Below are positions 1 through 64,000 of a stretch of 64,000 nucleotides of DNA, one piece after another (positions within the stretch are counted from its first letter, which is position 1; each line of letters starts with the position of its first letter). This stretch comes from a virus (lineage: Duplodnaviria > Heunggongvirae > Uroviricota > Caudoviricetes). The notes beneath the pieces are model-generated. The model was given only the letters and a program-made list of their open reading frames with translations. It was not told where the DNA came from and did not search any database. Location: the IMG/VR virus record IMGVR_UViG_2925908680_000001; one strand, given 5' to 3'. The translations under genes were made by a program, and so were the position numbers.

Positions 1-1049
1 GCGTAGAAACTAAACAGCATGAAGCTGTTAGCGTTACATTTGATATTGAGAAGGAAACTTTATTTCTGACATTGTTGCTTTCCAGAGAGTTAACAAAAGA
101 AGTCTCTAGCCTGGATGTTTATGTTATTACAGATGGCGTAGAAGAAAAATGGACATATAACCCATTATTTAGAATGTCCAGAGACAAGAGTAAGCACTAT
201 TCATTGGCATATAAACCTACAGAACAACTTGGAGTCAAGTTTGGTGATGGTTCTATGGGTATGATGCCTCCAGCAGGCTGTCAGGTTCGAATCGATGTTA
301 TGGCTAGCCTTGGCGACTATACTTTGGCTGAAGGACAAAAGTTAGAACCGGCTGGAAATATCGCTCAATATGTGGAGTCACTTGAGTTTAAAACTGATTC
401 GATCATTACCGGTGGTAGTGGTATGGAAACTACAGAAGAAACTCGAAATCGTGCTCAGTATTATGTTGCATACGATGAACAAGTGGTATGGGGCGGTGAT
501 TATCGCCAATTCATTCAGAATGTTGTTCATGGAACTTCATGGTTGAACGTTTGGGGCGAAGCGTTACAAGAGAAAATAACTGGGTTTGACGTTCGAAACA
601 TCAACAAAATTTTCTTTTGCGGACATAAGCCGGGTGTAAGCCAGGCTCAGCTAAAATCAGAAATACTGAAAGCTCTAGAGAATGTTCCAAATGAGTTGAA
701 CAAGCGGTTCGAGTATGTAGATACAAATGAACAGCCATTTACTATAAATTTTATAGGTATTGCACGTAAAAATGTTCTGATAGACGATGCTCAAAATGCT
801 ATTAAAGCAGCGTTGGAAGATAATTTTGGCCGTGATTCGTCATCATTCAGTTTATTACTACAGAGTGATGATGATTCCCAGCAATGTTATGCACAGGTAA
901 AAGTTAAAGATATTTGGCGAGTAATAGAGTCTCTGGATATGTTTCTGTCTTACGACATAACAATACAAAATATGAAAGATGCTGTTTACTTTAATGACTT
1001 CATTTATCTTGACGTGAAATCTTCAACGTTCAGCATTTCTTACCCGTAA
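1..1049 (+). CDS. phage structural protein, 5'-truncated at window edge (tail/baseplate module)
   Basis: Reading frame is open from nt 3 through the annotated TTG at 72; sits directly upstream of the tail-fibre operon; no catalytic motif recognised. Confidence 0.4.
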   Translation, partial: VETKQHEAVSVTFDIEKETLFLTLLLSRELTKEVSSLDVYVITDGVEEKWTYNPLFRMSRDKSKHYSLAYKPTEQLGVKFGDGSMGMMPPAGCQVRIDVMASLGDYTLAEGQKLEPAGNIAQYVESLEFKTDSIITGGSGMETTEETRNRAQYYVAYDEQVVWGGDYRQFIQNVVHGTSWLNVWGEALQEKITGFDVRNINKIFFCGHKPGVSQAQLKSEILKALENVPNELNKRFEYVDTNEQPFTINFIGIARKNVLIDDAQNAIKAALEDNFGRDSSSFSLLLQSDDDSQQCYAQVKVKDIWRVIESLDMFLSYDITIQNMKDAVYFNDFIYLDVKSSTFSISYP

Positions 1050-1059
1050 TGAGGTTAGC

Positions 1060-1905
1060 ATGAAAGATAATTGGCTTAAGGAACGATTAACTAAAGTAAA
1101 ACAGGATTCCCATCTCTGGAGTGCCTTTATAGACGCTTTGCAAGATGTCTGGAATGAGGCAGTAGAACCAATATTAACAAGAATAAGTAACAGAAAATCC
1201 TTCTTCACTATGGACAGTGAGGATATGGATGCCCGCATTGCTGAATACGGGCGTTTTTTCGTTATCACTGAAAAAGATAAGACCCGTAGGCCAATGCTGC
1301 TGGCGCAACGATTAGATGAAGTGCACTTTAAAGGCACTATCTTGCCTATTGAGCAGACATTCTGGCGTGAATTCGGTTGTATTCCTGTTAGTTGGGAACC
1401 GCTATATGCACCTGTAAATATAGAAAAACACCCCTATGGTTCATATTTTGCGACAGAAATAGAAATACCTACGGCACAGGCTCAATTCGGTGAGTTCTTC
1501 CTGACATCAAGGGGGCTGGTCGTTGTTGATCAGAACAAGCTATATCGCTCATATGGAGAGCAGGATAAAGAAGCCGCTGTGCAGAAATTGTTATCTGACT
1601 TCGAAACAGTAATAGCCCCTTTGTTGCCATTGCATATTGTTTTTGATGGCGTCTCGTTTCGGCTTAGTGCTGTATTCCCTGAAGTGGCAGAAATACTAAA
1701 TTGCCTGTCTACGGATGTTTCGGTAATTGAAGGTGTTTATGTTACTGAGAGTATGGCTGATATGCTATCCCGTAGTGATACCTCCTGCCAGGTAAACAAT
1801 ATTTCTCTTAACGCCATACCGAACAGAACGGCAGAAAAGCAATTACATCTTGATGTAACCCCACTCGATGCGTGGCCTTTGGATTACCACCTTCAACCTG
1901 TTTAA
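1060..1905 (+). CDS. hypothetical tail/baseplate-associated protein
   Basis: 281-aa ORF tightly packed after previous gene in structural cluster; function by position only. Confidence 0.35.
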   Translation: MKDNWLKERLTKVKQDSHLWSAFIDALQDVWNEAVEPILTRISNRKSFFTMDSEDMDARIAEYGRFFVITEKDKTRRPMLLAQRLDEVHFKGTILPIEQTFWREFGCIPVSWEPLYAPVNIEKHPYGSYFATEIEIPTAQAQFGEFFLTSRGLVVVDQNKLYRSYGEQDKEAAVQKLLSDFETVIAPLLPLHIVFDGVSFRLSAVFPEVAEILNCLSTDVSVIEGVYVTESMADMLSRSDTSCQVNNISLNAIPNRTAEKQLHLDVTPLDAWPLDYHLQPV

Positions 1906-1908
1906 TAA

Positions 1909-1934
1909 TTCTTCCCCCAAATGCGGGGGAAGAA
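1909..1934 (+). other. GC-rich hairpin (ttcttccccc-aaatgc-gggggaagaa), possible terminator without U-tract
   Basis: 10-bp perfect stem seen directly after stop of 1060..1905. Confidence 0.4.
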
Positions 1935-1938
1935 CAAC

Positions 1939-1962
1939 GGAAATCACAAACTGAGCATACTC
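1939..1962 (+). promoter_or_regulatory. late-promoter-like element GGAAATCACAAACTG + -10-like CATACT
   Basis: Shares 15-mer with sites at 9459, 14702, 61335; 38 bp upstream of tail-fibre operon start. Confidence 0.5.
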
Positions 1963-1999
1963 TCCTTTGGTTCATTGCTTATGAAGGGGCTATGTTCGT

Positions 2000-2446
2000 A
2001 TGGCTGAAAATTTAAAGGCAAGAGATGGTAACCGCCTGTATAAGGCGCAATTGCTTTCCTACTATTATTCACGCCGCGCTGAGTCGGCGATCGGCAAAGG
2101 TGCGCGTTTTGTTATCTCTAAGGCGTATTGGTGCAAATCTAGTCTGGTAACTGCTAATGGTGCAGGAGGCTGGAATATAGCGGACATTCCACTCGATTTT
2201 AAATTGAGTAACGCTCAACAGTTTGCTGTGTCCGATCTGATATTGTCCAGTGTGGATGGGATTATCACTATCAATGCAGCCTTCCCTCAAGAAAGAATGC
2301 CGGATAACACGCCTTACGACTTTAACACGCTTGTGCTTGTTGATGCTGAGGAACAGGCTTTTGCTGTGCTTTGCACCCAGCAAGACACCCTCTATAAAGG
2401 TAAACGTTACAGTATTCTCATGACAATCGAGCAAGTTGAGGGATGA
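2000..2446 (+). CDS. first gene of tail-fibre operon (P1 R-like position)
   Basis: 148-aa ORF; stop overlaps ATG of tail-fibre gene (ATGA); synteny with P1 R-S-U. Confidence 0.4.
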   Translation: MAENLKARDGNRLYKAQLLSYYYSRRAESAIGKGARFVISKAYWCKSSLVTANGAGGWNIADIPLDFKLSNAQQFAVSDLILSSVDGIITINAAFPQERMPDNTPYDFNTLVLVDAEEQAFAVLCTQQDTLYKGKRYSILMTIEQVEG

Positions 2447-5400
2447 TTATGGGTGCTGATAAAACGAACAACATAATGACACTATCCTCTGGTGTCTCAC
2501 AGCCGTTGCTTGCTGATGTTCAATATTTCGAACTCTATAGTAGTTCGGCTCTTAACAGAAAACTTAAAAATATTGTTTTGCCGGGCTTTTACTGTGGATT
2601 TGAACCAGTTCCCGGCACAGGGTTGAGCGTCCGTATAACTTCTGAAAACTCAGAAGGTAAAGGGGCTGCTTCAGTAGATGTAAATAATGTTCAGATATCC
2701 GTTCAGCAAATAGAAGATGTGACTGTCTCGGTAAAGGCTGGGGCTACCAACATTATTGTGCTAGAAGCCAATTTTGAACATGGTGTAAAAACGACACAGG
2801 TAGAGAGCGCATCTTCTGTCAGTGCTGCAAGAATTTACGCGCGTACGGACAATACTATTGGGCAGAATCAAATTGAATTATGTCGAGTTATCGTGCCTAA
2901 CGGCGCAACGGCTGTGACGAAAGAAATGATTGTGCTTAAATACCGGGTTAACCGTGCTGTTGGTGTCGAATTCTCTAATGAAATAAGCAGTACAGAAGAA
3001 AGAAAAGCGGCTACACCTCTGGCTGTCAAAACTCTCCATGATTTGGTTGATACAAAAGCTCCGCTCGATAGTCCACATCTGTCAGGTACGCCGACTTCGC
3101 CGACACCTGAACCCGGTACAAACAACACACAGATCGCAAATGCGGCCTTTGTCTATGCTGCTATAAATGCGCTTATCAATGGTGCTCCGGGAACGATGGA
3201 CACGCTGAAAGAAATAGCGGCTGCGATCAATAACGACCCGAATTTCAGCACAACTATCAACAATGCCCTGGCTCTTAAAGCTCCTTTGGCAAGCCCGGCG
3301 TTCACAGGTACGCCGACAGCACCTACGGCCTCACAAGGCACAAATAGCACGCAGATTGCAAATACAGCCTTTGTTAAGGCAGCTATAACGGCACTTATCA
3401 ACGGTGCACCTGGCACATTGGATACGCTGAAAGAAATAGCGGCTGCGATCAATAATGACCCGAATTTCAGCACAACTATCAACAATGCCCTGGCTCTTAA
3501 AGCTCCTTTGGCAAGCCCGGCGTTCACAGGTACGCCGACAGCACCTACGGCCTCACAAGGCACAAATAGCACGCAGATTGCAAATACAGCCTTTGTTAAG
3601 GCAGCTATAACGGCACTTATCAACGGTGCACCTGGCACATTGGATACGCTGAAAGAAATAGCGGCTGCGATCAATAATGACCCGAATTTCAGCACAACTA
3701 TCAACAATGCCCTGGCTCTTAAAGCTCCTTTGGCAAGCCCGGCGTTCACAGGTACGCCGACAGCACCTACGGCCTCACAAGGCACAAATAGCACGCAGAT
3801 TGCAAATACAGCCTTTGTTAAGGCAGCTATAACGGCACTTATCAACGGTGCACCTGGCACATTGGATACGCTGAAAGAAATAGCGGCTGCGATCAATAAT
3901 GACCCGAATTTCAGCACAACTATCAACAATGCCTTGGCTCTCAAAGCGCCTTTGGCAAGCCCTGCATTAACGGGTGTCCCTACTGCGCCGACCGCCGCAC
4001 AGGGCACAAATAATACGCAGATAGCTACGACCGCTTATGTAAGAGCTGCCATATCCGCATTGGTTGGTTCATCACCAGAAGCTCTTGATACCCTGAATGA
4101 GCTTGCCGCAGCACTTGGCAATGACCCGAACTTTGCGACAACAATGACAAATGCGCTGGCAGGCAAACAGCCTCTGGATGCAACTTTAACCGCGTTTGCT
4201 GCCCTTGCGACTGGTGCAAACAAACTGCCTTATTTCACCGGTAAGGATACGGTAGCGCAGACTGATTTAACGTCAGTCGGTCGCGATATTCTGGCTAAAA
4301 CAAGCACACTGGCCGTTATCCAATACCTTGGTTTAAGAGAACTCGGAACAAGCGGTGAAAAGATCCCCCTGTTGAGCACGGCTAACACATGGAGTGCACG
4401 CCAGACTTTCAACGGCGGGATCACCGGGGCGCTGACAGGGAATGCCGACACCGCGACGAAATTGAAAACAGCCATAAACATTAATGGCGTCAGGTTCGAT
4501 GGTTCTACGAACATTTCGATACCAACAATTACGTCTAGAGGACGCGTTACTGCGCTTACCGGTACAACGCAAGGTGCTGCTACTGGATTGCAGATGTATG
4601 AGGCATACAACAATGGCTACCCTTCCCCCTATGGCAATGTGCTTCACCTTAAAGGTGCCACCGCTGCTGGCGAAGGTGAGTTATTCATTGGCTGGAGTGG
4701 CACGAGCGGTGCCCATGCGCCCGTACATATCCGTTCGCGGCGGGATACTGATTCTGCCAACTGGTCTGAATGGGCGCAGGTCTATACGTCAAAAGATTCA
4801 GTTCCCGGCGTCAATGCCAAAGGGGATCAGGATACCTCCGGCAATGCTGCTACGGCGACCAGATTGCAGACGGCGCGCACTATTAACGGTGTCTCGTTTG
4901 ATGGTTCTAAAAACATTGAGCTAACGGCGGAAGATTTAAATCTTGAGCAAACCGTAGAATTAGCCGCTGGATCATTGCAGAAAAACCAGAACGGCGCAGA
5001 TATTCCAAACAAAGATAAATTTACGCAAACAATAGGTGCTTGCCGCTCTTTTCATGGTGCTATTAGCACAGGTGCAGGAAACTGGACGACGGCACAATTG
5101 ATTGAATGGCTGGATTCTCAAGGGGCATTCAATCACCCATACTGGATGTGCAAATGTTCATGGTCATACGGCAATAATAAAATTATTACCGATACTGGCT
5201 GTGGAACTATTCATCTTGCAGGTTGCGTTATTGAGGTTATGGGTAATAAAGGTGCCATGACCATCCGTGTAACCACCCCGAGCACTTCCAGCGGTGGCGG
5301 AACTACTAATGCACAATTTACTTATATAAACCATGGCGCAGATTACGCACCAGGCTGGCGGCGTGACTACAGTACCAAAAATCAGCAGCCTGCATTTGCT

Positions 5401-5889
5401 TTAGGGCAGACAGGAAGCACAGTTGGAAATGACAAAGCTGTTGGATGGAACTCGATTAGCGGGGTTTATAACGCTAATATTGGTGGAGCATCTACGTTGA
5501 TTCTCCATTTTTATATGGGAGCTGGTAGTTGTCCGGCTGTTCAGTTCCGCGTGAATTATAAGAACGGCGGTATTTATTATCGTTCTGCGCGTGACGGTTA
5601 TGGTTTTGAAGCCGACTGGTCGGAATTTTATACTACAACACGTAAACCATCTGCGGGAGATGTTGGGGCATATACCAAAGCAGAATGTAATTCACGATTT
5701 ATTACAGGTATTCGATTAGGTACAAAATCGTCTGTGCAAACATGGAATGGTCCTGGATGGAACGATAAATCTGGTTATGTTGTTACTGCCTCAATCAACT
5801 CAAATAAGGACGAACTTATTGATACAACTCAGGCAAGGCCGGTGCAGTATTGTATCAATGGTACATGGTATAACGCGGGAAGTATTTAA
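2443..5889 (+). CDS. tail fibre protein (constant part 2443-4328 + variable tip in current orientation of invertible segment)
   Basis: 1148 aa; Gly/Ala/Thr-rich 80-aa repeats typical of phage fibres; C-terminal part shared in inverted orientation with 6983..8844; followed by Tfa chaperone. Confidence 0.85.
3061..4020 (+). repeat. 240-bp tandem repeat array inside tail-fibre gene (3 perfect copies 3301-3540/3541-3780/3781-4020 plus diverged flanking copies)
   Basis: Identical 240-nt units read directly; encode repeated 80-aa block ...[74 protein letters not shown]. Confidence 0.9.
4316..4341. other. cix-like crossover site (left): TTATCCAATACC-TT-GGTTTAAGAGAA
   Basis: Matches gix/cix/hix family half-site pattern (AAACC-NN-GGTTT core) at outer edge of inverted repeat. 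Confidence 0.75.
4329..5008. repeat. left ~680-bp inverted repeat of invertible C-segment
   Basis: Reverse complement of 8165-8844 read base by base; diverges at inner end. Confidence 0.9.
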
Positions 5890-5891
5890 TT

Positions 5892-6425
5892 ATGCAGCAT
5901 TTAAAAAACATCAGATCAGGTAATCCAAAAACTGTTGAACAATATGAATTGACGCGACAATTTGGTGTTGTCTGGTTGTATTCTGAAGACGGTAAAAACT
6001 GGTATGAGGAACAAAAGAACTTCCAGGATGACACTATAAAAATTGCTTACACATCAGATGGAATTATTGTGGCTATAAATAAAGACGTATCTACAATAAA
6101 TCCAGAAGGTTTAAGTGTGGTTGAGGTTGCTGACATTACTGCAAATCGCCGTGCTGACATTTCTGGTAAATGGATGTTCAAAGATGGCGTAGTGATAAAG
6201 CGAACTTATACCGAGGAAGAACAGAGGCAACAAGCTGAAAATGAAAAGCAAAGCCTATTGCAACTTGTCAGGGATAAAACCCAACTATGGGACTCACAGC
6301 TACGGCTGGGCATCATTTCCGATGAGAATAAACAGAAATTAACCGCGTGGATGCTATATGCGCAGAAAGTAGAATCTACAGATACCTCCATCCTGCCAGT
6401 AACGTTTCCCGAACAACCAGAATGA
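5892..6425 (+). CDS. tail fibre assembly chaperone (Tfa/U-like)
   Basis: 177 aa; N-terminal [21 protein letters not shown]... and conserved GKWMFKDG motif of Mu/P1/P2 Tfa family. Confidence 0.85.
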
Positions 6426-6426
6426 G

Positions 6427-6456
6427 AAAAGGCCCGTTATCGGGCCTTATTTTTTA
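6427..6456. terminator. bidirectional rho-independent terminator between convergent Tfa genes
   Basis: aaggcccg-ttat-cgggcctt stem flanked by A-run and T-run. Confidence 0.7.
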
Positions 6457-6981
6457 CTCAGGTTTTTGTGGCCATTCTGGCTTTGCCGTATCCACGCGGC
6501 TTACAAGAACGCTGTAGCGTTCCCATGCTTCCAGTCGGCTACGCTCCTCATCTGTTGCCATGTTCAGCCTGACAGCGCGTTCCAGTGGCTGAATAATGCT
6601 TTCTGCTTCGGAAAGTAACGCGGCCTTTTGTGATTCGGCCTGTTGTTGCTGTTCGTCTGCCGTATAAATCCGTTTAACCACAGCTCCGTCCTTAAACATC
6701 CACTTACCGGAATCATCGGCCCGACGATTGGCCGTTATATCGGGAACCTCAACGACGCTAAAACCTTCAGGGTTAAGCGTGGATGCATCTTTGGTGATGG
6801 CGACAATAATATTATTTTCATCGTAAACAATCTTTATTGTGTCTGGCTGAAAGTTTTTCACTTCCTCATACCAGTTTTTTTCGTCCTCAGAGTAAAGCCA
6901 GATGACTCCGTGCTTCTTTGTTAACTCATACTGCTCCACTGTTTTAGCATTACCAGCTTTTATGTTCTTTAAGTGCATCAT
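6454..6981 (-). CDS. tail fibre assembly chaperone (Tfa/U'-like), paralog of 5892..6425
   Basis: 175 aa, about 60% identical to the + strand Tfa by eye. Confidence 0.85.
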
Positions 6982-6982
6982 A

Positions 6983-8844
6983 TTAAACGCTCGCTACATT
7001 ATACCAGGTGCCATTTATATACTTTTGAACGGGTCTGTAATAAACACCAGCAATATTATCGGCGGAGTTGGAACCTGTATCCTGAACATTTATACCAGAC
7101 AATACATGACCTGAAGGACACTGGAAATTCCATGTTTGCCAGTTGTTTACACCATAATATTGCTGTGAGCCAAGCCGAACATCCTTTACATATCGGGAAT
7201 CAATGTTACCCCAGTTGCTTGGTTGTATCTGACCGTTTACAGCAAATGTCACCGAGTTATCTGTATTTCGCTGACTATAGAAATGCCAGCCTGAATCATC
7301 ACCAAGCTCTGCAACAGTTGGTCTTGACGAATTTCCCCACAAGTTAAATGATGCATTACGGGCAGCTGTATTTGAGCTTGAAAGTGTGAATAACTTACTT
7401 TCCCCAGTCTGAATACCCTTTAATGATATTGCTGAACCATTTCTAAAGCGGAATACATGCACACCATTAGCATAAGCATCCAGCACCCCATCACCATTTT
7501 GTTTAAACCCGGTATCGTTATCTCCTAAAACTATTGAATTGCCACCCAGGGCATTAGCCGTTCCAATCCCCAGATTTCCGCTAAAAATGGCATTAATACC
7601 GAATATTGAGTGAGAACAATAAAACCCTCGCCCATTGTTAAAATCAAGAATAGCTTGTGCGTTCGTGCTTTCTGTCGCGGGATTAGTTGCTCCCCACTTA
7701 TATGTTGTTTGACCGACGGTATAATCCTGAGTTGGAACAATAACCGTTAGCCCTTCTTCAGCAGAAACCCGCACAGGAAAAGCCCTGCCTTCAACGTAAA
7801 AAACGCTGCATACATCATCTTCTTTAAGGCTTGTTACAATGGAATGGATTGCGCGCTCATTAGTCTGATACGTCGAAAAATAACCTGCCGCATATGAACC
7901 ACGATCAGTCCAGCCACCAGGCATTACCATTCCATTGAATTCGCAGTTATTCATTTCGTAATTACCACCGGCAGATGTGGTCGTTATAATCACTCTGGAA
8001 GCCAGCTCGCCAGTGCTGCCTGTGGAACGCCGGAAAATAACTGGATACCACTTTCCACCAACTGCATTAGACGGCGCATTAAATGCGTACTGCCGCATTC
8101 CTTTTTTCTTATCCACTTCGCCTTTGCTGTAAACATTAATGTTACTCAGGAAGCGATCTTTATCAGGAATATCCGCGCCGTTCTGGTTTTTTTGCAATGA
8201 TCCAGCGGCTAATTCTACGGTTTGCTCAAGATTTAAATCTTCCGCCGTTAGCTCAATGTTTTTAGAACCATCAAACGAGACACCGTTAATAGTGCGCGCC
8301 GTCTGCAATCTGGTCGCCGTAGCAGCATTGCCGGAGGTATCCTGATCCCCTTTGGCATTGACGCCGGGAATTGAATCTTTTGACGTATAGACCTGCGCCC
8401 ATTCAGACCAGTTGGCAGAATCAGTATCCCGCCGCGAACGGATATGTACGGGCGCATGGGCACCGCTCGTGCCACTCCAGCCAATGAATAACTCACCTTC
8501 GCCAGCAGCGGTGGCACCTTTAAGGTGAAGCACATTGCCATAGGGGGAAGGGTAGCCATTGTTGTATGCCTCATACATCTGCAATCCAGTAGCAGCACCT
8601 TGCGTTGTACCGGTAAGCGCAGTAACGCGTCCTCTAGACGTAATTGTTGGTATCGAAATGTTCGTAGAACCATCGAACCTGACGCCATTAATGTTTATGG
8701 CTGTTTTCAATTTCGTCGCGGTGTCGGCATTCCCTGTCAGCGCCCCGGTGATCCCGCCGTTGAAAGTCTGGCGTGCACTCCATGTGTTAGCCGTGCTCAA
8801 CAGGGGGATCTTTTCACCGCTTGTTCCGAGTTCTCTTAAACCAA
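6983..8844 (-). CDS. alternative tail-fibre C-terminal segment (Sv'-like), promoterless in this orientation
   Basis: N-terminal 220 aa identical to residues of the + strand fibre encoded by the inverted repeat; unique 390-aa tip; ends with same INGTWYN motif. Confidence 0.8.
8165..8844. repeat. right ~680-bp inverted repeat of invertible segment
   Basis: Reverse complement of 4329-5008. Confidence 0.9.
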
Positions 8845-8856
8845 GGTTTAGGATTG
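8831..8856. other. cix-like crossover site (right): TTCTCTTAAACC-AA-GGTTTAGGATTG
   Basis: Inner half-site identical to left site; overlaps stop of invertase gene. Confidence 0.75.
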
Positions 8857-9408
8857 AAATGATGATGCCGGAAACTTCTTATAAAGAGTGGAAACAGCCA
8901 CATCATAGATGATAGCAACCTGCTTACGGGGGATGCCCTTCTCCAGCAATCGCCGCATTTGCTGCCATGTTTCTTTCTGGTATTTAGGCCGACGCCCACC
9001 TATTCGACCTTCTGCGCGAGCTGCATCAAGTCCAGCGCGTGTACGTTCAACAATAAGTTCACGTTCCATTTCTGCCAGCGCCCCCATTACGTGAAAGAAA
9101 AAGCGCCCCATTGGTGTACTGGTGTCGATGGAGTCAGTGAGACTCCGGAAGTTAATGCCTCTGTCACGCAGCTCTTCCACCTGCACAACCAAGTGACGCA
9201 TGCTGCGCCCAAGGCGATCTAACTTCCATACGACCAGGGTGTCACCTCTGGAAAGAATACGCAGAACCTTTTTTAACCCTGGGCGTTCAGCCTTTTTGCC
9301 GCTCGCCTTATCCTCAAAAATTAGCTCACATCCTGCGCTTTCAAGGGCGTTTCGTTGTAAAGCGGTGTTTTGGTCATTAGTTGATACGCGAATGTATCCA
9401 ATAAGCAT
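8848..9408 (-). CDS. cin: serine DNA invertase (Cin/Gin/Hin/Pin family)
   Basis: 186 aa; MLIGYIRVSTNDQ... catalytic Ser motif, resolvase fold, C-terminal HTH; adjacent to invertible segment. Confidence 0.92.
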   Translation of the reverse strand: MLIGYIRVSTNDQNTALQRNALESAGCELIFEDKASGKKAERPGLKKVLRILSRGDTLVVWKLDRLGRSMRHLVVQVEELRDRGINFRSLTDSIDTSTPMGRFFFHVMGALAEMERELIVERTRAGLDAARAEGRIGGRRPKYQKETWQQMRRLLEKGIPRKQVAIIYDVAVSTLYKKFPASSFQS

Positions 9409-9411
9409 ATG

Positions 9412-9436
9412 TCCCCCCTTGTATGTTAAGGGGGGA
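9412..9436. other. hairpin (tcccccctt-gtatgtt-aagggggga) immediately upstream of cin start, overlapping its SD
   Basis: 9-bp perfect stem; the G-run that would act as cin Shine-Dalgarno is inside the stem. Confidence 0.5.
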
Positions 9437-9458
9437 GATTCTAGAAGATGTCCTGTAA

Positions 9459-9481
9459 GGAAATAACAAACTGACTAAGTT
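9459..9481 (+). promoter_or_regulatory. late-promoter-like element GGAAATAACAAACTG + -10-like TAAGTT
   Basis: Same 15-mer family as 1939/14702/61335; upstream of holin/dar operon. Confidence 0.5.
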
Positions 9482-9513
9482 AGTGGCGCATTAGATGTTA
9501 TTTCTGGAGGGGT

Positions 9514-9840
9514 ATGTTTGCAGATTATGAAAATCTGGCTGTAGTAGTCATAACATCCCTACTAAGTGGAACCGGCGTATTCCTTCTCGGAGTTAGAGAC
9601 GGGCGCATTTCTGCGTCCCTGCTCAATCTTGCGAGTGAATTGTTTACTGCGGTAACAGCCGGGCTTGCGGGGTATGGGGTGGCGGTTAGCCAAGAATGGC
9701 CTGAAGGTATCATTTTCTGCGTTGTTCTGATTGCCAGTAACAACGGTAGTGAAATTTTACAGGGCTTGAAGTCCAGAGCTAGTAACGTCTTGAATCTCTT
9801 AAGCGTAATAGCGAATGGGGGAAAAGGTGGAGAGAAATAA
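9514..9840 (+). CDS. holin-like small membrane protein (LydA-like position)
   Basis: 108 aa, hydrophobic segments, first gene after late-promoter-like site. Confidence 0.45.
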   Translation: MFADYENLAVVVITSLLSGTGVFLLGVRDGRISASLLNLASELFTAVTAGLAGYGVAVSQEWPEGIIFCVVLIASNNGSEILQGLKSRASNVLNLLSVIANGGKGGEK

Positions 9841-10286
9841 TGGGTAACTTTGGAAATTATTTCATTTTTATCATGGCATTTGTTGCCATCATTGACCGTT
9901 TCATTTTTCGTCGCAAGAGTGTTGAGATTTTGAGTATTGGTGACGCTGTAGTGAAAGAATCCGCTATAGCATTTCCTGTTTCGCTACGTGTTAAGCGAAG
10001 CTGGGTCAGCAATGCTCAAATCGAATATTGGTTGCAAGACCTGAAAAATCCATCTGTGGTTATTTCAGGGAAAACGCGACCAGTTGACGCCTCAAAACGC
10101 GGTGAGAGAGAAGAGTATTTGCTCATCGATACGAAATATCTTGAGCCAACGAAGTGGGATCTGAAAGTCACATTGACTAACGGTAACTGTCGACTGAATC
10201 CGCTTTATCGCATTTTCCCTATCAATGACTGCATAGAGCGCCAGTTTACGATCGAAAAGCGTGAAGGAGACTGGGATGTCAAATAA
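9840..10286 (+). CDS. membrane-anchored protein (LydB/antiholin-like position)
   Basis: 148 aa, N-terminal TM helix; ATGA overlap with holin gene. Confidence 0.3.
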   Translation: MGNFGNYFIFIMAFVAIIDRFIFRRKSVEILSIGDAVVKESAIAFPVSLRVKRSWVSNAQIEYWLQDLKNPSVVISGKTRPVDASKRGEREEYLLIDTKYLEPTKWDLKVTLTNGNCRLNPLYRIFPINDCIERQFTIEKREGDWDVK

Positions 10287-10896
10287 GAATAATTATGTTC
10301 TTCTTAATTATGATGAGTTAAACGAAAAGGGGCTGGCAAAACTCGTCAAAGAAATCAGCAAAGGTGGTTACAAGATAGCGAGGGTGATCCCTGCAAGTAA
10401 TGGCAGGAAGAAAGATGGGATCATGACGCGCACGTTTACCCTTATTGGTATTGATGAACAGACAATGGAAGTTCAGGTTAACGATACCGGTGATATATCT
10501 GGGATCAAACTGAATGGTAAAACAGTACCATTCAAGCCAGTAAAAACAATGTCGGCTTTGGGGCAATCTCTTGCGGCTTTATTTAATCGCGGAGCAACTT
10601 CTTTCCAGAAGTCATTAGCTCGAAAACTTGCTCGTGCAGCAAAAAATATTGATGACGGAAATAAGAAGCGGCAGGGAGTTAAATCTAACGCTCAGAAATT
10701 AGCTGAAGCGAAAGAATCACGTGATGCACTCCGTGAAGATATCGCTAATGCTAACGACAAACTGTCTAAACTCCAGAGCAAGTCAGACAAAGTAATGCAA
10801 GATACGGGTAACGTTAAAGCTGCCTTGTCTCAGGAAGTAGCTAAGACACGTGCTCTTAAAGAAGAAATCGCGCGCCTGGAGGATGAGCATGATTAA
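10261..10896 (+). CDS. hypothetical coiled-coil protein (Hdf-like position upstream of DarA-like gene)
   Basis: 211 aa, Lys/Ala-rich C-terminus; synteny only. Confidence 0.3.
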   Translation: MKETGMSNKNNYVLLNYDELNEKGLAKLVKEISKGGYKIARVIPASNGRKKDGIMTRTFTLIGIDEQTMEVQVNDTGDISGIKLNGKTVPFKPVKTMSALGQSLAALFNRGATSFQKSLARKLARAAKNIDDGNKKRQGVKSNAQKLAEAKESRDALREDIANANDKLSKLQSKSDKVMQDTGNVKAALSQEVAKTRALKEEIARLEDEHD

Positions 10897-12844
10897 CAAT
10901 CCTTTACGAATTAATATTCAGTCTACTTTTGCTGATACGATCCCCGGCTATATGCCAAGTCGCTGGTCCTCAGAAGAATTAAGCGAAGATGACCTGATTT
11001 TTGAGGCGGCGACCTTAGAAGATATTGAGCTTGCCTATATGGGCAATGAAATTCTGGTTGTGTCTGACGAAGCTATGTTTGAGTCCATAACTACAACCAG
11101 AATTCGGTTAGCTCAAACAATGCGAGCTTTCGTCCGTGCGCTGAATCGTGGCCTGAATGGTACGAATATTATGGCAGGGACTGATGAAGCTGGGACCGAT
11201 GAAAATGGACGTAATTGTATTGGAGGTGCGATTATCGGTCGTGTACGTCGGGTAGCTAATATCCCTGTTTTGACCGCGCAGATACCGCTTACTGACGGGC
11301 AGAGTACAAGCATAATTTTCCACTCTCCAACAGCTGACGGGGCAAAAATAAAGAGTAACGACGAGCTTGTTGCATTTCAGTTTTTACTTAATAAGCGTAA
11401 CGTAACTCACGTTGTCGCCCCGATTGGTGGGAGAGATGTTTCTTTAAGCCAGGTATGCCAGGCGCTATCTAATTTGATTGAGCGTAACAGCGAAAAATTT
11501 AAGAAAGCAAAAGAGCGCCAGGACAAAATGAAGGCAGATATTGAGAGTTATCTCAATGAAGCAGATAAACTGGCAGAAGAACGGTCAATAATGATTGATC
11601 AGGTGGACGTTGCGCAACGTGGGCTGACTGAAAAGCGTGCTGCTCTTACGGAGATGCAAAAAAAACTTGATGCCCAGAAAGCCATCAACGAGGAATTACA
11701 AGAAAAACGCGATAAATTGTTGTCTGCTAAAGGTGAAAAAACGAAGGAACGAGCGTTTAGTGACCAGCTGCGACATGTAAAACATAATCTTGCCATTGAC
11801 GGAAAAACAGTGCTGGATAATGGCGCTGAAGTTAATTATGTCACGTCCGGCAGTGACAATTTCGTTACGATAGTAGCACCTGAAGGTAAATTCAGTATTG
11901 ATGCCAGTGCTGTCAAAGGAGGCAGTTTGGCAGATGCTGCAACCAAATTACTTAAAGCCTACCGAGAGCATAACGCAGATAAATATAAAGTTGATGTGTT
12001 ACCAGGCCAGCAGGAAGACTCCGAACCACCACAGACAGACCCCGAGACGAACCCAGTATCACAACCAGAGAGCCAAGATGTAGGTAAATACCACTATGCA
12101 CTTCAATCTCGCCCGGCTGGTGTTGGTGCTGTGCCGGATGGAAATAAAGCCGTGCTTGATCGTCCTGACCAGGCTGATCAGTATTACGAATATGCTCGTC
12201 ACGGTATCATTACGTATGACCGTAAACTGACAGATGAAGAAGTCAGCCAGTACGAGTTGCTCTATCTTCCTGATGAAGATGAGCTGAAAGATTTTGCAGG
12301 CCAATTGGTTGTGTCCAGCATGTCGAAACATATTGATGGCTATGTAGACCTGTTTGGCAGTGACCTGAAAACATTCAAGGCGCAAGTGAAAATTCTTTTC
12401 CGCAAAGCGTTTCCAAACGTGGCGTATCCACTTAGTGATGGGGAGAACCTTTTCATTATGGACGTGTATAACGCCCTTCAAAATCATTCAAGCGAAGTAA
12501 AAATAGAGCATATGGTTGAGCCAGAATCACAACCACAACCACAACCACAACCACAACCACAACCACAACTACAACCAGCACCAGAACAGGAGCCAGAAGA
12601 AACGGGTGAATCAGCAAGTGAAGCTGATCAGGAGGCAGATAAAGCACTGGAGTACCTGAAATCCGTGCCGGAGCAGTTTACATCCCGCGATCTGACGGTC
12701 ATCAGTGCTGAACTTGATCATGTGCAGGAAGCAGCAAACGCTCTAATCAGTGCAGGTCGATACGACGAGAACGAAGCCACTGTTGGTGAAGCAGTTGACT
12801 ACCTGATCAACATTCTGGCTGAAATTCAGCAGGGAGGTGCTTAA
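10850..12844 (+). CDS. DarA-like internal head/antirestriction protein (putative)
   Basis: 664 aa, coiled-coil centre, (QP)n linker; position after holin genes as in P1 darA operon; not sequence-verified. Confidence 0.35.
   Translation: MLLKKKSRAWRMSMINNPLRINIQSTFADTIPGYMPSRWSSEELSEDDLIFEAATLEDIELAYMGNEILVVSDEAMFESITTTRIRLAQTMRAFVRALNRGLNGTNIMAGTDEAGTDENGRNCIGGAIIGRVRRVANIPVLTAQIPLTDGQSTSIIFHSPTADGAKIKSNDELVAFQFLLNKRNVTHVVAPIGGRDVSLSQVCQALSNLIERNSEKFKKAKERQDKMKADIESYLNEADKLAEERSIMIDQVDVAQRGLTEKRAALTEMQKKLDAQKAINEELQEKRDKLLSAKGEKTKERAFSDQLRHVKHNLAIDGKTVLDNGAEVNYVTSGSDNFVTIVAPEGKFSIDASAVKGGSLADAATKLLKAYREHNADKYKVDVLPGQQEDSEPPQTDPETNPVSQPESQDVGKYHYALQSRPAGVGAVPDGNKAVLDRPDQADQYYEYARHGIITYDRKLTDEEVSQYELLYLPDEDELKDFAGQLVVSSMSKHIDGYVDLFGSDLKTFKAQVKILFRKAFPNVAYPLSDGENLFIMDVYNALQNHSSEVKIEHMVEPESQPQPQPQPQPQPQLQPAPEQEPEETGESASEADQEADKALEYLKSVPEQFTSRDLTVISAELDHVQEAANALISAGRYDENEATVGEAVDYLINILAEIQQGGA
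12527..12589 (+). repeat. hexanucleotide (CAACCA)n microsatellite, about 9 units, in-frame (QP repeat)
   Basis: Read directly; encodes QPQPQPQPQPQPQLQP. Confidence 0.9.
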
Positions 12845-13212
12845 TGACCATCTCTGTTTTAGACCGCCTGAAATTAGGTAAAGAGCTATCAGATCTAATG
12901 CAGGCGCAGAAAACTGCGCCAGTATTGCAACGCGTCACCATTGGTAAGCAGATTGTTGATGTGATGCTGAAATTGGGCCTGGGGACTGCCGCGCAACCGG
13001 CAGCGGAACCGCAACAACAGACTGATCCTGTTGTAGATGAAGTCCCTAAGATAGTGACTGACTTCTTGGGCGGTGTGTTCACAAAGTCCACACAAATGGA
13101 ATTTATTGATGCGCTGCGTGGGATCTCAAACTATGTTGGCGAGTTCCTTACGTTGGAGCAGGCTAAAGAGCAGACCATAAGCTGGGTGAAAGCTAACGGT
13201 TATGCCGGGTAA
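12844..13212 (+). CDS. hypothetical protein
   Basis: 122 aa ORF, ATGA overlap with preceding gene. Confidence 0.35.
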   Translation: MTISVLDRLKLGKELSDLMQAQKTAPVLQRVTIGKQIVDVMLKLGLGTAAQPAAEPQQQTDPVVDEVPKIVTDFLGGVFTKSTQMEFIDALRGISNYVGEFLTLEQAKEQTISWVKANGYAG

Positions 13213-13213
13213 T

Positions 13214-13240
13214 CAAAAGGGGCTGAAATGCCCCTTTCAC
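13214..13240 (+). terminator. hairpin aaaggggc-tgaaat-gcccctttc
   Basis: 8-bp stem directly after stop codon, short T-stretch. Confidence 0.5.
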
Positions 13241-13294
13241 TTATCTGTTCTCACATAAATCACACACTTTTTACACTCACAGCTTTCTCTATAG

Positions 13295-14692
13295 TTGGAG
13301 TGTATTTTGAACAAATCAGTTACTTCTGCGCTTTCCGGGGCCACAGATATTAACAGCGTCATTGCTCTGGTTTCTTCATTAGAGAGGAAAGAAACACGCC
13401 TGGGGCGAAGTAGCTACGTAGTCACCAGCAAAGGTGCAGAGGTAAAGACGGCTTTTAAGGTCGTTGATGCCAGCAGTCTGATCATTTCGAACAACCTTGA
13501 CGGTACGATTAACCCGGCCTTCCCGGAAGAACTCCAACCACGAGATCGTACCCGGCTATCCAGCAAACTCCAGGTTAACCGTATTGCCTCCAATTTACGC
13601 CCGGCACAATTAACGGATTCCGGTATGAGCAGCCACGGAGCGCCGATAGTTGGTCCGGACAACGTTGTTGAATCCGGCAACGGAAGGAGTATGGGTATCT
13701 GGCGTGCCTATGAGCAAGGACAGGCGGATGAGTATCGCCAGTACCTGATCGACCATGCGAAAGAGTTTGGTCTGAATCCTGACGAAATTTCGCAAATGTC
13801 TATGCCCGTACTGGTGCGAGAAAGACTCACAGATGTAGACCGCGCTCAATTTGCCCGCGATTCAAACATTAGCGATCTGCAAGAGATGGCAGCAAGTGAA
13901 AAAGCGTATGCGGATGCGCAATTTCTCACTGAGAGCGTCATGGCGCTATTTAATCCTTCAGATGATGGAAATCTGCTGGCGCGGTCCAATGATGCGTTTA
14001 TTCGTGCGTTTTTGCGCGAAATTGGCGATACAGCGACGGCAGGCTTGCTTACTGCCGATGGGCGTCCCACGAAACAGCTTATCGATCGCATCCAGAATGC
14101 AATTTTTGCCAAAGCGTACAAGGATGAAAGGCTTGTTCGGCTGGTGTCGGAAGAGCCAGATCCGGAAATGCGTAATATCCTGACCGCATTAAATACGGCA
14201 GCCAGCGATTTTGCGCAAATGCAGTCGCTGTCTGGCGACGCTCACCATGACGCAGTAACAGGCTTAGTGGACGGTATAGAGCAGGTTAATGGCCTGGATA
14301 CACAGGCGATAGCAGCACTCCAGGAAGCAATTAATCTTGTACGTGAAGCCAAAGACAACGGTCAGGCCGTTGAAGAAGTGATCGCCCAAAGGGGGTTATT
14401 CGGCGATAGTACACCGGAAGCTGAGGCATTGGCGTTATTCATCGTAGCAAATAATCGCAGTGCGAAGCGTATGGGGGCAGCATTCAAAAAAATGGCGCAA
14501 AAAATCAACGACGAGCTGACTCATAAACAACAGGCATTGGGCGATATGTTCGGCGGTGGCGATGTTGATCTGCGTCGTATTTTGTCTGCTGTATCTGATG
14601 AAATTGAGGGTGAATTTGGCAAAGGGAAAGGTCTGAACTTTGCTATGTTTGAAAATTCTACAGGTCTAAATAATTGCAGTATGGAAAACTAA
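13295..14692 (+). CDS. hypothetical late protein
   Basis: 465 aa ORF in late gene block; no motif recognised. Confidence 0.35.
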   Translation: MECILNKSVTSALSGATDINSVIALVSSLERKETRLGRSSYVVTSKGAEVKTAFKVVDASSLIISNNLDGTINPAFPEELQPRDRTRLSSKLQVNRIASNLRPAQLTDSGMSSHGAPIVGPDNVVESGNGRSMGIWRAYEQGQADEYRQYLIDHAKEFGLNPDEISQMSMPVLVRERLTDVDRAQFARDSNISDLQEMAASEKAYADAQFLTESVMALFNPSDDGNLLARSNDAFIRAFLREIGDTATAGLLTADGRPTKQLIDRIQNAIFAKAYKDERLVRLVSEEPDPEMRNILTALNTAASDFAQMQSLSGDAHHDAVTGLVDGIEQVNGLDTQAIAALQEAINLVREAKDNGQAVEEVIAQRGLFGDSTPEAEALALFIVANNRSAKRMGAAFKKMAQKINDELTHKQQALGDMFGGGDVDLRRILSAVSDEIEGEFGKGKGLNFAMFENSTGLNNCSMEN

Positions 14693-14701
14693 GCCAACCG
14701 C

Positions 14702-14724
14702 TGAAATCACATACTGATTATGCT
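14702..14724 (+). promoter_or_regulatory. late-promoter-like element TGAAATCACATACTG + -10-like GATTAT
   Basis: Same family; 33 bp upstream of 14757 ORF. Confidence 0.5.
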
Positions 14725-14756
14725 GCCGCAAAACTGGAAACAATTTGCGGTGATTC

Positions 14757-16439
14757 ATGGCAACGAAAGACAAAAACAAAGGCTTTCTGTCAGCATTGAA
14801 GAAAGCCTTCAACGGTGGTGATGTTACGCCCGCCGAACCGGTCGTTTTTACGAGCGGGCATAGTGTCGTTGCTCGTTCCGGCCTGTCTGCTTTACGTCCA
14901 GGTATACTGGGGAGCAACAGCGATGGCATGACGAGTGCAGCAGATTCAATTTCTTTATCCGCTGAACTGCCCGGCGAGCGCCTGCAAAAGTACAACATCC
15001 TGGAAACGATGGCTAAAAGCCCGACTATCTCGACGGCTTTAAACATTCACATTGCACATGCGCTTGCGCCTTCAAAAAAAACCGGACAAGCATTCATCCT
15101 TTCGCCAAAGGATGGTTCCGATGCTGAGGCAGTAAGTAGATGTGAAGAGTTAACCGCTGATTTGGGGGCGATGATTAATGACGGACTTCCTTCATGGGCC
15201 ATGATTATGGCTATCTTTGGGGTGTCTTATGTCCGACCTTATGCTGAACAGGGCAGGGGGATAACAGGCATTGAGTCCAGTTATTACACTCTGCCACACT
15301 TCGTCCAGGAGTTTTATCGTGGTAGCCAGCTGGTAGGTTTCAGTGGTGATTACATTCTGGATACGCATAGTTTGCGCAGAGTAATAACCGAACCGTGGAA
15401 TCTGGTTTCCATGAAAAATCCCTATTGGACGCCACAGCATAAAGTTATTCCGGTTAGCTACGGCACAAAAGGGTACTCACTGTTAAGTGATCAGGCTGAT
15501 AAGCCGTTAATGGAGACGCAGAATTACGGAACTTCATTCCTGGAATACAGCTATGAACCTTACCTTAATTTATGTGCTTCGCTCGCCGCGCTGAAATCAA
15601 CGCGAAATAATGCAGCCAAAATTGACCGCCTGATTGCTCTTACGACGAACACACTGGACCCGGTTAATGCGGCGAACTATACGCGTGGCGTCAGCCAGGC
15701 ATTGAAGCGTCATAGTGACCTGGTGGCGCAAAGGTCGATTAATGCCAACGCTATTCCGACTGTGCTTAACCATCTGATACCTGTTATGGGAGACGGGAAG
15801 AACGGCATCACCATTGATACGCAATCCATACCCGCAGATATCAGTGGTATCGAAGACGTTATGTTTCACCTCCGGCAGCTTGCTGCAAGCCTCGGCATTG
15901 ACGCAACAATGCTTGGCTGGGCTGATCAGATGAGCGGAGGGCTTGGAGAAGGCGGCTGGCAGCAAACTGCTATCCAGGCTGCATTGCGTGCGAACTGGAT
16001 CAGACAGGCCGCCCAGCGAACTATTTATCGGCTTCTGGACATTCACCTCGCTTATAAATACGGCAAGGTTTACACCGAAACAAACCGCCCTTATGACGTG
16101 CAATTCAACTCAATGAACACTGCTATCCAGGAAGAGGAAAACCGAGAACTGGATGCACGCGCCAACTTTGTTGCTGTCATCTCCCAAATTATGGACCAGA
16201 TCCAGAACAACCCGAAACTGGCTGGTAGCGACGCGTTTATGCGTTATCTGTTCACTGAGCAGTTGCACATCGACGATGACACTCTCAACACCATGATCAA
16301 AGAGTTTAAGGCGAATGAATCAGAGCAAAACAACGAGCATGGTATGTACGAATCCGCGCCGTTGTCGTCCGGTGACGATCCGGAAAACTGGACGCCAGAA
16401 CAGTTAATAAACTTTGCAAAATTTGTGATGAGCAATTAA
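14757..16439 (+). CDS. putative portal/head morphogenesis protein
   Basis: 560 aa, size and position (before protease/scaffold-like gene) only. Confidence 0.3.
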   Translation: MATKDKNKGFLSALKKAFNGGDVTPAEPVVFTSGHSVVARSGLSALRPGILGSNSDGMTSAADSISLSAELPGERLQKYNILETMAKSPTISTALNIHIAHALAPSKKTGQAFILSPKDGSDAEAVSRCEELTADLGAMINDGLPSWAMIMAIFGVSYVRPYAEQGRGITGIESSYYTLPHFVQEFYRGSQLVGFSGDYILDTHSLRRVITEPWNLVSMKNPYWTPQHKVIPVSYGTKGYSLLSDQADKPLMETQNYGTSFLEYSYEPYLNLCASLAALKSTRNNAAKIDRLIALTTNTLDPVNAANYTRGVSQALKRHSDLVAQRSINANAIPTVLNHLIPVMGDGKNGITIDTQSIPADISGIEDVMFHLRQLAASLGIDATMLGWADQMSGGLGEGGWQQTAIQAALRANWIRQAAQRTIYRLLDIHLAYKYGKVYTETNRPYDVQFNSMNTAIQEEENRELDARANFVAVISQIMDQIQNNPKLAGSDAFMRYLFTEQLHIDDDTLNTMIKEFKANESEQNNEHGMYESAPLSSGDDPENWTPEQLINFAKFVMSN

Positions 16440-16452
16440 CCGGAGGGAAATA

Positions 16453-17463
16453 ATGCAATCACTGAATACTGTTACGGATCGCTTCTCCCTGGTAGAGAAA
16501 ATCCGCAAACACACACCGCAGAACAACCGAAATTACGTCATTCAGTCGGTACGAGACACATTCAACTCGCCAGAAACAAAAGAGCGTATCGCGCTGGGTG
16601 AGATGTATGGTTATTACGGTCATGGTCGCCGGGCGATGCACTATAACAAAACGAAAAGCCTGAACTTGCCGGAAGTCTCTGTTGTGATGGTAGATGGGAA
16701 GCCTGTTGTATTGGAGAACGTGCCGTCAAACAGGACTATCGACATTTCGATTGACGACAACGGCATTGTTACTCATACGCAGGAAATACTGGATACAGAC
16801 ACCGGGCGTATTGTTCAGGGCATGATTAATTCTGGTGCTGGTGGTTGGTCGTGGGCTACATCTGGTCCAGATTCATCGGTATCCCTGGTAAAGTCTTTCC
16901 ACGGCTTTGATTACGTAACTGTGCCTAACTATATCAGCCTCGACAAGAAAAGCCTGATGCTTGAATCAGCAGAAGAGCGCGATGCGGCTATTCATGCAGC
17001 ACTTATCGAACAAGGTTTTACCGATAACGCTGCTACGGATCTGGTTCACCACTTTTCAGCAATGAAAAATCAGCAAGCCATGCTCGAATCTGCACATCGT
17101 GAAGCCCTGGAATCAGAATTGATGCTCCTTGAAGTGGAAAACATACAGCTTCGAGATAAGCTGCGCGCTCAAACAGCGATGATGGAAAGCCAGGGGGAAA
17201 ATGCAAAGCAATGCCGCCGGATTTTGCGTGACGCTATCCAGGAAATGCCTGTTTTTATCAGCGCAGAACAGCGCCGGGCGCTCTGCCGTATGCAGTCTGA
17301 AGATGATGCCCGCATAGTGGCTGCGATGCTTGAATCTCTTGGGGCAAATGCTACTTATGGCTTACCGGTATCAGGCAAGAAAGAACCAGAGTTATCACCG
17401 AAGGAGAACAAAAACACCACCCCGTTACTCTTCGTTTCCAGAAGGGGGCAATCGCCTTGTTAA
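16453..17463 (+). CDS. putative head maturation protease/scaffold
   Basis: 336 aa with C-terminal coiled coil; position only. Confidence 0.25.
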   Translation: MQSLNTVTDRFSLVEKIRKHTPQNNRNYVIQSVRDTFNSPETKERIALGEMYGYYGHGRRAMHYNKTKSLNLPEVSVVMVDGKPVVLENVPSNRTIDISIDDNGIVTHTQEILDTDTGRIVQGMINSGAGGWSWATSGPDSSVSLVKSFHGFDYVTVPNYISLDKKSLMLESAEERDAAIHAALIEQGFTDNAATDLVHHFSAMKNQQAMLESAHREALESELMLLEVENIQLRDKLRAQTAMMESQGENAKQCRRILRDAIQEMPVFISAEQRRALCRMQSEDDARIVAAMLESLGANATYGLPVSGKKEPELSPKENKNTTPLLFVSRRGQSPC

Positions 17464-17469
17464 GTTAAA

Positions 17470-17478
17470 TTTCTAACA
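17470..17478 (-). promoter_or_regulatory. operator-like 9-mer TGTTAGAAA (minus orientation)
   Basis: Member of dispersed motif family (12 sites). Confidence 0.5.
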
Positions 17479-17565
17479 TAGTGTATTTATATACACTGTT
17501 GATCCTGGTGGATGGGATCGAGTAGGATCGCGGTCACTGCTTCGGTAGCGACTGCCAAAAAAAGC

Positions 17566-17590
17566 AAAAGCCGCTGAGAAGCGGCTTTTT
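17566..17590 (+). terminator. rho-independent terminator aaaagccgc-tgagaa-gcggctttt + T-run
   Basis: Classic stem-loop plus U-tract. Confidence 0.85.
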
Positions 17591-17651
17591 GGTGTATAAA
17601 TCCACTGGCATAGATTTATACGGTAGATAGATTTTTTCACGGAGCTATCTG

Positions 17652-18614
17652 GTGAGTATTTTAAATTCAGTTTCAGTAACTTTCAACACTTCTGAGTATA
17701 AAAACAACACTGAATACCACAAAAAAATCAAAGGTCATCAGTTGAGTTTTTTTGCTCGTCATAGCGGTCTTATTTCCCCTTCACATAGCGCCATTATTGC
17801 CGAGTTCGCCAACCTGGCAGGGGCTACCGATGAATACATGATCCGTCGCTCATATGCTGATATGTCCGAGATTACAGGACGCAGTATTTCTACTGTGCGC
17901 CGGGCATTTGCTGAAGCGACGAAGTGCGGAATGCTTGTTAAGCAACATCAGGTAGCGAATAACAATGCCCAGGTGTGTAACGTATATCGGTTTACGACAC
18001 AATTTCTCCACTTCATTCATGTAGCAATGGAGATAGGGGGTAAGCAGGGCATCAAATTTGCCAACGCCACAAAACTGGTTAAGCAGTTGATTTCAAAGGT
18101 TCGTTATTTTTTTGAAACTGGGAACCCCCTGTTCAAATTGAACAAGTCCCCCCATGTTCAAAATGAACAGCCAATAGAAAATAAGAGTCACTCTATAGCC
18201 AAAAGAAGAGAAAGATCATGCGCGGTTCAGCCAAAGGCTTCACCAGCAGATAGTTCTCAAACGGATAACGTGGTACTGGATAAAAAACCAGTAATCAGGG
18301 AAGAACATACCAACCACTGCCTGGCGGCGGCAAAAGCGAGAGCTGCAAAGCGTCGTTCAGACGAGGGGCACGCAAAACGGCAGGCTCTGTATCGTACCGC
18401 TGAAAAGCTGGCAAAAAAATTTGCATGGATACGTAGTGCCGCTACCGCAGTGAATAAGCCTAAACAATCCAATGCCCTGGATTTCTCAATGGATTATTCT
18501 GGCTCCCAGGGGTGTGCAACCATTGGTGAAGCCTTTGACCTGATGAAACAGCGTGGCTATCGGTCTGAATTTGACCGGGAGGATTGGTCAATCCCTGCGG
18601 GATTTAGGGGATGA
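17652..18614 (+). CDS. HTH DNA-binding protein, possible replication initiator (RepL-like?)
   Basis: 320 aa; HTH-like ITGRSISTVRRAFAEATKCGMLV; internal palindromic iteron pair; basic C-terminal half. Confidence 0.3.
   Translation: MSILNSVSVTFNTSEYKNNTEYHKKIKGHQLSFFARHSGLISPSHSAIIAEFANLAGATDEYMIRRSYADMSEITGRSISTVRRAFAEATKCGMLVKQHQVANNNAQVCNVYRFTTQFLHFIHVAMEIGGKQGIKFANATKLVKQLISKVRYFFETGNPLFKLNKSPHVQNEQPIENKSHSIAKRRERSCAVQPKASPADSSQTDNVVLDKKPVIREEHTNHCLAAAKARAAKRRSDEGHAKRQALYRTAEKLAKKFAWIRSAATAVNKPKQSNALDFSMDYSGSQGCATIGEAFDLMKQRGYRSEFDREDWSIPAGFRG
18125..18169. repeat. two tandem palindromes CCCCC-TGTTCAAATTGAACA / CCCCCC-ATGTTCAAAATGAACA inside coding sequence
   Basis: Read directly; 15-bp palindromes 22 bp apart. 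Confidence 0.8.
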
Positions 18615-18668
18615 CCTGTGTGTCTACAAAGCATCCCAATGATCGGAAAATGCCCGCTCGATGATTTA

Positions 18669-18677
18669 TGTTAGAAA
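18669..18677 (+). promoter_or_regulatory. operator-like TGTTAGAAA with inverted partner TTTCTAA at 18690-18696
   Basis: Dispersed motif family; upstream of icd/ant module 1. Confidence 0.55.
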
Positions 18678-18879
18678 ATTAATTTGCTGTTTCTAAATCG
18701 GAATGTATGATCTGCATCATCGACAGAAGTCATCCATTGCTGAAATTTTTAGTTGATCTTCCATGTTTTCAGGCTTATATTCATGCCGTCGTAGCAAATT
18801 CTGCGACCAGGTTTGACAGCCTGAATGTTAGTGCGGACAACCGCAGATTTCCGATATTGCGGTATTTTTGTGTCCGTAA

Positions 18880-19020
18880 ACCGCGTTACGCCCGAATTAT
18901 GGTGGGGCGTGATGGGGAGGCTTCGGCCTGCTGGTTTCACTAACGCCAGTCTGTCAACCCTGTCACGTCCTGCCACCTGTTTGACAGCGGGTAGCAGGTT
19001 GTTAAACCTGTTAGTGAGGC
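18880..19020 (+). ncRNA. candidate C4-type antisense RNA / structured leader upstream of icd-like gene
   Basis: GC-rich hairpins in leader, position equivalent to P1 c4; not verified by covariance model. Confidence 0.3.
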
Positions 19021-19027
19021 CGTAACT

Positions 19028-19252
19028 ATGGTTAATGCCAATCCTTGCTCACGTCCAGAATTCATCTGGCGTTTCCACTCCCTGCAAAAACACTGCGATC
19101 ACTTCGCAATTGCCGCAACCGAAAAAGAAGCCCGTTCTCTGATCCCTGATCAGCATGGTGTTCTTACTGGTCGTTTCTCTACTTCCCCACAACCAAACAC
19201 TAATCCCTGGTATCGCAATATTACCAATCCCGGCATTGCGGAGGCACACTGA
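19028..19252 (+). CDS. Icd-like small protein (cell-division-inhibitor family candidate)
   Basis: 74 aa with EFIWRF motif; paralog at 58655..58870; directly upstream of antirepressor. Confidence 0.45.
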   Translation: MVNANPCSRPEFIWRFHSLQKHCDHFAIAATEKEARSLIPDQHGVLTGRFSTSPQPNTNPWYRNITNPGIAEAH

Positions 19253-19959
19253 TGGATATCTGCATTCTTGAAAAGCCATCAATGACCAGCATTGAGATCG
19301 CGGAGCTGGTGGGAAAACGTCATGACAATGTGAAGCGTACCATTGAAACATTAGCCGAATCCGGCGTTATTGTTCGTCCTCAAATTGAGGATGAACCAAA
19401 AATAGATGTAATGGGGCGTTCTCGATTAATTCAGGTGTTCCGATTTAGCGACGAGCAAGGCAAACGAGACAGCATCATTGTAGTCGCACAGCTTTGTCCT
19501 GAGTTTACTGCCCGGCTGGTGGACCGCTGGCGCGAACTGGAAGAACAAGTACGCCAGCCGTTGACCGAAATAGAGATGATCGCCGCAATGGCTGCAAATG
19601 CAGTTCAGCAGCAAAAGCGGCTTCATGCTGTTGAGTCAAAGGTTAGCCAGGTCGCTGAAACCGTCGAGCAAATCAAGAAGGGCAATATGCCAGATGGCTA
19701 CATTGGCTACCGCCAGCTGGCGGCGAAATGTGGCCTGACTGAAGCCAAATGTCGCAACCTGGTTAACGCTTACCGGATTCCCACCGATACACATGAGTTT
19801 TTAACTCCAGAGGGGGTATTGTCGCGTCGTTCCATCGTGGCCTTATCTCCCTTCATGAATGCTTTTAACCGGATGATGTCGGAGGCTGAACACCGAGGAA
19901 AACGCTGGTATCACCCCAAAATGGGGCAATTCCAGGTGATCGGTTGGGGAGGTGAGTGA
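19252..19959 (+). CDS. antirepressor (Ant/Rha-type N-terminal domain)
   Basis: 235 aa; MTSIEIAELVGKRHDNVKRTIE motif; ATGA coupling to icd-like gene. Confidence 0.6.
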   Translation: MDICILEKPSMTSIEIAELVGKRHDNVKRTIETLAESGVIVRPQIEDEPKIDVMGRSRLIQVFRFSDEQGKRDSIIVVAQLCPEFTARLVDRWRELEEQVRQPLTEIEMIAAMAANAVQQQKRLHAVESKVSQVAETVEQIKKGNMPDGYIGYRQLAAKCGLTEAKCRNLVNAYRIPTDTHEFLTPEGVLSRRSIVALSPFMNAFNRMMSEAEHRGKRWYHPKMGQFQVIGWGGE

Positions 19960-20156
19960 TGGACATCATGCAGGCGGTAAAAAAAATCAGGGAAGGACAG
20001 GCTGAAGTGTGCCGCCGTAAAGCATGGAGTGTTGGTGTATGGGCCTGGCCTGATAATTACTCTACTACCGGATGGTTTTGTATTAATGGACTCCAGATCC
20101 GGGAAGTTGATTTATCGACGGCTGATATAGTCGGTAATGATTGGATCGTGACTTGA
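19959..20156 (+). CDS. DUF2829 (Tad2-like) small protein
   Basis: 65 aa; W...W....DWIV pattern; homologous to C-terminus of second Ant (58870..59811); TGATG coupling. Confidence 0.5.
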   Translation: MDIMQAVKKIREGQAEVCRRKAWSVGVWAWPDNYSTTGWFCINGLQIREVDLSTADIVGNDWIVT

Positions 20157-20164
20157 AGCGTGAT

Positions 20165-20189
20165 GCCCCGGCCTGGCCGGGGCTTTTTT
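20165..20189 (+). terminator. rho-independent terminator gccccggc-ctg-gccggggc + TTTTTT
   Basis: 8-bp GC stem plus U-tract. Confidence 0.85.
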
Positions 20190-20674
20190 CATGCCTCATT
20201 AGTTGAGGTTGCTGCGTCTCCGACTGGTAACAGAGCGGTATTGCGTGGTTCGCCAGCAGGCCAGCGATAGCCAGACACTCTTGATGTTGGGAATGCGCGA
20301 ATATTAACCGCATCCCCCTGGTTCCCACCCAGGACAAGCAGATCGCCATTGGCGCGGCGTCCGACAACGAAGCCTACGTGCCCACCGCCTACACGGGTAA
20401 ATACAACGATACATCCGTATGCCGGTGTATCTAATTTCTCGCCCCAATCCAGATAGGATTTTGCCGACTCAAATCTTGTTGAGCGGATGCCTACACGTTC
20501 CAGCATTGCACCGACAAATGCTGCGCACCACGGCGTTTCATCGTCTTTAATTCCGCCGCGCTTGATGTCGCGCCAGAACTGAACGATTTCAGGGTTGTGT
20601 TTAGCGCCTTTTATTTCAGTCAGGCCAATGTGCTTACGGGCTTCAATTAGCCAGCGAGGTTCAATGTTTGCCAT
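20189..20674 (-). CDS. Cys/His peptidase-like protein (NlpC/P60-CHAP/TIGR02594-like)
   Basis: 161 aa; conserved WCAAFV ... GGHVGFVVG pattern. Confidence 0.5.
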   Translation of the reverse strand: MANIEPRWLIEARKHIGLTEIKGAKHNPEIVQFWRDIKRGGIKDDETPWCAAFVGAMLERVGIRSTRFESAKSYLDWGEKLDTPAYGCIVVFTRVGGGHVGFVVGRRANGDLLVLGGNQGDAVNIRAFPTSRVSGYRWPAGEPRNTALLPVGDAATSTNEA

Positions 20675-20825
20675 ATTTTTCTCCCGGTCATGGGTTAATA
20701 AGTAGGCAAACTATGGGGAGTATGTGATTTTGACGGTAGTATCGCCCCCCTGAAAATAACATTCTCCATACCCTCTCAACCGTACCGCATAGCGGAATTT
20801 TTTACGGTTTAGAGGGGGAAATCCT

Positions 20826-23800
20826 TTGGACAAACTACTTCATTCAATCAGTGAAGCCTCCAGCTTAGGCGAACTGATTGAAATTGTTAGTCGGTTGCAT
20901 AAATTACGTGCTGTTGCGACCTTTGGCGTCAGGAAAGCCGATGGCGTCAGTATTCAGAAAACACGCCGGGCAGCAAACAATGCCGCAGTAAATCTTCTTA
21001 ATTCCCTTCCGCCCGGCTTCGATGGGGCGAAATTAACTGACGAACAACGTCAGATTCTTGCTGGGTATACCGGTGAAGGCGGCCTGACAGATGGTGAGGG
21101 CAGCCAATACGAATACTACACGCCACAGTTTATGGCTGAAGGTATATGGGAGCTGTTTGCTGACTACGGTATTGATGGCGGTCACGTACTGGAACCATCA
21201 GCTGGCACGGGTATTTTCCAGGAGACAAAACGGCAGGGAATGATAATGACCAGCGCCGAGCTGTCTCCGATCTCCGGTCGAATCAACCAGCTGTTGCACC
21301 CGGAAGACGATGTGAACATTGGGGCGTTTGAGGCTCTGGCGGCGAAAGACGCAATGTATGACCACGCTGTTGGTAACGTACCGTTTGGCGAAGGCCGTTC
21401 CGGCGTTGCAGGGCTTGATCCGGCATATGCAAACGAGAAGAACGTTGGCAATTACTTTGTGCTGCGCACGATCGACAAGGTTAAACCTGGTGGGCTTATC
21501 GTATTGGTGGTGCCGAATGGCATGACTGATGGTACGAAATACAAAAAATTGCGCGATAAAGTTAGCCGTAAAGCGGAATTTTTGGGCGCGCATCGTATGC
21601 CTTCCGGTACGTTCAGTGAATCAGGTACAGATACCGTGGTGGACGTATGGGTATTGCGTAAACACCCGGAAGCCTTCCTGGAGATGATCCCCGATACGGA
21701 TGATTCGACGCTCAAATCGGCAAACGTCCTTTGGGATACCTTCCTCAAAGGGAAATGGTTTACAACCGAAGGGAAGCGATTTGTTTACGGCGACATGGAA
21801 CGTACCAGCTTCCGCAATACCCTGGTGGTGAAAAAAGACGGTCGTGTATCCAATGAGTCGATGAAAACCGCGCTATCTCGTCGCTTTGATAGTCGCATCA
21901 ATTGGGATTTGCTCGGCGTAACTACTCAGGCATGGCAGGGCGCGAAAGTGGGCGATAAACGCCTTGTAGGCGGTATCTGGCATGAGTTTGATGGTCTGAA
22001 ATGGGTTAAGGACACGACAACCAAATCCTCCGCGCTTGATGTAAGTCGATATGGTGTTTCGACGTTTGGCGATCTGCAGATCGCGTTCCAGTCAACAAAC
22101 GGGATTCTGGCTTTGTCATGGGACCAGATATCGGCGATCGCGTCCGACTATCCATCGGTTGTCAGTGATGAAGTGGCAGCAATGATTCGCTTTGCTGGCA
22201 AGCAGCGAGAAAAAGACAGGGAGCGCGTTATGCGCGGTGCACTGATAGGTCAGTTGATCAACAAGGCACTTGATTTGCGTAACCTGGGGGTGAACGTTGA
22301 TGACAAACTGGCAGATGCATCCCGCTTGGCGGCAGCAGAAGTTGCGAAGTATGGACCACCGCACGCGATTAAGCTGAATGGGCTTGCTGAAGCTGGCGCT
22401 AAAAACTGGATGACGTTCACTGGCAATGTGAAACAGGATGGTTCCACTTCTGACCTTCTGGCAGGGCGACTTGATGTAACGGATGGTGCTGCCGGTATTG
22501 ACTTTACGCGTCCTGAACAAGTGATAGCACATCTTTTTAGTGATGTAGCCCTTAATCCTATAACGCTGGGCGACTTTCGTGAGGCGTTTGCTGGTGAACT
22601 GCCAGAGGACGACGACGCGGTCCTTGAATACCTGGCGAAATTTGATGATATCGCTATTGATGGGTATGGCTGTCTGCTGCCGATGGACCGCGCCACCAGC
22701 GGCGATGTTGCAACCAAAACAGCACTGCTGGTGGGCTGGCGTGATGCGTCAACAGGTGAGCAGAAAGCGAACTTTGAGCGTCAGTTGGCGAAAATCGAAG
22801 AGAAACGCATTTTCACGCCACTAAATAAAGTCACCGTTAATCTGAATGCCCGCTGGCTGGATCGCCGCTTGATAAAAGAGTTCCTGGCAGAGCAGGGCTA
22901 TGACGAGTTTAAGTACACTGAACCTGATCTGAAGGTCGTCGATGGCATTCTGGTATCTCCGGACGATTACGAAGGTAAGGACGGGGTATTTACCGGCTAT
23001 CAGCTACGAACCGTAAACGGCAAAAACGGGAATGAGTTCAAGAAGGCCAACAATAAAGACGGCTTCCTGAACCAGTTAGAAAACTACCTGAACGGTGTTA
23101 AACCGCGTGGGCAGAACGCTAACGAGTACCTGGATAAAATTGCTCAACTGGAAGTTAGCTTTAACGACTGGTTACGCACCCACCCGCAGGCGGATCAGAT
23201 AGCCCGTGACTATAACGACGCATTCAATGGTTTCATTCCGTTCACACATTCTGACGCACCGCTTGGCCTGGAAGGGATTAGTGGAAAGCGCATTCCTCTG
23301 ACTTATCAGAATGAAGAAGTTCGGCGCTTGTCAGAAGATGGGCGTGGCATCATGGGATTTGGTACCGGGCTGGGTAAAACCACGACCGCGCTTGCGCTTG
23401 AGGCGTATAACTTCGAAACAGGTCGCACTAAACGCACGTGTATTGTTGTTCCGAAGGCGGTTTATCAGAACTGGTATCACGAGGCACAGAGTTTCTACAG
23501 TGCTGATGCCTTCGCCAATATGATGTTTATCGGTTTGGATGAAGTTCGTGATGACAGCGGAAATATTCTGACCGCGCCGGTGCTTGATGAAAATGGCGAA
23601 CCACGCCTCGACAGTAACGGGCAGCCTCTTACCAGAAATGTTGTGAAAGAGTCCTCCAGCGCCGTTATCGTTCAGCGTATGAACATGATCCCGTCGTCAA
23701 ATTGGCGAACGGTCATCATGACAAAAGAACAATTCGCGTCTATCCCGCTACGAGAAAAAACCATCGAGGAGAACTCACAGCAAGCTGTCTTTAATGCTGT

Positions 23801-26800
23801 GGAAATGGGGCGTCTTGACCTGGCGTCCGGTAAACACCGTGATGCGCAGAAGAAGAACAAGATTAAGGATCAGGCCGCGAATACCGGTACAACGAAGAAG
23901 CAGAATATCCCGTACTTTGAGGATATGAACTTCGATAGCGTGATTGCCGACGAGGGGCATAACTACCGCAACTCCTTTAATGCCGGGCGTGAAGCGGGAC
24001 AACTGGCATATTTGCCTAACCCGGCAGTATCCAAGATGGCCCGCGACATGGCTGTAAAAGCTGCGTACATGATGAAACGCAACAACGGGCGTGGTGTAGT
24101 CATGCTGACGGCAACTCCGCTGGTGAACAGTCCGATTGATGCCTTCAACATGCTGTCTACTGTCATTCCGCAGGAAGAGTGGATGCGCATGGGCATCATT
24201 ACGCCTGATGATTTCGTTCGTGTGTTTGGCAAAACAGCCACAGTTCAGGTCCAGAAAATTTCCGGGGAAGTGGAAGAGAAGCAGGGGCTGGTGGGCTTCC
24301 AGAACCTTGACGGCCTGCGTGGTATTTTCCATCGTTGGACCACTCTGAAGACTGCTGCAGATGTCGGAGCGACGGTTAAAATTCCCGACATCATCGAGAA
24401 CACCTTGCAGATCCCGATGACAGGGGAGCAGGAGACTGCTTATGAAGAGCTTCGTAAGCGTGCTCAGGAGTTAAGTCGCAATGATGAGCTGACAGTCGAT
24501 GAAAACGGGCATATCACTAACGACAAACCGGATGATTTCATTTTCTCCATCATCCGTGACATGGACAAGGTTGCTATAGACCCGGATCTGTATGCCAGTG
24601 CGATTACATTCCAGTTCCCCGTTGAGCTTGCAGACCAGGTAAAAGCTATTGCTGATGCCTTGCCAAAAGTAGCTGGCGGTAAAGTGGCAGATGATGTTGA
24701 TGAGGCCGAGGAAGACGGCGCTGGCGGGCTGGTCAGTACGCGTACCAGCAAGGTAGTGAAGACCGCTTTTAGTGAACATCCGACGCATGTTGAAATACGT
24801 GCCAGCATTGAACTGGAAGCTGAAATACTGAAGGCCATTGCGGCTGCCGGCATTGATATGCAGCAGGTATCGCACCCCATCCCGCCGAAGTATGCCGCGC
24901 TGATCGAAAATCTTCGTGAAGGTCTGAAGAACGGTAAGCAGATCGTCTTTATTGATGAAAAAGCCCAGCACCAGAAGCTGCGCCGTATTATCGCCAGTGC
25001 ACTGCAAATGCCGGAGCAGGAGATTGGCATTATCAATGCGACGACAGTTAGCCAGGCTGGTGGCATCAAGCTGAAGAAGGTGAATAAGCCGACCGAACCT
25101 ACTCCAAACAAAAACGGTGAATACAAAGAAGGGGCATGGGAAACCTACTACAGCAAACTTGCCCAATATGAGGATTATCTCTCCGCTAAAAATGATGCTG
25201 GCCTTGAGGGCATGGAAGGTATTGCCGCCGACTATAACGAAGGTCGCACGCGCATCATAATCTGTAACAAGAAGGCTGAAGTAGGTATTAACCTGCACAT
25301 CGGGACAACCGATATCCACCACCTGACACTACCCTGGACACCAGCCAGTATCGACCAACGAAATGGGCGCGGTGCGCGCGTAGGTTCACCGCAAGAAAAG
25401 GTCAATGTTCACTACTATTGTGGCAAAGGCACATTCGACGACTTCCGTCTGGATACGCTGAAACGTAAGAAAGACTGGATCAAGATGGTGATGACCTCCG
25501 ACATGTCAGAGATCGCCAATGGTGATGCGGATGATGCTGATGAACGCGCCATTATGCTGGCGGCAAACCCGGAAGAACGCCGCGCAATCATGGCTCGCCA
25601 GGCGCAAGAGCGTGAAGAACGTCTGAAACTGAAAGCACAGCGCGAGGCCAACAATGCTCTCGATATCTACCTGAAAGCGGCAAACGCCGCCGGAAAAGAT
25701 ATCGGCATGATGGAGACAGAACTGAAAAGCGCGATGGAACAGATAGAGTATTACCAGCGAAATCTTGACGACCTGATAAAAGCGGGTACGAACAGGAATG
25801 GGCAAAAATACGCACTTGAGCAGTTGAGTAGCTACAGAAAACGTGCGCGGGTGCTGCGGTTTGCGATCACCAGGGCAAAAGACGCGGATACCATAATGAA
25901 ACGCTCTCGTGGTGATGTGGAGCGCGCTATTAAGTCTGGTGTGCTGGATATCAGTATCGATGTTATTCAGAACCCACAGGAATATATGCGCACTGACAAG
26001 AATATCCTGTTGCATAAAGGTAGTTATTACCGTGCAGTCATTGATGATCGCGAAACAACAGCGATTGTCCGGGTGGAAAAAATTGACGGTGAAAAAGCAC
26101 AATACCTCTGCCGTATCGCCTGGTTGGATAGAGCAAGTCGTTACGCTCGAGCACCGGGGTCAATCGTTACATTGCCGTTTGACTCTGTGATTGAAGCGGT
26201 AACTTTTGAAGAGGGGGTAGCTGAATCGCGCGCAACGGCTGCGCGTGGTGTTCAGTGCCACCAGCTATCAACAATACTTACTCGCGATCAGTTCTATGAT
26301 GCTATTCGCAATGGGGTAATGAATGTTATTGCTGGTAAACCTGGTAATGCATGGGGCGGTGGGTCAGCGATTAAATACTGGGCATATCGCACAGATGATG
26401 GTCAGATCGCGCTGTCATCGGCCTATGATGGCGTGATAGGCCAAAAAATCGGGCGAGCATCGGATATAGCACCTGAGCGATGGATATATCCTGATGGCAA
26501 CGACGAGGCGCTGAAGCGTGAAGTGGCAAAAATACAAGCCAGTGATAACCCGCTGAATATCGTGGACGGCGAGGGATTCCTCCAGGCATTGTATGGGTAT
26601 GATTACATCCAGGGAATGCAGTCATGGGGCGCACAGGCAACGATGGATGATGTTGCCCAGGAGTTCGAAAACTGGATGGCTGGGCGTGGTCTGTCAGGTC
26701 GTTCGCTTAATAAAGTCACTTCTGAAGATATTCTTAGCTTGTTCCGCAAACCGTCCGGAGAAGGTCTGGAATCATTCTGGAGGACCGTGCTGGCATACCG

Positions 26801-27662
26801 TGTATTCCAGGGCAGGATGAAAGCCTTTAGCAATATCGATGATATTGAACGGATGTTTAATCAGGTCAAGATAGCGAAAATTAAGACGAAGATCGAAAAA
26901 ACACGTTCTGCGCTGGTGGCCTGGCGCGATGCATTGTTTGAGCAATATAAATCACTCAGTGATGCAGATGGATGGGCGGCATTGGAACAGCTGGCGAATA
27001 ATGGGGTAGATGGAGCGAAACTAGCCATTGTTCAGGCTGATAACCCCCTGGAATCACCGGCAGCACAGTGGATTAAGGTGGGGGCTGTCATCAATGCATT
27101 TGATGAAAAATACATTAGTAAGGACGATTTTGCTGATGCTGTTTCTGTTAATCGCCTGGTAGAAATGGCTACCCGTCGCGCCCGTGAGTTGAAAGACGGC
27201 GACTATGTGAATGAGTTGCCGGATGCGCTCAAATCGGCAACGTGGCAGGACTATGTATCGCTGAAAAACGGCGGGGCCACTGAATCAGAGATCGCGGAAA
27301 GGCTTGAGCAGGCTGAAAGCAAAAGAGAAGAGCAGGCGGCAGTGGCTGAAGCCAGAGCTGATGAAGCGGCGAATGATGACTATATCATTGTGGTTAATGA
27401 TAAGCCGATTCGCGCTAAGGCGCGTGTTCGCGGGCGCTGGTGGAGCGTCAGCGAGGACGTTGGCGCGGTTTATCTCATTGCCGACCAACCAGGTTCCTCG
27501 ACAATACGGAACGCCAAAGACGCGATTAAGAAGATTGGCGGGCGTTTCTGGAATTTTGAAGCAAACCCGGTTGCTGATGTGAACTTTGACCGTCCTGCAT
27601 GGATGGTATCTACGCGTTACTCGGTAGATGAACTGCGTAAAATAATCGCCGATGCGGCCTAA
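20826..27662 (+). CDS. darB: DarB-like antirestriction protein: N6-adenine methyltransferase + SF2 helicase fusion
   Basis: 2278 aa; SAM motif EPSAGTGIF, catalytic NVPFG, Walker A GFGTGLGKTT, DEGH box, helicase motif VI QRNGRGARVG; strong SD before TTG start. Confidence 0.75.
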   Translation: MDKLLHSISEASSLGELIEIVSRLHKLRAVATFGVRKADGVSIQKTRRAANNAAVNLLNSLPPGFDGAKLTDEQRQILAGYTGEGGLTDGEGSQYEYYTPQFMAEGIWELFADYGIDGGHVLEPSAGTGIFQETKRQGMIMTSAELSPISGRINQLLHPEDDVNIGAFEALAAKDAMYDHAVGNVPFGEGRSGVAGLDPAYANEKNVGNYFVLRTIDKVKPGGLIVLVVPNGMTDGTKYKKLRDKVSRKAEFLGAHRMPSGTFSESGTDTVVDVWVLRKHPEAFLEMIPDTDDSTLKSANVLWDTFLKGKWFTTEGKRFVYGDMERTSFRNTLVVKKDGRVSNESMKTALSRRFDSRINWDLLGVTTQAWQGAKVGDKRLVGGIWHEFDGLKWVKDTTTKSSALDVSRYGVSTFGDLQIAFQSTNGILALSWDQISAIASDYPSVVSDEVAAMIRFAGKQREKDRERVMRGALIGQLINKALDLRNLGVNVDDKLADASRLAAAEVAKYGPPHAIKLNGLAEAGAKNWMTFTGNVKQDGSTSDLLAGRLDVTDGAAGIDFTRPEQVIAHLFSDVALNPITLGDFREAFAGELPEDDDAVLEYLAKFDDIAIDGYGCLLPMDRATSGDVATKTALLVGWRDASTGEQKANFERQLAKIEEKRIFTPLNKVTVNLNARWLDRRLIKEFLAEQGYDEFKYTEPDLKVVDGILVSPDDYEGKDGVFTGYQLRTVNGKNGNEFKKANNKDGFLNQLENYLNGVKPRGQNANEYLDKIAQLEVSFNDWLRTHPQADQIARDYNDAFNGFIPFTHSDAPLGLEGISGKRIPLTYQNEEVRRLSEDGRGIMGFGTGLGKTTTALALEAYNFETGRTKRTCIVVPKAVYQNWYHEAQSFYSADAFANMMFIGLDEVRDDSGNILTAPVLDENGEPRLDSNGQPLTRNVVKESSSAVIVQRMNMIPSSNWRTVIMTKEQFASIPLREKTIEENSQQAVFNAVEMGRLDLASGKHRDAQKKNKIKDQAANTGTTKKQNIPYFEDMNFDSVIADEGHNYRNSFNAGREAGQLAYLPNPAVSKMARDMAVKAAYMMKRNNGRGVVMLTATPLVNSPIDAFNMLSTVIPQEEWMRMGIITPDDFVRVFGKTATVQVQKISGEVEEKQGLVGFQNLDGLRGIFHRWTTLKTAADVGATVKIPDIIENTLQIPMTGEQETAYEELRKRAQELSRNDELTVDENGHITNDKPDDFIFSIIRDMDKVAIDPDLYASAITFQFPVELADQVKAIADALPKVAGGKVADDVDEAEEDGAGGLVSTRTSKVVKTAFSEHPTHVEIRASIELEAEILKAIAAAGIDMQQVSHPIPPKYAALIENLREGLKNGKQIVFIDEKAQHQKLRRIIASALQMPEQEIGIINATTVSQAGGIKLKKVNKPTEPTPNKNGEYKEGAWETYYSKLAQYEDYLSAKNDAGLEGMEGIAADYNEGRTRIIICNKKAEVGINLHIGTTDIHHLTLPWTPASIDQRNGRGARVGSPQEKVNVHYYCGKGTFDDFRLDTLKRKKDWIKMVMTSDMSEIANGDADDADERAIMLAANPEERRAIMARQAQEREERLKLKAQREANNALDIYLKAANAAGKDIGMMETELKSAMEQIEYYQRNLDDLIKAGTNRNGQKYALEQLSSYRKRARVLRFAITRAKDADTIMKRSRGDVERAIKSGVLDISIDVIQNPQEYMRTDKNILLHKGSYYRAVIDDRETTAIVRVEKIDGEKAQYLCRIAWLDRASRYARAPGSIVTLPFDSVIEAVTFEEGVAESRATAARGVQCHQLSTILTRDQFYDAIRNGVMNVIAGKPGNAWGGGSAIKYWAYRTDDGQIALSSAYDGVIGQKIGRASDIAPERWIYPDGNDEALKREVAKIQASDNPLNIVDGEGFLQALYGYDYIQGMQSWGAQATMDDVAQEFENWMAGRGLSGRSLNKVTSEDILSLFRKPSGEGLESFWRTVLAYRVFQGRMKAFSNIDDIERMFNQVKIAKIKTKIEKTRSALVAWRDALFEQYKSLSDADGWAALEQLANNGVDGAKLAIVQADNPLESPAAQWIKVGAVINAFDEKYISKDDFADAVSVNRLVEMATRRARELKDGDYVNELPDALKSATWQDYVSLKNGGATESEIAERLEQAESKREEQAAVAEARADEAANDDYIIVVNDKPIRAKARVRGRWWSVSEDVGAVYLIADQPGSSTIRNAKDAIKKIGGRFWNFEANPVADVNFDRPAWMVSTRYSVDELRKIIADAA

Positions 27663-27673
27663 CAGATAAGGAG

Positions 27674-27690
27674 CGGCCCCAACCGGGGCC
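27674..27690 (+). other. hairpin cggcccc-aa-ccggggccg after darB
   Basis: 7-bp stem, weak U-tract. Confidence 0.35.
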
Positions 27691-27698
27691 GAATTTGA

Positions 27699-28133
27699 AT
27701 GACGACATTAATTGACACTGTAAAACCGACGGAATCCTACCTTGAGGACATTTTGCCGCAGGCGCTCAATGGCAGGAGTGAAGAGGCGTTTCTGGATGCA
27801 TATCTGAATGGCATGGTGGAAAGGCTGAAACGAGATCCACAGCTTTATCACCTTTATGGGCCGTGGTGGCCTGCGCTTAAAACGTTATTGCTGGAGCGCG
27901 GCGACATATCATTTGGACAAGTTGTAGATAGTGATGTGGCAGAGATCTACAAAATGAGTCGCCCGGCGCTTACGGTTTTGGCTGGGCATCTGTATTCGAG
28001 CGATCGCCTGGGAAATGACGCGGTATACAATCCCGTTCATGCTCTGGAAGTCGCACCTTATGCTGATGATACAGAGCCATACGTGTACATAAGTTACGAC
28101 GAGTCTATAGAGAAATATCGAATCATGGGGTAG
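27699..28133 (+). CDS. hypothetical protein
   Basis: 144 aa ORF immediately after darB. Confidence 0.4.
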   Translation: MTTLIDTVKPTESYLEDILPQALNGRSEEAFLDAYLNGMVERLKRDPQLYHLYGPWWPALKTLLLERGDISFGQVVDSDVAEIYKMSRPALTVLAGHLYSSDRLGNDAVYNPVHALEVAPYADDTEPYVYISYDESIEKYRIMG

Positions 28134-28135
28134 CC

Positions 28136-28396
28136 ATGCGAAAGAATCGTAGGTTTACGGTCGAAGACCTAAAGGAATATTCCATATCGAAGGGGTATAT
28201 CCTTGAGTTCCACCGATACAAGAAGGTTTTTACGCTGCGAAAAGCAGAAAACCCTGCGAACTGGAGCTGGATATACTTTCCTCACACCGATGATAAGTTG
28301 GTAGAACTTGTTGATGATTTAACCTATGAAGGTTGGTTGATCGCAATCGACAAGACAATCAAAGAATTATCCGAACAGGATAAAATAACCCTTTAA
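28136..28396 (+). CDS. hypothetical protein
   Basis: 86 aa ORF, 3-nt spacing from previous. Confidence 0.4.
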   Translation: MRKNRRFTVEDLKEYSISKGYILEFHRYKKVFTLRKAENPANWSWIYFPHTDDKLVELVDDLTYEGWLIAIDKTIKELSEQDKITL

Positions 28397-28408
28397 AAAT
28401 AACAGGTT

Positions 28409-28432
28409 GGGTAAATGCCATGCGATTTACCC
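28409..28432 (+). terminator. hairpin gggtaaat-gccatgcg-atttaccc
   Basis: 8-bp stem after stop. Confidence 0.45.
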
Positions 28433-28532
28433 TCCTTGTTGATTAAGGTCACTCTTTACTCTAAAAGCAAATCCGACCTGTTGCATATAGACCATCCTTG
28501 AGTAGTATCTCTCTTGTTTTACAAATCTAACG

Positions 28533-29027
28533 TTGTTGTTATTATTTCGCATATTTACTATCAATGGGTGTGTTAGAAAAATAGCGCGAAAGAGAAGGCG
28601 TCGCAGTGAATATTCTGAAACATCCCCACATGCCGCAGCTCTTAGAGAACTGGAGAAAAACCCAGATCTAATCAAAAGGAACCATGAGCATTACGAGCAG
28701 GTTCGCGTCCTGGACTGGTTGTATCGCAATATGCGTTATGTGTATGAGCATACTCACGCCACTCCAAACGGTGGCCTGCGAGGCATAAGGACGGCAATAA
28801 AAATGGTGGCAGAGGGCCAAAAGAAGGGATATCCCGATCTTTCTATAGACCTTGCTTGTGGGGGATACCACGGAATGCGCATTGAGATGAAACATGGGAG
28901 AAATCGCCTGACTCCCGAACAACTCGTCTGGATGACCCGCCTCACTGAAGCCGGTTACTACTGCTTTGAGGCGCGCAGTGCCGCTGAAGCCATAAAAGCT
29001 ATCACGGAGTATGTTTGTCTTGATTAA
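28533..29027 (+). CDS. VRR-NUC domain nuclease (start uncertain)
   Basis: C-terminal GYPDLSIDLACGGYHGMRIEMK pattern typical of VRR-NUC; operator-like 9-mer lies inside the annotated 5' end, so true start is probably downstream. Confidence 0.55.
   Translation: MLLLFRIFTINGCVRKIARKRRRRSEYSETSPHAAALRELEKNPDLIKRNHEHYEQVRVLDWLYRNMRYVYEHTHATPNGGLRGIRTAIKMVAEGQKKGYPDLSIDLACGGYHGMRIEMKHGRNRLTPEQLVWMTRLTEAGYYCFEARSAAEAIKAITEYVCLD
28571..28579 (+). promoter_or_regulatory. operator-like TGTTAGAAA
   Basis: Dispersed motif family. Confidence 0.45.
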
Positions 29028-29041
29028 ACGGAGAAATCGTT

Positions 29042-29242
29042 TTGCGTTTACTTAACGTGGCAGAACTTATCCCTGCAGGAACTAATGCTATCGCTCGTCG
29101 TCGCTCATGGCAGCAGGCTCTATGTATTGAGATCTCGAAACGTATCAATGGAAGTTTTGAAGCTCGCAATATTGTTACTGGCGATAAGGTTCACATAACC
29201 CCGGAAAGTGCAAGCGCTGATGATTGGGAGTTTGTACATTGA
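29042..29242 (+). CDS. hypothetical protein
   Basis: 66 aa ORF. Confidence 0.3.
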   Translation: MRLLNVAELIPAGTNAIARRRSWQQALCIEISKRINGSFEARNIVTGDKVHITPESASADDWEFVH

Positions 29243-29538
29243 GCAAAAAATATTATGTGAGTCTGGCGTTCGCTGACGATGCGGGGAGGACGCGGAGTAT
29301 CACGTTGAGCACGCCGGTTAAGGCTGTGACAGCGCCGTTAATCCGTGAAGCTCTCAGAGAGCTGGAATTGGGGGAAAACTCGGCACTGTTGTCGGTTAGT
29401 TGGTTAGGGAAAATGTCAGAGAAGCAATACGTGAATGGAGTTACCCCAATAACAGTAATGAGGCTACTTTCATTGCTGCAATGGGCCATCGTACCTGTAT
29501 TTATCGCGTATCTTATTTATCAGGCTGCAACACAGTAA
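29224..29538 (+). CDS. hypothetical protein with C-terminal TM helix
   Basis: 104 aa ORF followed by strong terminator. Confidence 0.35.
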   Translation: MGVCTLSKKYYVSLAFADDAGRTRSITLSTPVKAVTAPLIREALRELELGENSALLSVSWLGKMSEKQYVNGVTPITVMRLLSLLQWAIVPVFIAYLIYQAATQ

Positions 29539-29545
29539 TTGCATA

Positions 29546-29575
29546 AAAACCCGCCAATTAGCGGGTTTTTTGTTT
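29546..29575 (+). terminator. rho-independent terminator aaaacccgc-caatta-gcgggtttt + T-run
   Basis: Classic. Confidence 0.9.
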
Positions 29576-29613
29576 ATTGCATCTTCCGATACCGCCATCA
29601 AACTAATAAAATA

Positions 29614-29622
29614 TGTTAGAAA
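29614..29622 (+). promoter_or_regulatory. operator-like TGTTAGAAA
   Basis: Dispersed motif family; 30 bp upstream of 29652 ORF. Confidence 0.55.
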
Positions 29623-29651
29623 ACTAATTTAACAAGGTGACGGGAACAGCA

Positions 29652-30860
29652 ATGAGTCAACACACTGATACTTCTAATCTGGAAATTATCTCGACAGCAA
29701 TTGAAACGCTGCGCACACAAATCGCTCTTATACAGAAACGGAATCCGGGTGATGACCTGTCAAAGCGACTGCACGAGAGTGTCATTGCCACTACAGATAA
29801 CCTGGTGGCGGAAATCAACAAGCTGCTTGATGATGGGGCAGTTGATTACAATAAGCTGGTGGATCAGTTTGAGGAATACCAACAAGCCGTTAATGATGGC
29901 TTGATCCGTTTTTCACAAGTCACAGGCGTATCAGCGACAGTTGAAAGCCTGGGTGATGCAGTTAATCAATTTGCCGCGAATATGCGTAATGAGATCGGCA
30001 ATCTGGAAGCGCGTCTTGAACAGGCAAATACACTGCGTAAATCTGCCGAAGCCGATTTGAACCGTTACAAAAAAGACTATCCGCCCAGCCTGACAAAGCG
30101 GCTGGATGTTGCGGAGAAGGATAACCGCACGCTGAAAAGAGAGCGCCGGGAACTAAAAGAGCGTTTAACCAAGCTCAATCAGCAATGCATTGATTATCAA
30201 GGCGAAGGCGTCACACTGCGTAAAAAGTTGGCTACAGCGCAGAGCATTATCGAAACATTAAAGCGAGAGTGCTCACAGCTTGGTCACGATCTGAACCGTG
30301 CTTGTGGCATGGGACAAAGACCAGAGACATTTCCACTTATGTATGATGGAAGGGATGCCATTGCCTACATCCATGAGTATCCGCACGGCCTGGTTGCGGA
30401 AACTGGGCAGCGTGGCGAAGCACTGCTGACGGCTAATTACCATCAACAAATCAGAACCAATCGCCTGTTAACGATGGATGTGATCCCATCGGTATGGGGA
30501 ACGCCGCTTTACTATCGCCTGCCGGGCTTCGAAAAGGACTGGAATACCGACATAGACGAATGTCTCGCAGATAAAATTATGGCGTACCTGGAGACGGATT
30601 TTCCGCGCTTATATCGCCGGATTATGGACTCTAAGGATGCGCCAATCGATGAATTAAAAATGCGTCCGGAGACGCTGGAGGCAATCAAGCAGACGGAGTT
30701 TGATACTGTATTCAGTGTGGCCTGCATTCCAAGCTGTTTCCATGAAAGCATCCCGTTCATGCAAGGAGATCGTCGTCAGGAAATCCTTGACGCTTGCCGG
30801 GTATGGGCGAACGAATGGGATAAGAAGAATGGGGGTGTAGAAGATCTTTATGGGAAATAA
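29652..30860 (+). CDS. coiled-coil protein of unknown function, operator-bracketed
   Basis: ATG at 29652 (ORF track GTG at 29637); N-terminal coiled coil, C-terminal globular domain. Confidence 0.5.
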   Translation: MSQHTDTSNLEIISTAIETLRTQIALIQKRNPGDDLSKRLHESVIATTDNLVAEINKLLDDGAVDYNKLVDQFEEYQQAVNDGLIRFSQVTGVSATVESLGDAVNQFAANMRNEIGNLEARLEQANTLRKSAEADLNRYKKDYPPSLTKRLDVAEKDNRTLKRERRELKERLTKLNQQCIDYQGEGVTLRKKLATAQSIIETLKRECSQLGHDLNRACGMGQRPETFPLMYDGRDAIAYIHEYPHGLVAETGQRGEALLTANYHQQIRTNRLLTMDVIPSVWGTPLYYRLPGFEKDWNTDIDECLADKIMAYLETDFPRLYRRIMDSKDAPIDELKMRPETLEAIKQTEFDTVFSVACIPSCFHESIPFMQGDRRQEILDACRVWANEWDKKNGGVEDLYGK

Positions 30861-30862
30861 TG

Positions 30863-30871
30863 TGTTAGAAA
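30863..30871 (+). promoter_or_regulatory. operator-like TGTTAGAAA
   Basis: Dispersed motif family. Confidence 0.5.
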
Positions 30872-31018
30872 TCTAAAATCACAATCCGAATGTATTGATT
30901 GTGAAGATAACTTAACATAGAATTTTCCTTGCTGGTGGGCGGTACCCACGTTTCGCTTGCTGGGCTTGATAGTCACTTATTGGTTATTGTTCTCCCACCA
31001 GCATTTAACAAATTAAAG

Positions 31019-31027
31019 TGTTAGAAA
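31019..31027 (+). promoter_or_regulatory. operator-like TGTTAGAAA
   Basis: Dispersed motif family. Confidence 0.5.
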
Positions 31028-39834: not shown

Positions 39835-40863
39835 ATGAGTGAATTAATTATCTCTGGCAGTTCCGGTGGTTTTCTGCGCAACATTGGCAAAGAGTACCAG
39901 GAAGCCGCAGAAAACTTTATTCGGTTCATGAATGACCAGGGGGCTTATGCGCCGAATACACTGCGCGACCTCCGGTTAGTGTTTCATTCCTGGGCGCGCT
40001 GGTGTCACGCTCGCCAGCTTGCCTGGTTTCCGATCTCACCAGAAATGGCCCGCGAGTATTTTCTTCAGCTGCATGATGCCGATCTGGCTTCGACCACCAT
40101 TGATAAGCACTACGCCATGCTGAACATGCTGCTTTCGCATTGTGGCCTTCCGCCACTTTCGGATGATAAAAGTGTTTCTCTGGCTATGCGGCGCATCCGG
40201 CGCGAAGCGGCAACTGAAAAAGGCGAACGAACAGGCCAGGCTATTCCTTTGCGGTGGGATGATCTGAAACTGATCGACGTCCTGTTGTCCAGGTCAGAAC
40301 GGCTGGTGGACCTGCGCAACCGGGCTTTTCTCTTTGTTGCATACAATACGCTGATGCGTATGTCGGAAATCTCGCGTATTCGCATAAGAGATCTGGACCA
40401 AACAGGTGACACTGTCACGTTGCATATTTCACACACGAAGACAATAACGACCGCAGCCGGGCTTGATAAGGTGCTTTCCCGTCGCACTACTGCTGTGCTG
40501 AATGACTGGCTGGAGGCTTCCGGGCTTCGTGAACATCCTGACGCGGTGCTGTTCCCGCCGGTACACCGTAGCAATAAGGCCAGGATTACGGCAACGCCCC
40601 TTACTGCGCCTGCAATGGAGAAAATATTCAGCGACGCCTGGGTGTTGCTGAATAAAGGAGATGCTACGCCAAACAAAGGAAGATACCGGACGTGGACCGG
40701 GCATAGTGCACGCGTCGGGGCCGCTATCGATATGGCTGAAAAGCAGGTATCTATGGTGGAGATTATGCAGGAAGGAACCTGGAAGAAACCGGAAACACTT
40801 ATGCGGTATCTGCGCCGTGGCGGCGTGTCTGTGGGGGCTAATAGCCGCCTGATGGATTTGTGA
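39835..40863 (+). CDS. dre: Dre tyrosine site-specific recombinase (Cre family)
   Basis: 342 aa; MSELIISGSSGGFLRNIG... N-terminus; Cre-like catalytic block WTGHSARVGAAIDMA...MRYLR. Confidence 0.9.
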   Translation: MSELIISGSSGGFLRNIGKEYQEAAENFIRFMNDQGAYAPNTLRDLRLVFHSWARWCHARQLAWFPISPEMAREYFLQLHDADLASTTIDKHYAMLNMLLSHCGLPPLSDDKSVSLAMRRIRREAATEKGERTGQAIPLRWDDLKLIDVLLSRSERLVDLRNRAFLFVAYNTLMRMSEISRIRIRDLDQTGDTVTLHISHTKTITTAAGLDKVLSRRTTAVLNDWLEASGLREHPDAVLFPPVHRSNKARITATPLTAPAMEKIFSDAWVLLNKGDATPNKGRYRTWTGHSARVGAAIDMAEKQVSMVEIMQEGTWKKPETLMRYLRRGGVSVGANSRLMDL

Positions 40864-40869
40864 ATTAAA

Positions 40870-40878
40870 TTTCTAACA
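40870..40878 (-). promoter_or_regulatory. operator-like TGTTAGAAA (minus orientation) just after dre
   Basis: Dispersed motif family. Confidence 0.5.
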
Positions 40879-40936
40879 CATCTTTTTAGATTAACATCTT
40901 TGCTGTAAAGTACCCTCGCCTATTTAGGAGGGTGCT

Positions 40937-41281
40937 TTGCAGAGTCAAATCACGGAATCAAGACGCTTCAAGGTGGATGGTTACACCGTAACCTTCGCCG
41001 CTGGTGTTAAGAACAGTCATGCTGTCGTTGTGTTCGGCATCATGACCGGGCTTGAGGCCGTCCCTGTGTTTACCCTCGAAAAAAACTGGCGAAATCTGGA
41101 GGAAGCAGAAAGCTACGTCCGGAAAGTAACCATCATTGCCGCCGAAAAACTCCTGGCCCACTATCAGGAAAATTATCGCACTATGGTCGAGAAGATTAAT
41201 CTCGCTTTCACTCGCCCCACTACCGGCTTTATCGCACCAGATACTAATGCAGGTCGATATCCTGCAAGGGGGCGTCGGTGA
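40937..41281 (+). CDS. hypothetical protein
   Basis: 114 aa ORF. Confidence 0.4.
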   Translation: MQSQITESRRFKVDGYTVTFAAGVKNSHAVVVFGIMTGLEAVPVFTLEKNWRNLEEAESYVRKVTIIAAEKLLAHYQENYRTMVEKINLAFTRPTTGFIAPDTNAGRYPARGRR

Positions 41282-41754
41282 AAACTTATTACCCATCTCT
41301 GAATTGTTACCCGTCTTCCTATCCAGAATTGTCCGGGAAGCTGTTAGCTCTATTAGCTAAAGCACCTACGGAATGGTTTAAGCCAGTCGTTATTAATCCG
41401 CACTTCCAGGATTACGGATCTGTTCGTACTCGTAACGAACTCAAAAACCTACTGGCGCATGGATTCATTCGACACCGTGCCGGGAAAGGCTATCAGTTAG
41501 CGATTGCGCCAGAAGAGGCCGTGCGGCTATTCGCATATCGTGACAGCCAGACAAAAGCTCGGGTAATAGCTCAAATACTTCATAACGGCAGCACCTATGC
41601 CCGCCAGTTTGGCGGCGACACGTCGCAGTTCTTGCGGGCGGTGCGATCGCTGGAGGAGCAAGGAGTTATTGAAAGTTCCTGTCTTCCTGTTCCTACCGTT
41701 CCACATATCAAACGTCGGGTTTACACCTTCACGCAGAGAGCTAAAAAACTATGA
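41278..41754 (+). CDS. hypothetical protein
   Basis: 158 aa ORF, overlaps neighbours by 4 nt. Confidence 0.4.
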   Translation: MKTYYPSLNCYPSSYPELSGKLLALLAKAPTEWFKPVVINPHFQDYGSVRTRNELKNLLAHGFIRHRAGKGYQLAIAPEEAVRLFAYRDSQTKARVIAQILHNGSTYARQFGGDTSQFLRAVRSLEEQGVIESSCLPVPTVPHIKRRVYTFTQRAKKL

Positions 41755-42245
41755 TTTACGTAAAAGTGAAACGCCTACATCCGGCAGCAAAACTTCCAGC
41801 TTATGCCACCTCCGGATCGGCGGCGATGGATTTTGAGGCTGTTGAAATAACACCATGCGTCGATAGCAATGGTGAAATTTCCTCAAGCTGGTGGGTGCAT
41901 ACCGGACTGGCTATGGAGATCCCGCCCGGCTGGTGTCTGAAACTCTATCCGCGCTCCGGGTTGGGTTGCAAAAAACATACCCGCCTGGCTAACTGCGTAG
42001 GAATTATCGACTCCGATTATCGCGGTGAAATCATGGCAAAACTGATTGCTGATCCCGGCGGGGAAGGCGTTTGCCTCAAGCCTGGAATGGCTGTTATGCA
42101 AGGCATTTTTGAGCGTGTTGAACAAGTCTCACTAGTCGAGGTTGAGGAACTCAACGAAACGGAACGTGGTGCTGGTGGCTTTGGTAGCACATCGGAAGGC
42201 CACTTTGAAATTAAGCGTTCACCGCTTCAGTACGAAAAGTTATAA
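41751..42245 (+). CDS. dut: dUTPase
   Basis: 164 aa; PRSGL, GIIDSDYRGE and RGAGGFGSTS motifs. Confidence 0.85.
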   Translation: MIYVKVKRLHPAAKLPAYATSGSAAMDFEAVEITPCVDSNGEISSSWWVHTGLAMEIPPGWCLKLYPRSGLGCKKHTRLANCVGIIDSDYRGEIMAKLIADPGGEGVCLKPGMAVMQGIFERVEQVSLVEVEELNETERGAGGFGSTSEGHFEIKRSPLQYEKL

Positions 42246-42259
42246 GCAGAGAAAAGACT

Positions 42260-42910
42260 ATGAATAACATGGCAACGAAAGAGCTTTTTAAGGTCCTTCC
42301 CAAATACAAAGCTCACAAAAACGTTAGTGCATCGAAAATCAAAAATGTTGTTATTTTCGGAGTAACTGATGACCCACTTTGGGGCTGCATCGAACTCGTT
42401 GAACCCAAAGGGGCAACAGTTTGTGTTGACGCAATTTTTTTACAAAAACACCGACCAAAAACTGGCGGGTATCTGATCGTTTATGAAAACGGTTATCTGT
42501 TCTATGCCCCGGAGAAACCATTTGAGCAATGCTATGGCCTGGTTAACGACGCCTCCGAAAATGGGGTATCGCTCAGCATTGAAGGTCACAATGGGGTGAC
42601 ATTCATTACAGCCAGGGACGTAACTATTGCTGTCGGTGGCATCATTACCACACAAGAAGAAATCGACCTTGAAGCAGCCGACTTTTCTGACGCGCTAATG
42701 TGGCTGAAAGAAGGAAAAAATGTAGCTCGACGCGAGTGGAAAGGCGAAAAGCAATTCTGCTGGTTAGTTCTCGCTGGGAGCGTCAATTTACATGACATTC
42801 AGGTTCCTTATGGTGACCATTTTGTGTTGAAAGATGCACAAAATATAAACAGCGTTTGGTTGCCGTCTGTTGATGATTTACTGGCTTGTGACTGGTTTGT
42901 AGTGGAGTGA
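42260..42910 (+). CDS. two-domain protein with C-terminal DUF2829 (Tad2-like) domain
   Basis: 216 aa; residues ~138-216 FSDALMWLKEGKNVARREWKG...DWFVVE. Confidence 0.5.
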   Translation: MNNMATKELFKVLPKYKAHKNVSASKIKNVVIFGVTDDPLWGCIELVEPKGATVCVDAIFLQKHRPKTGGYLIVYENGYLFYAPEKPFEQCYGLVNDASENGVSLSIEGHNGVTFITARDVTIAVGGIITTQEEIDLEAADFSDALMWLKEGKNVARREWKGEKQFCWLVLAGSVNLHDIQVPYGDHFVLKDAQNINSVWLPSVDDLLACDWFVVE

Positions 42911-42916
42911 TTTGAC

Positions 42917-43693
42917 ATGGAAAGCACCAAAACAATTCAATACCGCTTGCGTAATGGCCTGCTGGTGGCTGTTAACGCCGACATGTCACTGCCGTTTGAC
43001 ACGATTGAACGCACTATCATGACGTATCTCGGCTTTAATGAAGAGCTGAATGAAGAGCATGGCGTAGCTATATGGAGTGATGCAGACAGCGGCGTTCGTC
43101 GTTACATCACCGCCAGGGGCAAAGACTACTCTCTGGAAGAACTGTTTGCCCTTGCGCAGTCTTTCGAATGTGTAGCATTAGACCTGTTTAATGATCCTGC
43201 TATAGCGCAACGACTTATACGCGAGCTTGGGCTATCCGTTACACCAATTATCTTTAAAAATGGCAGCCTAACTGGCACATGGCGCGTAGAACGCATCTCA
43301 AACTACCTTCCATATAACCGACAGTTAAATGGAGTAATCTCCGGCGTTAATCAGCCCGTAGCGTGTGAAAATGTAAACCTGGTTGTCGCTGTTTTGGCAA
43401 CCGCATGTCGTGTTATCGGTTTGGCTAAACAGGCATTTATTCATTTCCCAAATGGTGCAGAAGGTAGCGCAGAGATTATCGCGTGTGATTTCGAATTTAC
43501 CTGGATGCTACGCGAATATCTGGACCAAACAGTATTCCGTGCCGAAGAACTGGATATGTATATCACGTCAACGATTCCAGACGATGTGCGAGCTGAAGCA
43601 ATCGCTACAGCCAGGGCGAAATGCCGTGCGGCGATTGCAGAACGGGCCAAAGAAGAACAGTCCAATGATACAGCGGCAGAAGAGGTGAAATAA
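42917..43693 (+). CDS. hypothetical protein
   Basis: 258 aa ORF. Confidence 0.4.
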   Translation: MESTKTIQYRLRNGLLVAVNADMSLPFDTIERTIMTYLGFNEELNEEHGVAIWSDADSGVRRYITARGKDYSLEELFALAQSFECVALDLFNDPAIAQRLIRELGLSVTPIIFKNGSLTGTWRVERISNYLPYNRQLNGVISGVNQPVACENVNLVVAVLATACRVIGLAKQAFIHFPNGAEGSAEIIACDFEFTWMLREYLDQTVFRAEELDMYITSTIPDDVRAEAIATARAKCRAAIAERAKEEQSNDTAAEEVK

Positions 43694-43695
43694 CA

Positions 43696-43727
43696 AAAAG
43701 CCCGCTTGGTATGGCGGGCTTCTTTTC
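43696..43727. terminator. bidirectional terminator aagcccgc-ttggtatg-gcgggctt
   Basis: 8-bp stem with flanking A and T runs between convergent genes. Confidence 0.8.
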
Positions 43728-43944
43728 AAATACTGGAAGCACTTTGTCTGCTACCAAGCATTCTCTGTTTAAGCACAACCATTTCCTGACGGCATAACAC
43801 AGCAATAGCGGTCCTGGCACCAATTTGCTTACCAATCAGGTATTGCTTTACCTCGCGGCGACTCACGCCATCAAGAAGCATCTTTAACGCTTCACGGGAC
43901 AATTTGTTGTATTTGCGTGCCATTAATCTACTCCGCAGAACCAT
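43726..43944 (-). CDS. hypothetical small basic protein
   Basis: 72 aa ORF downstream of doc. Confidence 0.35.
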   Translation of the reverse strand: MVLRSRLMARKYNKLSREALKMLLDGVSRREVKQYLIGKQIGARTAIAVLCRQEMVVLKQRMLGSRQSASSI

Positions 43945-44203
43945 ACAATCTACGTAGCGTGGTAGCAGTAGATGCAGATATCGCCCTTAAAACCTCCTCC
44001 TTACTTACATCACTGCGGGAGAGGATTTCAGAAGGCGATATTTCCTTTAACGACTTTTGCTTCTCTTTGCAGTTCTCGACCAGTTCCGCAGGAATAACAA
44101 ACCTGCTATCAATCGGCACAAGTTCATCAAGCGTTTGTTTGGGTACGTTAAACGTAGGATTCTTGAACACCGCAGATTCGGTTCTTAAGTTAATTTTCGA
44201 CAT
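43928..44203 (-). CDS. hypothetical protein
   Basis: 91 aa; C-terminal LRRLYGSAE resembles the end of Doc. Confidence 0.35.
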   Translation of the reverse strand: MSKINLRTESAVFKNPTFNVPKQTLDELVPIDSRFVIPAELVENCKEKQKSLKEISPSEILSRSDVSKEEVLRAISASTATTLRRLYGSAE

Positions 44204-44222
44204 TGTTTCGTAACTCCACTAC

Positions 44223-44603
44223 TCAAGTCTTGGAACCATATAGTTCACGTAGCTTTTCTGCGACTGAAGATACGGCGATTTCACCAGTCGCAGCCCCTAC
44301 AGTAAGGTCTGCCAGTTCAGGTGAATCAAATACCTGCACCCCGTTACGGCGTAGAAATAGCAGCGCACTGTTTAGCGCGGTACGCTTATTGGCATCATTG
44401 AATATATGCCCTCTCGCTGTAGCCACCAGGTAGGTGGCGGAGACTTCGAAAAGGTCGGTGATCTCTTCGTAGGCAACTCTGGCCTGAACTCTCCCGATAA
44501 TGGCCTCTGCCCTGCCCGGATCTGACATGCCAGGCAGGCCGCCGTAGCGGCTTATATTCGCATCATGAAGCGCAATAAGTTCTTCCGGTGATATATGCCT
44601 CAT
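44223..44603 (-). CDS. doc: Doc toxin (Fic-family kinase)
   Basis: 126 aa; [22 protein letters not shown]...[10 protein letters not shown] Fic motif; TAATG coupling to phd. Confidence 0.95.
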
Positions 44604-44824
44604 TATCGGTTAACCAGTTCCTTGTTGGTGGAGTCCAGGGTGTCAAACAGGGATGCAAATTCAGCATCCAGCGCCGCTTTTTTGTAGGCTTCGAAAGTAG
44701 ACTTGCTGACAATTACTGCTGGCTCACGGCCTCTGCGGGTGATTTCAACCTCTTCCCCGGCTTCAACATTGTTGAGCACTTCAGAAAGGTTGCCGCGCGC
44801 GGTACGGAAGTTAATGGATTGCAT
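44603..44824 (-). CDS. phd: Phd antitoxin
   Basis: [39 protein letters not shown]; ORF track start 44830 is likely 2 codons too long. Confidence 0.9.
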
Positions 44825-44896
44825 AAACACCTCGTGTACTCGTTATGTGTACACAATTATAAACCTCACAGGCATAAAGCACCAGCCCTTTGCAGC

Positions 44897-45286
44897 TTAA
44901 ATAACCGGACAATCATCAAACTCCCCAATTCGGGCATCATTGATGACATGAGTGATCACACCAAAAACAGCATTACTGCCCGTGCATCCATCGTCATCTA
45001 CTGGTAACGCCTCTTTCTTCCCGGTGCTTAAATCCTCCAGGTGCTGGCGCGGATACTTCCTGTATCTCTTTATGCGATATTCACCCTCCATAGCGCAGAC
45101 AAGTAGCGAACCATCAACCGGAGTAAGTGAGGAATCGACCACCAGCAAAGCACCCTGCAATATTCCCTCACGGTGATGGCTATCAGCTGCCCGCATGAAG
45201 TAGGTTGCTGATGGATGCCTGATTAGTTGCTGATCAAGAGAAATTCGGCTTTCAACATAATCCGCCGCAGGAGAAGGGAAGCCCAT
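44897..45286 (-). CDS. humD: UmuD-like protein HumD (S24 LexA-type peptidase domain)
   Basis: 129 aa; S24 peptidase fold motifs; LexA box in promoter. Confidence 0.85.
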   Translation of the reverse strand: MGFPSPAADYVESRISLDQQLIRHPSATYFMRAADSHHREGILQGALLVVDSSLTPVDGSLLVCAMEGEYRIKRYRKYPRQHLEDLSTGKKEALPVDDDGCTGSNAVFGVITHVINDARIGEFDDCPVI

Positions 45287-45305
45287 AGCGTTTTCACCTC
45301 AACAA

Positions 45306-45325
45306 TACTGTTCATTTATACAGTA
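45306..45325. promoter_or_regulatory. LexA (SOS) box TACTGT-TCATTTAT-ACAGTA
   Basis: Perfect CTGT-N8-ACAG palindrome between divergent humD and 45461 gene. Confidence 0.85.
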
Positions 45326-45460
45326 TACATTAAAGGGACACCTTTGGTGCAAACGCGTTACGTACATCAACCACCGCTGATGATTTTGTGCTCTTTGCTA
45401 CTATTCATCACCAACGGATCAGCGTAACCTCGTTGCCAATCAGTTAATAAGGAATTAGCT

Positions 45461-46042
45461 ATGCCTAATCGCATTCCTCTCGATCCTGTATTGCCCAAGA
45501 ATTTTGACTGCACTCCTAACGAGAAACGCTCTAAAGCTCAGCTGGACGCCTGGTGGGACCATCCCTATGGGGTTACAGAACATGACGGGAAAATTGTTGT
45601 TTATTGTCTGAATGGTGGCGCGTGGGACCGTCCATCCGTGCTTGGTTTGGCAAATAACTATGATGAAGCCTGTGAACTTGCCGAAAGACAGCAGGCTAGA
45701 TGGGTGAATACACGGTCTGAACCGACATTCATGTTTTCAAAAGAACCGCCATTTATACTGGCGAGGATGCCGCAGCGACCGGATCATCAACAAGAAATTG
45801 TTGCTGAATTTTCCTCAAGGGATGAGATGAATCTCTTCTCATTAAAGCAGGAAGAAAGGGATCGCGTCGAAGTGTCTCCAACTCTCGACCACAACCAGAT
45901 GAACCTGGCCCAACTCGCCTGGTACAGCAAAGAATTAGAGATGTCTATTGCCCGACTTGAAAACGAAAAAGCCGCTATCCAAGCCCAGCATGAAGTAGTT
46001 CTGAACCGGATTAGAGAAATGCAAAACGATAATAGAGGCTAA
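45461..46042 (+). CDS. hypothetical protein (Lxr-like position, probably LexA-regulated)
   Basis: 193 aa; divergent from humD across LexA box. Confidence 0.4.
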   Translation: MPNRIPLDPVLPKNFDCTPNEKRSKAQLDAWWDHPYGVTEHDGKIVVYCLNGGAWDRPSVLGLANNYDEACELAERQQARWVNTRSEPTFMFSKEPPFILARMPQRPDHQQEIVAEFSSRDEMNLFSLKQEERDRVEVSPTLDHNQMNLAQLAWYSKELEMSIARLENEKAAIQAQHEVVLNRIREMQNDNRG

Positions 46043-46066
46043 ATCGAGGTAGAAAACACATTGTTT

Positions 46067-46086
46067 AAGGCCACTAATTGTGGCCT
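46067..46086. other. hairpin aaggccac-taatt-gtggcct between convergent genes
   Basis: 7-8 bp stem. Confidence 0.45.
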
Positions 46087-46102
46087 CAAAGGGGAGAGAT
46101 GC

Positions 46103-46654
46103 TTATTGGCTATGGCTAAAAATCAAATGAGACACTTCATGTGGTTGTAGCTCGTCAAGATCCGGGGCCACAAAACCTTTTCCGAAAAACTTCACAAGTA
46201 ATTCACCAGCCGAATCATTGTCACCTATTACACGAAAGTCATACGGCAGCATCGCAAGTTGACGGCGTAATCCTGCGGAGAAAGTCGAACCTAACAGCGC
46301 CCACGAATTGCCGCCCGCGTTGTGTACAGCTGCGCTCTTAAAAATAGACTCAGTTATCCATATTGGGCCATCTTTTAAAGGAAGATAGGTTCCCCAAAGT
46401 AACTGTCTGCCATGTGATCGCGTGAAATACCGGGCCATCTTCGGATTGCTATGCTGCTTAGGAGCACCTGGTCTATATGTCTGATACCCAGCCAACATCC
46501 CATCAAACCTGTATAGAGGGAATGTAACTACTCCTTCACTTTCATCGATCCACTGTCTATATGGGTGTATATCATGGCGGTAGTTACGAGTTAGCAAATG
46601 AGCTTCCAGCTTTCCAAATTTTGTCATATTCCGTTCTTCCTGCATACTGGGCAT
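46103..46654 (-). CDS. TOPRIM-domain protein (stand-alone)
   Basis: 183 aa; conserved Glu (WITESIF) and DxD (VIGDNDSAG) arrangement. Confidence 0.4.
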   Translation of the reverse strand: MPSMQEERNMTKFGKLEAHLLTRNYRHDIHPYRQWIDESEGVVTFPLYRFDGMLAGYQTYRPGAPKQHSNPKMARYFTRSHGRQLLWGTYLPLKDGPIWITESIFKSAAVHNAGGNSWALLGSTFSAGLRRQLAMLPYDFRVIGDNDSAGELLVKFFGKGFVAPDLDELQPHEVSHLIFSHSQ

Positions 46655-46929
46655 GTGTTCTCTGTGAAATATGGGAAACTATTATCCAGCTCATCTACCC
46701 ACTGTTTATGGTCGAAGCAGAAAAATATCTCCCACGGCATTCCATATTCTTCCATCCATAGGCGGATCTGCATTTCTATTGGAATCGGCGGTATTGCAGA
46801 CACCATATCAACAGGATAACAGTTCAGACGACGTTCCAGTTTTTCTACTCTCTTCTGGAGATGAAATATCCGATCCAGATGCACACGCCGCTCCCGTGCC
46901 ATTTTAAAATAAAGCTCGCCGGTCATCAT
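46624..46929 (-). CDS. small Cys-pair protein, paralog of 46929..47294
   Basis: 101 aa; shared W..F.C.DH..W.DELD.SFPYF...CP.CR motif. Confidence 0.45.
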   Translation of the reverse strand: MMTGELYFKMARERRVHLDRIFHLQKRVEKLERRLNCYPVDMVSAIPPIPIEMQIRLWMEEYGMPWEIFFCFDHKQWVDELDNSFPYFTENTCPVCRKNGI

Positions 46930-47294
46930 TAACTCCTACATTCAGGGCAAGAGTTCCCTTCCGCAAAATAGGGGAAACTGCTATCAAGCTCATCACACCA
47001 TCTGCGATGGTCGTAGCACCAAAACGCCTCCCACGGTGCACGGAAATACTTCATCCACCAGGACACTCGATCAGGTATATCTGCTGGTGGCAGCTCTTCT
47101 GGCAATAATTTGCCTGATAATTCCCTTTCCGCCCGCGCCAGCATTCCTTTTAGACTCGCATTCTCTTTTTCAAGAATATCTATGCGCGCCTGTAACTCAG
47201 CTTTCGTTGGCATGGTCCGCCTCATGCTTTTCAGCCACCAGCGGCAATAAAGCCCTGGCCATCTTATGAACCAACAGAGCATCGATAATGCCAA
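46929..47294 (-). CDS. small Cys-pair protein, paralog of 46624..46929
   Basis: 121 aa; same C-terminal motif. Confidence 0.45.
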   Translation of the reverse strand: MALSMLCWFIRWPGLYCRWWLKSMRRTMPTKAELQARIDILEKENASLKGMLARAERELSGKLLPEELPPADIPDRVSWWMKYFRAPWEAFWCYDHRRWCDELDSSFPYFAEGNSCPECRS

Positions 47295-47877
47295 GCGTAT
47301 GCCCCGGCTTAATGTTTAATGCCGCCTCAAGGTGACACCTTTCCAGGTCACTTTTCTCGGCTTGTTTATGATGATCTGGCGTAATAACGTCGCCCAAAAC
47401 ACGGCTAATTCTTTCTCGTAATTGCTGGGTGCCTGCACACTTGATCGCTGTATCGTGGAGACGGTTAACCAGTTCGCGATAAACATGCGGCTTAATGCGG
47501 ATACGTTCACCGGTGACGCCCTTTCCTGGCGCTGGCACCGAACTATCCGGAATATCCGGATAGTTGCCAGCCTCGTAAGCTACCCGCAGCCAGTGCATGA
47601 ATGTTTCAGTGGACACACAACCACAGTCCACATCGATTTTTCCGCGTTGCTGTTCCAGCCACTGCTCAAAATTCAATCTACACGTATTACTTTCATGTTG
47701 CTCTTTTTGTCTCAAGGCCAGCACCTGTTGGGCCAGTTCCAGAACGATACCGGGTGACGCTAACCTCTCAAATTCCAATAAATAGTTTGCGTCAGGATGA
47801 CAAGTAGCCTCGCCTGCAAAAAATACCAATTGCTGTAAGTATGCTGTCGTTAGAGTAGTCATTTCTTTTTGCGCCAT
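47197..47877 (-). CDS. hypothetical protein (C-terminal region related to C-terminus of 56369..56992)
   Basis: 226 aa; LVNRLHDTAIKCAGTQQLRERIS vs LVDALRDVAIECHGTDQLRARLS. Confidence 0.4.
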   Translation of the reverse strand: MAQKEMTTLTTAYLQQLVFFAGEATCHPDANYLLEFERLASPGIVLELAQQVLALRQKEQHESNTCRLNFEQWLEQQRGKIDVDCGCVSTETFMHWLRVAYEAGNYPDIPDSSVPAPGKGVTGERIRIKPHVYRELVNRLHDTAIKCAGTQQLRERISRVLGDVITPDHHKQAEKSDLERCHLEAALNIKPGHTLGIIDALLVHKMARALLPLVAEKHEADHANES

Positions 47878-48233
47878 TTCTTTTCACATTCCTTAGTCCA
47901 TTTTTCAATGTTCATTTTGGCAATATCAGTCATTCCATCACCTAAGAAATACTTTTTCCGGTACGTCTTGCACTTAAACCACACTACAACAGCCACCAGC
48001 CAGAAAATAAAAGGCCATACGGCAATACCAACTCCAGCCGCGATAAAGCCCAATATCCATAAATGAAGCTCTCCAACTTCTGTTTCCGGCAATATTCTTA
48101 AAGAATTAAACAGCAGGCTGAACGAATGGTCGTATGCATTGGCAGTATAAGACATGCAATCCATATAATTAAAGTCATAGCCTGCGGCTGCCGCCCATAA
48201 TGGGCGGTCAAGAAAATGTTTTAGTGTCATCAT
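47859..48233 (-). CDS. membrane protein
   Basis: 124 aa with central TM helices and Lys-rich tail. Confidence 0.4.
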   Translation of the reverse strand: MMTLKHFLDRPLWAAAAGYDFNYMDCMSYTANAYDHSFSLLFNSLRILPETEVGELHLWILGFIAAGVGIAVWPFIFWLVAVVVWFKCKTYRKKYFLGDGMTDIAKMNIEKWTKECEKKWRKKK

Positions 48234-48239
48234 ATTAAT

Positions 48240-48533
48240 TTAAGGTTCAGACCAGTTATCTTCAATAGCAATGCTTAATCTTTGTAGCCATTCTGCTAAT
48301 TTCAGCATTGCTTCTCTTTCGCTTAAACCACACGGAAAATCATCAAGCGATATTGTTGGCTTGAAGTTTCCCAAATTATCCATTTCAACGGTCAGATTTT
48401 GCTCCAGAACGGTATTTCTTACGCGGCTATTGTGCCGAAGCAAATATACTGAACGTGATTTATTGGTTTTGTGGTCGAACGTATATTCGGTAAGTATCAT
48501 CTGACTTCCGCCATGATTATTACCGCGCCACAT
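48240..48533 (-). CDS. hypothetical protein
   Basis: 97 aa ORF. Confidence 0.35.
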   Translation of the reverse strand: MWRGNNHGGSQMILTEYTFDHKTNKSRSVYLLRHNSRVRNTVLEQNLTVEMDNLGNFKPTISLDDFPCGLSEREAMLKLAEWLQRLSIAIEDNWSEP

Positions 48534-48556
48534 AATTACTCCGTGTTAATTGAAAT

Positions 48557-48919
48557 TTAGCTATTAATCTTCACTTTTATCGCGAACACCTTTACCGGTT
48601 TATCACCGAAGTGTGGATGTGTGATTGTTTTTATTTCATATCCGTTATACGGGACGTCTATTCTGCGACTGGAATCGTCGCGCTTCGGATATCCCTTTGT
48701 GATAATCAGGCGGTCATATTCCCGGAACATGATTCGCTTATTCCAGTAGTCATTACACAAGCGATACTCTTCCGTTTTCTCTCCAGACTTCATCTGGTCG
48801 AAATATTCACCGTTAACTGCCAGTTGAAGGTTAGCCACGGTTAACCTCCTGCGGTGGTTCCGGTAGCGGCATCCAGTGAGTTGCCTGCTCAATACCATTA
48901 CCCGGTTTAATCGTTGCAT
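48557..48919 (-). CDS. ASCH/PUA-like domain protein
   Basis: YFDQMKSGEKTEEYRL motif; start may be internal. Confidence 0.45.
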   Translation of the reverse strand: MQRLNRVMVLSRQLTGCRYRNHRRRLTVANLQLAVNGEYFDQMKSGEKTEEYRLCNDYWNKRIMFREYDRLIITKGYPKRDDSSRRIDVPYNGYEIKTITHPHFGDKPVKVFAIKVKINS

Positions 48920-50075
48920 CTCCGCGCCGAAAGGTGCTTCCGGTATAGCGTGCGGAGCATATTAGCGGTTCAACCAGAGAGCTATCGAAATTCACCGAAA
49001 TAAGCACGTTCTGGCCCTTTTCAGGCATTCGCTCACTACAGCTTATCCAACTATCCGAAATTACCGGAGAGTTTACGGCTAACGAGCGACCCAACTCAGC
49101 GCGGGCTTGCCAGGCTAACCAGGCAGCGTTTTTTGCGCCAACACCAGCTATGGGGAGGTTCTCGTCGTTATTCCAGGCATTGAAAGCTGCACGTTCATCA
49201 AGCCCAACAGGTACTACTGCCAACTGACTGGCATATTTGTTAATGGTAACGATAAGCTCTTGCTCAGCCTCATCCAGACAATCACCGATACCTCGCCTGT
49301 CACCGTCAAAATCATCGAAATCGGCACGAATCTTGGCAACCTTCAGGATTGCGGACAACACCTCACTAAGAATTACCGGATAGTTGGTTGACGTTTCCGC
49401 GATTTCCCGAAAATTATTGGTTGATGTTTCCGCGATTTCCCGAAAGTTTCCGGCATGAAGCATAGCCGCGCGGCAGGCGTTCCAGCCACCACGAAACCCA
49501 TTAGCCCATGCATCACTTTTCGGTAATTTCTCCATTAAATCATCAGCAATTTCCCCAGGTACTACCGGCACTGGCTTGGCGGTATAAAGCGGTGTTATAT
49601 CTGCCCGAAAATTACATGCTTTATGCAGCCGCACCCACCGTTCGACTTCTGCTTTGTCAAAATACATACCAGTGAACGTGTTATATTCACGGTCAATTTG
49701 CGTGAATGTTACCTTCCACGCCACCGGCTCTGCTTCCAGCGATGCCAGCGCAATTCGTGCCAGTTCTTCCGCTTCTTCTGCTGGCAGTACAACGTTGCTA
49801 CCCGGTCCGTATGTTTCGCGCCACTGCTTGATTGTCAGCAGTCGCTCTTTGGTTATAGTGGTCATGGGTTTTCCATCCGCCATCTCTTCATCGGTTTCCC
49901 ATAAAACTCGCGCCTGCCCCTCACAGACTTGAATGACTCCGCCACGACCGCAGGAGTTGCACTTAACGGCATCGTCATCCCACAAGGCGGTTTCATTTCC
50001 GCGAGCTGTTTTGACCGTGTGTGATTTATTCCCGCAGCGGCATTTGTTGAGCCAGTCAATAGTGAAAGTTTTCAT
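48831..50075 (-). CDS. phage protein with C-terminal DUF551-like domain and internal 11-aa tandem duplication
   Basis: 414 aa; ends HWMPLPEPP; NFREIAETSTN x2. Confidence 0.45.
   Translation of the reverse strand: MKTFTIDWLNKCRCGNKSHTVKTARGNETALWDDDAVKCNSCGRGGVIQVCEGQARVLWETDEEMADGKPMTTITKERLLTIKQWRETYGPGSNVVLPAEEAEELARIALASLEAEPVAWKVTFTQIDREYNTFTGMYFDKAEVERWVRLHKACNFRADITPLYTAKPVPVVPGEIADDLMEKLPKSDAWANGFRGGWNACRAAMLHAGNFREIAETSTNNFREIAETSTNYPVILSEVLSAILKVAKIRADFDDFDGDRRGIGDCLDEAEQELIVTINKYASQLAVVPVGLDERAAFNAWNNDENLPIAGVGAKNAAWLAWQARAELGRSLAVNSPVISDSWISCSERMPEKGQNVLISVNFDSSLVEPLICSARYTGSTFRRGDATIKPGNGIEQATHWMPLPEPPQEVNRG
49385..49450. repeat. 33-bp direct tandem duplication inside coding sequence
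   Basis: ttggttga(c/t)gtttccgcgatttcccgaaa x2 read directly. Confidence 0.85.
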
Positions 50076-50341
50076 GATGCCTCTCCTTTACCCGCTGCTT
50101 TCGCCTGCTCTTTAGCAAGTCGCTCCGCTTCTCTGAAATCCCAATCCACTCGATGTGCTATATCAATTGCAGAGCGCACGGTTCGCTCAATTAGCGTATC
50201 CAGATTGTCAATTGTCATTGCCATATCTGGATTGCGAGATAAAATCTCCGCCCTCTGAATCTGCCAGTTGTTGCAGGTTTCAAGTAATGAGTTAGCCATA
50301 TCACTCTCCTTTGATGCGAATGCCAGCGGTGCGGGAATCAT
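50072..50341 (-). CDS. hypothetical protein
   Basis: 89 aa ORF. Confidence 0.35.
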   Translation of the reverse strand: MIPAPLAFASKESDMANSLLETCNNWQIQRAEILSRNPDMAMTIDNLDTLIERTVRSAIDIAHRVDWDFREAERLAKEQAKAAGKGEAS

Positions 50342-51053
50342 TCCATCGCTTTACTTCTTCACGAATTACGTCAATGCATTCTTTCGAATCCATTAGGTAA
50401 TCTTCATCAAAAAGACGTTCCTGTTCGTTTTCTATCGCAACAATGATTGCTTCAACTAACTTTTGTGCCTGAGAATCACTTTCTAACTCTGCTATGCGCT
50501 TCTCTGCGGCTTCCAGCTTCTCGCGCATATCGTCAACGTACTCGACCAGAGATCCGCCAGCAGGAATTTCGCACTCCTCGACCAGTTGGAAGTAGATATC
50601 AGCTGCGGCCCGTGTGTTGCTATGCCTTGCGTCGCCCATCTCACCTTCACGAAGAGCATCGCGTTCGGCGGTAAGATTGGCTATTTTGCTGTCTTTGCCT
50701 TCCAGCTCAACGCGCAGCCTCCCAACCGTTAGCGCAATTTCCTCGTTCTCCTGGTCGCGGCGTTTGATGTATTGCTGTTTTCTTTCCAGCTCATCCAGCA
50801 GCGCCAAGACGGTAGCCGGATTGGCTGCGGCGATGAATTCAGCATTGGCCTGCTGTTCCATTTGGAAATCTTCATCGAAACCGCTTTCTGGATGCGCTCC
50901 TTCAATTCTGCAAATTGGAAGATATCCAACAACCTCACGATGAATTAGCGCATCATCACCATCAAATCGGCCATTTCCATATTCGAGCGACCACACACCA
51001 CACGTTGCTTTCTCTGCCTTTTCACGCAGTGCCTGATAGTCAATCTTGTTCAC
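50301..51053 (-). CDS. Ead/Ea22-like protein
   Basis: 250 aa; ANAEFIAAANPATVLALLDE motif and coiled coil. Confidence 0.55.
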   Translation of the reverse strand: MNKIDYQALREKAEKATCGVWSLEYGNGRFDGDDALIHREVVGYLPICRIEGAHPESGFDEDFQMEQQANAEFIAAANPATVLALLDELERKQQYIKRRDQENEEIALTVGRLRVELEGKDSKIANLTAERDALREGEMGDARHSNTRAAADIYFQLVEECEIPAGGSLVEYVDDMREKLEAAEKRIAELESDSQAQKLVEAIIVAIENEQERLFDEDYLMDSKECIDVIREEVKRWNDSRTAGIRIKGE

Positions 51054-51643
51054 TGGTTGCCTCCTTTGCGAAGCTGGGCGGCGAACTCGTTAAGTGATAT
51101 GTAGCAATCTCCAAATGTTAACGAACCGCTCGACCGCATATGCTCCATAGCCATCTCCACGCCCTGCGCCCGTACTTCAGCCAGGAAAGCGTCGGTAGCT
51201 GGCGTTTCGCTGTGGTGCAGGGCATCATTAATAATCATCGCAGCAACTCCGGCCTGCCCTGCATCCGTGACCGACACATGCTCAAGAGTTACGGCCATTG
51301 CGTGTTTCAGCCCAGCGTTCTCTGCCACCAGCGCAGCGAGATTAGTCTCAAGCTCTGAAATTCGGCACGTGGCATCAATATTTGTGTCCTCCAAGCACTT
51401 AATTTCACCAAGCAGCTCCAGTGCAACCTTTGGGTTGAACGCGGCAACATGACGAGCGTTGTTCTCTGCATTTTTCTGTCCATCAAAGCCGGTCCATTTG
51501 ATAACGTCTTCACATCGTTCATCACCGGGCGTGCGCACCGCATAAGTACCAGTATCCGTCGAAATAAATGCGACCCATTCGTCTGGTGTTGCCTTTTCTG
51601 CCGCCTCACGCAGTACCTGATAGTCAATTGTCATTCTCGCCAT
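51050..51643 (-). CDS. Ead/Ea22-like protein
   Basis: 197 aa; HVAAFNPKVALELL motif; C-terminus shared with 55095..55757. Confidence 0.55.
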   Translation of the reverse strand: MARMTIDYQVLREAAEKATPDEWVAFISTDTGTYAVRTPGDERCEDVIKWTGFDGQKNAENNARHVAAFNPKVALELLGEIKCLEDTNIDATCRISELETNLAALVAENAGLKHAMAVTLEHVSVTDAGQAGVAAMIINDALHHSETPATDAFLAEVRAQGVEMAMEHMRSSGSLTFGDCYISLNEFAAQLRKGGNQ

Positions 51644-52275
51644 CCTTCACAGTTGTAATCACTACAGCCTTCAAAATCATATGGGCTGTACTGCCAGGTG
51701 ATTTTTCCGCAATGCGGACAATTCCAGCGCACCTTCCCGCTTCGTGACTTCTTTCTTCTGTTTTGCTTTTTCAACCAGTCAGGCATGATCAAACCTGCGC
51801 CCTGAACCATTGTTCTGCGGTTAAAATTATTGATATTGAACGTCCGCCGCTTTGCTGCATCGGCAATGGAAAATGGCAACCAAACTATTCCTGGTTCGTT
51901 TTTGTTGGCGACGCTAAAGATGGTTGCTTTACTGAAGTCATCGGTTGGCAATCCACCGTGTTGAAGCCAGTAAACATCGTTGCCATTCCAGCAACCTTTT
52001 TTGTAGGCCACATACGCAGTGCAATCTGACTCAATCAGGCTTTCTGTAGGGATGTACTGGCAATCAACGTGCCACACTGCCATTGCATCCACGCTATCAG
52101 CGCAAACAGGCTGATCGATATCTCGACCACAATTCCAGGCTTTTTGGGCTTCTTCCAGCGTGTAAACATGAGCGCGATCGATATCAGAGCTGTAACCATT
52201 GCCGTTATGGCAATGGAATGAGGCGTTATTACCCACAGTTTCACGCAAGCACATCATGTAAAAGCGGTTATTCAC
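51631..52275 (-). CDS. hypothetical Cys-rich protein
   Basis: 214 aa, C-terminal CPHCG...C..YNCEGW. Confidence 0.35.
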   Translation of the reverse strand: MNNRFYMMCLRETVGNNASFHCHNGNGYSSDIDRAHVYTLEEAQKAWNCGRDIDQPVCADSVDAMAVWHVDCQYIPTESLIESDCTAYVAYKKGCWNGNDVYWLQHGGLPTDDFSKATIFSVANKNEPGIVWLPFSIADAAKRRTFNINNFNRRTMVQGAGLIMPDWLKKQNRRKKSRSGKVRWNCPHCGKITWQYSPYDFEGCSDYNCEGWRE

Positions 52276-52561
52276 TGGTTGCCTCCGCTTCCCACGTTTT
52301 CAGACTTTCACCACAGAACGGGCAAAATGAAACTCGAATCGGCGATTTAGAAAATTCACCAGACCGCAGCATGATCAGGTCCTGTGAATGAATTAATTCA
52401 TGGTTATAGATTTTGTATTTCAGCAGACCTTTCCGCGTCGTGTATTCAGCATCCTGCTCCAGGGATTGTGCCAACGCCGCGCACGGTTCTATTTTTTTGT
52501 CATTAATCAAACAAGTGGAGATTCTGCACTTTGCAGCTCCGTCACCATTACCTTGACTCAT
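52268..52561 (-). CDS. small zinc-ribbon-like protein
   Basis: 97 aa; C..C ... CPFCG. Confidence 0.35.
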   Translation of the reverse strand: MSQGNGDGAAKCRISTCLINDKKIEPCAALAQSLEQDAEYTTRKGLLKYKIYNHELIHSQDLIMLRSGEFSKSPIRVSFCPFCGESLKTWEAEATSE

Positions 52562-52574
52562 TGCATTGTTCCCA

Positions 52575-53570
52575 TCAGTTATTGAACGTGATCACTCCGC
52601 GCTCGATGGCGAAGTCGAAAAGCTGGTTGGCGGCTACGTAAAGGCGTATGCCATGTGCTTTTTCCCATGCCCGGACATCGTTTTCTGCGCTTCTGGCGCA
52701 TTCATCGCAAAGAGGAACGGCCCAGCGATCGTGTTCGTTTAACGAGCGGGCGCGGTACATGAACGGGTGGTTAACTTTGCCACCGCATCCGATGCACGGA
52801 CGAGAAACCACAAACCGGAGATAAGCCGGGCTTTTACCGAGGACCGCTTTTGGTCGGCGCATATACAGCAGGCCAGAATCCTCATCTACAGACAGGTTGA
52901 CGATCTGCTCTGCGGTTATGTCCACCAGCTCGCGCGTACTGCGCTCCCAGGTGATATCTGATTCTTTCAGCGTACCGGTAGGGATGTCAGTTTTTGGCTG
53001 ACAAAATGCAATGCGACCAGCTTCATCAGGCAGTTCGTCTTTAAGATTCCGGCGAATGGCCCAAAAGGTGAGTTCAACCATGCTCAGATCGCGATCTGGC
53101 GGAAGTTTTAACTCGCTGGCAGCCCAGTTCATAATCCAGTTGGCGCGATTCAGTGACAGTTGGTCTTCCAGCTTGCCGTATCCCTTCATCATGTATTCCG
53201 CATCATGCTTCCAGCACAGGCGAACGGCAGAACCGTTATAGAAGTGAGTGGTTAGCTGGTGGCTACAATCGCGCTTATCATGCGCCTGGCAATCGTGAAT
53301 GTTGGTGCTAACCCAGTGAACGATAGAATCCTCGCCACCTAACGCATTAAATACGCGCTCACTTTGAAAAAAGGGTGTCAGTGACTGGTTGGCAACCAGG
53401 GAATAATTCAGGTCCACGACGCCATCAGGGGTGTTTTCAGCCTGTTCGCGCGGCAATGGGGAGATAAGAAAACGGCGACCGGCGCCGATGTAATTGCTGG
53501 TGGGCTTATCTACAGGAAAGACAGCCACACCAGTTTCATTTACGACATATGGGGTGATTATTGCACTCAT
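52575..53570 (-). CDS. hypothetical protein (DUF968-like, C-terminal Cys cluster)
   Basis: 331 aa; CIGCGG...CDEC pattern. Confidence 0.4.
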   Translation of the reverse strand: MSAIITPYVVNETGVAVFPVDKPTSNYIGAGRRFLISPLPREQAENTPDGVVDLNYSLVANQSLTPFFQSERVFNALGGEDSIVHWVSTNIHDCQAHDKRDCSHQLTTHFYNGSAVRLCWKHDAEYMMKGYGKLEDQLSLNRANWIMNWAASELKLPPDRDLSMVELTFWAIRRNLKDELPDEAGRIAFCQPKTDIPTGTLKESDITWERSTRELVDITAEQIVNLSVDEDSGLLYMRRPKAVLGKSPAYLRFVVSRPCIGCGGKVNHPFMYRARSLNEHDRWAVPLCDECARSAENDVRAWEKAHGIRLYVAANQLFDFAIERGVITFNN

Positions 53571-53612
53571 AATGCATACCGACTCTGTTTTGTTCCGAGC
53601 GGTAAAATAATA

Positions 53613-53621
53613 TGTTAGAAA
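53613..53621 (+). promoter_or_regulatory. operator-like TGTTAGAAA with inverted partner TCTAACA at 53636-53642
   Basis: Dispersed motif family; inside leftward operon gap. Confidence 0.55.
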
Positions 53622-53674
53622 ATTAAAATCAACAATCTAACACGATTTTGAGCGCGTAAACGATGTAACCCGGC

Positions 53675-54358
53675 TTACGGTTGCCCTCCCTTCACCTGCA
53701 TTAGCGTCAGGTTTCCGCAAAATACAGCACCAGTATCGATATAATGCTGGTTCCAGAATGCTTTTGGGCTTTTAGCCGGGGTGTGTCCGAAGATAAAGCG
53801 ATCTGCACCTGTAATTTCTTCACCGATGCCATCTATCGAATCACTAACACGGTCGCGCGACCAGATGACATTGAAAAGCGGCACAGCCTTACCGAACTGA
53901 TACTCTCTATCCGGATAGTCAGCATGAGCAATGACAATAGTCTCCTGCCCGGTGTTCAGCTCAATGATATGAGGCAATTGCCTTACCAGCTCCACCAGCG
54001 CCCTGGCTAAAACTTCCTTATCACTATCCAGCATAAAGAACCACTGGCCGCCATTCATTAGCCAGTTATTCACGTTTCCAGCTGGGCTTAACGCATCGAT
54101 CATCAACCGCTCATGGTTACCCATGACAGCCCGGAACCAGGGCATCTGCAATAACTCCAGGCATTCGACATTTTCAGTACCGCGATCGATAAGGTCGCCG
54201 ACTGATATCAGTAAATCCTGCGCCGGGTCAAAATCCACACGATGGAGTTCATTCATAAGCAGGGTGTAGCAACCGTGCAAATCACCAACAACCCATATGT
54301 TTCTGTATCCTGAACCATCAATACGGCTATATAACGCCTGGTCGTTAACGGTGATCAT
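53675..54358 (-). CDS. Ser/Thr protein phosphatase (lambda PPase-like metallophosphatase)
   Basis: GDLHG, GDLIDRG, GNHE motifs. Confidence 0.85.
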
Positions 54359-54582
54359 TCTGCAACATCCTCCAAATCAGCAACCGCGTCCATCACATCA
54401 GAACCTCGAATAACTTCAAAAGCGCGGCAGGCCATTTGAAATACCTGTTGTTCTTGCGGGTGCGGAGACTCCCAATATTTGAAGCCTGGGCGATGCGTGT
54501 ACCCCATCATGGAATAAAAATCGCCAGCAAGTTCAATCGCGGCATCAACAAGTTCGCGATTAGTCATTCGCTTTGCTGCCAT
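54355..54582 (-). CDS. hypothetical protein
   Basis: 75 aa, ATGA overlap. Confidence 0.35.
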
Positions 54583-54853
54583 TTGCTTTCTCCTGTCGGA
54601 ACATCACGATCATCAGGTCACCTTTTGTCGCTATCCTGGCTGTTGTGCCAGGCTCAATGCGGCTAAGTTCAAATGCGTCATAGAACGCCTCTAACGCTTT
54701 CTGGCGTATCTCCTGTTTGCGGCGCTTTCCCCACTGCTTTAGAAAAACAGAGGCCGCCCACTTCCCCGCACTGAACATGATGTAAAACCAACCGAGCAGG
54801 GCCAAACCTGTGTTGAGGGCCGTATCGATCGTTATCGTGGTGTCGATATTCAC
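54560..54853 (-). CDS. small membrane protein
   Basis: 97 aa with TM helix. Confidence 0.35.
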   Translation of the reverse strand: MNIDTTITIDTALNTGLALLGWFYIMFSAGKWAASVFLKQWGKRRKQEIRQKALEAFYDAFELSRIEPGTTARIATKGDLMIVMFRQEKANGSKAND

Positions 54854-55098
54854 TGTGGTGGCTCCTGCTTTTCTGCCTTCAATACCATGCGCGAACCATC
54901 ATCCAGCTCCCAATTAATTTCACCGCCTTCTTCCATGACCAGATGCCAGACGAGTTGAGCGGCCTCGTTGGTTACATCACGACCGCGATCATTGCCAACA
55001 CGACGTTTTGTTCCATCCCCTAAGTCACGCATTTTTGCCAACACGATGGTTTTTGATAGCGGTGAAAAACCAAGCTGTAGTCGTGCTGAATTGCTCAC
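54850..55098 (-). CDS. hypothetical protein
   Basis: 82 aa ORF. Confidence 0.35.
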   Translation of the reverse strand: MSNSARLQLGFSPLSKTIVLAKMRDLGDGTKRRVGNDRGRDVTNEAAQLVWHLVMEEGGEINWELDDGSRMVLKAEKQEPPQ

Positions 55099-55757
55099 TG
55101 TTTCCCTCCCTTGCGAAGCTCTGCGGCAAAGTCAGTGGCATGTTCACCGAGTAGCTTCCAGTTATCGCGTATATCAGATGCAAATGACTGTTCAGATTTT
55201 GAGTTACATTTCTGTGCAAACATCTCCAATCCCTGCGCCCGGACTTCAGCCAGGAAAGCGTCGGTGGTTGGAGTCCCTTCAACCTTCAGCCCTATAGGGG
55301 CCAGGTAATACTTCAGCCCCGCATTCTCCGCCGCCAGCGACGCGCAATTACCCTCCAGCTCTGCAATGCGCTGTTTTGCAGCATCAAGTTCAATCGATAA
55401 TTTTTCCAACTGCTCTTTATGCTTCTTGTATTCCTGATATGCGTGCCAGGACTGACCTTTGCGCACACTATCAGTAATATCAGTAATCTGTTCTGGTGTT
55501 AGCGTGGTTAGTGGCTGTGCTGGGAAAATCAGCACTTTCCCGGAATCCCAATCAAAACCAGCGTGAATTGACTGAACCTCAACTGAGGGTGTTGAACCAA
55601 TGCTGCCAGGCGAATGAACAACGATCGTTACATCCATATCGCGACGATGGCTGTGGTTGTTGGACAAAATACGATTCACCAACTCAGAAAATTTGGAAAA
55701 TTTCATGCTGATTCCCTTTGCTCTTCCTGGATAATATTGTTGCAATCTTTCACGCAC
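55095..55757 (-). CDS. Ea22-like coiled-coil protein
   Basis: C-terminal [14 protein letters not shown] shared with 51050..51643. Confidence 0.5.
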
Positions 55758-56065
55758 TCGTTGCAGATGAAAACGTTGTCCCCGGCAATTAACTTTTTAA
55801 CGGTGTGCTGGGATTTGTTGCAGAAGCTGCAATAAAGCGTTGGACTGGCTGATACGGATTGTGCGCCAGATGTCAGCCGCGCGATGTCGTTCTTGCGACG
55901 CAATATCACACGGCTGCACTCGACCAGCATCTCCGGGGATATCTTCTCCTCCGTAGCGAGCGTTTCTAATCGTTCGAGTATGTGGAAGGCTTTTTCCTGG
56001 GTAATCCTGGGTAATTCAGCGTTACGCTCTGCCAGTTGTGCGGGCGTTAAACCTTCAGACTTCAT
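55703..56065 (-). CDS. protein with ClpX-type C4 zinc-binding domain
   Basis: [32 protein letters not shown] closely resembles ClpX N-terminal ZBD. Confidence 0.55.
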
Positions 56066-56372
56066 ACACTCTCCTTTCGAAATAAACGTACTGATTAATC
56101 ATGCCCAGGGGCATTTCGAGTTTTTCCGCGATCTCACGGCGGGGAACACCACACTGATGAAGCTGCCGTGCCAGTTCTATATCGCTCTGCCGGTATTTGG
56201 CTGACGGATGAAAGTCTCCTTTCAGAATCATGCTGATCCCCAGCTCCCGCGCTTTAGTCCTGACGGCATCACCGGTACGACCGATCAGCTTCCCAATACT
56301 CTCTACCGTCATAGTTCCGGCGCACTGGCGGAGTATCATGATTTCTGCCCTTCCCCATCCCCGCCAGCTCAC
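56055..56372 (-). CDS. small HTH-like protein
   Basis: 105 aa; two helix-turn-helix-like segments. Confidence 0.35.
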
Positions 56373-56992
56373 GCCGACATCCTCTGAGACATAAACTCCA
56401 CAAAACGAACTGCATCTTCAGAAACAACGCCGCATGACTTCAGATAATTCATTGCGTCATCAGGTAGCGGATTAGTTGGTTCGGCATTTGCCAGGGATTG
56501 AGATAAACGCGTGATTAATTTGACCATTCTCCGCTGCCGGAGGTTGTATCCTTCAGCTAAAGACAGGTAACTGGAAAGGGTATTGCTTAAGCGGGCGCGA
56601 AGCTGATCCGTGCCGTGACATTCAATAGCAACATCACGTAACGCATCGACCAGTTCACGGTAAAGATGCGCTGCCATTCTGCAATCTGTGTCAGATGGTG
56701 CTTCATAAATTACCGTCAACCCCAGTTTTTCAGCCAGAGCGTGTTCTGCACGTGCTCCTGCGGACACATCCCATCCCTTAAGCAGATAGATCGCATCAGC
56801 AGAACGCACCATTGCCAGGCAAATATCCATGTATTCACTCTGACAAAGGCCACCAGGTAACACAGCTGGATTCAGAACGATATGCCCTTCAGCCATCAGC
56901 TCGCTCGCTTTCGCATTAAACGCCGCACGGTTGTAATCTGGATAACCAGTCATCGGCCCCGCGATGTAAATTTTCAAAACACGTTTCACCAT
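56369..56992 (-). CDS. DUF4406 / nucleoside 2-deoxyribosyltransferase-like domain protein
   Basis: IYIAGPMTG...W..S.GA..E N-terminal pattern; start at M10 coupled (TGATG) to upstream small ORF. Confidence 0.45.
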   Translation of the reverse strand: MVKRVLKIYIAGPMTGYPDYNRAAFNAKASELMAEGHIVLNPAVLPGGLCQSEYMDICLAMVRSADAIYLLKGWDVSAGARAEHALAEKLGLTVIYEAPSDTDCRMAAHLYRELVDALRDVAIECHGTDQLRARLSNTLSSYLSLAEGYNLRQRRMVKLITRLSQSLANAEPTNPLPDDAMNYLKSCGVVSEDAVRFVEFMSQRMSA

Positions 56993-57148
56993 CAAAATTT
57001 CCCCAAAATCGTGACGCAAAACATAAGCACTGCGAAAAGCTCAATACCAAGCTCAAGTAGCGCCAACGCCCCGAAAAACAACACATAGAACAGGCCAATC
57101 TCATTCACAGATGGCTGGTGGATCGCACTTAAAGCTATAAGCATCATG
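56992..57148 (-). CDS. 51-aa hydrophobic peptide, first gene of leftward operon
   Basis: GGAGGA SD before ATGATG; MMLIALSAIHQPSVNEIGLFYVLFFGALALLELGIELFAVLMFCVTILGKF; below ORF-track size cutoff. Confidence 0.4.
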
Positions 57149-57186
57149 TCCTCCAAACAGTTATCAGGAATGATATTAATGTTTTG

Positions 57187-57195
57187 TGTTAGAAA
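57187..57195 (+). promoter_or_regulatory. operator-like TGTTAGAAA in divergent promoter region
   Basis: Between leftward operon start and ref-like gene. Confidence 0.55.
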
Positions 57196-57264
57196 ATCAA
57201 TTTTGAATATCTAATCATTTTGATCAATCATAGAAAAATCGCTGAAAAGTAAGAGGCAGCCATC

Positions 57265-57843
57265 ATGCAGAAACAGAGCTATTGGGAGAAACAGAGACAA
57301 AAAGCCATGCAAAAATTGGCTGACCCAGCCTGGCGAGAGGAACAAAGGGCAAAGCGCCTTCAACAAGCTCAACGCCAGCAGCAGCGAGCGAGAGAAAAAG
57401 CCGCATCGCCTGAATATCGGCAAAAGAAAATTGAAAAAGCAAAGCAATATGAACAGCGGAGAAAAGATAAAGCTGTATCCGCTCCGTCCAAAAAAACACG
57501 CACGTCACGCGGCCTGAAAGGCAGATCACTCACAGCCGATGAACGCCGGATACAGACCGCTATCGGTGCTCTCCCCTGCATTGCCTGCCATATTCACGGG
57601 CAACATAGCCCAGTGGTATCCCTGCACCATATCTTCGGGAGAACGGCAGAGAACGCACATAGATATGTCCTCCCTTTGTGTAAATGGCACCACCAGTACG
57701 CAGCGCCAGCCGAGGTCCGAGAACAATATCCCTGGCTGGTCCCTGTTCATGCTGACGGAAAAATAGGCGGAAAAGCAGATTTCATGCGGCACAATGCCGA
57801 TGAAATGACGTTGTATCAGATGGCGATTGAATTGATAAATTAG
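57265..57843 (+). CDS. Ref-like HNH endonuclease (recombination enhancement function family)
   Basis: 192 aa; Lys/Arg/Gln-rich N-terminal 90 aa then CIACHIHGQH...HHIFG...LCKWHH HNH core. Confidence 0.6.
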   Translation: MQKQSYWEKQRQKAMQKLADPAWREEQRAKRLQQAQRQQQRAREKAASPEYRQKKIEKAKQYEQRRKDKAVSAPSKKTRTSRGLKGRSLTADERRIQTAIGALPCIACHIHGQHSPVVSLHHIFGRTAENAHRYVLPLCKWHHQYAAPAEVREQYPWLVPVHADGKIGGKADFMRHNADEMTLYQMAIELIN

Positions 57844-57845
57844 TT

Positions 57846-57854
57846 TTCTAACAT
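57846..57854 (-). promoter_or_regulatory. operator-like TGTTAGAAA (minus orientation)
   Basis: Dispersed motif family. Confidence 0.5.
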
Positions 57855-58173
57855 TTTAAGTTGAATTGTAAATTTCTCCGATGTACATTCACTACCGATT
57901 GGCACACCGGTCAACTTTTTGAGACAAACTGTTTAGTTTTTCGTATTATTGCCGCCGCTATACCTATGGCGGTGCAATATAGGTGGCTGAAAAGCCCCCG
58001 TTGACTCACGGTGTTCCAGCCTTTATTGCGCCGCCACCAGACCGTGGAACAGTCGATGGCGGCTCCGAAAGCAAGGAGTCACCACACTATGAACAGCTAC
58101 TGTCTTTTCCCATCACTCGTTGTCCGCCACTCACGCGATAATCTGCATTCTTTACTCGCGCTGGGGGTGTCAA

Positions 58174-58341
58174 AATGACCGTTCGCTACCTCAACTTTCA
58201 AATCCAGAACATCACTGGCGGTTGCTATGACTGGTTTGTCACTCTCGGAAAAGAAGTGATCACCGGGAAGCTGGATGAAGTGAAAGCTAAAGCAATGGCC
58301 TACGCCTGCAAGCAAGCCCGGAAGAAATCCGCCAAAGCATA
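58174..58341 (+). CDS. 55-aa small ORF
   Basis: SD-like GGGGGTG before ATG; ends before terminator; below size cutoff. Confidence 0.25.
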
Positions 58342-58446
58342 AAATACTGACTGTTGCGCCCTGGCATTATCGTGGGGTATATTTCTACGGCACCTTAGAA
58401 AAACGGGTGCCGGGATTGGAACCCCGGATAATGCAAAAGGCGACAC

Positions 58447-58470
58447 AGACGCCGAAAGCGTCTTTTTTTG
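58447..58470 (+). terminator. rho-independent terminator agacgc-cgaaa-gcgtct + TTTTTTT
   Basis: Classic. Confidence 0.85.
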
Positions 58471-58499
58471 TGTCATGCCATCGCACAGCCATACGTAGC

Positions 58500-58640
58500 G
58501 TTTAGCTCAGAGATCAATGGTAGTGCTGGCTGGGCTGCCGAAAGGCAGGCCGGTTCCCTTTTGCGCCGGTAGTTCCAACCCAGTCAGTGCTACCGCCATT
58601 GAGATTGGAACCTCACGCGGTAGCTCCTTAAATTAGCAAA
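58500..58640 (+). ncRNA. candidate C4-type antisense RNA / structured leader upstream of second icd-like gene
   Basis: Multiple GC hairpins in 140-nt leader; position as P1 c4. Confidence 0.3.
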
Positions 58641-58654
58641 AGGAGGCTGCCAAT

Positions 58655-58870
58655 ATGGCTACTATCCCTACCCCAACTCATTCTGAATTTATCTGGCGTT
58701 TCTATTCCTGCCAAAAACACCTGTATATCTGCGTCATGGCTGCTACCGAAGCAGAAGCTCGTTCATACCTTCCTGAAGAACCCTGCATTTTTGCCGCACG
58801 CTTCACTCTTGATGCGATGGAGATCCTAAATTACTGGAATCTGCCAATGAACTGCGTGGAGGTGCACTGA
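58655..58870 (+). CDS. Icd-like small protein, paralog of 19028..19252
   Basis: 71 aa; SEFIWRFYSCQKH motif. Confidence 0.45.
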   Translation: MATIPTPTHSEFIWRFYSCQKHLYICVMAATEAEARSYLPEEPCIFAARFTLDAMEILNYWNLPMNCVEVH

Positions 58871-59811
58871 TGAATCTGTCCATCTCTCAAAAAGCGACAA
58901 TGACCAGTATTGAGATCGCGGAACTGGTAGGTAAGCGTCATGATAATGTGAAGCGTACCATTGAAGTATTAACTAAAGGTGGTGTCATTCAATTTCCTCA
59001 AATTGAGGAAATTGAAAATAAACAATCAGTTGGCCCTCGTCGATTTTCCAAGGCTTACATATTTGAAGGCGAACAAGGAAAACGAGACAGCATCATTGTC
59101 GTCGCGCAGCTCTCTCCGGAATTCACCGCCCGGCTGGTGGACCGCTGGCGCGAACTGGAGAATGCCCGGGTACAGTTAAAATCAAAAGCCGAAATTCTGG
59201 CTGAAATGGCGCAAATGCATCTTGAGCATGAACGCCGGATCAACGCCGTAAATGCCCAGGTAGCCGAGGTATCAGCACAAGTATCGATGGTCGCTGAAAC
59301 ACTCGAGCAAATCAAGAAAGGCAATATTCCGGAAGGCTACATTGGCTACCGCCAGCTGGCGGCGAAATGTGGCCTGACTGAAGCCAAATGTCGCAACCTG
59401 GTTAACGCTTTCCGGATTCCCACCGATACGCATGAGTTTTTAACTCCAGATGGTTTGCTTGCGCGACGCTCCATTGTGGCCCTGGTCCCCTTCCGGAAAG
59501 CCTTTAAGCAGGTGATGTCGGAGGCAGAACCACGCAATAAACGCTGGTATCATCCAAAGATGGGGATGTTTCAGGCAATCCACCATCCTGTGCCTGAAAG
59601 CCCAAAGGATAATCTGTCACTACATACCGTCAGAGAGAAGATCAGGACTGGATACGCAACAGTGTGTCGTCGTTCTTCCTGGCCTGAAGGTATATGGGTG
59701 TGGCCCGAAGGTGGATCACGAAAGCACTGGCGCACCATCCGTGACGGGAAAATCCATGCTATTGATTTAGCTCCAGAGGATGTTATTGCTATGGACTGGA
59801 TTGTTAGTTAA
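58870..59811 (+). CDS. antirepressor (Ant/Rha-type) fused to C-terminal DUF2829 (Tad2-like) domain
   Basis: 313 aa; N-terminus MTSIEIAELVGKRHDNVKRTIE; C-terminal 70 aa homologous to separate ORF 19959..20156. Confidence 0.6.
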   Translation: MNLSISQKATMTSIEIAELVGKRHDNVKRTIEVLTKGGVIQFPQIEEIENKQSVGPRRFSKAYIFEGEQGKRDSIIVVAQLSPEFTARLVDRWRELENARVQLKSKAEILAEMAQMHLEHERRINAVNAQVAEVSAQVSMVAETLEQIKKGNIPEGYIGYRQLAAKCGLTEAKCRNLVNAFRIPTDTHEFLTPDGLLARRSIVALVPFRKAFKQVMSEAEPRNKRWYHPKMGMFQAIHHPVPESPKDNLSLHTVREKIRTGYATVCRRSSWPEGIWVWPEGGSRKHWRTIRDGKIHAIDLAPEDVIAMDWIVS

Positions 59812-59818
59812 ATGCTGC

Positions 59819-59839
59819 ATCCCCGGCGACGCCGGGGAT
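59819..59839 (+). terminator. hairpin atccccggc-gac-gccggggat
   Basis: 9-bp GC stem after ant stop; weak U-tract. Confidence 0.55.
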
Positions 59840-59870
59840 TTAACTGCCAAATAATCGGATTATCCGCACG

Positions 59871-60182
59871 ATGAAAAAAATAGATTTCACTTATTCTGCC
59901 GCCACACTTGAGCGGCGCTTCACCCTCATTAGAGAGTTGGAACTGTCAAAAGTCTGGTATCAAATCCTACTGGATGAAGAGTTTTCACTGATGGTTATAG
60001 CAGAAAAATTGGCTATGCCTAATGATCGGCACAAGGTCATAGCCAGCCTCGATCTGGTGACAAACAGATACTGGGAAACAGAGGAACTACATGAGGCGGG
60101 AGTAATTCGTGACCTGATGGAGAATTCCGTTCCCCGCCGCTATCGTGCAGGGAACGGCATCTCCGTGGTTAAAGGTGTTTAA
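59871..60182 (+). CDS. hypothetical protein
   Basis: 103 aa ORF. Confidence 0.35.
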   Translation: MKKIDFTYSAATLERRFTLIRELELSKVWYQILLDEEFSLMVIAEKLAMPNDRHKVIASLDLVTNRYWETEELHEAGVIRDLMENSVPRRYRAGNGISVVKGV

Positions 60183-60571
60183 AGCTCACCTGCGCGCTGT
60201 TTTTCAAGCACAGATTTAACATTTGGCGCTTTCCCTTTAAAAGAATGGAAAGTGCCACATTTTTCTGTTTTAACCTCGCGCAGAGCTTCGCCATCGGCGT
60301 TCTGCCATTGATGGGATAATGTCATATCACCGCGAGAAGGAACATCCAGCGAGTACAGCGTGTAAGTTCCCCCCATCTCCGCATACTCCTGGAACACATA
60401 GCTCATTACGTCAGATTCAGTTTTTCGGTGTGCGTTATCAACCTTATTCCCATTCAGAAATATGGCATCTGGATAGATTTTTATATCAAACCTACCGCAC
60501 TTAACTTGTAAATTTCCGGCGCTCGCGATCAAAGGGAAAGACGCCAGTAAAGCAATAGCCAATCTTTTCAA
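60179..60571 (-). CDS. secreted protein (signal peptide)
   Basis: 130 aa; MKRLAIALLASFPLIASA leader. Confidence 0.45.
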   Translation of the reverse strand: MKRLAIALLASFPLIASAGNLQVKCGRFDIKIYPDAIFLNGNKVDNAHRKTESDVMSYVFQEYAEMGGTYTLYSLDVPSRGDMTLSHQWQNADGEALREVKTEKCGTFHSFKGKAPNVKSVLEKQRAGEL

Positions 60572-60591
60572 TTCTGCCTCCGCTGCGTAAC

Positions 60592-61215
60592 TTATTGCCC
60601 GTATTTTTTACACCATTGCTCTGCCATTTGTTTGGCTAAAGGCCCGGCTACTGCACTGTATTCTGCTGTTTTACTTTGCACACATGAAGCAGATGGTTTT
60701 TTATTTCGCTGCTCGGTTAGTTTGCGCTCATAAGCCATCATGCTATCGAACCCGGCAATATCACTTTGGCGAAGCATTCCCTTTTTAACCAAAAATTGCT
60801 GCCCCTCGGGCACCAGCGCAAGCATAAAAAGTGGTTGTAATAACTCACCTAATCCTTGCTGGCGATACACTTCGAATTGCTGCCATCCCTGACTTAATCT
60901 GGAAAGAGTATCTTTGGTTGAATAACCTGTTTTTGTTATAGCTTTGTCCGTCAGATATGCTGTATATGCAAAAACGCAAAAGTCAGTTTTACCAATAAAC
61001 TGAGTTCCAACAGGCCGTAATGGAATGCCCTCTCTCTTGCAAAAGTCCATAATTGCCGCTTGTGAATGATCCCCACCAGCGTTATTCATAACCTGCTGCC
61101 CTGCCCTGTATTGTGCAGGTAACGCAGTTGCATTGGCTGTATTAACAGATACGCATCCCAACATAGCCGCGAGCGCGGTCCCTAAAACCCTTAACTTCAC
61201 TACACCGTCCTTCAT
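60592..61215 (-). CDS. secreted/periplasmic protein (signal peptide)
   Basis: 207 aa; hydrophobic leader ...AAMLGCVSVNTANA. Confidence 0.45.
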   Translation of the reverse strand: MKDGVVKLRVLGTALAAMLGCVSVNTANATALPAQYRAGQQVMNNAGGDHSQAAIMDFCKREGIPLRPVGTQFIGKTDFCVFAYTAYLTDKAITKTGYSTKDTLSRLSQGWQQFEVYRQQGLGELLQPLFMLALVPEGQQFLVKKGMLRQSDIAGFDSMMAYERKLTEQRNKKPSASCVQSKTAEYSAVAGPLAKQMAEQWCKKYGQ

Positions 61216-61334
61216 GTAAACAAAATGAAGTTTTATGTTACAAAAACAATCAACTACATCAACATGATTTAGGCCAAATTTCGGTCAAAAAATAAAATCC
61301 ACAAAAAGTGGTTGACACTATTTTGGAAATCACA

Positions 61335-61357
61335 AACTGCACATAATCCATCGCGCT
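61335..61357 (+). promoter_or_regulatory. late-promoter-like element GGAAATCACAAACTG + -10 CATAAT
   Basis: Best match of the four-member family. Confidence 0.55.
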
Positions 61358-61431
61358 AACGGCTCCCGTTGAAGGTTCTTTTGACGATTAACTTTCAGCC
61401 GAAGCGCGGTAGGGAGTCATAACGCCAAAGC

Positions 61432-61457
61432 AGGCCGCCATGTGCGGCCTTTTTTTG
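61432..61457 (+). terminator. rho-independent terminator aggccgc-catgt-gcggcct + TTTTTTT located in leader between late promoter and next gene
   Basis: Classic stem plus U-tract. Confidence 0.85.
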
Positions 61458-61483
61458 TATCCGTCATCCGTGGAGGAAGGACA

Positions 61484-62137
61484 ATGGAAAAGATCGCAAT
61501 ATTCAGCCTGACCACCAGCAAGCCTCAAATGCTCACTGCAATACTGAAAGACGGTGCTCTCATTATTAACGAAGTAAAACCCCTTCCCGCGTCAGCATTG
61601 GAGCAAAAGCAAAAAATTCCTCCAGCCATAGCAGCCCTGCGGAAAAGCAAATTTAAGGTACTGGTAGACGAAATTACGCCAACGATCTCCGCTGGCACCG
61701 GAGCAAGCCAGGTGACTCTCAAGACCCGTCATGCCGATGGCAGAGCAGCAATCATCGTCGGGATGGAAAGATACAGAGAGTTAAAACTCCAGAAGCTATT
61801 ATCCCTGCCGCAAAATAACAAAGGTGCTTTCGAAATCCCCGACTCTATCGTTGATACCGAATACAACGGTAACGGAGAAGAAGTCTACAGGGTGAACTGG
61901 CAGGATATCAGGCCGGAGCATATTCTGATGATCCTGTGTTGCTACGCGACCGTATACCACAACGTTGCCAGTGCGGATTACGTAGAGCAGATGACCGGTA
62001 CAGTCGAGAAAGAGCAAAAAACAGGCATACTCGCTTCGTTCCTTTCCATTATTGGGCATGAAAAAGTTAAAGCAGGCACCTCCCAGCCAAAGTCACTGGC
62101 TGGGAAAGAAGTTGATGAAGATACCGTGATACTTTGA
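61484..62137 (+). CDS. hypothetical late protein
   Basis: ATG at 61484 with GGAGGAAGG SD (ORF track start 61442). Confidence 0.45.
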   Translation: MEKIAIFSLTTSKPQMLTAILKDGALIINEVKPLPASALEQKQKIPPAIAALRKSKFKVLVDEITPTISAGTGASQVTLKTRHADGRAAIIVGMERYRELKLQKLLSLPQNNKGAFEIPDSIVDTEYNGNGEEVYRVNWQDIRPEHILMILCCYATVYHNVASADYVEQMTGTVEKEQKTGILASFLSIIGHEKVKAGTSQPKSLAGKEVDEDTVIL

Positions 62138-62272
62138 TCACATTAGTAGCTTTGTTAACTCCCTCAACACCAGGTAGAAGAGTAACAAAAATATTGACGC
62201 GAGTATTTGAGTGGTCAATGAGGCGTTCATAAACAGATCAATTAGCTTTAATATTTCGAAGATAACATCCAT
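62138..62272 (-). CDS. 44-aa hydrophobic peptide (small membrane protein / type-I-toxin-like)
   Basis: GGAG SD 5 nt before ATG; MDVIFEILKLIDLFMNASLTTQILASIFLLLFYLVLRELTKLLM; convergent with 61484..62137. Confidence 0.35.
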   Translation of the reverse strand: MDVIFEILKLIDLFMNASLTTQILASIFLLLFYLVLRELTKLLM

Positions 62273-62445
62273 GTCATTCACTCCGTTTAATTTTTAATCT
62301 AATGCCAGCAAATGAAGCTGGCCCCCGCATAAAGATTAATGAAAGTCACTTGTCACCAGTGAGGGGATTTATGGTGGCCTGTCTGTTTCTCGCATTTCAC
62401 ACCCTGCATACAGTTTCCCCCAGGTTATGACTGAGAGGCTTTGTT

Positions 62446-62775
62446 ATGGGCTATAGCAGACTCGACGATAGGTACATTGAAGACGATATTTTTCGTGCGC
62501 TGTTTCACCAGGAAATGATTAAGCGGGTATCGGAGTATCACTCTGATAATTTCCAGTACACGATAAAGATTGATGAAGTATATCGTTCAGACCTTGCAGC
62601 CTACCGGGCGTATGGCAATGCAGATTTGCGCTGGGTATTCCGGGTGCTGGTGGGCCATGAGTCAGAAATGGAAGAAATGCCCGCCGGGACCACGTTAACT
62701 CTTCCTGATGTGGCATGGCTGAGGAATAAGATCCGTGATTACGCGAGCGCGGAACCGGAGATAGAAAATGCCTGA
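62446..62775 (+). CDS. hypothetical protein
   Basis: 109 aa ORF. Confidence 0.4.
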   Translation: MGYSRLDDRYIEDDIFRALFHQEMIKRVSEYHSDNFQYTIKIDEVYRSDLAAYRAYGNADLRWVFRVLVGHESEMEEMPAGTTLTLPDVAWLRNKIRDYASAEPEIENA

Positions 62776-63964
62776 TTTCCTGAAAAACCAGGACGGGCGC
62801 TATATCACTGACGGCCTGTCCTCTAAGGACTTCACGCGTTTATTCGACCTTATCAGGAAAGAACAAACCCGTAAGCGCCGGCAAGCTCACCGGACGCTGA
62901 CGCCAGGTAGACTGAGGAACAAATCCGCCGAAGATATTCTCAAGTTAGGGAAGAAAAAAGGCGGCACGTTCTTCACGCGAGACGACCTGAAAGGTTTCGA
63001 AAAGCTACGGAGTAAAACGCGCGAAAAATATGACAGCAAGACGGCTGGCATCACATACGCCCAGCTGGTGGCATCCAGCCAGGCAATCGATATTAAGCGT
63101 GCAAATAACGCCGTGGATGACGGATCCGGTATCAAAAGAGCTACCCCCGTATCTCTTCGCCACAATGTGATTAATATCCGCGTAGAAGCATCGGATATAT
63201 CCGTCCACCAGCACCATATCGTCCGGATACGCTTTGAAGAATGGGATCAGATGGTTGATGACATCGCAGAAGACGATAAATCAGCTCTCAAAATCACTAA
63301 ATCACTGTGCGCCGGGCGAGTGTCTTTCGATTGTGACTGTGGTCGTCATCAATACTGGTATCGTTACATCGCCACTGCGGGTAACTTTGCCCTGGCACCG
63401 CCAAAAGAATACGCCTATCCAAAAGTTCGCAACCCGAAGCTGCAAGGCGTCGCCTGTAAACACGTGATCCACTCAATGACGCGGTTACAGTCCGCCAGTT
63501 GGCAAATGAGTATTGCTCGTGCGCTACAAAAGGCTGCAACGCAAATTGCATTTGGTGACGATCGCCGCCGTACAACTAAACACTTCTCAAAAGAAGACGA
63601 GAAGGAGTTTAATCGCAATCGTAGCAGTAAAACGAACGTTGAAGCCGCCAAACGCGAATGGAGGCTCTATCAGAAGCGCCAGGCAGCTTTAAGTACAAAA
63701 CTGGCAAAGGACAACGGCAAGATCGACAAGCTACGTGACCAATTGACCAGGGCCAGAAAGTTGTCAGACGCACAGAAAAAACGGGCGGCTGCAAAAGAAG
63801 CGGCCTTGCAACGTGAGAAACAGAAAAATAAGGAACTTCAGCAACGCCTTGCCGATCAGTTCGCACTGAAGAAGCAGGCGTTCATTGATGCACTGGTCAT
63901 GGCAGGAACGTCACCTGAGCAAGCTGAAAAAATGTTTATGGAGTACGTGAAGAAAGGTTCTTGA
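62768..63964 (+). CDS. SWIM-type zinc-finger protein with basic coiled-coil C-terminus
   Basis: 398 aa; CDCGRHQYWY...CKHVIH (CxC-Xn-CxH). Confidence 0.45.
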   Translation: MPDFLKNQDGRYITDGLSSKDFTRLFDLIRKEQTRKRRQAHRTLTPGRLRNKSAEDILKLGKKKGGTFFTRDDLKGFEKLRSKTREKYDSKTAGITYAQLVASSQAIDIKRANNAVDDGSGIKRATPVSLRHNVINIRVEASDISVHQHHIVRIRFEEWDQMVDDIAEDDKSALKITKSLCAGRVSFDCDCGRHQYWYRYIATAGNFALAPPKEYAYPKVRNPKLQGVACKHVIHSMTRLQSASWQMSIARALQKAATQIAFGDDRRRTTKHFSKEDEKEFNRNRSSKTNVEAAKREWRLYQKRQAALSTKLAKDNGKIDKLRDQLTRARKLSDAQKKRAAAKEAALQREKQKNKELQQRLADQFALKKQAFIDALVMAGTSPEQAEKMFMEYVKKGS

Positions 63965-64000
63965 TTGACAACAAAGGCGGTCATACAGACCGCCAAACTC

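What the first reader, a model, noticed from the sequence alone, without database searches (positions are those of the whole stretch)
58500..59811. Second icd/ant module with Ant-DUF2829 fusion
Copy 2 encodes a 313-aa Ant whose last 70 residues are the DUF2829 domain found free-standing after copy 1. It is preceded by a strong terminator (58447) and a 140-nt GC-rich leader that could encode the antisense regulator.
Basis: partly seen in the sequence, partly recalled or inferred. Interest (0 to 1): 0.5.

Follow-up and report, generated by a model that had tools for sequence, protein, structure and literature searches.

The report
Second antisense-RNA-gated antirepressor module, Tad2-fold tail
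This is a real, conserved second copy of the P1-type "immunity I" switch of a D6-like phage-plasmid (decoy RNA, C4 antisense RNA, icd, antirepressor), and its antirepressor ends in a small domain with the fold of the phage anti-defence protein Tad2, a domain found only under C4 control in every relative examined.

Summary
The window is a D6-like phage-plasmid with two immI modules.

**Module layout (58390-59811)**
- IsrK-like small RNA with its own terminator.
- icd, then a 313-aa Rha-type Ant. The two are coupled by a TGATG overlap.

**RNA control**
- The two C4 recognition segments pair with sites in the IsrK-like RNA and with sites over the icd ribosome-binding site.
- All three partners co-vary across relatives: 9-10 of 15 pairs are compensatory.
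- The segments do not match copy 1, so the two modules are orthogonal.

**The C-terminal domain**
- Ant residues ~248-313 are homologous to the 65-aa ORF coupled to ant in copy 1 (43% identity).
- Pfam Tad2-like/DUF2829 is not reached at the curated threshold. Transitive hits and a predicted fold (top 20 PDB matches all Tad2) place the domain as a minimal, divergent Tad2-fold relative.
- The fusion is no artefact. It is intact in D6, in over 100 protein clusters and in roughly 100 plasmids, with dN/dS 0.07-0.15.
- In other phage-plasmids the small gene sits alone directly behind C4.

What the domain does (sponge, or Ant accessory) is unresolved.

The parts
58354..58383 (+). Candidate sigma-70 promoter of the module: -35 TTGCGC at 58354-58359, 18-nt spacer, -10 TATATT at 58378-58383. 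It is placed so that transcription would start at about 58390.
   Evidence: Read directly from the sequence. The stretch is identical in the divergent relative L003. It was not picked up by the consensus scan because only 3 of 6 bases match in the -35 hexamer. Inferred.
58390..58472 (+). IsrK-like small RNA, equivalent to the a1/b1 element of P1-type immI. It has two hairpins, a single-stranded stretch and its own intrinsic terminator (stem 58447-58463, then a U-run).
   Evidence: Rfam RF01394 isrK, 62.5 bits against a gathering score of 50, full length. Terminator scan. Fold with a1 in a hairpin loop. isrK and c4-a1b1 models hit the same place in L006.
58416..58422 (+). Site a1 (TTGGAAC), complementary to C4 segment a'.
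   Evidence: 7 of 7 pairs kept in 6 loci, 4 with compensatory changes.
58433..58440 (+). Site b1 (GCAAAAGG), complementary to C4 loop b'.
58513..58600 (+). C4 antisense RNA gene, copy 2. Recognition loop b' CCUUUUGC is at 58557-58564. Single-stranded a' GUUCCAA is at 58572-58578.
   Evidence: Rfam RF01695, 76.7 bits against a gathering score of 45. MFE -46.4 kcal/mol, z -5.46. Covariation with targets.
58605..58611 (+). Site a2 (TTGGAAC) in the icd leader.
58636..58646 (+). Site b2 (GCAAAAGG, 58636-58643), overlapping the icd Shine-Dalgarno sequence AAGGAGG (58640-58646).
58655..58870 (+). icd-like gene (71 aa). Its stop overlaps the ant start (TGATG).
   Evidence: NCBIfam NF033153 phage_ICD_like, 49.4 bits against a cut-off of 25. 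phrog_1426. ORF.
58870..59811 (+). ant (313 aa). Domains: Rha-type winged-helix N-terminus, long helix, central alpha/beta domain, 13-residue linker, Tad2-fold C-terminal domain.
   Evidence: Pfam Phage_pRha, 37.3 bits against a cut-off of 29.9. phrog_63 'anti-repressor Ant', E 2e-61, covering residues 2-313. Annotated 'anti-repressor Ant' in phage D6. Low-confidence full-length model.
59620..59808 (+). Tad2-fold (DUF2829-like) domain, Ant residues 251-313, preceded by the linker at residues 238-250 (59581-59619).
   Evidence: 43% identity to the free ORF of copy 1. phrog_7385. Transitive Pfam link. AF2 model pLDDT 92.7 in the best model. Foldseek top 20 PDB hits are all Tad2. BFVD hits are Tad2-like/DUF2829. 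dN/dS 0.07-0.15.
59821..59837 (+). G+C-rich hairpin (CCCCGGCG A CGCCGGGG) just after the ant stop, with a weak T-run. Possible end of the transcription unit.
   Evidence: Read from the sequence. Not reported by the terminator scan. Inferred.
18775..20156 (+). Copy 1, for comparison: c4-a1b1 18775-18827, C4 18895-18980, icd 19028-19252, ant 19252-19959 (235 aa), free Tad2-fold ORF 19959-20156 (65 aa from the ATG). The ant stop overlaps that ATG as TGATG, and GGAGG lies upstream.

Best explanation
The region is the second, independently controlled immI-type switch of a D6-like phage-plasmid.

**Transcription.** Transcription starts near 58390. Most transcripts stop at the terminator at 58447-58472 and give an IsrK-like small RNA of about 80 nt. 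Read-through transcripts carry C4, icd and ant. Read-through is inferred from the Gifsy-1 isrK locus.

**Repression.** C4 is released from the read-through transcript (inferred from P1). It pairs through loop b' and segment a' with b2/a2 in the icd leader. Because b2 covers the Shine-Dalgarno sequence, icd is not translated. Because ant starts inside the icd stop (TGATG), ant stays off as well. This is the lysogenic, 'immune' state.

**Derepression.** The IsrK-like RNA carries the same two sequences (a1/b1). It therefore competes for C4 or remodels the leader, which favours icd-ant expression. This step is inferred from the published trans-activation by IsrK.

**Orthogonality.** The recognition sequences differ from those of copy 1, so each C4 controls only its own operon (shown by complementarity).

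**Output.** The products are Icd (a division inhibitor in P1) and a Rha-type antirepressor. The antirepressor carries a minimal Tad2-fold domain at its C-terminus. The same domain is a separate, translationally coupled gene in copy 1, and it is the only gene behind C4 in other phage-plasmids.

**Function of the domain.** I take it to be an autonomous unit that must be silent in the lysogen and is made at lytic onset or on infection. Most likely (about 0.45) it is a Tad2-type oligomeric binder of a nucleotide-derived immune signal, that is, an anti-defence sponge delivered together with Ant. Nearly as likely (about 0.35) it is an accessory that oligomerises Ant or helps it act on the repressor.

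The confidence given below is for the RNA-gated icd-ant module, not for the sponge function.
For: **Identity of the element**
- 90.6% identity to phage D6, where the genes are annotated Icd-like and Ant. 99.9% identity to an E. coli plasmid.

**RNA genes**
- C4 scores 76.7 bits and isrK 62.5 bits.
- The terminator is found by the scan.
- Folds are consistent with the models.

**Pairing, own versus other copy (kcal/mol)**

| C4 copy and segment | Own sites | Other copy's sites |
|---|---|---|
| C4-2 b' | -12.4 and -13.1 | -6.1 and -6.3 |
| C4-1 b' | -11.7 and -8.7 | -2.0 and -3.4 |

**Three-way covariation over six loci**
- a1:a' plus b1:b' are 96.5% paired, with 9 of 15 pairs compensatory and 0 of 500 shuffles reaching this. 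Slid controls give 31-56%.
- a':a2 plus b':b2 are 93.3% paired, with 10 of 15 pairs compensatory.
- In leaders about 95% identical (RCS47, JL22, D6), the differences at the recognition sites are compensatory in all three partners.

**Coding parts**
- Icd-like. Ant, PHROG 63. TGATG overlap.

**Published function of homologous parts**
- c4 RNA represses Ant synthesis in P1 (PMC8546580).
- Short IsrK expressed in trans raises orf45-anrP translation more than 100-fold, and a processed RNA lies downstream of IsrK (PMC4825925).

**The domain**
- Homology to the free ORF.
- Transitive link: P0124 matches our profile at E 3.7e-10 and PF11195 at 23.9 bits. P0128 matches our profile at E 8.4e-4 and PF11195 at 37.4 bits.
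- Tad2 fold.
- Purifying selection.
- The fused frame is kept in more than 100 clusters and about 100 plasmids.
- Solo genes lie directly behind c4-a1b1 and C4, with b' pairing over their ribosome-binding site, in L008 and L009.
- C4 lies upstream in every further locus that has enough upstream sequence.
Against: - No expression data exist. Processing of C4, read-through of the terminator and the promoter are all inferred.
- The -35 hexamer is poor, and no repressor operator was found.
- 'Antirepressor' is a name carried by homology and position. The N-terminus is a Rha-type DNA-binding fold, and no binding to the C1-type repressor has been shown.
- Against the sponge reading:
  - Pfam's threshold is not reached.
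  - The PDB sequence match to HgmTad2 is not significant (E 0.17).
  - Only 2 (fused) or 3 (free ORF) of the 7 gcADPR-contact residues named for HgmTad2 are kept (with PMC10680739).
  - The insertion that forms the cyclic-dinucleotide pocket is absent.
  - Four of the five AF2 models of the domain had low confidence.
- A sponge normally works at high copy number. Fusion to a regulator is unusual for one.
Confidence: 0.8

Rival explanations
1. The Tad2-fold domain is not an anti-defence sponge. It is a working part of the antirepressor: an oligomerisation or repressor-binding accessory. It would be comparable to the Ant1/Ant2 pair of P1, made as a second polypeptide in copy 1 and as a fused tail in copy 2.
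For: - The pair of arrangements, split (TGATG-coupled) and fused, argues that Ant and the small protein act together.
- The core 103-313 including the tail stays 98% identical when the N-terminal DNA-binding domain is swapped for an ORF6N domain in L014.
- Most named ligand contacts of HgmTad2 are not kept.
- Tad2 proteins are obligate oligomers (PMC10680739), so the fold can serve as an assembly module.
- In P1, Ant1 and Ant2 act as a complex (PMC8546580).
Against: - In L008 and L009 the small gene stands alone behind C4, with no icd or ant in the unit.
- No precedent is known to me for a Tad2 fold used as a protein-binding module.
- The family-wide motif residues are kept: W24 and D57, equivalent to W21 and D93 of HgmTad2.
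Confidence: 0.35
2. The fused domain is a ligand sensor. Binding of a host immune nucleotide signal switches the antirepressor on, so that the prophage is induced when the cell's abortive-infection signalling fires.
For: - The fusion is a small-molecule-binding fold joined to a lysis-lysogeny regulator.
- Tad2 relatives bind many different immune signals (PMC12393519).
- The domain and its linker are under strong purifying selection.
Against: - There is no direct evidence.
- The free and solo forms cannot gate Ant in cis.
- The pocket residues are poorly conserved.
- Ant is not translated in the lysogen if C4 control works, so there would be no sensor present to respond.
Confidence: 0.1
3. Copy 2 is a decaying duplicate, or the 313-aa frame is an assembly or frameshift artefact.
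For: - A degraded, frameshifted version exists in one plasmid (L015).
- In L005 an IS element has cut ant off after icd.
Against: - The same 313-aa frame occurs in phage D6 at 90.6% DNA identity, in more than 100 clusters at 75-98% identity and in about 100 plasmids.
- dN/dS is 0.07-0.15 at dS 0.5-1.7.
- The RNA recognition sites change only in a compensatory way.
Confidence: 0.02

Closest known systems
immI operon of phages P1 and P7 (a1/b1 - c4 - a2/b2 - icd - ant1/2)
   Same: - Same order of parts on one strand.
- The C4 RNA meets the Rfam model.
- Two short recognition segments are matched by one pair of sites upstream and one pair over the icd ribosome-binding site.
- icd and ant are translationally coupled.
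- Specificity alleles differ by a few compensatory bases, as in P1/P7 heteroimmunity.
   Different: - Two orthogonal modules sit in one genome.
- Ant has a Rha-type N-terminus and a Tad2-fold tail, instead of the KilAC-type Ant seen in P1-like plasmids such as L004 and RCS47.
- No kilA-repL follows.
- No P1 C1 operator consensus is present.
isrK-orf45-anrP locus of Salmonella prophage Gifsy-1 (PMC4825925)
   Same: - A small RNA that meets the Rfam isrK model, with its own terminator.
- It is followed by a structured RNA, a short ORF and an antirepressor-like gene.
- Published data show terminator read-through, trans-activation of translation by the short RNA, and translational coupling.
   Different: - The element here is on a plasmid prophage.
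- The link of IsrK to the C4 loops is shown here by covariation. It is not described in that paper, which compares the locus to P4 seqA/CI instead.
- Homology of anrP and orf45 to Ant and Icd here was not tested.
Tad2 / DUF2829 family (SPO1 Tad2, ModTad2, HgmTad2 = AcrIIA7)
   Same: - Predicted fold: an N-terminal helix, a five-stranded antiparallel sheet, and a short helix before the last strand.
- The top 20 PDB matches are all Tad2, with TM 0.65-0.72.
- The family motifs R-x-x-W...G and D-x-x-x-x-D-W are kept.
- Relatives of 65-66 aa exist in BFVD.
   Different: - Below Pfam's threshold, or no hit at all.
- Lacks the insertion between strands 2 and 5 that makes the cyclic-dinucleotide pocket in HgmTad2.
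- Most named gcADPR contacts are changed.
- Placed under antisense-RNA control, and in one paralog fused to an antirepressor.
P4 immunity (seqA - CI RNA - seqC)
   Same: A processed small RNA from the leader pairs with complementary sites on both sides of its own gene in the same transcript. The authors of PMC4825925 call IsrK a structural homologue of P4 SeqA RNA.
   Different: - P4 CI acts by causing premature transcription termination.
- Here the downstream site covers a ribosome-binding site, as in P1.

Membership tests
C4 antisense RNA (Rfam RF01695) | Covariance-model score at or above the curated gathering score. | tested here: met
   76.7 bits against 45, full length 1-87, at 58513-58600.
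C4 antisense RNA (Rfam RF01695) | Two exposed segments (a', b') are complementary to a site pair upstream (a1/b1) and to a site pair downstream (a2/b2). b2 lies over the ribosome-binding site of the first ORF. | tested here: met
   Duplex energies. Site table. Covariation: 96.5% and 93.3% paired, 9 and 10 of 15 pairs compensatory. b2 58636-43 overlaps SD 58640-46.
C4 antisense RNA (Rfam RF01695) | Released by processing from the operon transcript. Represses ant in trans. | not testable with these tools
   Needs Northern or RNA-seq and reporter assays.
IsrK small RNA (Rfam RF01394) | Covariance-model score at or above the gathering score, and an intrinsic terminator of its own. | tested here: met
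   62.5 bits against 50 at 58390-58468. Terminator 58447-58463 plus T-run.
IsrK small RNA (Rfam RF01394) | Hfq binding. Trans-activation of translation of the downstream short ORF and antirepressor. | not testable with these tools
   Known for Gifsy-1 only (PMC4825925).
P1-type immI operon | An Icd-like first ORF is translationally coupled to the following antirepressor gene. | tested here: met
   NF033153, 49.4 bits against 25. TGATG overlap at 58868-58872.
P1-type immI operon | The second gene product is an antirepressor that inactivates the C1-type repressor. | tested here: inconclusive
   phrog_63 'anti-repressor Ant', E 2e-61, and the D6 annotation. However, the only Pfam domain is Rha. 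Repressor binding cannot be tested here.
Tad2-like / DUF2829 (Pfam PF11195) | Score at or above Pfam's gathering score (25 bits). | tested here: not met
   Fused tail: no hit even at E 10. Free ORF of copy 1: 15.1 bits, E 0.034. Relatives: P0124 23.9 bits, P0125 14 bits. Only P0128 passes, at 37.4 bits.
Tad2-like / DUF2829 (Pfam PF11195) | Tad2 fold: helix, five-stranded antiparallel sheet, short helix before the last strand. | tested here: met
   AF2 best model pLDDT 92.7, but the other four models score 48-66. Foldseek PDB ranks 1-20 are all Tad2, probability 1.00, TM 0.65-0.72, and the next hit has E 0.6. BFVD top hits are named Tad2-like/DUF2829.
Tad2-like / DUF2829 (Pfam PF11195) | Residues that contact gcADPR in HgmTad2 (W21, N22, W87, L88, S90, T92, D93). 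| tested here: inconclusive
   Mapped through a weak alignment (E 0.17, with PMC10680739). W and D are kept in both copies. S90 is kept only in the free ORF. The other four are changed.
Tad2-like / DUF2829 (Pfam PF11195) | Tetramer that sequesters an immune signalling nucleotide and blocks Thoeris, CBASS or Pycsar. | not testable with these tools
   Needs purified protein and phage assays.

The most novel reading that the evidence does not exclude
A Tad2-fold domain has been recruited into the lysis-lysogeny switch. It is always kept under C4 antisense-RNA control, and in this paralog it is welded to the antirepressor. In this reading it lets the prophage read a host immune nucleotide signal, so that antirepressor activity, and hence induction, is gated by abortive-infection signalling. 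It would not act merely as a sponge.
Probability: 0.1. Interest if true: 0.85.

Novelty: new variant of a known kind. Interest (0 to 1): 0.5.

Why it matters
The module itself is a textbook P1-type switch. Its duplication in D6-like plasmids has already been noted in print (PMC6799933).

Three things seen here are not in the annotations I could reach:

1. **IsrK and a1/b1 are the same element.** The IsrK small RNA and the a1/b1 element of C4 systems coincide, and the element co-evolves base for base with the C4 loops. This gives a simple reading of the published IsrK trans-activation: competition for C4. Rfam keeps isrK outside the C4 clan.
2. **One phage-plasmid carries two orthogonal C4 specificities.** Specificity alleles are shared with P1-like plasmids. 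D6 and JL22 have identical sites. This predicts cross-immunity between different phage-plasmid families.
3. **A fold so far known from anti-defence sponges is a regular cargo of C4-gated units.** It occurs fused to Ant, coupled to Ant, or alone.

If the domain is a sponge, this is a case of an anti-defence gene silenced in the lysogen by an antisense RNA. If it is part of the antirepressor, it is a new use of the Tad2 fold. Either result is directly testable with standard assays.

Tried and rejected
- **Repressor operator.** The P1 C1 consensus ATTGCTCTAATAAATTT with up to 3 mismatches gives no match in the window. No 14-mer with 2 or fewer mismatches is shared between the two module upstream regions.
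- **Word-indexed homology searches with the short proteins.** These were nearly empty: 3 hits for the 66-aa ORF, and only itself for P0128. I therefore could not assemble a Tad2 alignment for a profile-profile comparison.
- **PDB sequence searches.** The profile of our family gives no significant hit: none at all with A2, and HgmTad2 only at E 0.17 with A3. P0128 alone gives nothing relevant.
- **Scan of genome contigs.** One spurious 21-residue match in an alphaproteobacterial MAG. The A3 alignment was too divergent to make patterns.
- **Fold library afdb50.** Not available.
- **Papers not held.** The D6 genome paper (PMC5800970) and the P1 genome paper (PMC523184) are not in the library. I could not check what their authors say about the two modules.
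- **Whole-sequence RNAduplex of C4 against the leaders.** Uninformative, because it ignores the C4 fold. It was replaced by loop-only duplexes.
- **RNA-binding role like AcrIIA7-tracrRNA (PMC13133391).** Considered and not pursued. By my own count of charged residues, the fused tail is about +3 and the free ORF about -1, so there is no consistently basic surface.
- **L015.** A frameshifted remnant, which gave nothing.
Full report
**What the window is.** The stretch 58300-60200 is 90.6% identical to Escherichia phage D6. There the corresponding genes are annotated as an Icd-like protein and 'anti-repressor Ant' (orf83, orf82). It is 99.9% identical to a 97-kb E. coli plasmid, and 449 plasmid records match. 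The window is therefore a D6-like, P1-type phage-plasmid. [quoted passage not shown]

**Checking the observation.**
- ORF 58870-59811 encodes 313 aa. It is preceded by a 71-aa ORF (58655-58870) whose stop overlaps its start as TGATG.
- The 71-aa protein meets the NCBIfam Icd-like model (49.4 bits, cut-off 25).
- The 313-aa protein has a Pfam Rha domain at its N-terminus (37.3 bits, cut-off 29.9). It matches PHROG 63 'anti-repressor Ant' over residues 2-313 (E 2e-61).
- Copy 1 is at 18775-20156, with the same order of parts: a 235-aa Ant followed by a small ORF.
- Ant2 residues 1-237 are 65% identical to Ant1.
- Ant2 residues 256-313 are 43% identical to the small ORF (E 9e-18), and the two align without gaps over 66 columns.
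- At the DNA level, copy 1 has GGAGG, then the ant stop overlapping the ATG of the small ORF (TGATG). Copy 2 has 17 extra bases and no stop, which produces the linker HHPVPESPKDNLS.
- The terminator at 58447-58463 is found by the scan.
- The leader 58500-58640 has 53.9% G+C against 47.7% for the window.

**The RNA part.** Rfam finds a C4 antisense RNA at 58513-58600 (76.7 bits) and an isrK small RNA at 58390-58468 (62.5 bits). Copy 1 has C4 (68.8 bits) preceded by the c4-a1b1 element. In the Klebsiella plasmid L006 the isrK and c4-a1b1 models hit overlapping positions. The two Rfam families therefore describe one element, namely the a1/b1 sites followed by a terminator.

- C4-2 folds as the family does (MFE -46.4 kcal/mol, z -5.46).
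- Its hairpin loop b' (CCUUUUGC, 58557-58564) and the single-stranded a' (GUUCCAA, 58572-58578) are complementary to two pairs of sites.
  - In the IsrK-like RNA: b1 (58433-58440) and a1 (58416-58422).
  - In the icd leader: b2 (58636-58643) and a2 (58605-58611).
- b2 overlaps the Shine-Dalgarno sequence AAGGAGG, 9 nt before the ATG.
- Loop-only duplex energies favour the cognate sites in both copies. For b' they are -12.4 and -13.1 against -6.1 and -6.3 kcal/mol in copy 2, and -11.7 and -8.7 against -2.0 and -3.4 in copy 1. The two modules are therefore orthogonal.

**Covariation.** Six loci were aligned: this window, D6, a divergent D6-like plasmid (L003), a P1-like plasmid (L004), a Klebsiella linear-plasmid prophage (L006) and a Salmonella plasmid (L007). 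They carry four different a alleles. L006 aside (its b sites align poorly), they carry four different b alleles.

| Pairing tested | Cells paired | Compensatory pairs | Shuffles reaching this | Slid controls |
|---|---|---|---|---|
| a1:a' plus b1:b' | 96.5% | 9 of 15 | 0 of 500 | 31-56% |
| a':a2 plus b':b2 | 93.3% | 10 of 15 | 0 of 500 | 28-53% |

The unpaired cells come from the poorly aligned b sites of L006. In leaders that are about 95% identical (RCS47, JL22, D6), the differences at the a and b sites are compensatory in all three partners:

| Element | a allele | b allele |
|---|---|---|
| Window | GGAAC | GCAAAAGG |
| D6 and JL22 | GAGAC | GCAAAAGG |
| RCS47 | GAGAC | GUCAAAGG |
| L003 | GGUCU | GUCAAAGG |

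 This is the P1/P7 heteroimmunity principle, here with several alleles shared between D6-like and P1-like elements.

**How the switch most likely works.**
- *Shown here:* the parts, their order, the complementarity and its evolutionary maintenance, and the overlap of b2 with the ribosome-binding site and of the icd stop with the ant start.
- *Taken from the literature:* c4 RNA represses Ant synthesis in P1 (PMC8546580). In Gifsy-1, part of the isrK transcripts read through the IsrK terminator to give the orf45-anrP mRNA. Short IsrK in trans raises its translation more than 100-fold. anrP is translated by coupling to orf45. A processed RNA (STnc1160) lies downstream of IsrK (PMC4825925).
- *Inferred:* in the lysogen C4-2 blocks icd translation, and through coupling ant. 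The IsrK-like RNA, which carries the same sites, titrates C4 or remodels the leader.
- A candidate promoter (TTGCGC, 18 nt, TATATT, 58354-58383) would start the RNA at about 58390. It is conserved in L003 but is weak by consensus. I found no repressor operator.

**The C-terminal domain.**

*Sequence.* Pfam does not place it at its own threshold. A full HMMER scan of 1.84 billion representatives with a profile of the two window copies found only eight proteins, so the subfamily is very small.
- P0124 matches our profile at E 3.7e-10 and PF11195 at 23.9 bits.
- P0128 matches our profile at E 8.4e-4 and PF11195 at 37.4 bits, above the cut-off.

*Structure.* The AF2 model of the tail has pLDDT 92.7 in the best model, but only 48-66 in the other four. 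It has a helix, a five-stranded antiparallel sheet and a short helix before the last strand. This is the Tad2 core described in PMC10680739.
- The 20 best Foldseek matches in the PDB are all Tad2 chains (SPO1 and Myroides), with probability 1.00 and TM 0.65-0.72, followed by a sharp drop.
- In BFVD the top matches are named Tad2-like or DUF2829. They include proteins of 65-66 aa and multi-domain proteins of 170-270 aa.
- The best PDB sequence match of the family profile is HgmTad2/AcrIIA7, at a non-significant E 0.17.

*Ligand contacts.* The HgmTad2 alignment is co-linear. It maps W21 and D93, two of the contacts whose mutation lowers gcADPR binding, onto the invariant W24 and D57. The other five named contacts are changed, except S90 in the free ORF. 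The strand 2-5 insertion that builds the cyclic-dinucleotide pocket is missing.

I therefore call it a minimal, divergent Tad2-fold relative, not a certified member of PF11195.

**The fusion is real and selected.**
- More than 100 clusters of 301-314 aa at 75-98% identity carry the tail.
- Of 123 plasmid records with the domain, about 100 have the fused form, usually together with the free form.
- Among 50,697 phage records, only D6 has it.
- Between the window, D6, L002 and L003, and leaving out the near-identical pair window/L002, the tail has dN/dS 0.07-0.15 at dS 0.5-1.7. This is lower than in residues 1-237, which give 0.17-0.44.
- In L014 the N-terminal 120 residues are replaced by an ORF6N domain, while residues 103-313 stay 98% identical.
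- The full-length model is of low confidence (pLDDT 70.8, pTM 0.32). It suggests a winged helix, a long helix (83-149), a second alpha/beta domain and the tail.

**A context that changes the picture.** The two closest relatives outside D6-like plasmids are P0124 and P0125. They lie on 88-90-kb contigs that look like other phage-plasmids, carrying ParM/StbA partition genes, Rz-like spanin genes and a Big_2-domain protein. Each small gene stands directly behind c4-a1b1 and C4, with no icd or ant, and each is followed by a terminator-like hairpin and T-run.

The b' loop of those C4 RNAs pairs over the ribosome-binding region of the small gene (-10.7 and -15.6 kcal/mol). In further viral contigs that have enough upstream sequence, C4 is again present upstream.

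In every context I could examine, the domain is C4-controlled, in one of three arrangements: coupled to ant, fused to ant, or alone. This argues for an autonomous function that must be off in the lysogen.

A sponge fits, because silencing it would preserve the host's defences for the lysogen. A small antirepressor-type function fits as well. The split/fused pair argues that it works with Ant. I put the sponge at about 0.45, the Ant accessory at about 0.35, a ligand-gated Ant at about 0.1, and other functions for the rest.

**Comparison with what is known, and verdict.**
- The module is a member of the P1/P7 immI kind. Its leader is of the Gifsy-1 IsrK type.
- Extra icd-ant modules between pacB and c1 in P1-like plasmids are described (PMC6906374). 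They use the same leader with a KilAC-type Ant.
- Not in the annotations or papers I could read: the identity of IsrK with the a1/b1 element shown by covariation, the two orthogonal specificities in one element, and the Tad2-fold domain as a regular C4-gated cargo.
- I rate the finding as a new variant of a known kind, with moderate interest.

Noticed in passing
window about 58517-58636 (equivalent to L002 1938-2057); also L006 1507-1674: NCBI records annotate a 39-55-aa 'ash family protein' CDS exactly on top of the C4 RNA gene, on the same strand. This looks like an RNA gene mis-called as protein, and it recurs across hundreds of plasmid records.
   Followed up: partly
L006 1470-1558: The Rfam families isrK (RF01394, no clan) and c4-a1b1 (RF03163, clan CL00128) hit overlapping positions. 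They appear to model the same element. isrK would belong in the C4 clan.
   Followed up: partly
L001 (D6) 4091-4375, and L013 (JL22) about 1796-2100: Phage D6 copy 2 and the P1-like phage JL22 have identical a and b recognition sites (a GAGAC, b GCAAAAGG). This window differs from them at a only. Cross-immunity between D6-like and P1-like phage-plasmids is therefore predicted.
   Followed up: partly
L007 1492-2181 (Salmonella plasmid pRM11060-2): One isrK-like element is followed by two C4 genes in tandem (1743-1830 and 2094-2181) on a 291-kb conjugative plasmid, next to an AntA/AntB antirepressor gene.
   Followed up: no
L005 1964-3261: In a P1-like plasmid, an IS4-family element (ISVsa5; Rfam RNA-OUT at 2097-2166) is inserted just after icd and has removed ant.
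   Followed up: no
L014 803-1801 (plasmid pS143-4): A third Ant architecture. An ORF6N N-terminal domain is joined to the same 103-313 core with the Tad2-fold tail (98% identical), behind a c4-a1b1/C4 leader. That plasmid has three copies of the domain.
   Followed up: partly
window 3118-4022: Tandem repeat of 222 bp, 4.1 copies, 94% matches. The unit would be an in-frame 74-codon repeat, presumably inside a structural gene.
   Followed up: no
window 20189-27662: Next to copy 1 lie a CHAP-domain protein (20189-20674, minus strand) and a 2278-aa protein with N6-methylase, SNF2 and helicase domains (20826-27662). By size and domains it resembles the P1 DarB anti-restriction protein; that resemblance is recalled from memory and was not tested.
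   Followed up: partly
window 32097-33580: Four tRNA genes in a cluster (Rfam tRNA, 41.9-70 bits).
   Followed up: no
window 57265-57843: A 192-aa ORF upstream of the module corresponds to the gene annotated 'Ref-like RecA filament endonuclease' in D6.
   Followed up: no

What the first reader, a model, noticed from the sequence alone, without database searches (positions are those of the whole stretch)
61335..61483. Intrinsic terminator sitting between a late-promoter-like element and its first gene
The best late-promoter match (61335-61357) is followed about 75 nt later by a strong stem plus T7 terminator (61432-61457), and only then by the SD and ATG of the next gene. This means either a short late RNA is made, or expression of 61484..63964 needs read-through or antitermination (as with lambda Q at tR'). 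The upstream gene is on the other strand, so the terminator is not serving it.
Basis: seen in the sequence. Interest (0 to 1): 0.45.

Follow-up and report, generated by a model that had tools for sequence, protein, structure and literature searches.

The report
Conserved structured leader-terminator before phage mat
Between a late promoter and the phage "maturation" gene mat lies a roughly 100-base folded RNA ending in a strong transcription stop signal; it is conserved across P1/D6-like plasmid-phages of many enterobacteria, phage P1 included, and looks like an undescribed switch on mat expression.

Summary
The window is a D6-like, P1-family plasmid prophage. A D6-type late-promoter motif (GGAAATCACAAACT-GCA-CATAAT, 61325-61347) recurs upstream of late operons: 7 sites against 1.4 expected. 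Here it is followed by a strong intrinsic terminator (61432-61456), then an SD and the ATG of mat (61484). The other five late promoters have 17-38 nt leaders; this one has 136 nt.

It is better conserved than mat itself. Its helices covary: 19 of 31 pairs changed on both sides, against 7.3 in shuffles. It occurs once per genome, always 19-27 nt before a Mat homologue, in Escherichia, Salmonella, Klebsiella, Enterobacter, Pantoea, Rosenbergiella, Xenorhabdus and Erwinia. It matches no Rfam family.

Phage P1 has a leader and terminator of the same topology, hidden inside the annotated N-terminus of Mat, whose start codon is probably mis-called.

Most likely this is a cis-acting attenuator. Transcripts stop to give an RNA of about 100 nt unless read-through occurs, probably controlled through the RNA domain. 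I could not decide between a trans-acting sRNA and regulated antitermination. There is no evidence for a lambda-Q-type mechanism.

The parts
61312..61317 (+). TTGACA, a -35-like hexamer 24 nt upstream of the -10. It is conserved upstream of mat promoters only.
   Evidence: Present at 24-27 nt from the -10 in D6-type relatives. In P1 it is the annotated -35 of Pmat, with a 19-nt spacer. It is absent from the other late promoters of the window. Its function here was not tested.
61325..61347 (+). D6-type late (Lpa-type) promoter: box GGAAATCACAAACT, spacer GCA, -10 CATAAT.
   Evidence: Motif enrichment of 7 against 1.37 expected, 0/100 shuffles. It sits upstream of late genes. The same box/-10 layout is kept in Pantoea, Salmonella, Klebsiella and Rosenbergiella relatives. 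Lpa dependence is inferred, not shown.
61353..61425 (+). Structured leader domain (three-way junction).
- P1: 61353-61367 with 61412-61425
- P2: 61370-61377 with 61390-61397, loop CUUUUGACGAUU at 61378-61389
- P3: 61398-61401 with 61407-61410, containing the conserved GCGCGG
The inferred transcription start (about 61353) is the first base of P1.
   Evidence: MFE folds recover the P1/P2/P3 junction in about 10 of the 15 homologues; the other five give different or partial folds. Covariation: 92.4% of cells paired and 19/31 pairs with both-side changes, against 7.3±1.7 in shuffles (0/500) and 1-7 in slid controls. On an unfitted MAFFT alignment, 6 pairs against 3.1±1.0. Nucleotide identity is 71-97%, against 63-78% for the mat CDS. 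There is one copy per genome and no Rfam match.
61426..61431 (+). A-rich linker (CAAAGC) between the domain and the terminator.
   Evidence: An A-rich stretch is kept in this position in the homologues. It can pair with the U-tract in MFE folds.
61432..61456 (+). Intrinsic terminator: 7-bp stem (6 G-C pairs), 5-nt loop and a U7 run.
   Evidence: The hairpin is kept in all homologues with compensatory G-C to A-U changes at its base. Predicted pairing probability is about 1.0 in 15/15 homologues. Termination activity itself was not tested.
61472..61480 (+). Shine-Dalgarno GGAGGAAGG of mat.
   Evidence: Read from the sequence. It lies 3 nt before the ATG at 61484.
61484..62137 (+). mat (maturation control protein homologue, 217 aa).
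   Evidence: 97% DNA identity to D6 orf78 and 33% identity to P1 Mat, E=2e-40. PHROG 1837. The AlphaFold model (pLDDT 77.6) resembles large-terminase nuclease / RuvC-like domains.
62395..62414 (+). Candidate separate late promoter for genes 26/25 (TTTCACACCCTGCATACAGT).
   Evidence: It resembles the D6-type box/-10 and is conserved in the homologous spacers of L007, L008 and L010. Weak evidence; not tested statistically.
62446..63964 (+). Genes 26 (62446-62775, baseplate wedge) and 25 (62768-63964, tail protein), downstream of mat.
   Evidence: D6 annotation and PHROG 1269. In many relatives they overlap the mat stop codon and lack their own promoter.

Best explanation
This is the 5' leader of mat, and it acts in cis as a transcription attenuator.

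Proposed course of events:
1. An Lpa-type late promoter (61325-61347) starts an RNA at about 61353.
2. The first ~73 nt fold into a conserved three-way junction. It has a long closing helix P1, a hairpin P2 with an almost invariant U-rich loop CUUUUGAC(G/A)A, and a short hairpin P3 carrying GCGCGG.
3. Six nucleotides later a strong intrinsic terminator forms (61432-61456), 27 nt before the mat ATG.
4. By default RNA polymerase stops there and releases an RNA of about 100-105 nt.
5. Mat, a terminase-nuclease-like protein, is made only from transcripts that read through. The same applied ancestrally to the baseplate/tail genes 26 and 25.
6. I infer that the conserved RNA domain is the handle through which read-through is set: a phage or host factor, or RNA polymerase itself, recognises it, as in nut/put-type antitermination. 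I do not think it is a self-contained riboswitch.

Shown: the promoter motif, the fold and its covariation, the terminator, the strict linkage to mat, and the same topology in P1.
Inferred: that termination actually occurs, that read-through is regulated, and what recognises the RNA.
For: - Motif enrichment and an Lpa gene in the window.
- A uniquely long leader among the six late promoters.
- The leader is more conserved than the coding sequence and far more than the flanks.
- Covariation in P1, P2, P3 and the terminator. G-U pairs make the structure specific to the + strand RNA.
- One copy in the window and one in the whole D6 genome.
- A scan of IMG/VR with a DNA pattern that does not use mat, followed by the covariance model, found 28 instances. 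A Mat homologue begins 19-26 nt downstream of 27 of them; the 28th lies at a contig edge.
- The architecture is kept in Pantoea, Rosenbergiella, Xenorhabdus and Erwinia, where Mat is 35-53% identical.
- The same topology (P1-P2-P3 junction, linker, terminator, SD, ATG) is found in phage P1 between LPmat and the in-frame ATG at 2827.
- In relatives with mat-26-25 translationally coupled, genes that are essential in P1 (PMC10695390) lie behind the terminator with no other promoter, so read-through must happen.
- The terminator hairpin is predicted to form with probability ~1.0 in 15/15 homologues. So any relief must come from a factor rather than from an intrinsic alternative fold.
Against: - There are no transcript data. 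Neither termination nor read-through has been measured.
- No antiterminator protein has been identified. D6 annotation lists none.
- Other late operons restart with their own promoters after terminators, so late transcription is not generally terminator-resistant.
- A constitutive antiterminator RNA placed next to a terminator would be functionally neutral, so a conditional factor has to be assumed.
- The domain does not overlap the terminator, unlike RAT- or riboswitch-type attenuators.
- The compact, 5'-paired RNA with an A-rich linker and a U-tail also looks like a stable trans-acting sRNA.
Confidence: 0.55

Rival explanations
1. The terminated ~100-nt RNA is the main functional product: a late, trans-acting small RNA that uses the conserved P2 loop to pair with a phage or host RNA or to bind a host protein. 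Mat is then made only from basal terminator leak.
For: - The shape is typical of sRNAs: a 5' stable domain, an A-rich linker and a terminator with a U-tail.
- The loop is almost invariant while the stems covary.
- The 3' half gives a weak hit to the Hfq-binding isrK model (14.7 bits, E=2.7).
- Leader-derived sRNAs made by premature termination are an established class (general knowledge).
Against: - No convincing target was found in the window. The best non-self duplex with the P2 region is -19.0 kcal/mol at 34956-34995, within the noise of the next hits at -18.3 to -17.9. The complement of the loop is not enriched.
- The RNA is never found apart from mat, which a free-standing sRNA gene would not require.
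- Host genomes were not searched.
Confidence: 0.22
2. A passive dosage lock or insulator. The terminator simply keeps expression of a potentially toxic nuclease-like Mat very low and blocks read-in from the upstream ant/pmgF operon. The folded domain only stabilises or processes the 5' end.
For: - Mat has a TerL-nuclease / RuvC-like fold.
- + strand genes (icd, ant, pmgF; 58655-60182) lie upstream and could read in.
- No alternative fold competes with the terminator.
Against: - A mere terminator would not need 73 nt of sequence that is better conserved than the protein, nor an invariant loop and junction.
- Read-in transcripts would also have to cross two antisense genes.
- In coupled lineages the genes 26 and 25, essential in P1, depend on passing the terminator.
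Confidence: 0.15
3. A lambda-Q-like late antitermination system: a DNA-bound factor loads onto polymerase paused near the promoter and carries it through the terminator.
For: The order late promoter -> short RNA -> terminator -> late genes resembles PR'-6S RNA-tR' (established lambda biology). The review text in PMC10695390 says P1 is suspected of encoding antiterminators.
Against: - By eye, no -10-like pause element in the first transcribed bases (CCATCGCGCTAACGG).
- No Q-family gene is annotated in D6.
- Only one operon carries the terminator.
- Conservation and covariation point to RNA-level rather than DNA-level recognition.
Confidence: 0.04
4. The conserved stretch encodes a leader peptide (TTG 61369, MKVLLTINFQPKRGRES), as in trp-type attenuation. 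Alternatively the whole arrangement is chance.
For: An 18-codon open frame (17 residues plus the stop) exists in the window and in the Enterobacter-type relative, with the stop codon at the same place.
Against: - All differences between lineages are nonsynonymous.
- Neither the frame length nor the peptide is kept in the Pantoea type.
- There is no SD.
- The substitutions instead preserve base pairs.
- Chance is excluded by conservation across eight genera in this survey (nine with Raoultella) and by the covariation.
Confidence: 0.02

Closest known systems
Lambda PR' - qut - 6S RNA - tR' with antiterminator Q
   Same: A late promoter is followed by an intrinsic terminator before the late genes. 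A short terminated RNA is the default product, and late genes need read-through.
   Different: - Lambda PR' is a constitutive sigma-70 promoter, and Q acts through a DNA site plus a sigma-dependent pause.
- Here the promoter carries an activator (Lpa-type) box, and no pause element or Q gene was found.
- A conserved structured RNA lies between promoter and terminator.
- Only the mat operon is affected.
Phage P1 ref leader ('attenuator-antiterminator control', Windle, Laufer & Hays 1988, J Bacteriol 170:4881; title as cited in PMC10695390, ref 74)
   Same: It belongs to the same phage family and the gene lies next to mat in P1. The order is promoter -> ~65-nt leader -> strong terminator (GGCGGCC-ATTA-GGCCGCC-T8) -> start codon within about 10 nt.
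   Different: - No detectable homology to the mat leader: the covariance model scores 17.5 bits, on the terminator part only.
- No three-way junction.
- The ref gene of this window has no such terminator.
- I could not read the paper, only its title.
P1 mat dual promoter Pmat/LPmat with operator Omat (Lehnherr et al. 2001, J Bacteriol 183:4105; reference listed in PMC10695390; content recalled from memory)
   Same: It is the orthologous gene and promoter region, with a TTGACA -35-like hexamer, a late box and a shared -10.
   Different: - The P1 annotation places the mat ATG 20 nt after the -10, so the leader and terminator are hidden inside the annotated ORF.
- The box sequence differs: AAGTGACTT in P1, ATCACAAAC in the D6 type.
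- In the D6 type the TTGACA-to-(-10) spacer is 24-27 nt.
- No P1-type or D6-type operator lies within 1 mismatch near mat here.
HK022 put and lambda nut: cis-acting RNA sites for processive antitermination
   Same: A structured RNA is transcribed between a promoter and a terminator, and could make the transcribing polymerase resistant to that terminator. The P2 loop (CUUUUGACAAUU in some relatives) loosely resembles boxA (CUCUUUAACAAUU).
   Different: - put is two tandem stem-loops and nut is boxA plus a boxB hairpin. Here two hairpins are closed by a long helix.
- The resemblances are recalled by eye and were not tested.
- No N-like protein is known here.
Leader-derived sRNAs and terminator-type riboswitches or attenuators
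   Same: A folded 5' leader is followed by an intrinsic terminator. Premature termination yields a discrete small RNA.
   Different: - No conserved antiterminator competes with the terminator.
- P1 is long (12-15 bp) and stable, unlike ligand-gated P1 helices.
- No Rfam family matches.

Membership tests
Intrinsic (Rho-independent) terminator | G+C-rich hairpin immediately followed by a U-run | tested here: met
   7-bp stem with 6 G-C pairs, a 5-nt loop and U7; -12.5 kcal/mol.
Intrinsic (Rho-independent) terminator | Hairpin maintained in relatives by compensatory change | tested here: met
   The two basal pairs change G-C to A-U and the other pairs are invariant; 99% of cells are paired.
Intrinsic (Rho-independent) terminator | Actually releases RNA polymerase | not testable with these tools
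   Needs in vitro transcription or Term-seq.
P1-family Lpa-dependent late promoter | P1 consensus: 9-bp box AAGTKACTT, 4 nt, then TAnnnT (from the six annotated P1 late promoters read here) | tested here: not met
   The consensus was derived. It is not enriched in the window and is absent at mat.
P1-family Lpa-dependent late promoter | A recurrent box at fixed distance from a -10, upstream of late operons, with an Lpa gene in the genome | tested here: met
   AAATCACAnACT-N3-hexamer: 7 hits against 1.37 expected, upstream of R, lydA, prt, lysozyme, a ddrB-like gene and mat. Lpa homologue at E=5e-57.
P1-family Lpa-dependent late promoter | Activity depends on Lpa | not testable with these tools
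   Needs a reporter with and without Lpa.
Lambda Q / qut late antitermination | -10-like pause-inducing element in the initial transcribed region, and a Q-family protein | tested here: not met
   No TAnnnT in 61348-61365, by inspection only. No Q annotated in the D6 genome. The ORFs of the window were not scanned exhaustively.
Terminator/antiterminator riboswitch or attenuator | A conserved alternative pairing that sequesters the 5' arm of the terminator | tested here: inconclusive
   At equilibrium the terminator pairs form with p≈1.0 in 15/15 homologues. In RNAs truncated before the 3' arm, the 5' end pairs with the terminator arm in Pantoea, L057 and Xenorhabdus, but not in the window or its close relatives.
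Leader-peptide attenuator | A conserved, translatable small ORF in the leader | tested here: not met
   Only nonsynonymous differences, the frame is not conserved in length, and there is no SD.
Any described RNA family (Rfam 15) | Covariance-model match at or near the gathering score | tested here: not met
   No hit at gathering thresholds. At E≤10 the only hit is isrK at 14.7 bits against a gathering score of 50, covering the terminator half.
RfaH ops element | GGCGGTAGnnTG conserved on the non-template strand | tested here: not met
   The window has GCGGTAG (61405-61411), but relatives read GCGGTTG, GCGGAC or GCGGAA. The ops consensus is from memory.
nut-type site (boxA/boxB) | Single-stranded boxA (CGCUCUUUAACAA-like) next to a boxB hairpin bound by an N protein | tested here: inconclusive
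   Only a by-eye resemblance between the P2 loop and boxA. No N homologue was sought.

The most novel reading that the evidence does not exclude
The mat leader is a new class of phage cis-acting antitermination or sensor RNA. Its three-way junction is read by RNA polymerase or by a phage or host factor, and that decides whether polymerase started at the late promoter passes the terminator. This would time or dose a terminase-nuclease-like maturation protein. It would be the first concrete element behind the long-suspected antitermination in P1-family phages. A further-out version is that the RNA is also a partner of the RNase-H-fold Mat protein.
Probability: 0.3. Interest if true: 0.75.

Novelty: new member of a known kind. 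Interest (0 to 1): 0.6.

Why it matters
P1 is a classic model phage, and P1/D6-like phage-plasmids are widespread carriers of resistance and other cargo genes in Enterobacterales.

Late control in this family is described as activation by Lpa alone. Antitermination has been suspected but never tied to a site (PMC10695390). A conserved, covarying leader RNA with a built-in terminator in front of mat gives a precise element that can be mutated to test that idea.

It also suggests that the reference P1 Mat protein is annotated with 37 spurious N-terminal residues. And it adds a candidate RNA family that is absent from Rfam.

Tried and rejected
- **P1 late-promoter consensus:** not enriched in the window. 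It was replaced by a motif found de novo.
- **Rfam:** nothing, at gathering thresholds or at E≤10.
- **Leader peptide:** rejected on the substitution pattern.
- **RfaH ops (GCGGTAG):** the TAG is not conserved.
- **DNA-level -35-like plus -10-like pause element in the leader (TTGACG-AT-TAACTT):** the spacing is inconsistent between lineages, and the bases covary as the P2 stem.
- **Pseudoknot between the 5' CGCGC and GCGCG:** only possible in close relatives, and it uses bases upstream of the likely start site.
- **Trans target search:** RNAduplex over the window found nothing above noise. The complement of the loop is not enriched.
- **Pairing of the P2 loop with the mat RBS region:** not conserved.
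- **Second copy of the element in front of other late operons:** none in the window, D6, or P1 positions 1-50,000.
- **Homology to the P1 ref leader or to the window's isrK-like RNA:** only the terminators resemble each other.
- **C1 operator near mat:** no P1-type site in the window, and no D6-type WTTTCTAAYA site within 1 mismatch.
- **MAFFT plus RNAalifold on distant homologues:** recovered only the terminator, because the helices were misaligned. A covariance-model alignment was needed.
- **Papers not held, so quoted by title or from memory only:** Lobocka 2004, Gilcrease & Casjens 2018, Windle 1988 and Lehnherr 2001.

Full report
**Context.** The window is a D6-like member of the P1 family of plasmid prophages. 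From 61164 onward it is 97% identical to Escherichia phage D6. There the genes after the finding are annotated as homologues of P1 mat (maturation control), 26 (baseplate wedge) and 25 (tail). The upstream gene (60592-61215, minus strand) differs from the D6 gene in that position. An Lpa (late promoter activator) homologue lies at 35114-35503 (Pfam BPP1_LPA, E=5e-57).

**The observation.**
- The terminator is as described. The stem is AGGCCGC/GCGGCCT at 61432-61450, the loop is CATGT, and the run of seven T is 61450-61456. The hairpin energy is -12.5 kcal/mol. It is flagged on the + strand only.
- The SD GGAGGAAGG (61472-61480) and the ATG at 61484 follow it, 27 nt after the T-run.
- For the promoter I first derived the P1 late-promoter consensus from the richly annotated P1 record: AAGTKACTT, 4 nt, TAnnnT. 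That consensus is not enriched in this window.
- Reading the regions upstream of the late operons showed a different recurrent element, (G)AAATCACAnACT, 3 nt, then a -10-like hexamer.
- AAATCACANACT with at most one mismatch occurs 7 times against 1.37 expected, and 0 of 100 shuffles reach 7. Six of the seven sites sit just upstream of R, lydA, a ddrB-like gene, prt, the lysozyme gene and mat.
- The -10 to start-codon distance is 17-38 nt at the other five promoters and 136 nt at mat. The arrangement is therefore real and exceptional within this genome.

**What lies between promoter and terminator.**
- Aligning the region from D6-like plasmids of E. coli, E. fergusonii, E. marmotae and Enterobacter showed that 61353-61457 is the best-conserved stretch of the locus.
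- Against nine relatives the leader is 71-97% identical, the mat coding sequence 63-78%, the 100 nt upstream 46-78%, and the 26 nt between terminator and ATG 4-62%.
- A protein-guided search of one genome per species recovered mat loci from Pantoea, Enterobacter, Rosenbergiella, Xenorhabdus and Erwinia, with Mat only 35-53% identical. In every one the gene is preceded by a folded leader and a G+C hairpin with a U-run. Further relatives from assemblies show the same.
- Single-sequence folds recover one common architecture in about 10 of the 15 homologues folded; the Pantoea type, L053 and the three Xenorhabdus sequences give different or only partial folds:
  - a long closing helix P1, whose 5' strand begins at the inferred transcription start (about 61353);
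  - hairpin P2 with a 12-15-nt loop of near-invariant sequence YUUUU(Y)GRCRAYU;
  - a directly adjacent short hairpin P3 that contains the conserved GCGCGG;
  - an A-rich linker, then the terminator.

**Covariation.**
- I built a covariance model from eight sequences with this structure.
- On the model-guided alignment of 14 distinct homologues, 92.4% of cells form standard pairs, against 82.5% in shuffles.
- 19 of 31 pairs show changes on both sides, against 7.3±1.7 in shuffles (0/500) and 1-7 in the slid controls. All 12 P1 pairs covary.
- That alignment leans towards the structure. On the unfitted MAFFT alignment of the eight close sequences the figures are 94.7% paired and 6 pairs with double changes, against 3.1±1.0 (2/500).
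- Frequent G-U pairs mean the fold is specific to the + strand transcript.
- A small open frame in the leader is not coding: all differences are nonsynonymous and the frame is not conserved.

**Distribution and linkage.**
- The model finds exactly one copy in the window (61353-61457, 123.8 bits), one in the complete D6 genome, and none elsewhere.
- A DNA pattern made only of leader motifs retrieved 64 stretches from IMG/VR. I ran the model on 34 of these; the rest lie on contigs already fetched. Twenty-eight of the 34 were confirmed by the model.
- A Mat homologue begins 19-26 nt downstream of 27 of the 28. The 28th lies at a contig edge.
- In PLSDB the leader occurs in 121 plasmids of Escherichia, Salmonella, Shigella and Enterobacter.
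- No Rfam 15 family matches. The only hit at E≤10 is isrK at 14.7 bits, over the terminator half.

**Phage P1 itself.**
- The P1 annotation puts LPmat only 20 nt before the mat ATG at 2716, which at first seemed to show that P1 lacks the leader.
- However, P1 Mat aligns with the window's Mat only from its residue 40 (33% identity, E=2e-40).
- An in-frame ATG at 2827, preceded by GGGGG, matches the D6-type start.
- The 130 nt between the LPmat -10 and that ATG fold (-43.3 kcal/mol, z=-2.3) into the same topology:
  - a 10-bp closing helix, CGCCCGGUAC/GUACCGGGCG;
  - a hairpin with a U-rich 15-nt loop, UCCCUUUUCAAAUAU;
  - an adjacent short hairpin, then a linker;
  - a terminator, AGCCGCC-GCU-GGUGGCU followed by UUUUCUUUUUU.
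- In P1-type plasmids whose Mat is 85-90% identical, a 1-nt deletion puts the upstream ATG out of frame, while the leader is almost unchanged. RefSeq annotates the short start in those records.
- So the layout also exists in P1, and the 250-aa P1 Mat annotation very probably includes 37 residues that are really leader and terminator.
- The D6-type model does not detect the P1 leader. The two are related in topology and position, not in detectable sequence.

**How it most likely works.**
- If the promoter and terminator work as their sequences predict, the default product is an RNA of about 100-105 nt, and mat is expressed only by read-through.
- In many relatives mat, 26 and 25 overlap stop-to-start with no room for another promoter. 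P1 genes 25, 26 and mat are reported as essential (PMC10695390). So appreciable read-through must occur during lytic growth.
- In this window, in D6 and in several other lineages, cargo has been inserted between mat and 26: a small hydrophobic ORF here, HicAB or RelE/HigA elsewhere. A late-promoter-like motif then precedes 26 (62395-62414). Here the leader therefore gates mat alone.
- The terminator hairpin forms with probability ~1.0 in all 15 homologues at equilibrium. An alternative pairing of the RNA 5' end with the 5' arm of the terminator appears only in some distant lineages. I therefore do not think this is a self-contained riboswitch.
- The strong conservation of the P2 loop and the junction, against covarying stems, indicates sequence-specific recognition by a protein, by RNA polymerase or by another RNA.
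- Other late operons have their own promoters placed after terminators, so late transcription is not generally terminator-proof.
- I therefore favour a cis-acting attenuator whose read-through is set through the RNA domain by a factor (confidence 0.55 for the attenuator reading as a whole). The main rivals are a trans-acting sRNA (0.22) and a passive dosage lock (0.15).
- A search for trans targets in the window found nothing above noise.
- Mat's predicted fold resembles the nuclease domain of large terminases and RuvC-like resolvases (pLDDT 77.6; 5m1f E=3.7e-4, TM 0.46-0.53). A tight lock on its expression would make sense.

**Comparison with known systems.**
- The closest functional analogy is lambda PR'-6S RNA-tR'/Q, but its defining features were not found: a sigma-dependent pause element and a Q protein.
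- Within the family, the P1 ref gene has a promoter -> leader -> terminator -> ATG layout, for which 'attenuator-antiterminator control' was proposed in 1988. I know that paper only by its title, via PMC10695390. Its leader shows no homology to the mat leader, and the ref gene of this window lacks it.
- P1 mat is known for a dual sigma-70/late promoter with a C1 operator (Lehnherr 2001, recalled from memory; the reference is listed). The TTGACA conserved upstream of all mat promoters (61312-61317) fits that, but here the spacing to the -10 is 24-27 nt and no operator-like site is near.
- Resemblances to put, nut boxA and RfaH ops were considered. They are either not met or only by-eye leads.

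**Verdict.** The finding is confirmed, and it turns out to be more than a terminator in an odd place. It is a conserved, structured, apparently undescribed leader RNA with a built-in terminator, tied to mat throughout the P1/D6 phage-plasmid family. It is a new member of a known kind (transcription-attenuating leaders, antitermination sites and leader-derived sRNAs). Its mechanism is unresolved but directly testable.

Noticed in passing
L002 (phage P1 NC_005856) 2716-2830: The annotated start of P1 mat (2716, 250 aa) lies inside the P2 stem of the leader, and the annotated ORF reads through the terminator. The D6-type alignment, the SD, a frame-breaking 1-nt indel in P1-type plasmids and the RefSeq calls in those plasmids all point to the ATG at 2827 (213 aa) as the real start.
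   Followed up: yes
window 61484-62137: Mat has no Pfam hit, but its AlphaFold model (pLDDT 77.6 overall; residues 1-160 high, C-terminal ~50 low) matches large-terminase nuclease domains and RuvC-like resolvases. 'Maturation control' may therefore be a nuclease-type function.
   Followed up: partly
window 1941, 9461, 13257, 14704, 20730(-), 61327: This D6-like group uses a late-promoter box (AAATCACAnACT-N3-hexamer) different from the annotated P1 box (AAGTKACTT-N4-hexamer). Broader relatives use AAAGTACAAACC-N3-TAnAAT.
   Followed up: yes
window 62138-62351, minus strand: The cargo spacer between mat and gene 26 holds a conserved 44-aa hydrophobic ORF (62138-62272, MDVIFEILKLIDLF..., PHROG 38362). 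It is preceded by a perfect P1-type late-promoter box, AAGTGACTT-TCAT-TAATCT (62351-62333), and a hairpin. Two sigma-70-like sites (62277-62250 and 62218-62190) also point antisense to mat. Relatives carry HicAB or RelE/HigA at this spot.
   Followed up: partly
L006 2303-2362; L059 2700-2770: In the Enterobacter and Raoultella relatives, the late-promoter-like motif before gene 26 is followed at once by a terminator hairpin. The likely start site falls inside the 5' arm of that hairpin. The hairpin could therefore stop mat transcripts yet be incomplete in transcripts started at the gene-26 promoter.
   Followed up: partly
window 58390-58600 and 18775-18980: There are two immI-like modules. One has c4-a1b1 plus C4 RNA (18775-18980). 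The other has an isrK-like RNA with its own terminator (58390-58468) followed by C4 (58513-58600), icd-like and ant genes. This second module is another promoter-proximal small RNA with a terminator ahead of protein genes.
   Followed up: no
window 17468, 18669, 35025, 39458, 40868, 53613, 57187 and others: The motif WTTTCTAAYA is enriched (13 sites against 5.6 expected, 0/100 shuffles). It lies near the repL, immI, lpa, c1 and ref promoters, so it is probably the operator of the D6-type C1 repressor. The P1 operator consensus has no match in the window.
   Followed up: partly
window 61312-61317 and relatives: A TTGAC(A/C) hexamer is conserved 24-27 nt upstream of the -10 of every D6-type mat promoter (19 nt in P1, where it is the -35 of Pmat). 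It is absent from the other late promoters. Its role at this spacing is unexplained.
   Followed up: partly
L002 2047-2070 (phage P1): The P1 ref gene has a strong terminator (GGCGGCC-ATTA-GGCCGCC-T8) about 10 nt before its ATG, downstream of its C1-controlled promoter. The ref homologue of this window (57265) has no such terminator.
   Followed up: partly
window 61164: There is a mosaic junction with D6. Identity starts inside the N-terminus of the divergent upstream gene (60592-61215, PHROG 12786, function unknown). In D6 the gene at that position is simB-like instead.
   Followed up: no
L129 (Enterobacter kobei) and L130 (Vibrio) upstream of mat homologues: These more distant mat loci show no obvious leader and terminator of this type. 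E. kobei has only a hairpin with a UUCGACA-containing loop directly before the annotated start.
   Followed up: no
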